Part shown: piece by piece, positions 1 through 64,000 of the stretch
How positions within the stretch are numbered: the stretch's first letter is position 1
Layout: each line of letters begins with the position of its first letter
NCBI GenBank assembly: GCA_964016885.1
Contig: OZ024741.1
Location: forward strand, 115,878,001-115,942,000
DNA length: 64,000 nucleotides
Reading direction: 5' to 3'
Source of the DNA: Eledone cirrhosa
Lineage: Eukaryota
The notes under the pieces: generated by a model
Told to the model about the DNA's origin: nothing
The model's database searches: none
The model's input: only the letters and a program-made list of their open reading frames with translations
Position numbers and translations under genes: made by a program

Positions 1-14202: not shown

Positions 14203-15344
14203 ATAAGATAATTGTTGGTCTTTTGCCAGTCTTGTCCCTCTCTCTCTCTATCTATCTATCACTATCTCTCTATTTATATATATAATATTATTCAAAATAT
14301 TGATAAATGAGAAACATCATAACCAATGTATATATTTTATTATACATATTTCAAAGGTACAATGGTGTTTCAGTACGTTTTCATCAGATAAAATATATAA
14401 GAGATTGGATATGCCACATACCGCTAAGTTACTTGAATCATCAATTCCTGCAATATATTAATAATGATATTATAGCGTCATAACCTATATCTAATAAAAA
14501 TGTTATTGATGTGAATAATTCTGGGAATTAAATCTCTGAAGCATCTAGTCCGTCTTCCTTAGTTTGAAACTCTTATCGTTTTCCTTTTTGGATACCTAAA
14601 CCCCTTACTTATTTAGTATTACGACTTATATAATTAAGTGTTTTCTCTTTATTTATTTTATATGTGAATAAACATCAAGTACGTATATCTAACTCCATGA
14701 TTAAATAAACAAATAGAGTTACATTTTGAGACTATTAGGGAGAATGGATATAGATATTTGCTTACATGAAGCCAATGCGAAATATTTCTTGTTCTTTTTA
14801 ACATTACACATTTTTTGGTTTTATCGGTTTTTAGTCTAAATATAATAGTACATTTCACATCTCCTGTATGTTTTTCTTATTATATGTTACAATATCTACA
14901 CTATAATGTAATCCCCAGGCGGACAACATGCTTTGCGATATTTTCTTCGGCTCTTTGCATTCTGCGCGTTCAAATTTCTCCGAGATTCATTTTTCCCTTT
15001 ATCTTTTCGAGGTCGAACAATAAAGTAGCGGTTCAATACTGGAAGTGAATAATCCTCTATAGTTATTTTTCATTTAATCTCTCACTCTCTCTTTCTCTCC
15101 CCTTCTCTGGAAGACATTGGCTGCGCTTGGCTTAGAGGATTGGCTCCACCAGATTTAGATACCCAAGACTTGACGGCACTACTGAGACGGCACTACTGTT
15201 ACAGGACCGTGCATACATAATGTAATCTTTGTACAGAAATTCAGCGAGCCTTCCATATCATTTACTTTTTGGGACTTTTTGTTTGAATTTTCCATTTTCC
15301 CCAACAATAATCATAACTACACACTCACTCTCTTTTATATTCAT

Positions 15345-15408
15345 GTTCGCCTTATATTCTTAGCTTGTTCGCCTTATTTTCTTAGCTTGTTCGCCTTATA
15401 TTCTTAGC
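15345..15408. repeat. Three copies of a ~22-bp tandem repeat
   Basis: tgttcgccttatattcttagct x3. Confidence 0.85.
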
Positions 15409-15489
15409 GCACTGCGTTTTTTTTTTCTCAAAAACGTTGTTAGTCTTTTGACATTTCTAGATATTTACTTACCACTTGATAGGTAGGTA

Positions 15490-16162
15490 TGTTTAAGCGT
15501 ATTTATCGACCCCTTAAGGATGAAAGGCAAAGCTAACCTCGACGGGATTTAAAGCCAGATATTAAGGGACGTAATTTTATGCTGCAAAGTATGTTGACCG
15601 AAGCTCTACTGATACTGCCAATCGACCGCCCTAAAGGCCCGTAATATAATTGTTTCTATTTTTGGCACAAGACCAACAATTATCCCAGTGCATTACTGGT
15701 ACTTTATTTTATCGACCCTGGGTTTGAATCCAGACCGTAAAGGGGTGTAACTCTATAATGCAAAGCATGGCGTCCAGCCCTCTACCGATACTGCCAATCC
15801 ATCAAATAAAAATCCCGTCTTATAATAACGACTAAATATGTTTCAGACGTACATGGTACATATTACATTAAAAAGATAAGGAACGTATAAGTCAAGGTAA
15901 AGTCGCAGGGGCGCTGCCCTTACACACGGCATGACATGGGCAGTTTAAACCTGATGGAGCTCATCCTTCTCCAAGCCGGAAAAAGAACACATTTTTTTCT
16001 AGAGAGAAAAAAGTAAGAATCGATCCATTGCTGGACAGGTACTTTATTTATCGACATCAAAAAAACCAATGAAGGGATTTTAGTCCAGAGCGCAGTGAGC
16101 TGAAAAAAATATCGAAATACTTTTAATCTGATGTCCTAACAACTCTGCTGATTCACCGCCTC
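15490..16162 (-). mobile_element. Cluster of three SINE copies (~15490-15630, 15648-15800, 16030-16160)
   Basis: tttatcgaccc..ggatgaaaggcaaag motif and tail aattgtttctatttttggcacaagacc. Confidence 0.7.
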
Positions 16163-16184
16163 ACAAAATACATTATAAATACTA

Positions 16185-16264
16185 TTGGGTCGTCAAGTAT
16201 GGAATTTACAGAAATTTCCTTTTTTTTCTACGAATTTCTACAAATTTCATACTTGACGACCCAA
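16185..16264. mobile_element. 80-bp Tc1/mariner-type MITE with TA target-site duplication
   Basis: TA|TTGGGTCGTCAAGTATGGAATTT...AAATTTCATACTTGACGACCCAA|TA. Confidence 0.8.
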
Positions 16265-16900
16265 TAGATAAACATATTTGCATGTGGGTTAGTGATACTG
16301 TTGTTGGCATCTTAGACTGTATTCAGAAATTTCAACTCGGCTAATTTGTTTAAAATCACCCTCAAATTCCACATCAATAGACTTGGAGATTCAGTGCAAC
16401 ACACCAGGTGTCAAAGCTGACCCTCCTTCAATTACAGATGTAGTTCATCAAGTGCGTTTCCATACAGTTTTTATTTTCACATTTTCACTCAGAAAGTGAA
16501 GCTTTATAATATAACTGTAAAGAGGAATGGATTATACTTCCCACTGTTTCGACGATGAGTGATCCAGTTGTTCGATCAACGGAATAGCATGCCCGTGAAA
16601 TTAAAGTGCAAGTGGTCAAAGATTCCACAGACACGTGTACCCTTAATCCAATTCTTAAGGTTATTTGGTGTGACACATTGTGTGACAAAGCTGACTTTTT
16701 GAAATCCAAGTTTAGTTCATCTGACAGGCTTCCATTCAGTTTCCATTTAGCTAATTTCACTCAAAAGGCTTGTTCCGATAATATATATATATTTCGTTAA
16801 CACCCTCTTCCTGCTATTTCAAGCGTCAACCTAATATATTCCTTCCATATACTGTACCAATTGTGTTGTTATTTCTGTTTACCATATATATATATATATG

Positions 16901-16975
<75 letters not shown>

Positions 16976-17059
16976 TGTTTCCTTTTTGCGTATGTATGAA
17001 AATAATCGAGATATTTGTTTCTAATTTTAGCACATCGCCAGCAATTTGAAATGAGGGGA

Positions 17060-18960
17060 TTCAATTTCAATCAGCCCCATTATGTTACTGGCACATTATT
17101 TTCTCGACTCCATAAAGATGAAAGACAAAGCTTTCCTCGATGTGATTCGAACTCAGAACGTAAAGGACCGTAGCTATATTTCGCAAAGCATTTTGTCCGA
17201 TGCTTTACCGAGATTGCTAATCCAATAACACTGGAAATGTTTTTTTCTGCATATACTTTGCCAGCTTAATTATGCTTTTGAAAACGTCTATATGTTTTTC
17301 TTGCATAAAGTAACTTTGGAAAATGTTCTATTTTCAACTATTTATATAACGGAATTACAACTATATAAATGTAATAAATGTATACCAAATAAACCGTAAA
17401 TTGTTTAAACAGGTCTTCTATTAACGAACATCAAGGATGAATTTTTATAGTAATTTATTTATCTCATCATCGTATTTTGTTTTTACTTTATATCATCATA
17501 GCATTTTCATTAGCTGCTTTACTACAATGAAGTCTAATTTAGATAAAAGGTCAGCAAGTTTTGGGAGACTGGAATGCCGATTATATTGACATCAATACCT
17601 TACTTGTACTTAATTTCATCGGAGAAAAGGAGAAAAGGCAAAGTTGACGTCAGCAAGATATAAAGCCAGAATGTAATGTCATAACGAAATATAGCAGTAC
17701 ATTTCATTCGACGCCGATGTCTTCCAAATAAGTAAAAAGAGACAGAGGAAGAATCAACCTCAGTAGTAGAATTATACTTTATTTATCGACCTTCAAAGGA
17801 TGAAAAGCAAAATCGACTTCGGCGAATTTTGAACACAGAACGCAATAAGCCAATACAAATACCAACAAATTCAATCTGGCGCCTGTAAATTTGCCACCTA
17901 AAAAAGCTGCATATCAGAAGTATGAATAATTAAATACACATCACAAAACGCGTAAACCGCGTAGGCTGGTGTTTTAACAACAACAGGCAATCATGAATTT
18001 TTGGCGGAGTTCTTAACAAATGTTTGTATCTCAAAAACTTGTCTTTCATTGTTGAGTGATATAAGCACATAATGTAATTACGATCCTCCTTGAAAGAAGG
18101 TAGGGTTTGGGAATAATAGCTTAGCGAATAATGTACTAAATAACATACGCCAACGATTCTCAATTCATTAAAAGTCGTCTCTTACATGAAGCAGGTGTAA
18201 GCAATTTTCAAAGGAACAAGAAAATAGTTTCATGATATTAATGATTAATTTCACAAAATGAATTTACAGGTTTAACGAAATATATGATCGTTGGTTACAA
18301 GTACGGGGTTAGCTACGGTCAATTCTACAGTCGTATTGAACCTGTTTATGTACTAGACTAGCAATTGTATCAACCCCATTACTTGAGTATAATACTTTAT
18401 TTTATTAACCCCGGAAGGATGAAAATCAAAGATTCCATCAATCGAGTAAACTTGTATGATTAAATGATATGACTTACCTACATTAATAGTATGCAAGTAG
18501 AGAAAATGTGAAGGGGCCTTATTTTGAATACCGTGTACAAAGTGACATTGAAACTAGGAAATATGTTCACAAAGAAATAATTTTTGTTATAAATCAAATG
18601 TGATAAGTGCAGTAATAATTGTATGTATGGTCAGGTGGTTCCTGGTGGATCTTTGGAGTATCGTCGTCACATACATCAGGTCTTGGGCACTTTTTAAACA
18701 TGTCAGAGCTCATCCACTCTTCAGATCTGAACACAGCGGATTTCTTCCTGAGAAAAAGAGAGAGAGAACGAAAGACGGTAAATGAGAAAGAGGTACAGAG
18801 TAAAGAATCTGTCCCAGTACTTGACTGCTACTTTTTTACCGACCTGAAAAAAAAGAAAAGCAAAGTTGATCTCGATAAGATTTGATTCTCGATAGAATTG
18901 AAATGAATACCTGAAAACATTCTATGCGACTTCATAACGAGGCTGCCAATTCAACGCTTG
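17060..18960 (-). mobile_element. Several more degenerate SINE copies (~17060-17225, 17545-17720, 17765-17870, 18370-18435, 18810-18960)
   Basis: Same central motif, e.g. atttatcgaccttcaaaggatgaaaagcaaaatcgacttcggcgaattttgaacacagaacg. Confidence 0.7.
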
Positions 18961-19838
18961 CAAAATAATCACTTTCTTTTGATCAGTCAGTTTATTATAT
19001 TTACCATATCTGCATAGATATCTTCAGTTTATCTTAGTTATTTAATTTACGCTCTCTTTCCTCTTTACTCCTTTATTTGTTAATCCTTACCCCCCTCCTG
19101 TGGCATTCAAATAAAACCTTCACTAGCTTGGTATCTTTCAACATTTTGTTTTTCTTATACACTTCAACCTTATTCACAGCAAAATGAGGAGGGACCAACA
19201 TTTTCCCCTTAAGGTACCAATTTACAGCGAGGTCTACTAGATCATATGAATGTTAAACACGCAGTGGAAATACTCTACTCTATTTCATGCAGTTAACATG
19301 TTACGAACCGTTGATTTGTGTTCACTTGACCATCTAGTCCTAACATCATTTTAAAAAATGATGATGGATACTTCGTCTGTAGCTACAGTAGTGACGTTTA
19401 CGATACATGCCCGCAACTTATAATCTGCAGATTATGAGCTGCAGCAAGTAAAATTTAAAGTATATATATAACCTATTATAATATAATATGCAAGGTAACA
19501 TACTCTAATATACAGTGTAACATAATATAACATATACTATATTATCATGTAGCGTAACCTATAATATGCTTTAGAGTTGTCCAAGTGTATATACAAGTTG
19601 TATTCAGAAATTAGAGAAAGAAACCCCTGAAAATGTATATATTAGTGTTATCTATCCCATCGGAGACTTAATGGTAACATTGATATTCATGTACACAACA
19701 GCAATTTATATTAAATTCAATTCCCGTATTCATATAAATACAATCTGGTTATTTCATTTGGGAATTGTCTCTATTTTTCCATTCTGTAGAGAGAAGGACA
19801 GAGAGAATGAGAAAGTGGCAGATAGAGGATGTGAGAAA

Positions 19839-19883
<45 letters not shown>

Positions 19884-20509
19884 GAGTAAAATGTGAAATA
19901 TAGAGGGTGAAATAGAATATGCGAGCGGAAAGGAGAGAGATGAAATAATATGAGCGCAAAAACTTCAGAGAAGGGAAATGGCTAACAGAGAGGGGGGGGG
20001 GGGGGGCAGAAAGATAGTCAAATTCTTCATTTTAAAAAGAAAGGCGGATATGTGTTACAGACAGTGAGGGAAGACAGCGTTCTTTGATTTCGACGTGATT
20101 ACACGTGTGTGTAATGTGTAATCTAAACTATAATAAAGGAAGGTCTGCGGGATTGCGTACGGTTTATTTTTTTTTATCCCGTTTGTAAAATAAGTTGGAT
20201 TACTTTGAATAAACAATGAATGAATATTACATAATTTATCTACTCAATTTCGTAAACAAAAATAATTTCGTAAAAATAAATAATTTCAAATTGACTTCTT
20301 TTCAAAGTTGCACTTCCGGTATATCGTCGCCACCACCACCACTTCAACTACCATATATATATAGAAAGAGAGAGGTTGTGATGAGAGAGATAGAGAGATT
20401 ATGACTTTCTACACGCTGACGCGTATGATTATGTACATACATCTATATGTATGAGTATATAACTATAATCGCGCAAACACAAACTTATAAAAATACACTC
20501 TCACGGACA

Positions 20510-20705
20510 TAATTCACACATATACATTTACACAAACATACATACATTCACACATATACATTTACACAAACATACATACATTCCCACATATACATTTACA
20601 CAAACACACACATACAGTCATGATAGCGTTCGGTTTAATTGGAGATGGGAGGGTATAATGTTTTATTTAAGTATAATGTTTTATTTAAGTATAATGTTTT
20701 ATTTA
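20510..20705. repeat. Short minisatellites (~32-bp unit x3; 18-bp unit x3)
   Basis: cacatatacatttacacaaacatacatacatt repeats; gtataatgttttatttaa x3. Confidence 0.8.
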
Positions 20706-20709
20706 TTTA

Positions 20710-21385
20710 TTTATTAACTTTTTTTTTAAAACTCATTTAATATAATGGTTACAGAACGAAAACACTAACAAATATAATATATACAAAGGAAAGGGAAAGG
20801 AATAAGAGAAAGAGAAAAAATACGCAAGCAGGTAATACACACATCTTAGGTCACAGAACAAAATGCAGGTGAAAGAGATGGAAACACGAGCCTCTGCCAG
20901 CGCAAAAGATACTAATATAGCGAGAAGGACTGGGAAACCTCTCTAATAATTTTTGAGGCAGGCCAACACGCTCGCAGCGTTACCTGGGGTGATGGCGAGG
21001 CTGGGGTCCTGGAACAACCAAGTGCCCTCACTATCATCACCAGTTACCTCTGTTTGGCGAACCGCCAGTGAAGATAAGAACCTCGTTGTCAGTAGCCCGA
21101 CTCCCCCAAATGTCTCGAACGCCACAGGCTGGTTAATGTATTTAGCTGACAGAACACGGTATTTTAGGATTTTGTTCCGTTCAGCTGAGGATGCTGTAGC
21201 TCTCGCCCTTACCTCTGCATCCAGAATGTGGGAAGAAGCAAAAGAGTCACTAACTGTGACGTCCCAGGTAAGGCACCTGCCTCTTGACCAGGAGCACAGA
21301 GTAAGACCGTCAAATTTCTCATCAATTCAGGACAACCCAGACGATTCCAAAATGTTTGCCCGGGCCAAAGCTCTTGAGTGGTAAT
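20710..21385 (-). mobile_element. 3' fragment of a CRE-like RLE non-LTR retrotransposon
   Basis: Minus translation DGLTLCSWSRGRCLTWDVTVSDSFASS..AERNKILKY..PVAFETFGG..SLAITPGNAASVL. Confidence 0.75.
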
Positions 21386-21564
21386 AGGACAGTGTGTGTA
21401 TGTGCGCGTGCGTGAATTTGTCAGCGTTCTTAAATTAGAGACACGTGTGTGTGTGTCACTGTTTTTAAGTTAGAGACATATATGTGTGTATCCCTTTCCT
21501 TCTTTTTACACACACACATACATATTGCGTGATGGACGGGTGGACAGATGTCCCTCAAATTTAT

Positions 21565-22195
21565 ATACATGTGAATGGAGTTCTACTGAAGCAGTTAGAG
21601 AAGTTCAAGTAACTTGGAGCCGTGTTCATGAGTGATGGAATGCATGAGACTGAATTAAGTGCAAGAATTACAAAAGCTGATGCAGTAGAGCGCCAGCCTC
21701 AACAATCAGATGAAGGAGGATAGGTGTAAAAGCCAAACTCGCTGTCTTCCAACTCTTACCGAGGATCATGAATCTTGAGTAATGACCAAGAGAATATAAT
21801 TGCAAATAAAAGTGGCAGAAATGGGATTCCTTCGAAGGGTCTTTGGAGTAACGTTACTCGATAAAGTGCATAACTCAGACACCAGAGAGTCACTCTTGGT
21901 AGAGCGGCTACTTCTCTGGATAGAGAGATCACAACTCTGATATTATGAGCATGTGGTTAGAATGTCTCAGTGAAGAATCGCTGGACACATTTTACAGGCA
22001 AAACCAACTGGCAAGAGACCCAGAGGTAGACCCTGAGCAAGATAGTTGGATAACATCCATGAGCTTGGCTGGCCACGCTTTGGGATCCAGCTGGATCAGT
22101 TAGAGATGTTTGCTACTGACAGACTCGTTGGAAGGAGTGTTTGAGAAGGACTCTGCCCCCATTACCCTCTCAGAAATAAGTGGGTGAAGAAGATA
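21565..22195 (+). mobile_element. Degenerate RTE LINE 3' fragment
   Basis: LKQLEKFK*LGAVFMSDG..AEMGFLRR..IERSQL*YYEHVVRM..PTGKRPRGRP with stops. Confidence 0.8.
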
Positions 22196-22749
22196 TTGTC
22201 AATTTACTTTTCAATTTACATATATCTATAAGCATATATATTTGTGTACAATACCAATATGCACACTACATATGCTAGCAGAAAACCGCTGGTGTGTATT
22301 CTAATAAATAGTTTGTTGCAACAACATTACTGAGTGAATTTCCAATAAATTTTATAGTAGTTTCAATGTTGAAATAAGTGTGGTGTGTAATATCACTTAC
22401 ACTGCTTCCAGAATATTTTAGATAATTTTATGGATGGTCCTCTTCGGAGGCCAGGTGAAAGAAGTACAGTGATCTGAAGGCTGTTAAGAAGCTAGACAGA
22501 CCCATCAAGTTGCTTTGAAGATGTAAAATGCTTTGACACGAGTACCTGAATTAGTAGTGAACAGACGGTAGTGTTTAGATCAAAACGCATACAGGATTCC
22601 TGCTGGACGAGAACAACAAACTAAGAAAGATAAGCAAAATAATTGAAATCTAGCTGAAGCATACTGTTCAACAGTCCAAGCAGAAGCACGAGTCATATGA
22701 AATACAAATTGGTTGATATGTGCTTTTCCATGACCATCAAAATGACTAC

Positions 22750-23110
22750 AGCAGCAATCTACAGATCATTGGAGAAATGAACCAATGCTGTCAACATTGT
22801 GGTGCCAAGAGGTATGTAGCTGGAACACCAGAACTATATCGTTGAAGAGGCAAAGTTTACCTCATTATAAAATAAGAGCCTCCTGAATTTCTGAAGAATT
22901 TGCTCTTCCAGGATATGCCAGAGTCATGACACTTCAATAGATTAAAAAAAGCAACACTTTCATTCAAATGACATATTTCTGAGTTGACAGAAACATAACA
23001 GATGTTTGATTATGTTGAACGTGTAAAATTCAGAAACTGCTGCCATTTAATGGGTGGACGTCTGACACTTCTCACAAATTTGTGCAGGTTTATTTCATAG
23101 GAGGCAATAT
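22750..23110 (+). pseudogene. Degenerate Helitron RepHel N-terminal fragment
   Basis: IGEMNQCCQHCGAKRY..GKVYL..EPPEFLKNLL..FIQMT..KFVQVYFIG resembles the Helitron N-terminal Cys-rich region. Confidence 0.6.
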
Positions 23111-23623
23111 CACTGAAACAAATAAACAATATGGTTTATTATGATACCTTGCATTGAACAAGTGATAAACACAATTCTGCTGTATTTCCCACTTCAGTGA
23201 ACATACAGAACGATCCTATTTTATTGGCTAAATGCGTGCCAAAATATATTGTCACTTTAATAATATACCCGAGTATTGCCAGTTACTCCTACTAGTATAA
23301 TATAAAATAATATATGATATAAGATAATATAACATAATATTATAGTATAATACAAAATAGTATGATATAATATAATATAATATAATATATTATAATATAA
23401 TATAATATAATTGTATAATATAATATAATGGTAGTAGCACCAAGGCAGTAACATTAATACAGCGTTTAAGCATAAGTATATGAAATGTCGTGATATTCTC
23501 AAAATGTACGTGCAACTCTGTGATATATTCACAGAGGAAATAAGAAAAATAAACGATTTTTCGTTACGAAAAATATTTTTCTTTTATAGCGAGGTTACCC
23601 ATACGTTTATCCATTTATATCTA

Positions 23624-24794
23624 TCTATATATTACTAAAATTCTGTGATTGCTTGCTTTCTTGTCTGCAATGTAATACAGCCAAAAGGGCGCATAATGGG
23701 AAAATACTTTGAAAGGAAGTTGCCCCTGAAATGGGAGTACAAATGGAATAGAACAGGTTTCGCGTAAATCGAAGCACGGGTTCCCGAAAGATGGGGGTTT
23801 CTGGGTACGTTTATAACCAGAGAGAGAGATAGTGGTTGTGAGAGAGTAGATTGAGAGAGAGACATAGAGAGAGGGAGATGAGATAGAGAAGGAGAATAGA
23901 AGAGGGAGAGGGCTGGTGGTGTTGTGTGTGTATGTATATATATATGTGTGTATGTGTGTGTATATATATGTATGTATGTGTGTGTGTATATATATTTGTG
24001 TGTGTCTATGACCAGTGTATATAGATCACAGACCCCCCCACACACACATATATATATATATATATACAAACACACATTTATATATATATACATACATACA
24101 CACACGGGCCCTCCAGTTTCATTTCACCTTATATACCTTTCTCTGTATATTTTGATTATTTAAAAATTATTTTTAAGTGTACATGACCCAACGGGTCACG
24201 AGTGGTCTAGTATAATACTAAAACTCTGTGATTGCTTGCTTGTTTGTCTGTAATGTAATATGGCCAAAAGGGCGCATAATGGGAAAATTCTTTGAAAGGA
24301 AGTTGAACCTGAAATGGAGATACAAATGGAATAAAACAAGTTTCGCGTAAATCGAAGCACGGGTTCCCGAGATATGGGGTTCCCTGGGTACCTTCACAAA
24401 CAGAGTGAGAGAGAGAAGGATAAAGAGAAGGAGATATTGGTTGTGAGAGAGTAGATTGAAATCATAGAGAGAAGGAGAGGAAACAGAGATGGAGAATGGA
24501 AGAGAAAGAGAGACAGCTGGTAGTGTTATTGTGTGTATATATATATATATGAGTGTGTGTATGTATGTGTGTGTGTGTCTATGACCAGTGTATATAGATC
24601 ACAGACACCCACATATATACACACACACATTTATATATATATACATGCACACAGGTATATATATATGGGCCTTCCAGTTTCATTTCACATTATATACATG
24701 TCTGTGTATATTTTGATTCTCTAAAAATTATTTTTAAGTGAACATGATTTTTTAAAACTATTATAAATTAAACGTGACCCAACGGGTGGTCTAG
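23624..24794 (+). mobile_element. Tandem dimer of a non-autonomous Helitron (23624-24210 and 24211-24794)
   Basis: A|TC start; subterminal hairpin TGACCC-AAC-GGGTCA then CTAG|T; two homologous ~585-bp units. Confidence 0.8.
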
Positions 24795-24914
24795 TTATAT
24801 ATACAAGTATAATACATGTTATATATATGTTTTCATATACACCTTTCATATAATATAATGCAATATATTATAATATAATATACATAATACACTTAATCAG
24901 ATCATCTTCAAATT

Positions 24915-25055
24915 TGAGTGGTACTTATTTTATAGACCCCGAAATGATAAAAGTCAAAATCGTCATCGAAACGATATAAATAGAGGAAATGAAAGTAGGG
25001 AACATAGTTAGGTACCGCAAGATATATAATCTGATGCTGTACTGATTCTGCTACT
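24915..25055 (-). mobile_element. Degenerate SINE copy
   Basis: tggtacttattttatagaccccgaaatgataaaagtcaaaatcg. Confidence 0.55.
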
Positions 25056-25474
25056 CAAAAGACACATTGTAATTAAATGTGAAAAAAAAAACAAGAAGGA
25101 AAATCAATAAGTTATTAAAAATAAAAATAACTTGTCTCTTCTATGAAACGCGAAAGGAAACATCTATTGAGGAGGGAAATTTATGGAATATTCTCGTGCA
25201 ATAAAATTTGATAGCATACAGAATGAAGTTTGTCAATGTAATTTTATCACGAATACTTATTCTGTTGAAGGAATTATATTTTGAATAGACATCAAATGTA
25301 GATGTCAAAATTTACGATTTATGGCAAATATGAACTCAGAATTGTTGATATAAAAATCAGAATTTTGAAAGAATTTTTGTTTTCCAACGTTTCGTTAAAC
25401 AATTGTTTCTATACAAATCAGGTACTATTAAACGAGACTACACATAAGAAAAAATATGAATAGGTAGCCACTAT

Positions 25475-25628
25475 TTAGGTTTTTGACATGAAGCAAAAGC
25501 GCTATATATCAGGTAAAATGGAGGTTACAAAGTTCATGTTTGTCTAGTGGCATTTATAGTGTAAATGAGAATATGCCCCATCAGCCAAGAATCGAAAATA
25601 GCGCTTTTGCTTCATGTCAAAAACCTAA
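25475..25628. mobile_element. MITE with perfect ~31-bp terminal inverted repeats
   Basis: TTAGGTTTTTGACATGAAGCAAAAGCGCTAT ... ATAGCGCTTTTGCTTCATGTCAAAAACCTAA. Confidence 0.8.
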
Positions 25629-25742
25629 TAAGTGATTATTTAATCTTATGACGTCTCATATGTAATTACCGGGCTTTAAGTTCCCGGAGAAATATTACAC
25701 AGCCATACAAAATGATACAATAGAACGTGCCTTTAGATTAAA

Positions 25743-26340
25743 TAATTGTTTCTACTTTTGGCACAAGGCCAGCAATTACCCAGTGCATTACCACAGCAAG
25801 CGGTGTGGAGCGCTAGGGCACGGCAAGGCACTACAGATGTCGTGGCCATCCACTGCAACCAAGGAATTCCCTGGTCGTGACGGTCCTCCGTACCACCGGA
25901 TTCTGACTTCTGCGGCCGAGTGAGTGGGACCGTCACTGTGCACTGGCCCTCCCACTATAAATCTTTCCCGCACAGGTTTCTTCTTTAGCGTGCACTCCCA
26001 AAGCACTGCGGCGATGAGCGAGAGGTGGAGGTAACAGGTGGAGGTAACCTCTGGGATTTGCCAGTCTGACTCCGGTCTGTTCTTCTGCCCCCACTGTCCC
26101 CGGACCTGCAAGTCAAGGATCGGCCTCCACAGCCACCTTCGTGCTCACGGCAGACGGGAACAACAATAAAGAAGATGTCATCATCGTTTACGATGGACAA
26201 CCAAGACTGGTACTTTATTTTATCGACCCCGTAGGGATGAAAGGCAAATTTAACCTCGACGGGATTTGAACTCTGAATGAAAAGGGCTGTAACTCTATGC
26301 GTCAAAGCATGGTGTCCGACCCTGCCAATCTACCGCCTCT
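25743..26340 (-). mobile_element. SINE copy interrupted by a ~415-bp insertion
   Basis: cccagtgcatta|insert|ctggtactttattttatcgacccc versus uninterrupted cccagtgcattactggtacttt at ~15684. Confidence 0.8.
25791..26206 (+). mobile_element. Short RTE-derived element (putative 5' UTR fused to the zinc-finger 3' end)
   Basis: FCPHCPRTCKSRIGLHSHLRAH..* followed by tail hairpin catcg-tttta-like-cgatg (catcgtttacgatg); GC-rich non-coding 5' part. Confidence 0.65.
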
Positions 26341-27404
26341 AGATTAAAAAATGATATTGTTCATCAAGCATCAACCAAGAATGACCCTGAACCAGTATAT
26401 TTCAGATATCTGTGCGTGCGGTTAGTATAAAAAAAATCATATATTATTAGGTACGGTATGAACATTTGGTCGTTTTGATATTTATGTCTTAATCCAGAGA
26501 TTCAGAATACTGTTGTCTTCGAACTGAAACTCTATTAGAAATGTTTGGCTTGCTGTAATCTTACCTCTTAATCTACAGTACTTGGAATTCAACAACGCTA
26601 TGTATTTTATATTTCTATTAAAATCCTGCATCTCATTTATGTCAGTAATCCGATCGGAAAAGATATGGATATCAAAAAATGTGATTCCCATTTCAATGAA
26701 TATTAGCTCCTTGCACTTACACAATGAACACAATGCACAACTATGATTATTTAACATATATTTTAGTAAGCTGAGACCAACGAAGAGGATGTTTCAAGCC
26801 AGGGTTGAAGTGATTTAATTTTACGTCTAAATATGACATGAACGTAACAATGCAGTAGAATACCATTATATTTTACTTCTAATGATAAAAAGTGGTATGA
26901 AAAGAATACGTCAGAAAGTGAAAAATAGCCAGTATTTGAAATTTTCCCGGGAACTCAAATACGGTAAGCTTATGGAGAATATGCTCTCTTGTAAAAATTG
27001 CTATAAAAGGAACATCACACTGCATTACCTGCATATATCGCTTCCCAGATAACCCCAGTGATCTAAGCTATTTCACCAAGAACCAAGAATCATGAAAAGA
27101 AAGACCGGTGGATGATGTTGGATTAGTGCTGGGGTATTCAAACCCAATGTCAAAGCACAGCTCATCACAGAAAATTTCAGAAACCCTGTTTATGCAAGAT
27201 TTTACAATGAAGAAATGTTTTTTGTCATTCGGATCTCAAGCTTGTTTGAATTAAGAAAATATATATATTGCTCGTACATTATGCATATTTGACGTCAATT
27301 CATAATTTGTGGGCACATTCATTACATTTTTGTATTCATTTATGCAACAGACTTGATTGCAATTGAATGACTATTTATTACATACATCTAACAAAAATAA
27401 ATAA

Positions 27405-27446
<42 letters not shown>

Positions 27447-27450
<4 letters not shown>

Positions 27451-28058
27451 AAACAAGTATTATCCAACCGTATGCCAATGTGGTTCTATGGCGGGTTAAT
27501 AAATTAACAAGCCAGAACATATAAAATCAAGGTCTAGCAAATAGAGAAAAAGTTTTAAAGTAAATTTTAAAATATTCGCTGTACTTACTATATGTGCCTT
27601 TACCGCGGTTTCATGTTCCAGAATAAACGGAAAATCCAAGCGGATTTTCATTGAGAAGGGAGCAACCTTCAGAAGGCTCTTCTCCCTCGGAGAATATAAA
27701 TTTCCCGAGTTCAAATCACAATCTGACGCCATACAAAACCATTCCCAAATGAGAGCGAATGATGAAAGAAATAATTCTGTCTGGTGCTGTTTTCAAAGAC
27801 AAAAGGCAAGGTGGACATAAATATAAATAAATATACACAACTATAATAACAACAACCACGCATAAACACACACTAGTAAACAAAGATAGAATAGAAACAC
27901 ACACAGACTCAGCCACGAACACACACCATAGAGAAAACGCACACCCAAAAGCATGCGCAGACAGAGACAAGAATAAATAACTATATAAAAATAAAAATGG
28001 AATAGACATTACAATACAACGGGAGGAAACATAATAGTGGATAATGTCACATATAACA

Positions 28059-28060
<2 letters not shown>
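27447..28060 (-). mobile_element. Non-coding cassette between two (TA)n tracts with a hammerhead motif at 27596-27677
   Basis: GCCTT-CTGAAGG-TTGCTCC..GGAACAT-GAAA-CCGCGG-TA-AAGGC; perfect 5-bp stem I; A9G deviation. Confidence 0.6.
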
Positions 28061-28130
<70 letters not shown>

Positions 28131-28133
<3 letters not shown>

Positions 28134-28945
28134 ATAGTACAGCATATTCGAAGTTCGATCAGCAGCTAAGCCAACGAATGCCTTCAGCAGTGCAGCCAAG
28201 TACTCGACAAGGTATAGACCTCAGAGTAATAACATACAGTTTAAAGGGCTTTGCAAATTGAAAATAGCGACCTCTAATTCAGCCGCGTGATCTGTAGCAA
28301 CAACAGAACTGACTAGTGAGAAAAGGAAATACACACACACACACATATATATACATATAAAAATATACATACATACATACATACATATATATATGCACAT
28401 ATCTATATATATAACATACCTGGACCGAAACTTGGAAATTACTGAATATCCTAGTGAGGTTTCTGTAAATCCGAAATCAACAAAATCCGCTTGTGGTGTA
28501 TACAAGTTAGGTTTCTGGAAGATCGAACAGAGGAATTTACTTTCTCAACGGGCTTTCGTTCTAACCCAAAACCCGGTGTGAAGCACATGTTACTCCAAAG
28601 GGAGGTAACCCCGGTTTCTGACGGTCAATTCAAAAATTATGGGCAATGGAATAAATTCCATACACAAACTGAATTAAGCACTCAACCAGACCCTTATTAA
28701 ACAAACTTAAATAATTAACCAATCAATGGAATTGTCAAATTAAATTAATAAATTATTCATTAGACCGTTATTAAACAAACTCAAATAATCAACGAATCAA
28801 TGGAATTGTCAAATTAAATTAATCAATTAATCATTAGGTCTAGGAGATAGTAATACAATAGTACAGCATATTCGAAGTTCGATCAGCAGCTAAGCCAAAG
28901 AATGCCTTCAGCAGTGCAGCCAAGCACTCGACAAGGTATAGTCCT
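28131..28945. mobile_element. Non-coding cassette with ~87-bp terminal direct repeats, flanked by (TA)n
   Basis: acaatagtacagcatattcgaagttcg...cgacaaggtatag at 28131-28217 and 28856-28941; internal ~72-bp tandem duplication at 28694-28837. Confidence 0.7.
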
Positions 28946-28966
28946 AATATATATATATATATATAT

Positions 28967-30934
<1,968 letters not shown>

Positions 30935-31410
30935 GGCGAGAAGATGGTTTATTACAAGAGACGCATTTTTTTGTGAAATTCTCATTACATTGTTAACATG
31001 GGAAGTCATAGCAATTTGGCAGTATTCTCCTCCACATTTCTCTATATATTTGCTTAGAGGGATGTTTCTGGTGTGTGGGTCCTTGATTTGTTGACGGTGA
31101 GATGTCATTCATCTTTAGAGTGAAGTGCATGTTTGTCGAATGTAATGTTCGTGGCAGCCTTTACACGTTATAAAGTATGTTTGATTCTCTGATTTGCAAG
31201 AGAAGTAATTTTTAATTTTAATGATATTAAATTCATTGCCTTCTAACAAATAATTGCATACTGGGCATTTTACTTCAGCTTCCTTAGTAACGGTTTGCAG
31301 TTTTGTATTCATTAGTATATATTATAGTGATTTTGGTTTTCGTTTTTAATGATTAGGTGTTTTTGTAAGTGGCTTTTCATTGTCTTGTCCTTTAGTAAGA
31401 TAGATAGGTT
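30935..31410 (-). pseudogene. Penelope-like GIY-YIG endonuclease fragment
   Basis: CPVCNYL..FSCKSENQTYFITCKGCHEHYIRQT..MTSHRQQI. Confidence 0.8.
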
Positions 31411-31794
31411 TAGTCATATGTGTGTGTGTGTCTTTCTGTGTTCTTTTTGTTGGAAGTTGAAATGCCTGGTATGACCTTTTTTTCGTGTTTTATTTTGTTT
31501 GTTGAAGTGTTTGGTTATTGATTTAGCTTGGTTTTTGGAAACTGTTGTTGATTAAATTCTAAGTATATTTTCTCTTGATAAGTATTTGGTTCATCTCTTC
31601 TAGTCAGTGGTCTCTGGTTGTTGGGTTTGAGACTATTTCTCTATTACACGTGATTTGTAAAGAAACCGCTACCGATTTAATTTTTTCAATATATATATGT
31701 ATATCTATATCTATATCTATCTATCTATATATATATATATATATATATCTTTATCTCTATATATATGAATATAACTATATATACATACATATAT

Positions 31795-31948
<154 letters not shown>

Positions 31949-31949
31949 A

Positions 31950-32878
31950 GGAGTTGACGGACCCACCATATTTATCAATGCCAGTACCGGTTGTATCTCA
32001 GCGTACTCCATGGGCAATGTAAGATACATTCCCAGAGTATACACATAGTTATTTGCTTCAACACAACACACGTAAAACAGGTGCCTATAATGGTTCCCGG
32101 TCTCGAGTTTCTGCCGCACTAATGCAGCAGTAAGGTGCACTGCACCATCCGTCTGCATATATAATGCAACAATGCACAATCGGCTTATGCGGCTTCATCA
32201 GCGGGTATCGCCTAATCAATAACCAATCGATCGACAGAATCCGAACACCAGCCCATGTCTGTCATGACCATTTGTGACGACTGACACGGTAAAGCGATTA
32301 GCAACTGGCACCCGATAAGATTCTATCTCTCAACTAACTACTGATTTACAAATTTTACGTGGCGGCGGGAAGCTAAGGAATCAATCTTTTCCTTCCCGTC
32401 AAAAGTACCCAGCCATCGTGTCTCACGCACAAATTATTAAGAGGTGAAAAGATGGCTATTAGAAATAGCAGTTCACATTTATTATAATAGAATGGTAGCA
32501 TTCGGCTCATGTCTCCAAGCCCCATGGCTAGAGGAAAGCGATGGTAACAATGGTAGTGCGAAGAACCTTTAACGGACATTAAATGCAATTATCCATTAAA
32601 GAGCAATATAGTAGCGAACTGAAATGTGTCAGCTGCTGCGTAGAGAACCAGTCAATTTCACAACTTAACAGAGTGAGAGACAAAATAGCAGGATAAAAGA
32701 GTGCATATCAAAACAAAAACACAATAAAAAAAATTGTTTAACTTACTCTCAATAGTCCGCTAGTTTGGAGATAATAATAATAATAATTTGACGGACCCAG
32801 CATATTTATCAATGCCAGTACCGGTTGTATCAAAGCATACTCCATGGGTAATGTAAGATACATTCCCAGAGTATACAC

Positions 32879-32880
<2 letters not shown>
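31950..32880 (-). mobile_element. Non-coding cassette with ~91-bp direct repeats and internal hammerhead motif (32096-32205), between (TA)n tracts
   Basis: gacggaccca..gtatacacata at ~31957-32047 and ~32790-32881; CCCG-CTGATGA-A-GCCGCA..TGCGGC-A-GAAA-CTCGAG-AC-CGGG. Confidence 0.7.
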
Positions 32881-32937
<57 letters not shown>

Positions 32938-32940
<3 letters not shown>

Positions 32941-35900
32941 TCATCATCATCATCACCATTTTACTCCGTTCTTCCACGCTAGCATGGGTTAGAAAGGTTG
33001 TCCTGTTTCGGGCAAGAGCCCGTCGGCTGACCATGTCTTGCTCATACAGGAACTGACTCTGGCTTGATTTCTACAGCTGGATGCCCTTCCTAACACCAAC
33101 CTCATTTACAGTGAGTGCTAGGTGTTTTTTTTCCGTTGCGCCTACACGTCCACTTTACAGTGTGGGCTGGGTGCTTTTTTGTCGTGACACCTTCACGACC
33201 ACTTTGCAATGGGAGGGGATGGGGGCATATTGTCTATATGCTTCAGCTTCGGCTTGTACCCGTGGGTGGTCGGGTTTTCTGTGTTACTGCGTGACGCCCG
33301 AGGTCACGGTCGTGTGTCATCGCCTTTGAGAGGTGTAATTGGTTAAGGTCGGCTTTTATCACCTCATCCCAGGTCTTCTTCGGTCTCCCCACTCCGCGGT
33401 TTCCATCGACTTCTAGTGCTCTGCATCTTTTTATGCAGCTGTCATCCTTCATACGCATCACATGTCCATACCAATGCAACCTCCTCTCCTGCACACAGAA
33501 TGTGATTCCTCTGATACTCAGTCTCTCTCTCAGTTCGTTTATGCTTTGCCGCTCGTATATTACTATTACACATCCATCGGAGCACGCAGGCTTCGTTTCT
33601 TTCTAATCTATGCAAGTCTTCTACAGACAACGCGCAGATTTCACTAACATTGCTGTTCGTATACACGCATCATACATTCTACCCTTCATTTTGAGGGAAA
33701 AGCCTTTTGCAGCTAGCAGTGGCGGTAGCTCCCTGAACTTCTTTCATCCCGTTCTTACCCTAGTTATTATACTTTCCGAACACCCACCTCTGCTGCTAAT
33801 TCGGTCACCTAGGTATCAGAAGCTGTCTACTGTTTCTACAGAGCCCTCCCAGAGTTTGGTGGTGCTTGTTTCCTGTGGCTGTTTGCTGCTTGCTGTCTCA
33901 GCGCAGCTGCTACATGTGAAGCCTACATTCTTAGTTAAGCTTCCTGAGACCCCATTACATCTCTTGTGTACCCATTGTTTACATTTCGGGCAGAGGATGG
34001 AGTTCCTACCTACAGCTTTCCTACATACTGAACAAGGCCATTTCCCTGAGTGGATCTGGGTTCTGTTTTCTCGTCTACTTACAAGGACCTTATTCTTCGT
34101 CAGGTTGACTTTGAGAACCCTCTTTCTAGTCCCTGCTTCCATGTTTGGAATTTCTACCATAGATTCAGCTATAAGTGCGAGGTCATCTGCATACAGGAGT
34201 TCCCATGGGCATCTGGTCTTAAACTCCTCCGTTATTGCCTGCAAAACTATGATGAACAGGAGAGGGCTAAGAACAGAGCCCTGGTGGACACCGACCTGTA
34301 TACTAAATTCCTCGCTATAGTTATTGCTAATCCTAACTTTGCTGACTGCTCCCCTATACATGGCTTGTACAGCTTTCACAAGCCATTCATGTACTCCTAG
34401 TTTTCTAATAGCCCACCAGATTATAGCCCGGGGGACTCTGTCAAAGGCTTTCTCCAGATCGACGAATGCCAGGTAGAGTGGCTTACTCTTAGCTAGGTAC
34501 TTTTCCTGTAACTGCCTCACAAGGAAGAGGGCATCAGTGGCGCCTTTTCCTGGTACAAACCCAAATTGCATCTCATCTAGCTTCACTCGGTCCCTAACCA
34601 AATGTGCTATAACACTTTCTGTTACTTTCATGACCTGGTCCATCAGCTTTATACCTCTATAGTTTCCTCTATCTAGTGCATTACCTTGACCCTTGTAGTA
34701 GTTGACAATAATGCTACTGCACCAATCATTTGGTATGACACCTTCTAGTATTACCTGGTTAACAATACGTGTGGTTATGGTGTGACCTACCGAGCCAGAT
34801 GCCTTCATCATCTCCGCAACTATACCCAATGGCACGGTTGCCTTCCCCGTCTTCATATCTTTGATTGCCTTACTTACTACGCTGCTCCTGACTTGTACTG
34901 CTGGCCCCTCTATAGGGTCTATTTGGGGTAGGGTCTCCTCTGCCCATGCATTCTCCTCATTTAGTAATCTTTCATAATTGCTCTTCCACGCATCTTTCTT
35001 CTCAGCACTTGTGAGGGCTAGCTCACCTTTATCATTCCGGATACACTTCTCCCCAAGACATCACAATTCTCTCTGACACACTGCCTCGCAATCTTGAACA
35101 CCTCCTGTTTCTGGTACTCACGCTGCAAGACATGCTTGAATTTTCTATCTTCCGCTTCCCTTCTAGCTAAGTATACTTGTCGCCTAGCTTCCCTCCTGGT
35201 CTCTATGTAACGTACCCTGCTGCCCCCGTTCTTCCATTCTTTCTATGCCTGTTTCTTAGCCGTAACTGCCTCATCTACCTTATTGTTCCACCACCAAGTC
35301 ACTCTCCTCCTGCCTGTGGTCTTACTCCAACCACAGATCTCATCCGTCGCCTTTAGTAAGTAATTTTTAGGAAGTCCCAGTTCTCTTCTACATTAAATGT
35401 CTCTATCTGTTCTTCTTTACTGTCAATAAACGTCGAGTAAAATATCTTTAAATCTGTTACTGGCTGAGGGTTCTTCCAGCTTCCAGATCTTTCTTCTCCA
35501 GGTTGCCTTCTGTTTCCAAGTTCATCTAGTTCTGACAATGAGGTCGCTGACAACTAAGTTATGTTGGGAGGTACATTCCTCACCTGGGAAGGCTTTTGTG
35601 TTTATGACCGTCCATCTGTCACGTCCTCTGATGAGGATAAAATCTATCTGACTAGAATGCTCCCTTGATCTATAGGTGATCAGGTGGTTGTCGGGTTTTT
35701 TGAAGTTTGTGTTACATATCGACATGTCATTGGCGTCGCAGAATTCTAGAAGCCTGAAGCCTTCTTCATTTCTTGTGCCAAACCCGTGGCCTCCATGGAC
35801 TCTATAGAAGCCGTCATGGTGTTTATCTACGTGTCCGTTAAAAGCTCCTGCAATGATTAGGAAGTCATTGTCATTTGCTAGAGCAGTAGTGTGCATTAGG

Positions 35901-36420
35901 GACTCGTAAAACCTATCCTTAAGTTCATCTGGCAACCCCGATTGGGGTGCGTAAGCTGATATTATTGTGGTAATTGTTTTATTCAGGACTAGTCTGAGTT
36001 TAATGATTCATGCATTCACCCTGTTCACTGAGATTCCCTTATCTACCCATTTGTCAGCTAGTAGGATACCTACACCACCCATCCCATTGTCATTTCCCAC
36101 CCAGAAAAATTTGTAGCACTGACTTTTGCCTACAAGGACTCTAGCGGACTCTCCTCTCCATCTACTCTCTTGCACACAGCATACTATCAATTTCCTTTCG
36201 CTCTAGAATCTGTACGATTTCTCCTGCTCTTCCTTTCATTGTCCTTACATTGATGGTTCCAACTGGGAGTATTAGGCATTTGCCAACATTCATGGGAAAG
36301 ATAAATTTTTGCGGCGATGTGTGTTTGCTTCCTGTTTCTGAATTAAAGCTTCGCATGGGTCCTTGGTAACTCGCGGCTTCATGTTCATTTATTTATCAAT
36401 TCGAGGTTGCTCCATTTTTC
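32938..36420 (-). mobile_element. Near full-length degenerate RTE-clade LINE (APE, RT, PHD-like finger) with (ATG)n tail
   Basis: GTINVRTM, CVQESRW, GAFNGH, QIDF; NYRGIKL, FVDLEKAFDRVP, GVHQGSVLSP, LYADD; RRLHWYGHVMR..GRPKKTW; multiple frameshifts. Confidence 0.95.
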
Positions 36421-36537
36421 CTCAGCTCATCCATACATAACGGTAAGAGAATTCAGGGTTAGAAGGGCAGCAGTGGTAATAATGGCAGGGTTTGTTGGGG
36501 CTGGTAAGGGCGAGAACAAAGGTATTATTATTATTAT

Positions 36538-36593
<56 letters not shown>

Positions 36594-36654
36594 ATGGCAG
36601 AGTTTGTTGGGGTTGGTAATGGGTTGGGGAGGGACATGGTGAGGTTTAATTGGT

Positions 36655-37016
36655 CGAACAGGCTATATATATATATATATATGTAAAAGGTAAACAGAAA
36701 TAACAACACAATCGGTACAGTATATGGAATGGATATATTAGGTTAACGCTTGGTATAGCAGGAAGAAGGTCTTAACGTTTCGGACGCTAGTCCTTCATCA
36801 GAAGAAAGAATGAGAAATAAGATAGATTGAGGGGACGGACGGGTTGTAAAACATCTCTTTAGATAAAAATAACAGGTTGACATCTCTTGCAAAACAGTTG
36901 GTGCTGGCGTTTTGTGTATGATTTATTTTTTAGAAAAGTGGATGATGGAGCACGTATACCTGAAATGGAAAAAAAACCGTTTTGTAAAAAGAGCTATACT
37001 TGTGCACGTGCGTAAG

Positions 37017-37051
<35 letters not shown>

Positions 37052-38190
37052 ATACGTCCGTACGAAGCTAAGAAAAAATGTGTGTATATGTGAGTAAAAG
37101 AGTGTGTGTGCATGTAAGTACGAAGTATGTTAATATAATGGAGTGTATGTGTGTATGCAGAGCAGGGAAGGGAAAACTGGAGTGAGCATATATAGTCGGC
37201 ATGTATTGTAAGAGAAGTTGCTAATGATCAAGAGAAAGCGATAGGAATCTAGGGGTGTGATAATGGACGGGGTATTAGAGAAACTGTGGAGGTGAGTTGT
37301 GTCCAAGAGAGGAATGGGACCCAAGACCGTGAATCAAACTGTATACAGTCCTGGTGCGCGAGGCCTGTGATCTATGATGTAAAAGGACACTCAGGACTGA
37401 AACATGTAGGGAAGAATGACCAGGAAAACAGAAATGATGGGTGACAAGAGTATCCAAACCGAGTCGTATGTCCCTCAAATATTCGGCAAAACGGTCCGCC
37501 ATACGGCGTCCCGTTTGTCCGATATATAAAGCCCCGCAAAGGGAACACCGGAGGGCGTAGACAACGTGGGTAGGTGTGCAGGTGAAGGAATGGCGGATAC
37601 GGAACACCCGTTAGGGCCTGTAAGAGTGGTGAGGGTGGAAATGAAGGGACAAATGTTGCAGCAGGAACGGGAACCAGGAAGAGAGCCGGGTGGAGTCGTG
37701 GGAGAGGACGAGAAGGGACTGCGAACCAGGAGTTCGCGGGCGCGGTTTAAATCAGTAATGGGTGGGTTTGGAGAAAAGCGAGAAGTGACGGGGTCAAAAG
37801 AGAGGATACGGAAGGAACGGAAGATATGTCGCCAGAGTGGTAGGGTGATGGGGTGGTAGGTGAGATGGAGGGAAGGGAACGCAGGTGAGGTGAGAGGGCT
37901 GTGGTGCGGTCTGTTTCACGGGCGTGAGTGAGAGCAGCGAAATCGTCGTCCTGGCTACAGAGGCGACGAAGACGGAGGAATTGGGAATAGGGTATTGAGT
38001 GTTTGGTGTGGGTTAGATGGGAGGAGGTGAAGTCGAGGTAAGATTGGGAGTATGTTGCTCTAATGAAGATGGAAGGAGAGAAGGTGTGGTGAGAGTGATT
38101 AATAGATAGAGAGATCTCTAGAAAAGCGACAGAAGAATCGGAGACGGAGACGATGAAATTGAGAGTAGGATGGAAAGATAGGATATAACG
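36655..38190 (-). mobile_element. Penelope-like 3' fragment (RT end, GIY-YIG, pLTR with hammerhead at 36770-36804)
   Basis: FTCTPTHVVYALRCSLCGALYIGQTGRRMADRFAEY; CTT-CTGATGA-A-GGAC-TAGC-GTCC-GAAA-CGTTAAG. Confidence 0.85.
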
Positions 38191-38359
38191 ACCGTATAGC
38201 TCAGGAGTCGGTCCAGCATACTAGGAGAAGATCTGGGCTTCGACGTAGCCAACAAACAAGTTGGCATAGTTTGGACCCATTCTGGTTCCCATCGCTAACC
38301 CAGAGACCTGATATATGTATATATATATATATACACACATACTTATCTTTCTCTCTCTG

Positions 38360-38405
<46 letters not shown>

Positions 38406-39034
38406 AAAAATTTACGAAATGGAAATGCGGGTATATAGAATTTATTAGGTAACAATTGTTTCTATAGTGTATGAGTTACCTATACCTCGCTATTTGAATA
38501 ATACACAAATATTATCAAAAACCGAAAGTACACTGTAAGCCAGCACACCATGTCATCAGACCTTTGTATTAGAATGATATGAAAATATTTTATACACTAG
38601 ATAAAAGATAAAGAAGGAGGTAGGAAGAGAAGGGGAAGAGGGAAGTGAGTAAGGTGGAGGGAGTCCTAGGGTTTAAGACTGTCAGACTAGTAGAGATTGT
38701 GAAGAGAGAATGTTTTGGCAGCAGTTAGCTTAATGAGGCGTGTTAAGGTTGGCTGGGAAGTAGATTCTTCTAGTGGTGTTGTTCGGACAACATTTAGTTA
38801 GAGGGGTCAAAGTGGTACAATGTCACAGACAAGTTATTAGGGCTATTATAGTAGCAGGTTATTTCTAAAGGGGTCCAGAAAAACAGTGTTTAGTACTATT
38901 ATTATAGAAAGCAATATCTAGTGTATAAACATATAAGACAGAAATTTGCAAACGTTGGTGTAAAAAGGTAACATTATATGCATTTAAAAAAAGAAAAAGT
39001 CGTTTTCAAACGATGGTTACAGTATAGAGAACGT

Positions 39035-41282
39035 ATCATCATCATCATCAGGTTTAGCGTCCGTGTTCCACGCTTGCATGGGTTTGGACGGGGGTTTTCC
39101 CACTTGAGGCAAGAGTGGTTGTCTTGCTCGCAGGTTTTCTACAGTTGGATGCCCTTCCTAACACCAACCACATTTACAGTGTGGGGCTGGGAGGTTTTTA
39201 CCGTGTTGCCTACACGGCCACATTACAGCGTGGACTGTCTGGCGGGTTTTCTACAGCTGGATGCCCTTCCTAACACCAACCACATTTACAGTGTGGGGCT
39301 GGGAGGTTTTTACCGTGTTGCCTACACGGCCACATTTACAGCGTGGACTGTGTGTTTTTTGTCGTGACACCTACACGATCTCATTTGTTTCGGCCTGGAT
39401 GTTGTGGGACCAACATAACTTTACATTGAAAGGGGCGGTGTGGGTGGGGTGGAGGTGGTGGGACGGGGGTGTGTTTTGATAGAGATGCCTACTGACTGTA
39501 GTAGGTTTTTACTTTGTATTTAGGTAAGGCGGGTCTTCTCTATTACTGAGTACCGCCAAAGGTCTCGGTCCAGTGACATTGTCTTGGAGAGGTGTAAGCG
39601 TGTGAGGTCGGAATTTATCAGCTCGTCCCATGTTTTTCTGGGTCTGCCTACTCCGTGGCTACCGTCTATCTTTATTGCCCTGCACTTTGTTATACAGCTG
39701 TCGTCTTTCATGCGCATCACGTGACCGTACCAACGTAGCCTTCTCTCGAGTAAACAACATCTGATCCCTCTTATTTCTAATTTTTTCCTTAGTTCGTTTA
39801 TGCTTTGCCGTTCACGTATATTACTATTGCACATCCAGCGGAGCATGCAAGCTTCGTTCCTCTCTAGTCTGCGTATATCCTCTGCACACAATGCCCAGGT
39901 CTCACTGCCATGCAGCATTGCTGTTCGTATGCAGGCATCGTATAACCTGCCTTTCATTTTTAGGGAGAACTCTCTAGCGGCTAATAGTGGTATAAGCTCT
40001 CTGAACTTTTTCCAAACAGTTCTGACTCTAGCTACTGTACTTTCAGAGCACCCTCCCCCACTGCTGATTTTGTCACCCAGATAACGGAAGCTGTCCACTA
40101 TTTCTATAGAACCCTCTGCGCAGTTGAAGGAGCTAGTATTTTGTGGGCACTTGCTGCTACTTATTGCACCAGAGCACCGGCCACATGTAAAATCTATGTT
40201 CTTAGTTAGCTTACCTGTGATCCCACTACATCTTTTATGCACCCATACTTTGCATTTGGGACATAAAATGGAGTTTCTACCTACGCCTTTCCTACACACT
40301 GAGCATGGCCATTTCCCAGATGGGACCGCCGCCTTATTTTCTTTCCTACAAACTAGAACTTTAGTCTTAGCGAGGTTAATTTTAAGGCCTTTTGATTCTA
40401 GGCCGTGCTTCCATGTTTGGAATTTCTTCTCTAGTTCGGTCATTGATTCAGCTATGAGCGTTAGATCATCTGCGTATAGGAGTTCCCATGGGCAGCCGGT
40501 TTTGAACTCCTCTGTTATAGCCTGAAGGGCAATAATAAATAGTAGGGGGCTAAGAACACAGCCCTGATGGACACCAACTTTTACGCTAAACTCTTCACTA
40601 TATTTGTTGTTAATTCTAACCTTACTGACTCTTTCTTTATACATGGCTTGTATAGCTCTCACAAGCCATTCGTCAACACCTAGTTTTCTAAGAGACCACC
40701 AGATAATGGAACGGGGGACTCTGTCGAAGGCTTTCTCCAAGTCGACGAAAGCTAAGTATAGGGGTTTACTTTTAGCTAGGTACTTCTCCTGTAGTTGTAC
40801 AATGAAAAGAGCGTCTGTGGTACTTTTGCCTGACACAAACCCGAACTGCATTTCATCTAGATCAATTCTCTCTCTGATTAGTTGCGCTATTACTTTTTCC
40901 GTGAATTTCATGACCTGGTCGATTAATTTAATGCCTCTATAGTTACTCCTATCTAGGGCATCTCCTTTTCCCTTATAGCAGTTAACGATGATGCTGCTAC
41001 GCCATTCCTTCGGAACAACCCCATTCTGTACGACTTGGTTAACTATCCGGGTGACCATGGTGTGTCCCACCGAACCAGATGCCTTCAGCATCTCAGCAAC
41101 TATTTCCGAAGGCCCAGCCGCCTTACCCGTCTTCATATCTTTGATTGCCTTACTTATTATACTACCTTCAACTAACACTGCTGGTCCCTCTATTGGATCG
41201 ATCTGGGGGAGACTGTCTTTCTCCCATTTGTTCTCCTCATTTAGAAGCCTTTCGTAGTGACACTTCCAAGCTACCTTCTTAT

Positions 41283-41283
<1 letters not shown>
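39035..41283 (-). mobile_element. 5'-truncated RTE LINE, open RT-PHD-C-terminal frame (39520-41283), (ATG)n tail, ~110-bp tandem duplication in the 3' UTR
   Basis: ORF motifs NYRGIKL, DLEKAFDRVP, GVHQG, LYADD, WPCSVC..HKRC; duplicated 39133-39238 / 39245-39350; the upstream part of the 698-aa ORF is spurious read-through. Confidence 0.95.
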
Positions 41284-41313
<30 letters not shown>

Positions 41314-41331
41314 GAAAAAGAGATGAAATTG

Positions 41332-41371
<40 letters not shown>

Positions 41372-41376
<5 letters not shown>

Positions 41377-41691
41377 AAAAAGAGATGAAATTGAAAATGC
41401 AACAGGAGTCTTATTTTTTTTTAAATATATATATTTATTTGGTTCCTTTACCGGTTTCGCAGTTCTTCTGCTTTTCAAAAGGTGAGTTGAGATGGAGGGT
41501 CTGTGGATTTTCTCAAAACCACAGACCCTCCATCTCAACTCACCTTTTGAAAAGGAACCAAATAAATATATATATTTTAAAAAAAAATAAGACTCCAGTT
41601 GCATTTTCGATTTCATCTCTTTTTCTTTATACTTTCACTCGTGTAGGACACCTCGGTTATTTTTCATTTTGTAAAAAAAACCTCACTTTCT
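41372..41691. mobile_element. Palindromic solo pLTR of the same Penelope family as 28967-30765; hammerhead at 41445-41482 (-)
   Basis: Matches 28967-29160; folds back around ~41513 (ggtgagttgagatggagggtctgtgg / ccacagaccctccatctcaactcacc). Confidence 0.85.
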
Positions 41692-41758
<67 letters not shown>

Positions 41759-42084
41759 GAATATACAAGAGAGATAAACACAAATATAAACATACATGCA
41801 TTCGAATTGTAAGGGACCAGGTTCACTAGGGTGAAAAAAATACTAACTATAACAATATGGTTTGCCAGACTTTAATTTAAAGTAATAAATCAAGAAAAAG
41901 AAGAACAAACCTATATTGGGCAACTGCCTGAAACACCCAGACAGTTATAGGAACTGTCTCGGAAATTATTAAGCGAAGGAATCACCAACTTCTACTCATC
42001 AGTAGGTGTTAAAAATTAGCAATCCTTCCACTTCTAAGTATATCAGCGACTGAATAGTGTGCTATATGAAATAACGCACATGTT

Positions 42085-44017
42085 TTCTGAGCGCTGCGAA
42101 AGGCCAATTACTTCAGCCGAGATTCAGGATGCCCTTGTCGGCTGCATGAGGCGCAAGTCACCCGGTTTGGATAGTCTGCCCTACGAGCTTTACGTAAATA
42201 TGCCAGACTTGTTCTCCGATCTCCTCGAAGCGCTCTACTGCAAATGGCTGCAGAATGGGAGTATTCTCAGTTCTGTGAGAGGGGGAGTGGTGACGTTGAT
42301 AAGGAAAGACGAGAACAAGAGGGATACATTAGACAACTTCAGGCCCATAACTCTGCTCAACACAGAGTAAAGATTTTGGCCAAGGTGTTAGCAAAGAGAT
42401 TGGTGCTTGTCGTCGAGGATTTGGTTGGGGAGGCGCAAATTTGCGCAATCACAACCAGGTCCATACATGACAACCTCCACTTCAATCGAAAGCATTCGAT
42501 AGGGGCGACCATCCGTATCTGGAGGCTGTCCTCAAAGCAGCTAGCTTCGGCCCTATCTTCAGAAGCTGATTCGCTGCAATGCACAGCGGTATCTGCTCGG
42601 TGTTCAAGGCTAATGGCCACCTCTCAGAACCGTTTCGGGTCTCCCGATCGGTCCGTCAAGAGTGTTCTATCCCTTTCCTTCTGTACGTATTGACTCTCGA
42701 ACCTTTACGGCGGAAGCTGGAGCTGTCGCAGGGCATCCGCTCGAACCGGTTCGCGGAAAGGCTGTGTCGGCTTATGCGGACGACATCACCGTGATTATGT
42801 TGGACACCACGGCAATCGAGGTGGTCGGCACCATATTGAAGGAATATAAAAGGTTGACAGGAGCCAAACTTAACCCGGAAAAGCTCGGCACATGGAGAGG
42901 CAAGTCCATGCCGTCCAACAGCGTCGTGGAGCTCTATACGGACGGACCGGTAAAGTTGCTCGGGGTTTGGTTCGGACCAGACCTACAGGTGGAAAAGAAT
43001 TGGGACGACATAACGAGCAGGGTAGCCAGTCTGACCCAAAAATGGCCTGGGAGGGAGCTATCACTGAAAGGTCGCGTGGAGGTGGCGAATGCGTACATCG
43101 CGTCCGTCATCTGCTACCGCCTGACCGTCGTGCCTTGTCCCCGTCCGCGCCTCGTCAACGGAGAGGCTTTGGGCTTCGACGATGTCGAACTGACCAGTCT
43201 GTTCCGGGGGACTTTCGAGCCGGGGACGATGGTTATCTTCCAGAAATCCCTCACTTGCCAGTGCTACCGGGGGCCACTGCCGGTTCGAGATAAATTCTAC
43301 AGGCACAGAAGTGCTGTCAGACGGACCTGCCAGAGATGCGCACAGAGCGGCGAAACCATTCTGCATGCACTTGTCCAAACACCGTGCATTACTGACTTGT
43401 GGTGTTATGTCGAACAGCTATTGTCGTATCTAGAACGTATCCAGCTATCGGCTGAGTCAGAGAGAAGATCGACCCGCCGTTTTCCTTTGGCCAGGAAGGG
43501 CAGGCAATTTTCCTCTGTCTGGTGGCAATTGCGAAAGAGGTTGTATGGTGGATCAGATTGAAAGGACTGAAGACAGACACATTTCTCTTGGGCCAATCCC
43601 TCATCAACTTCTTCAAGTTTCACCTGCAAAGGAAGGTGAGGGTGGAGAGAGAAATTGCTGCCCCCTAGTACATTTGCTAAAAGATGGATAAATGTGGCGA
43701 CAATGGCCCGTGTGAGTGGGCCTACTCTGACCATGCGCCTACAGGCTGGCTTATTTGAGGGGAGAGGAGTGCTCTATGTGCCCTAGAAGCGCAGAGTGGT
43801 TCAGATTGGTGGGGTACCTGAGTCACCCCTGGGTCTCCCCCCCCCCTATTGGGGAATTTATTTTGTTATGCATAATTTATTTTATATATTTTTTATATCT
43901 TCATTGTTAAATTAGTCTTGGCATTGTGCACTTTTACTCGAGCTTATTGTAAACCCCCAATGTCCGTGTTTTTGTATTGTTCCCTACATATCGGCCCTTG
44001 TGGCCAATAAATGAAAT
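42085..44017 (+). mobile_element. 5'-truncated, internally deleted Tx1/L1 LINE (RT to 3' end), related to 8341-12227
   Basis: KSPGLDSLPYE, NFRPITLLN, SAYADDIT, PDLQVEKNW..LSLKGRVEVAN, CQRC..ETILHAL; 3' end cccttgtggccaataaatgaaat. Confidence 0.9.
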
Positions 44018-44075
44018 CATTATTGCTGGCCTTGTGCCTAAAGTAGAAACAATTATTATTATTATTATTATTATT

Positions 44076-45010
44076 CTTTGAGTCTCAGTCATTGATGTTA
44101 GTTAACTGGAAAGTTTGTTGAAATGAATATCAAGCCACTACGTGCAGCCTCAGATATTCAGGACGTATCGGAGGGTTCTTGCTGTTCCCAGCAAGCATGC
44201 CATTTGAAGTGTTCCAAAAAGCGGGGCGGAGCCATACTTCTTTAACCAACTTTGACTTCATGGCAGTTCCAAATCCTTTTTACCTCCCACTTTAAGTCCT
44301 GGTATCGGTTAATTTTCTCCCTCTCCTTCTCTTGCACTCTCGTGTCGAATGGGCAGGCCACATCCACAATCAGGCACGATCTTTTTTCCTTGTCCAAAAC
44401 CACCAGGTCTGGTCTATTGTGTTCCAGTTTCTTGTCCGTCTGTATCCTAAAATCCCACAGCACCTTCACCTGATCGTTTTCTATCACCGACTCCGGCTTA
44501 TGCTCATACCACTTCTCAGAATGTGGTAAATTGTTTACCTTGCATAGGTGCCAGTGGATCACCCTGCCCATCACATCATGTCTCGCCTTTATAGTGAGTC
44601 TGGGCTACGTGTTTACACTCGGATACAATGTGAGCCACAGTCTCCTCTCTCTCTCCACAGATCCTGCACAGTGGGATAGCCTCCTCCTTGTAAATATGGT
44701 GTTTCAACCACTTCGGTTGGAGGGCCTGCTCTTGCTCAACAACTGTCTGATGTTATCTGCCACCTTGAAGATCTCTAGGCTTTTGGTGATTCAAGAATGA
44801 GGCACCATGTCAAATGCCTTTTTGTAGTCTATCCATCTCATGGCAAGACCAGTGTGTCTCCTCTTGCAATTCCTCATTACCATCTTATCAATAAGTAACT
44901 GGTCCTTTGTACCACGGGACTTCTTTCGGCATCCTTTCTGTTCGTCTGGTAACAAGTTGTTTGTGTGGAGGTGATGGCAGATTTCCTCAGACACAATGCT
45001 TGTCAACAGT
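44076..45010 (-). mobile_element. R4/Dong family A, older divergent copy (A1) with several internal deletions
   Basis: A-type 3' UTR, RLE fragment 44242-44574 and RT fragment 44740-45010 juxtaposed. Confidence 0.9.
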
Positions 45011-45049
45011 ATTATTATTATTATTATTATTATTATTGTTATTGTTATT

Positions 45050-46040
45050 CCTTGAATCTCAGTCATTGATGTTGGTTAACTGGAAAGTCCGTTGGATTGA
45101 ATATCAAGCCACTACCTGCAGCCTCAGATATTCAGGACGTATCGGAGGGTTCTTGCTGTTCCAAGCAAGCATGCCTTTTGAAGCGTTCCAAAAAGCGTGA
45201 AGGGGCCGATTTTCTTTAACCATCCCTGGAAACCTTTGGAGATAGTCCCCAGTGCGCCTATGACAATCGGGATCACTTTGACTTCATGGCAGTTCCAAAT
45301 CCTTTTCACCTCCCACTTTAGGTCCTGGTATCGGTTAATTTTCTCCCTCTCCTTCTCCTGCACTCTCGTGTCGAACGGGCAGGCCACATCCACAATCAGG
45401 CACGATCTTTTTTCTTTGTCCACAACCACCAGGTCAGGTCTATTGTGTTCCAGTTTTTTGTCCGTCTGTATCCTAAAATCCCACAGCACCTTCACCTGAC
45501 TGTTCTCCATCACCGCCTCTGGCCTATGCTCATACCATTTCTCAGAATGTGGTAGATTGTTTACTTTGCACAGGTGCCAGTGGATCACCCTGCCCATCAC
45601 ATCGTGTCTCCAGCCCTTATAGTGGGTCTGGGCTAGGTGTTTACACTCGGACACAATGTGAGCCACAGTCTCCTCTCTCTCTCCACAGATCCTGCACAGT
45701 GGGCTAGCCTCCTCCTTGTAGATATGGTGCTTCAACCACTTCGTTTTGAGGGCCAGCTCCTGCGCAGCCATTAGCATTCCTTCTGTAGCCTTTTTGAGGT
45801 CTCCTCTTCTCAACCAGTTCCATGTCTGTGGATCTCTAAATTCAGTTTTCTCAAAGAAGGTACTATGAAGGGATTTTCCCTTAAGGCTGCTCTTCCTCCT
45901 TGATGTTATTTCCTCCTTGGACATCCCCTGGCCTACTGTCCCCTCCTTCAGTACAGTTCTGAGCATTGGCTCCTTACTATAGGTCACGTATTTGTATAGG
46001 TTGATTTTCTCCATCTGAACACAGTCCTCTATGCTGATAA
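45050..46040 (-). mobile_element. R4/Dong family A, 5'-truncated copy (A2)
   Basis: Near-identical to 52991-53981; CCHC, RHD, RPDLVVVD RLE. Confidence 0.95.
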
Positions 46041-46059
46041 CAGTATTATTATTATTATT

Positions 46060-49000
46060 TGCATTTATCTTGCTTTATGTTTCTACGAGTTATCACCAAG
46101 TCACAACCAGTGACCTCAAGAGACAACAAGGTCCGCCATGTTCAAGAAAGAACACACATATTCACACATGCATCCTTAGTGTTTAGACTTGTGATGTACT
46201 TATATTGACAGGATCTTCCTTAGTATATGGGCAGTTCCCATTAGTACTATCGTTTGTATTTCTCCTATACGCGGGTTTCCTGAGATTTGCGATAAGTAAA
46301 CATTAGACCCCTTAGGTATCATCCCTAGAGCGCCTACAACCACTGGTATTGTTTTAGTTCTCAATTTCCAAATTTTTCCAATTTCTATCTCCAGGTCCTT
46401 ATACTTGCTCAATTTTTCAAATGTTTTTATAGATACATTCTTGTCTATTGGAACAGACATATCAATTAGCAGGCATACCCTCCTTTGAAAGTCCTTCAAT
46501 ATTATATCAGGTCTATTTGCATCTATTTTTCGGTCTGTTTGGATGCTAAAGTTCCACAAGATTGAGATGTGATCTTTTTCAAGTATGGGAGGTGGTTGAT
46601 GCTCCCACCAATTCTTTTGATGGGGCAGTTCAAAATGCTTACACAATATCCAATGTATGTATTGTGCAGCTCTGTCATGCCTGTTTAGGTATTCGGTTGG
46701 AGCTATAGGACTGCACATTGAAATTATATGGCCAATGGTCTCTGGTTGTTTTTTACATACACGGCATAATGGGCTGCATTCATTTTTTATTATGTTGGCT
46801 TGGTAATTTTTTATTGGCAGACACTGGTCTTGTGCTGATATAATCAGTCCTTCAGTCTCCGATTTCAGTCCAGAGGATGGCAACCACTGATGGGTTAAAG
46901 TTTTGTCAACATCAGGATTGTTAGCTCGCTCTGGGTATTTTCCATACAGAGGCTTTTCTTGCCATTTCTTGCCAGTTTCTGTAGCAGCTTTTTCTGTGTT
47001 TTCCATTTCAGCAGTAAATGGGACTTCTGAAATTTGTAGTCCATTACTGTATCTTTGTGCATCTTTTGTAATGGAATATGATCTTTTAATGCTTTCGTGT
47101 TTCAAAACGAGTTTGATCATCCAATCATGTGACTCCCTTAGATATGTAGATAATCCAATTGTTGCAGTTTTCAACGCAATGTCTAACTGGATTAACCCAC
47201 GTCCTCCTTCTTTCCTAGGGAGATATATTCTATCTGTATCTGCCTTAGGGTGATGCATTCTGTGCATGGTTAAGAATTCTCGAATTTTTGTATCGAGCCT
47301 ACGGATGTCTTGACATTGTAACTGTAGGTTACTACTGGTATGGCAAGCGTGTTTATGGCATCGATCCTATTCCTTGCATTCAATTCCGTTCTTAAGATTG
47401 CTCTTACTCTGCGGTAACATTCCTTCCTTATCCTTTCCCTCATTGTCGAGTGCTTGATTCCGTCTCCTTCACAAACACCTAGATATTTATAAGTTTCCTC
47501 TTGATCAAGTTCTCTTATCACATTCCCCCGATCAAGATTAATGTCTGAACTCTTCAGCAGATTTCCTCTGGTGAACGTTGCTTTGGCGCATTTATCTAGT
47601 CCAAACTCCATTTTAATGTCATCACTGAACTGCTCCACAGTGGATAATAGCCCTTGCAATTGTTCATCATTTTTCGCAAATAGTTTCAGGTCATCCATGT
47701 AGAACAAGTGATTAATGGTTTTGTCATAGACTTTATATCCATGCTTTGCTTCGTTGAGCATTTTACTTAATGGTATAAGTGCGATGCACAATAAAAGCGG
47801 TGATAAAGAGTCACCCTGAAATAATTCCACAATTAATATTAACTTCTCCAGCTTCCAGTGATTTTGTTTCACTATTCAAAATGAGTGTCGTTCTCCATGT
47901 CTTCATACTGAATGACAAAAACATCCTGACAACGGGGGATATTTTGAAAATCTCTAAACATTTTTCAATCCAACTGTGTGGCAAACCATCGAATGCTTTT
48001 TTTATAATCTATCCAAGCAATTGATAGATTTTTGTGTCTATTATGACAATCTTCCAGTATCATTTTGTTAACCAAAAGCTGATCCTTACAGCCATATGAG
48101 CCTCGTTTACACCCTTTCTGCTCAATGGGAAATAGGTCATTTGTTATCAGGTGGTCATATGTATATTCAGTTAGGACTGATGTTAAAATTTTATACATTG
48201 TGGTCAAGCAAGTTATCGGTCTGTAATTTTTGGGATTGTTTGTCTCATCATTCTTCGGAAGCATGAATGTAATGCCGTTAACTAGCCATGATGGTATCTT
48301 TTCTGGCTCCTTAGCTATTTCATTGTAAAGTTGGGCTAACAGCTCATGAGACTCTGTCAAGGCATTTATCTAAAAATGTTGTATTTTGTCTTTTCCTGGG
48401 GATTTCCATTTGTTGGTTTTTGTTAGCGCCAAACGCAACTGTTCAACTGTTATATTTTCCCATATTTGTTCCTCAAGGTGAGCTGTATCGTTCATTTGTC
48501 TGTCTATCCATGGGCCATGTATATTATGAATTTTTTCTTCGGCCCAGATCTTTTCCCAGAATTCTTGCACTTCCTCCTTGGGTGGTATTGATTTAGCAGT
48601 TATTGTTGACTTACCAATTTTTCTGTAGAAGTTTCTTTGGTTGTTTTTGAACATATTATTGTCCTTATAGAATCTAGATCGTTTTTCAAAGCGCCTTATA
48701 CGAGCAGCTTTGGCCGACACTTTTTGCTTGATTATTTCTATCAGCATGTCTATGTCACTTGTTGATTTTATACTGTACTTTCTTTTCAATTTTCTAAGTT
48801 TAGTTTGTTTAACATGTTCACCTACTTTATAGTTTGTTAAAATTTCTATGTCAGATCGGAGAAGGTTTATTTGGCGATTGATGTTCTCTTGCCAAGTAGA
48901 TTTGTTATGGTAATTCCTTTGTTTTTTCATCTTCACTCCACATAAGTGAGTGGTGACTTTAGCCGATGCATAATAGAGATGATTTAAATCAGTAATGTTT

Positions 49001-50932
49001 AGTTTGTTTGTGATGATAATGTTTTTGATAATTATGTTAGTCTTGTGTATTATCTTTTGGTTCTGTTTGGAGTTCTGGATCTTAGAGAGGGTGTCTCGTT
49101 GCCCCCATGTCAGATTCTTTCATTTTCATCCATTCGAACGTAATTTCATCCTTCAAGTTGGCAAGTTCATTCTTATTCATTTATTTATCATTTACGATCA
49201 CATTGTTTTCATTTGGAGTTTCATCTTGAGCATGCACTCCCTCAACTTTTTCGATCCTTTCTTTAATTTGTTCTGTTGTCAGTGATTCCGCCTCAATCCT
49301 GGGATTCGAAGTGTTACAATTTACCTCGTTTTCACTGACACATGTTTCATTTTCCCTTCGCTGACTTTGTGCTAATATTTTGATCTGATCAATTTCTATA
49401 TCAGTTAGTAACTTTTTTTTTACAATATTTCTTCGTATATTGGCTAGTTTCTTACTATCAATATAGCCTCTGTTTTCGGGATGTTTCTTTTTCCAGTTGA
49501 TATATGTCTGTTCTGTATTCGATGTATTTGATGGGTAGTACATGGCAGTGTAGAAAGCCTCAAGGACTTCTTTATTATCTTCCCTTGACCATTTTTCTCT
49601 CTTTTTCTTTGGATTTCTTGGTGGTGAGCATGGAGGGCCAACAGTAGGAGTATTCCGGTTATGGGAGGTCTCCAGCTCCGAAGTGATGGGAAGGTTTGAA
49701 CCATTAGCTGATTTTTCGAACCCAGTCTGGTTCCTCTCTGAGGGACGTGGCCCTTTTTGACCCGGGTGACGGCCGATCCGGTATGAGATTTTATCATTAG
49801 ACATTTACTTTATTTTGTCGCGTTTTATCCTTATCCGCCAAGGGGTAATCATTTCGTGTTACGACTTCTAGGACGAGTGTCAACCAAGACTAGAGGGGTC
49901 GTCCTCCCCTAGAGACACGGCTATTCCCCGCCGGCCGCCATCCCGGTATTTCTTGGTCACGGGGTTTTCTTTTTTGTTGTTTTTGTTAAATTGTTATTAT
50001 CATGAGTGGTTCCTTAATGTGAGCATTGCGTGGTTTAAGAATGAAATTATTAATAATATAATATACTTTTTGCTGAAGTTGCCTGTTATTGTTGTTGGCT
50101 ATGTCGGTGGTGGTGCTGGGGCTTTTTCTATTGTTGGTGGGGAAGGGGTGGGGCCAGCAGTGCCATAGTCGTTGACGTTTGGCCGGTGGCCGGGTCACTA
50201 AGTCAATCTATTTATATCTTTTGCTAGCCTCTCCCTTGTCTAGTGATACCGCCACCTTCCCCTTTCTTAAGTTAACAGAAGGTAATGGGGGAATAGCGGT
50301 GATAGCAATGAAGGAGTGATGGCGGCGGTGATGGGATAGTGGTGGCAATGATGGATGGAGTGGTGGCGGCGGTGACTATAGTGACGGTGTTGTCGTTACT
50401 GAGTGTTGTTGAATAGACTGTAGTTTTGTTTGATGTGTATCTATGCGTTTGTCGTGTATATTTAATATATGTGTTCACATATTTCCTTAATATTGGAATT
50501 AAACATTTTGTTAAAACTTGAGACAATAATAATAGTAATTATTATTATTATGCTGAGATTGGTGATTGTGGTGGTGAATTGCCGTTATCTGGCTGTTGTA
50601 TTTAGTGTACACAGAGGGGTGATGGGGTAGGTGGTCTATCTATTTCCTGGTGTTGGTGAAATTGCTGATATTTGGCTGTTCTATATAGTGTAGACAGGGG
50701 CGGTTTTCTTCCATTTATAACCATTTTCTTTTTTATATATAAAATGTATAATACAAAATTGAATATTTGAGCGATATAACATTATATTATGGATCCGAAT
50801 TTTTCTGAGACTTGAGTCGGATGCTTTATGTATCATTTGTACTAAGAATTGTTATTTCACAATTGATTTAAATATGTTAAAAATCAAAAACTTACAGGAG
50901 CGATTTCATGACCTTCTATCCAACACGTGCGT
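46060..50932 (-). mobile_element. R4/Dong family B, full-length but frameshifted copy (B1) including 5' leader
   Basis: ORF pieces 49181-49804 (KWSREDNK Myb-like), 48370-48936, 47965-48360 (NYRPITCL), 47270-47872 (FQGDSLSP, FYMDD), 46200-47267 (CCHC, RHD, RPDII). Confidence 0.92.
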
Positions 50933-50940
50933 CTTCTTCC

Positions 50941-51029
<89 letters not shown>

Positions 51030-51030
<1 letters not shown>

Positions 51031-52947
51031 TGCATTTATCTTGCTTTATGTTTATACGAGTCACAACCAGTGACCTCAAGAGACAACAAGGTCCGCCATG
51101 TTCAAGAAAGAACATACATATTCACACATGCATCCTTAGTGTTTAGACTTGTGATGTACTTATATTGACAGGATCTTCCTTAGTATATGGGCAGTTCCCA
51201 TTAGTACTATCTTTTGTATTTCTCCTATACGCGGGTTTCCTGGGATTTGCGATAAGTAGTCGTTAGACCCCTTAGGTATCATTCCCAGAGCGCCTACAAC
51301 CACTGGTATTGTTTTAGTTCTCAATTTCCACATTTTTCCAATTTCTATCTCCAGGTCCTTACACTTGCTCAATTTTTCAAATGTTTTTATAGATACATTC
51401 TTGTCTATTGGAACAGACATATCAATTAGCAGGCATACCCTCCTTTGAAAGTCCTTCAATATTATATCAGGTCTATTTGCATCTATTTTTCGGTCTGTTT
51501 GGATGCTAAAGTTCCACAAGATTGAGATGTGATCTTTTTCAAGTATGGGAGGTGGTTGAGGCTCCCACCAATTCTTTTGATGGGGCAGGTCAAAATGCTT
51601 ACACATTATCCAATGTATGTATTGTGCAGCTCTGTCATGCCTGTTTAGGTATTCGGTTGGAGCTATAGGACTGCACATTGAAATTATATGGTCAATGGTC
51701 TCTGGTTGTTTTTTGCATACACGGCATAATGGGCTGCACCCATTTTTTATTATGTTGGCTTGGTAATTTTTTATTGGCAGACACTGATCTTGTGCGGATA
51801 TAATCAGTCCTTCAGTCTCCGATTTCAGTCCAGAGGATGCCAACCACTGATGGGTTAAAGTTTTGTCAACATCAGGATTGTTAGCTCGCTCTGGGTATTT
51901 TCCATATAGAGGCTTTTCTTGCCATTTCTTAGCCAGTTTCTGTAGCAGTTCTTTCTTTGCAGTTACTTTTACCTGCTTTGCTTTTTCTGTGTTTTCCATT
52001 TCAGCAGTAAATGGGACTTCTGAAATTTGTAGTCCATTACTGTATCTTTGTGCATCTTTTGTAATGGAATATGATCTTTTGGTGCTTTCGTGTTTCAAAA
52101 CGAGTTTGATCATCCAATCATGTGATTCCCTTAGATATGTGGATAATCCAATTGTTGCAGTTTTCAACGCAATGTCTAACTGGATTAACCCACGTCCTCC
52201 TTCTTTCCTAGGGAGATATATTCTATCTATGTCTGCCTTAGGGTGATGCATTCTGTGCATGGTTAAGAATTTTCGGATTTTTGTATCGAGCCTACGGATC
52301 TCTGTGCTTGACCAGTTGATGACATTGTAACTGTAGGTTACTACTGGTATGGCAAGCGTGTTTATGGCATCGATCCTATTCCTTGCATTCAATTCCGTTC
52401 TTAAGATTGCTCTGACTCTGCGGTAACATTCCTTCCTTATCCTTTCCCTCATTGTCGAGTCCTTGATTCCGTCTCCTTCACAAACACCTAGATATTTGTA
52501 AGTTTGTTCTTGATCAAGCTCTCTTATCACGTTCCCCCGATCAAGATTAATGTCTGAACTCTTCAGCAGCTTTCCTCTGGTGAACGTTGCTTTGGCGCAT
52601 TTATCCAGTCTAAACTCCATTTTAATGTCATCACTGAACTGCTTCACAGTGGATAATAGCCCTTGCAATTGTTCATCATTTTTTGCAAATAGTTTCAGGT
52701 CATCCATGTAGAACAGGTGATTAATGGTTTTGTCATAGACTCTATATCCATGTTTTGTTTCATTGAGCATTTTACTTAATGGTATAAGTGCGATGCAGAA
52801 TAAAAGCAGTGATAAAGAGTCACCCTGAAAAATTCCACAATTAATGTTAACTTCTCCAGCTTCCAGTGATTTTGTTTCACTATTCAAAAGGAGTGTCGTT
52901 CTCCATGTCCTCATACTGAATGACAAAAACCTCCTGACAACGGGGGA

Positions 52948-52950
<3 letters not shown>
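51030..52950 (-). mobile_element. R4/Dong family B, 5'-truncated copy (B2) with open frame
   Basis: ORF 51160-52950, RT C-half plus RLE; (ATT)n on both sides. Confidence 0.95.
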
Positions 52951-52978
<28 letters not shown>

Positions 52979-52990
52979 GTTATTGTTATT

Positions 52991-55900
52991 CCTTGAATCT
53001 CAGTCATTGATGTTGGTTAACTGGAAAGTCCGTTGGATTGAATATCAAGCCACTACCTGCAGCCTCAGATATTCAGGACGTATCGGAGGGTTCTTGCTGT
53101 TCCAAGCAAGCATGCCTTTTGAAGCGTTCCAAAAAGCGTGAAGGGGCCGATTTTCTTTAACCATCCCTGGAAACTTTTGGAGATAGTCCCCAGTGCGCCT
53201 ATGACAATCGGGATCACTTTGACTTCATGGCAGTTCCAAATCCTTTTCACCTCCCACTTTAGGTCCTGGTATCGGTTAATTTTCTCCCTCTCCTTCTCTT
53301 GCACTCTCGTGTCGAACGGGCAGGCCACATCCACAATCAGGCACGATCTTTTTTCTTTGTCCACAACCACCAGGTCAGGTCTATTGTGTTCCAGTTTTTT
53401 GTCCGTCTGTATCCTAAAATCCCACAGCACCTTCACCTGATTGTTCTCCATCACCGCCTCTGGCCTATGCTCATACCATTTCTCAGAATGTGGTAGATTG
53501 TTTACTTTGCACAGGTGCCAGTGAATCACCCTGCCCATCACATCGTGTCTCCAGCCCTTATAGTGGGTCTGGGCTAGGTGTTTACACTCGGACACAATGT
53601 GAGCCACAGTCTCCTCTCTCTCTCCACAGATCCTGCACAGTGGGCTAGCCTCCTCCTTGTAGATATGGTGCTTCAACCACTTCGTTTTGAGGGCCTGCTC
53701 CTGCGCAGCCATTAGCATTCCTTCTGTAGCCTTTTTGAGGTCTCCTCTTCTCAACCAGTTCCATGTCTGTGGATCTCTAAATTCAGTTTTCTCAAAGAAG
53801 GTACTATGAAGGGATTTTCCCTTAAGGCTGCTCTTCCTCCTTGATGTTATTTCCTCCTTGGATATCCCCTGGCCTACTGTCCCCTCCTTCAGTACAGCTC
53901 TGAGCATTGGCTCCTTACTATAGGTCAGGTATTTGTATAGGTTGTTTTTCTCCATCTGAACACAGTCCTCTATGCTGATAAGACCTCTTCCACCCTCAGA
54001 TCTCCTTAGGTAGAGTCTATCGACATCACTCCTCTTGTGGAACATGTTGTAGATAGTCAATAGCTTCCTAGTCTTCCTATCCATTTCTTTTTGTTCAGCA
54101 ACATTCCATCTCAGAATTCCCGCACTGTACCTAATAATAGACACAGCTCGGGAATTTACTGCGCTTATGGCATTTCTGCTGTTCAGATGTGACTTCAATA
54201 CGCTCCTTACTCTCCGAATGTATTCAGTTCTTAACAATTCCTTCATTTTTTTGTTCTTTATGCCATCAGCCTCCAGAACGCCCAAATACTTGTATCCTTC
54301 CTCAGAGTCAATTTCCTTTATCATCTCACCTGTTGGTATCTGGATCCCGTTACTTCTGCTCAACCTACCCCTCTTCATCACAATGACTCCACATTTACCA
54401 ATACCAAACTGCATACATATATCACTGCTGAAAATACGGACAGTGTCAACAAGCACATCCAACTCCTTCTCACTTTTCCCGAAGAGCTTAAGATCGTCCA
54501 TGAAGAGGAGGTGATTGATGGTAAGCTCTCCCCTTCCCAACTTGTATCCTGCTCTCACTTTTCGCAGCATAATGGTCAAGGGCATCAGGGCAAGGACAAA
54601 CAACAGAGGGGACAGGCTATCTCCCTGGAAGATACCTCTCTTGATCTTCACGCTTCCCAAGGATACTCCAGTTGATGTCAGCTCTGTCTCCCAGGACCCC
54701 ATACTCCTGCCTAGCAACTGTCTGATGTTATCCGCCACCCTGAAGATCTCCAGGCTTTTGGTGATCCAGGAATGAGGCACCATGTCAAATGCCTTTCTGT
54801 AGTCTATCCATCCCATGGCAAGATCAGTGTGTCTCCTCCTGCAATTCCCCATTACCATCTTATCAATAAGCAACTGGTCCTTTGTACCACGTGACCTCTT
54901 TCGGCATCCTTTCTGTTCGTCCGGTAACAAGTTGTTTGTGTGGAGGTGATGGTAGATTTCCTCAGACACAATGCTCGTCAACAGTTTCCACATTACGGGC
55001 AGACATGTGATAGGTCTATAGTTGGTAGCATCATTACCCTTGATTCGGTCTTTCATTATCAGAACTGTGGTACCTTTTGTCAACCACTCTGGCACCTCAC
55101 CCGACACCAAGCAGTCATTGAACATGGCCGTCAGCTTCGGGTGGAGGGATGTTAAATGTTTAATCCAATACCCCTGCACACCATCTGGGCCTGGTGATTT
55201 CCAGTTGGTTAGTTTTTTGGCTTGCCCCTTAAGAGTTTCAACTGTGATACTCAAATCAGTCTGTTGTCGTGCCTGCTCACCGATCTCCCTCTGTACTGTC
55301 TCAATCCACCCTGCCTGGGCATTGTGTCTAACATCCTGCTCCCATATTCCTCTCCAGAATGTTTTAGTTTGTTCCGCCCCAGGGATCAAGTCGTTGCCTC
55401 TTTCTTTCCCCTGAAGCTGTCCAAACAGCATCTTCTGGTTGTTGTCGAACATGCGGTTCTGTTTATACTGACTGACTCTGTTCTCGTATCGCCTGATTTT
55501 GGCACTCTTTGCTACAATGCGTTGCTTCAATTCCTCTATGATAATATTTAGCTTTTTACTCCTAGTTTTGTATTTTATTTCCAGTCTATTTTTAGTGCCT
55601 ATGTTTTTTAGTGTCCCATTCAGTAGTGACTCAAGCTTTCCTATGTCATTTCTCATTTCCCCGATTTGCCCACTCAGTCGCTTCTTCCACCACGGCTCTG
55701 CTCTTTCTTGTCTGTTGTTTCCTCTCGCTTTTATACCAAGTAGTTTCCTCACCGTATTTGCTGTTGCTTTGAGGATATTGTTGCACTGGTGAAGGCTCCT
55801 CGCCTCAAGGTATGGGATGACTTTGTTTACCTTAGCTGTTGTTTCTTTTAACTTTTTCCTGTCTACAAATCTTAGGTTCATAGGTCTCCCACTATCATTG

Positions 55901-57463
55901 TTCAATTCATCTACCACTAAATTTAGGATGTCAACCGAATCTTGTCCTAGCCCGTCAGCATTCATCTCCTCAGTGGCCGTATCTCTGTTCCAGGTATTAT
56001 TTATCTCAGTATTCAGATCATTGTCTGCTTCGGGTGGTTCCTCCGTTCTCAGGACCTCCTCACCATCATTTCCCACCGGCTCGCTTGTCTGGCATACTAC
56101 ACCCGCCATCTCCAAGCCATTCTCTCTGCTCAGTTCCTCCAGTTCCAGCTCGCTTATCCACCCATTAGTTCTTATTACCCGAGCCTTCCCGGCCAATTTT
56201 TGTTCATCTAATTTAAATAAACCAATCTCGTTCCAGATGTTATGCATCCGTCTCCTGTAACCCCTCTCCTTGGGGTTACTTTTCAGGTAGCATTGCATAA
56301 CAGTTCTATTCAATTCTTTCGTCCAGTTGGTTCTGGCCCCTTTCCTTCTTCTTCTTCCTCCAACATCAGCAGTATTTGGTTGACAGTCAGGTTCCTGCTG
56401 CTGAGCCAGGGGGCACCTGTTGGGTGAGAGTCTGTCACATGACGTTCTAGTCTCCATTTCACCGTTATTCGAACTGTTTATGTTCGATATTTAAACACTC
56501 TTATCGAGGATTGGCGAATGTATAGTTACATAGCCATCTGTGGATCCGCCATCCCACTTGGCCCTTGTGTGGCATTATCGCCACGCTGTATACGAACACA
56601 CATAAACAAACAAACACACAGGCAGAAAGGGCCCCAAAAATGAATAAGCATAAGTTTCATTGTAATGTAGTGTTCGAATGTCTGACTTAGTTTTTGTTTT
56701 TTAAGTTTTACTTTTTCCCCCCTCTTCTCTGTCCGTCCGCCTGCTTCTCTCTTCATTCATATTTTCTTTACGTTTTTGGGGTTTCTTTTTTTGTTTTTGT
56801 TTTTCTCTGTTTGTTTTTCTCGTTTTTTGCTGTTGTTGCTGTGTTGCTTTGGTTTTGTTGTTTGTTTTTTCTTTTTTCTTTTGAGTCTATCTATATATTT
56901 TGATGCCTTCCTCTTTGTTAGTAGTAGGAATTCTATAATGTGGGAGTAGCAGCCAGCAGTGAGAAGTGGGAGACTGCGGCGGTAGCGATACTGAGACAGT
57001 GGTGGTGGTGATGTCGATACCGAGGCAGTGGTGGCGGTGATGTGCCCGTATTACTGTAGTGATGGTGCTGTAGCGGTGGCAGTAGTGAAGGAGTCAAGGG
57101 GTGGTGGCGGCGGTGATGGGATAGTGGTGGTAATGATGGCCGTAGTGAGCGGTGGCGGTGAGGTGAAAATGTCGTTATCTGGCTGTTGTGTTTAGTGTAC
57201 ACAGATGATGGGGTGGGTGCTGTATCTAGTTTCTGGTGTTGGTGAGTTTAGCTGTCCTATATAGTGTAGCCAGAGGAGAGGAGGGGGGGTTCTTCTTCTT
57301 CCATTTATAGTCATTTTCTTTTTTGGATATACAGTGTACAATACAAAGTTGAATATTTGAATATTTGAGCCTTATAACAATATATTTTGGGTCCGAATTT
57401 TTTGGGGCTCAAGCCGGGTGCTTTACGTAGCATTTGTACTAAGAGTTGTTATTTCACAAATGG

Positions 57464-57465
<2 letters not shown>
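52991..57465 (-). mobile_element. R4/Dong family A, full-length apparently intact element (A3)
   Basis: Single uninterrupted ORF, ~1 kb 5' leader, ~75-bp 3' UTR, (ATT)n on both sides. Confidence 0.95.
53065..56457 (-). CDS. 1130-aa RLE non-LTR retrotransposon protein (Myb-like N-terminus, RT, CCHC knuckle, PD-(D/E)xK endonuclease), R4/Dong clade
   Basis: NWTKELN..GYRRRMHNIW; KSPGPDG; NYRPITCL; GIFQGDSLSP; LFMDD; EGGRGL; CRICGEREETVAHIVSEC; RHD; RPDLVVVD..VDVACP..EKINRYQDL. Confidence 0.95.
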   Translation of the reverse strand: METRTSCDRLSPNRCPLAQQQEPDCQPNTADVGGRRRRKGARTNWTKELNRTVMQCYLKSNPKERGYRRRMHNIWNEIGLFKLDEQKLAGKARVIRTNGWISELELEELSRENGLEMAGVVCQTSEPVGNDGEEVLRTEEPPEADNDLNTEINNTWNRDTATEEMNADGLGQDSVDILNLVVDELNNDSGRPMNLRFVDRKKLKETTAKVNKVIPYLEARSLHQCNNILKATANTVRKLLGIKARGNNRQERAEPWWKKRLSGQIGEMRNDIGKLESLLNGTLKNIGTKNRLEIKYKTRSKKLNIIIEELKQRIVAKSAKIRRYENRVSQYKQNRMFDNNQKMLFGQLQGKERGNDLIPGAEQTKTFWRGIWEQDVRHNAQAGWIETVQREIGEQARQQTDLSITVETLKGQAKKLTNWKSPGPDGVQGYWIKHLTSLHPKLTAMFNDCLVSGEVPEWLTKGTTVLIMKDRIKGNDATNYRPITCLPVMWKLLTSIVSEEIYHHLHTNNLLPDEQKGCRKRSRGTKDQLLIDKMVMGNCRRRHTDLAMGWIDYRKAFDMVPHSWITKSLEIFRVADNIRQLLGRSMGSWETELTSTGVSLGSVKIKRGIFQGDSLSPLLFVLALMPLTIMLRKVRAGYKLGRGELTINHLLFMDDLKLFGKSEKELDVLVDTVRIFSSDICMQFGIGKCGVIVMKRGRLSRSNGIQIPTGEMIKEIDSEEGYKYLGVLEADGIKNKKMKELLRTEYIRRVRSVLKSHLNSRNAISAVNSRAVSIIRYSAGILRWNVAEQKEMDRKTRKLLTIYNMFHKRSDVDRLYLRRSEGGRGLISIEDCVQMEKNNLYKYLTYSKEPMLRAVLKEGTVGQGISKEEITSRRKSSLKGKSLHSTFFEKTEFRDPQTWNWLRRGDLKKATEGMLMAAQEQALKTKWLKHHIYKEEASPLCRICGEREETVAHIVSECKHLAQTHYKGWRHDVMGRVIHWHLCKVNNLPHSEKWYEHRPEAVMENNQVKVLWDFRIQTDKKLEHNRPDLVVVDKEKRSCLIVDVACPFDTRVQEKEREKINRYQDLKWEVKRIWNCHEVKVIPIVIGALGTISKSFQGWLKKIGPFTLFGTLQKACLLGTARTLRYVLNI

Positions 57466-57535
<70 letters not shown>

Positions 57536-57544
57536 GTTGTTATT

Positions 57545-57760
57545 CCTTGAATCTCAGTCATTGATGTCGGTTAACTGGAAAGTCCGTTGGATTGAATATC
57601 AAGCCACTACCTGCAGCCTCAGATATTCAGGACGTATCGGAGGGTTCTTGCTGTTCAAAGCAAGCATGCCTTTTGAAGCGTTCCAAAAAGCGTGAAGGGG
57701 CCGATTTTCTTTAACCATCCCTGGAAACTTTTGGAGATAGACCCCAGTGCGCCTATGAAA
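57545..57760 (-). mobile_element. R4/Dong family A ~215-bp 3' stub (As1)
   Basis: A 3' UTR and ORF end, truncated at gcgcctatga. Confidence 0.95.
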
Positions 57761-57814
<54 letters not shown>

Positions 57815-59740
57815 TGCATTTATCTTGCTTTATGTTCATACGAGTTATCACCAAGTCACAACCAGTGACCTCAAGAGACAACAAGGTCCGCCATGTTCAA
57901 GAAAGAACATACATATTCACACATGCATCCTTAGTGTTTAGACTTGTGATGTACTTATATTGACAGGATCTTCCTTAGTATATGGGCAGTTCCCAATAGT
58001 ACTATCTTTTGTATTTCTCCTATACGCGGGTTTCCTGGGATTTGCGATAAGTAGTCGTTAGACCCCTTAGGTATCATTCCCAGAGCGCCTACAACCACTG
58101 GTATTGTTTAAGTTCTCAATTTCCACATTTTTCCAATTTCTATCTCCAGGTCCATATACTTGCTCAATTTTTCAAATGTTTTTATAGATACATTCTTGTC
58201 TATTGGAACAGACATATCAATTAGCAGGCATACCCTCCTTTGAAAGTCCTTCAATATTATATCAGGTCTATTTGCATCTATTTTTCGGTCTGTTTGGATG
58301 CTAAAGTTCCACAAGATTGAGATGTGATCTTTTTCAAGTATGGGAGGTGGTTGAGGCTCCCACCAATTCTTTTGATGGGGCAGGTCAAAATGCTTACACA
58401 TTATCCAATGTATGTATTGTGCAGCTCTGTCATGCCTGTTTAGGTATTCGGTTGGAGCTATAGGACTGCACATTGAAATTATATGGTCAATGGTCTCTGG
58501 TTGTTTTTTGCATACACGGCATAATGGGCTGCACCCATTTTTTATTATGTTGGCTTGGTAATTTTTTGTTGGCAGACACTGATCTTGTGCGGATATAATC
58601 AGTCCTTCAGTCTCCGATTTCAGTCCAGAGGATGCCAACCACTGATGGGTTAAAGTTTTGTCAACATCAGGATTGTTAGCTCGCTCTGGGTATTTTCCAT
58701 ATAGAGGCTTTTCTTGCCATTTCTTAGCCAGTTTCTGTAGCAGTTCTTTCTTTGCAGTTACTTTTACCTGCTTTGCTTTTTCTGTGTTTTCCATTTCAGC
58801 AGTAAATGGGACTTCTGAAATTTGTAGTCCATTACTGTATCTTTGTGCATCTTTTGTAATGGAATATGATCTTTTGATGCTTTCGTGTTTCAAAACGAGT
58901 TTGATCATCCAATCATGTGATTCCCTTAGATATGTGGATAATCCAATTGTTGCAGTTTTCAACGCAATGTCTAACTGGATTAACCCACGTCCTCCTTCTT
59001 TCCTAGGGAGATATATTCTATCTATGTCTGCCTTAGGGTGATGCATTCTGTGCATGGTTAAGAATTTTCGGATTTTTGTATCGAGCCTACGGATCTCTGT
59101 GCTTGACCAGTTGATGACATTGTAACTAGGTTACTACTGGTATGGCAAGCGTGTTTATGGCATCGATCCTATTCCTTGCATTCAATTCCGTTCTTAAGAT
59201 TGCTCTGACTCTGCGGTAACATTCCTTCCTTATCCTTTCCCTCATTCTCGAGTGCTTGATTCCGTCTCCTTCACAAACACCTAGATATTTGTAAGTTTTT
59301 TCTTGATCAAGCTCTCTTATCACGTTCCCCCGATCAAGATTAATGTCTGAACTCTTCAGCAGCTTTCCTCTGGTGAACGTTGCTTTGGCGCATTTATCCA
59401 GTCCAAACTCCATTTTAATGTCATCACTGAACTGCTTCACAGTGGATAATAGCCCTTGCAATTGTTCATCATTTTTTGCAAATAGTTTCACGTCATCCAT
59501 GTAGAACAGGTGATTAATGGTTTTGTCATAGACTCTATATCCATGTTTTGTTTCATTGAGCATTTTACTTAATGGTATAAGTGCGATGCAGAATAAAAGC
59601 GGTGATAAAGAGTCACCCTGAAAAATTCCACAATTAATGTTAACTTCTCCAGCTTCCAGTGATTTTGTTTCACTATTCAAAAGGAGTGTCGTTCTCCATG
59701 TCCTCATACTGAATGACAAAAACCTCCTGACAACGGGGGA

Positions 59741-59743
<3 letters not shown>
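57815..59743 (-). mobile_element. R4/Dong family B, 5'-truncated copy (B3) with the same breakpoint as B2
   Basis: ORFs 58108-59055 and 59126-59743; ends cctgacaacgggggatat|(ATT)n. Confidence 0.95.
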
Positions 59744-59790
<47 letters not shown>

Positions 59791-59804
59791 TTATTGTTGT
59801 TATT

Positions 59805-60022
59805 CCTTGAATCTCAGTCATTGGTGTCGGTTAACTGGAAAGTCCGTTGGATTGAATATCAAGCCACTACCTGCAGCCTCAGATATTCAGGACGTATCGG
59901 AGGGTTCTTGCTGTTCCAAGCAAGCATGCCTTTTGAAGCGTTCCAAAAAGCGTGAAGGGGCCGATTTTCTTTAACCATCCCTGGAAACTTTTGGAGATAG
60001 TCCCCAGTGCGCCTATGACAAT
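59805..60022 (-). mobile_element. R4/Dong family A 3' stub (As2) with the same breakpoint as As1
   Basis: Direct comparison with 57545-57760. Confidence 0.95.
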
Positions 60023-60041
60023 TATTATTCTTATTATTATT

Positions 60042-61098
60042 CCTTGAATCTCAGTCATTGATGTTGGTTAACTGGAAAGTCCGTTGGATTGAATATCAAG
60101 CCACTACCTGCGACCTCAGATATTCAGGACGTATCGGAGGGTTCTTGCTGTTCCAAGCAAGCATGCCTTTTGAAGCGTTCCAAAAAGCGTGAAGGGGCCG
60201 ATTTTCTTTAACCATCCCTGGAAACCTTTGGAGATAGTCCCCAGTGCGCCTATGACAATCGGGATCACTTTGACTTCATGGCAGTTCCAAATCCTTTTCA
60301 CCTCCCACTTTAGGTCCTGGTATCGGTTAATTTTCTCCCTCTCCTTCTCTTGCACTCTCGTGTCGAACGGGTAGGCCACATCCACAATCAGGCACGATCT
60401 TTTTTCTTTGTCCACAACCACCAGGTCAGGTCTATTGTGTTCCAGTTTTTTGTCCGTCTGTATCCTAAAATCCCACAGCACCTTCACCTGACTGTTCTCC
60501 ATCACCGCCTCTGGCCTATGCTCATACCATTTCTCAGAATGTGGTAGATTGTTTACTTTGCACAGGTGCCAGTGGATCACCCTGCCCATCACATCGTGTC
60601 TCCAGCCCTTATAGTGGGTCTGGGCTAGGTGTTTACACTCGGACACAATGTGAGCCACAGTCTCCTCTCTCTCTCCACAGATCCTGCACAGTGGGCTAGC
60701 CTCCTCCTTGTAGATATGGTGCTTCAACCACTTCGTTTTGAGGGCCTGCTCCTGCGCAGCCATTAGCATTCCTTCTGTAGCCTTTTTGAGGTCTCCTCTT
60801 CTCAACCAGTTCCATGTCTGTGGATCTCTAAATTCAGTTTTCTCAAAGAAGGTACTATGAAGGGATTTTCCCTTAGGCTGCTCTTCCTCCTTGATGTTAT
60901 TTCCTCCTTGGACATCCCCTGGCCTACTGTCCCCTCCTTCAGTACAGCTCTGAGCATTGGCTCCTTACTATAGGTCACGTATTTGTATAGGTTGTTTTTC
61001 TCCATCTGAACACAGTCCTCTATGCTGATAAGACCTCTTCCACCCTCAGATCTCCTTAGGTAGAGTCTATCGACATCACTCCTCTTGTGGAACATGTT

Positions 61099-61101
<3 letters not shown>
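60042..61101 (-). mobile_element. R4/Dong family A, 5'-truncated copy (A5) with a 1-bp frameshift
   Basis: ORFs 60116-60805 and 60802-61095. Confidence 0.95.
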
Positions 61102-61130
<29 letters not shown>

Positions 61131-61131
<1 letters not shown>

Positions 61132-64000
61132 CTTGAATCTCAGTCATTGATGTTGGTTAACTGGAAAGTCCGTTGGATTGAATATCAAGCCACTACCTGC
61201 AGCCTCAGATATTCAGGACGTATCGGAGGGTTCTTGCTGTTCCAAGCAAGCATGCCTTTTGAAGCGTTCCAAAAAGCGTGAAGGGGCCGATTTTCTTTAA
61301 CCATCCCTGGAAACCTTTGGAGATAGTCCCCAGTGCGCCTATGACAATCGGGATCACTTTGACTTCATGGCAGTTCCAAATCCTTTTCACCTCCCACTTT
61401 AGGTCCTGGTATCGGTTAATTTTCTCCCTCTCCTTCTCTTGCACTCTCGTGTCGAACGGGCAGGCCACATCCACAATCAGGCACGATCTTTTTTCTTTGT
61501 CCACAACCACCAGGTCAGGTCTATTGTGTTCCAGTTTTTTGTCCGTCTGTATCCTAAAATCCCACAGCACCTTCACCTGACTGTTCTCCATCACCGCCTC
61601 TGGCCTATGCTCATACCATTTCTCAGAATGTGGTAGATTGTTTACTTTGCACAGGTGCCAGTGGATCACCCTGCCCATCACATCGTGTCTCCAGCCCTTA
61701 TAGTGGGTCTGGGCTAGGTGTTTACACTCGGACACAATGTGAGCCACAGTCTCCTCTCTCTCTCCACAGATCCTGCACAGTGGGCTAGCCTCCTCCTTGT
61801 AGATATGGTGCTTCAAACACTTCGTTTTGAGGGCCTGCTCCTGCGCAGCCATTAGCATTCCTTCTGTAGCCTTTTTGAGGTCTCCTCTTCTCAACCAGTT
61901 CCATGTTTGTGGATCTCTAAATTCAGTTTTCTCAAAGAAGGTACTATGAAGGGATTTTCCCTTAAGGCTGCTCTTCCTCCTTGATGTTATTTCCTCCTTG
62001 GATATCCCCTGGCCTACTGTCCCCTCCTTCAGTACAGCTCTGAGCATTGGCTCCTTACTATAGGTCAGGTATTTGTATAGGTTGTTTTTCTCCATCTGAA
62101 CACAGTCCTCTATGCTGATAAGACCTCTTCCACCCTCAGATCTCCTTAGGTAGAGTCTATCGACATCACTCCTCTTGTGGAACATGTTGTAGATAGTCAA
62201 TAGCTTCCTAGTCTTCCTATCCATTTCTTTTTGTTCAGCAACATTCCATCTCAGAATTCCCGCACTGTACCTAATAATAGACACAGCTCGGGAATTTACT
62301 GCGCTTATGGCATTTCTGCTGTTCAGATGTGACTTCAATACGCTCCTTACTCTCCGAATGTATTCAGTTCTTAACAATTCCTTCATTTTTTTGTTCTTTA
62401 TGCCATCAGCCTCCAGAACGCCCAAATACTTGTATCCTTCCTCAGAGTCAATTTCCTTTATCATCTCACCTGTTGGTATCTGGATCCCGTTACTTCTGCT
62501 CAACCTACCCCTCTTCATCACAATGACTCCACATTTACCAATACCAAACTGCATACATATATCACTGCTGAAAATACGGACAGTGTCAACAAGCACATCC
62601 AACTCCTTCTCACTTTTCCCGAAGAGCTTAAGATCGTCCATGAAGAGGAGGTGATTGATGGTAAGCTCTCCCCTTCCCAACTTGTATCCTGCTCTCACTT
62701 TTCGCAGCATAATGGTCAAGGGCATCAGGGCAAGGACAAACAACAGAGGGGACAGGCTATCTCCCTGGAAGATACCTCTCTTGATCTTCACGCTTCCCAA
62801 GGATACTCCAGTTGATGTCAACTCTGTCTCCCAGGACCCCATACTCCTGCCCAGCAACTGTCTGATGTTATCTGCCACCCTGAAGATCTCCAGGCTTTTG
62901 GTGATCCAGGAATGAGGCACCATGTCAAATGCCTTTCTGTAGTCTATCCATCCCATGGCAAGATCAGTGTGTCTCCTCCTGCAATTCCCCATTACCATCT
63001 TATCAATAAGCAACTGGTCCTTTGTACCACGTGACTTCTTTCGGCATCCTTTCTGTTCGTCCGGTAACAAGTTGTTTGTGTGGAGGTGATGGCAGATTTC
63101 CTCAGACACAATGCTCGTCAACAGTTTCCACATTACGGGCAGACATGTGATAGGTCTATAGTTGGTAACATCATTACCCTTGATTCGGTCTTTCATTATC
63201 AGAACTGTGGTACCTTTTGTCAACCACTCTGGCACCTCACCCGACACCAAGCAGTCATTGAACATGGCCGTCAGCTTCGGGTGGAGGGATGTTAAATGTT
63301 TAATCCAATACCCCTGCACACCATCTGGGCCTGGTGATTTCCAGTTGGTTAGTTTTTTGGCTTGCCCCTTAAGAGTTTCAACTGTGATACTCAAATCAGT
63401 CTGTTGTTGTGCCTGCTCACCGATCTCCCTCTGTACTGTCTCAATCCACCCTGCCTGGGCATTGTGTCTAACATCCTGCTCCCATATTCCTCTCCAGAAT
63501 GTTTTAGCTTGTTCCGCCCCAGGGATCAAGTCGTTGCCTCTTTCTTTCCCCTCAAGCTGTCCAAACAGCATCTTCTGGTTGTTGTCGAACATGCGGTTCT
63601 GTTTATACTGACTGACTCTGTTCTCGTATCGCCTGATTTTGGCACTCTTTGCTACAATGCGTTGCTTCAATTCCTCTATGATAATATTTAGCTTTTTACT
63701 CCTAGTTTTGTATTTTATTTCCAGTCTATTTTTAGTGCCTATGTTTTTTAGTGTCCCATTCAGTAGTGACTCAAGCTTTCCTATGTCATTTCTCATTTCC
63801 CCGATTTGCCCACTCAGTCGCTTCTTCCACCACGGCTCTGCTCTTTCTTGTCTGTTGTTTCCTCTCGCTTTTATACCAAGTAGTTTCCTCACCGTATTTG
63901 CTGTTGCTTTGAGGATATTGTTGCACTGGTGAAGACTCCTCGCCTCAAGGTATGGGATGACTTTGTTTACCTTAGCTGTTGTTTCTTTTAACTTTTTCCT
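61131..64000 (-). mobile_element. R4/Dong family A copy (A6), frame open, runs off the window end
   Basis: ORF 61205-63892 nearly identical to A3. Confidence 0.95.

Follow-up and report, generated by a model that had tools for sequence, protein, structure and literature searches.

Recurrent exchange of a 5' leader, probably a promoter, between two deeply divided retrotransposon families of Eledone cirrhosa

How can two retrotransposon families that share no alignable coding DNA come to begin with the same leader, and is that leader a promoter? The question is raised by a 64,000-nt stretch of Eledone cirrhosa DNA (the window; assembly GCA_964016885.1, contig OZ024741.1, positions 115,878,001 to 115,942,000), which is an array of minus-strand retrotransposon copies with (AAT)n tracts in between (Table 1). 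A first-pass annotation had proposed that families A and B carry homologous upstream blocks, and we found that they do: 247/285 aligned columns are identical between 50570-50870 and 57160-57467 (76.6% counting gaps), 53/62 between 50290-50360 and 57075-57140, and 28/39 between 50205-50245 and 56885-56925, and the full alpha and beta cores of the two leaders align with a score of 490 (shuffles: mean 30, maximum 50, n=200). The ORFs and 3' UTRs, which had been described as unalignable by eye, indeed gave chance scores (40 vs. 31 for the first 600 nt of the ORF; 17 vs. 16 for the 3' UTRs), and the motif reported as conserved on the element strand, TATAAATGGAA, lies at 50709-50719 and 57299-57309. 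The (ATT)n junction of A3, however, had been mistaken for the 5' end of the element: A3 is 5'-truncated by ~70 nt, and most other A copies reach AGGGAAGAAGACGCAC, the same start as in B (50927-50942), so that the shared core, counted from this true start, comes to ~390 nt. In both families the leader forms the genuine 5' terminus.

Table 1. Features of the family A and family B copies in the window (+1 = 50942 on the B copy).
Feature	Position	Strand
Family B copy, full-length, with beta leader, 3' UTR and (AAT)n tail	46044..50942	-
B ORF in the window, frameshift-broken	46200-49804	-
Older shared block past the beta junction, 39/46 nt with beta-A copies	50188..50235	-
Beta exchange block, ~707 nt, 92-96% to beta-leader A copies, ending at the ACTAGACAA junction	50236..50942	-
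Leader core on B, beta version, +1 to about +370	50570..50942	-
Conserved CTACACTATATAG block	50681..50693	-
TATA-like motif at +224, TATAAATGGAA	50709..50719	-
Putative GT-AG intron, 168 nt, cleanly missing from retrocopies L181 and L185	50728..50895	-
First 16 nt of the element, invariant, AGGGAAGAAGACGCAC	50927..50942	-
(AAG)n/(AAT)n tract from the B 5' end to the tail of a truncated upstream B copy	50932..51030	.
Family A copy A3, alpha leader without ~70 nt at its 5' end, (AAT)n tail	52948..57467	-
A3 intact ORF, 1130 aa: Myb-like N-terminus, RT, CCHC knuckle, RLE	53065-56457	-
Older shared block on alpha-A, decayed to a remnant	56885..56925	-
CAC-rich block on A3, homologous to 50290-50360	57075..57140	-
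Alpha version of the leader core on A3, from +71 on	57160..57467	-

The two families are separated by a deep divide. Their proteins are 33-36% identical (33% and 35.7%; 39% across the C-terminal half), and in a 37-row tree a 100* split separates them, each being nearer foreign homologs than the other; intact B copies at other loci encode 1216 aa. B is 56% identical to the homolog P0118, and A (53065-56457) is far closer to P0001 (65%) than to B, which raises the possibility that A arrived horizontally and then captured a host-adapted leader. Both proteins contain a CX2CX8HX4C knuckle and PD..D endonuclease motifs; the RVT_1 domain was found, and the best PDB matches are R2 proteins, RLE stretch included. 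The first 400 aa of A and B hold no C2H2 or CCHC pattern and gave no Pfam match to such an N-terminal zinc finger, and the Myb-like N-terminus is a lead only (top Atlas matches are Myb clusters at 0.86; Pfam was blank). (AAT)n tracts, the target, lie at nearly all 5' flanks and at all readable 3' ends. As far as its available text describes it, the R4/Dong clade combines a single ORF, RT and a REL endonuclease, a Myb-like N-terminus and a (TAA)n target (PMC7998251), and by these features A and B would match the R4/Dong type, the homologs compared carrying no Dong names: they too have a single ORF with RT and a restriction-like endonuclease, no N-terminal zinc finger and a (TAA)n target. They differ from R4/Dong elements in sharing an exchanged leader, of which the part of that description available to us makes no mention. 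Five recently active Dong-R4 families are reported for O. vulgaris (PMC13282606), in whose main text, as available, the words promoter, UTR and chimeric do not occur. A control search aimed at a third RLE family recovered only intact B copies at 20/20 loci; its first look was stricter, and other RLE families may therefore exist. The window also holds an older A fragment (44052-45010, 86%) that jumps internally from C-terminal to RT sequence, and two related RT fragments with a PHD finger match that belong to another LINE type (39520-41634 and 33271-35004).

Across the genome, the 22-nt 5' motif has 1558 exact matches (0 for the control), to which the epsilon variant, missed by that pattern and revealed by the search for a third RLE family, adds 129. 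Among the first 62 leader matches, on contig C1, 59 run without a tail into an A or B ORF, whereas three lack a body: L087, covered over 112 nt only; L151, whose leader continues into an A-type 5' UTR; and L164. In this last case, a single copy and possibly a short non-autonomous derivative, leader positions +1-340 run straight into the final 45 nt of B and its tail. The other top A-leader matches all continue into A (29/29), an A-type body follows in 9 of the best 30 matches of the B leader, and epsilon leaders lead into B (12/12). The leader is thus attached to A and B copies and is not, as a SINE-like repeat would be, mostly solo with a tail of its own.

We distinguished five leader versions (alpha, beta, gamma, delta, and epsilon), and the same version occurs on both ORFs. 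In 61 position-ordered copies, we counted alpha-A 31 times, delta-B 9, beta-A 7, gamma-A 5, beta-B 4 and gamma-B 3, with 2 copies bodiless. Beta-A and beta-B leaders differ by a net 0.17% and gamma-A and gamma-B leaders by a net 0.00%, vs. 9.3% for alpha-A and beta-B, the diverged pair that happens to lie in the window (~12% substitutions); leaders that differ by 0-0.2% between families sit on proteins that are 33-36% identical. Beta-A and beta-B have ~707 nt in common, up to a sharp junction. A single clade of A-borne leaders is rejected (AU p = 9.7e-52, a cost of 126 log units; 66 rows, with 20 alpha-A rows left out), and the leader tree is discordant with the ORF tree, in which beta-A bodies cluster apart from alpha-A and the order, taken from branch lengths in unrooted trees, is beta, gamma, alpha on A and beta, delta, then gamma and epsilon on B. 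Between exchanges the leader evolves faster than third codon positions: from beta to alpha on A it changes by 9.2% net (vs. 3.7% for the ORF and 5.3% for third positions), and on B by 2.9% vs. 0.8% for third positions, in groups that are small (gamma, 2-4 rows). The exchange of a 5' module between co-resident families that had been suspected is thus borne out, and we are close to certain that it is real, recurrent and young.

Past the beta junction, the older block shared with beta-A scores 54 (shuffles: mean 31, maximum 46, n=200), which hints at a third, earlier round of exchange in the sequence. A further segment of beta-A, considered as an old copy of the core, was not accepted (37/47 nt; score 43 vs. 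a shuffled maximum of 44). On the B 5' region, contigs of a second organism aligned in no more than six short pieces of low complexity and therefore supplied no outgroup for the direction of the beta exchange; the other two contig runs on this region repeat genomic variants. Leaders also change within a family. L092 has a beta-type leader before an intact 1141-codon frame that is 99-100% identical to alpha-A, and is a recent within-family revival of an old leader. In a very young A subfamily, ~330 nt of the leader (positions 167-501) occur twice in tandem (L112, L123, L132, L135, L137, L148, L150, L156, L160, L165, and L167-L169), and 12 copies with this duplication sit in a starred 13-row clade.

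The gamma leader on a B body is a chimera. Its marker has 90 exact matches, and 30/30 of those examined are an A-lineage leader on a B body, with up to 230 nt of A-only sequence followed by delta-type B. The junctions form three classes, each at short shared sequences, and two of them may be deletions of the longest. Gamma-B bodies nest in delta-B (support 87/73); once epsilon is added to the B tree they no longer form one clade. The chimera multiplied as a family, and because the A-only sequence and the intermediates lie on the A side, gamma moved from A to B. B copies that are intact today carry epsilon rather than the captured gamma, so this capture did not win on B.

We reasoned that joining could proceed as follows. 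Both families would insert in the same microsatellite arrays, where a leader could be joined to the other body by a read-through transcript, by a nested 5'-truncated insertion, or by a switch of the RT at a few shared bases; transcription would start at the leader's own first base, the protein encoded by the body would copy the chimeric RNA starting at the 3' end of that body, and a new subfamily would result. No nested founder locus was found, in that 0/16 readable 3' flanks (20 fetched) hold the rest of an A element. At one locus, a 3.55-kb unit composed of a truncated A, its tail and 290 nt of B leader abuts a full-length A that itself precedes the parent B; the copies are 13 mismatches apart and share a private 3' UTR variant. 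This fits read-through with 3' transduction and leaves a B leader ahead of A. Of the suggested template switching on read-through transcripts, then, the read-through part has one locus in its favor, while switching would leave the same products as nested insertion or 3' transduction. Separately, (AAG)n expansions or repeated copies of the leader's first 15-25 nt are frequent at 5' junctions (L008, L032, L319, and window 50932-50970), which suggests repeated priming or slippage during 5' joining.

We turn to the promoter question. Of 27 independent copies holding +300 (30 matches, 3 dropped as internal duplicates), 23 begin at +1 to +8, whatever lies upstream, and in a score-selected, partly redundant set of 106 leaders, 54 have no A or B 3' end before them and 52 follow one. 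The TATA-like motif has the same commonest letters in all 7 leader/body groups, at a spacing to CTACACTATATAG of mostly 28 nt in beta, delta, and epsilon and 36-55 nt in gamma and alpha; by consensus, we take the latter block to be initiator-like. A TATA-directed start near +252 was rejected: 0/27 copies begin between +224 and +300, and the block is therefore at most a secondary start that does not set the start of the element. Conserved leader blocks are marginally clustered (7 runs of at least 11, p=0.03; longest run, p=0.21), in a region part of which had served as a search pattern. Two retrocopies nearest to different subgroups, L181 and L185, both lack the same 168-nt GT-AG intron, and the joint (50727-50897) is also present in a DNA contig run, possibly of the same sample. 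Canonical spliced copies number only 2 of ~1600, found with a pattern that favors deletions at that donor; L179 and L180 use the same donor without an AG acceptor, and splicing to an acceptor near the ORF was seen in 0/37 non-GTAAG copies. Splicing shows Pol II processing and says nothing on promoter position. The leader had no Rfam match near the gathering score and no HDV-like ribozyme at +1 (relaxed descriptor matches occur in 3/5 leaders, 15 nt inside and inconsistent between versions), and no stable 5' fold was found (folding z, -0.4 to +1.9). From the fixed start, the spliced retrocopies and the lack of a ribozyme or fold, we infer that a Pol II transcript quite probably starts at +1 from an internal promoter in the leader.

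The arrays have other occupants. In 18/106 cases, two-ORF elements of the opposite strand lie head-to-head before a leader, their own 5' end apparently intact; they have a gag-like ORF with a zinc knuckle and, in L294, an RT match, and we presume them to be Tx1-like (at least three families; L005, L021, L033, L294, and about 43990-44030 in the window). Their target appears to be the same microsatellite, on its ATT strand.

Several other accounts of the shared leader have to be weighed. It could be a dispersed repeat in its own right, with the same microsatellites as insertion sites, as the three bodiless matches (3/62) might suggest; we regard this as extremely improbable, since all the others pass without a tail into A or B, L151 runs into an A-type 5' UTR, L164 is fused to the last B bases, and every epsilon leader examined leads into B. 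Nor do we give any real credence to a leader that A and B both received from their common ancestor and that strong constraint preserved. Several short blocks are invariant across versions, as this would predict, yet a sequence that has moved 9.2% along A, against 3.7% for the ORF, differs by only 0-0.2% between families, and the AU p is about 1e-51. Isolated gene conversion or recombination among genomic copies, without any chimeric family that retrotransposes, could have produced single mosaics such as L153 and L092 (beta leader, body 99% alpha-A). It is a very improbable account of copies that are dispersed over many chromosomes with common junctions and a derived marker (the 90 matches), that have (AAT)n ends and 5' truncations of their own, and whose bodies cluster, those of beta-A apart from alpha-A.

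A different objection grants the exchange and denies the promoter: RNA would come from host or array read-through, and the 5' end would be kept by processing, 5' joining or a need in translation. About half of the leaders do follow an A or B 3' end, one locus looks like read-through, and a few master loci could supply all RNA. Host promoters are, moreover, used by R2 and NeSL and, as the authors propose, by BLAG elements (PMC7650587, as far as available); the premise that RLE elements rely on host co-transcription thus holds for R2 and NeSL, and for Dong we found no statement on transcription in that part of the literature. Against this stand the lack of a ribozyme or stable fold, a start that stays fixed while the upstream neighbors vary, and the multiplication of chimeras after they gained the leader, and we consider a leader without promoter function unlikely. 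We therefore prefer, at a probability of about 0.7, the reading in which a shared, swapped leader, likely a promoter, passed between the families more than once and the chimeras multiplied.

Known systems resemble this one in part. According to the portions of PMC3600994 and PMC13174262 available to us, the 5'UTR of mouse L1 was replaced 11 times, and as in mouse and primate L1, families that resemble each other in the 5'UTR fail to form a clade on the ORF tree and replacement is repeated; the same three candidate mechanisms, a ladder-like succession of subfamilies and tandem duplication of promoter segments also recur, the ~330-nt duplication in A resembling mouse L1 monomers. Features of L1-type recruitment are found in A and B, in that leader and ORF trees are discordant and the recombinant amplified as a family. 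In those same accounts, however, L1 swaps within one lineage with close ORFs or from unknown sources, whereas A and B, two active RLE families with one common target, have proteins that are 33-36% identical, and what they exchange is a candidate promoter. Closer in type are BLAG2 and BLAG6, R2-like elements of Blattella germanica, described in the available text of PMC7650587 as having almost identical 5' ends through recombination. There, too, two RLE-type families share 5' ends, but as one event that includes the ORF zinc fingers, in elements that are non-site-specific and proposed to lack internal promoters; the exchange between A and B is non-coding only and recurrent, and its chimeric subfamilies amplified. 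The intron-less retrocopies may be compared with L1 SpIREs, rare retrocopies without an intra-5'UTR GT-AG intron (PMC5860796, as available), with the reservation that only two canonical copies occur here. In the full-text literature, most subscription papers and Repbase Reports lying outside this scope, we found no account of Dong/R4 families exchanging leaders recurrently; general background came from the accessible parts of PMC9115989, PMC4640811, and PMC5678591. Swapping of 5' ends is known from L1; here it spans a far deeper family divide.

For many types of dispersed RLE element the mode of transcription is described as unclear (PMC7650587, available part), and the acquisition of 5'UTRs by LINEs as speculative, as donors and intermediates are usually lost (PMC3600994 and PMC13174262, available parts). 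Here a single genome contains the donor, the recipient, the junctions and the intermediates, all of them young, and five natural leader versions are at hand for reporter tests. Consensus libraries built per ORF family would hide the shared leader. Tentatively, and at less than even odds, A and B, as two phylum-deep lineages, may draw on a single pool of promoters, in the form of an internal Pol II leader that evolves fast, changed under host repressors and was traded to and fro in at least three rounds via common arrays. If so, their regulation would evolve in concert while their proteins stay separate, and an RLE element would have a self-contained promoter.
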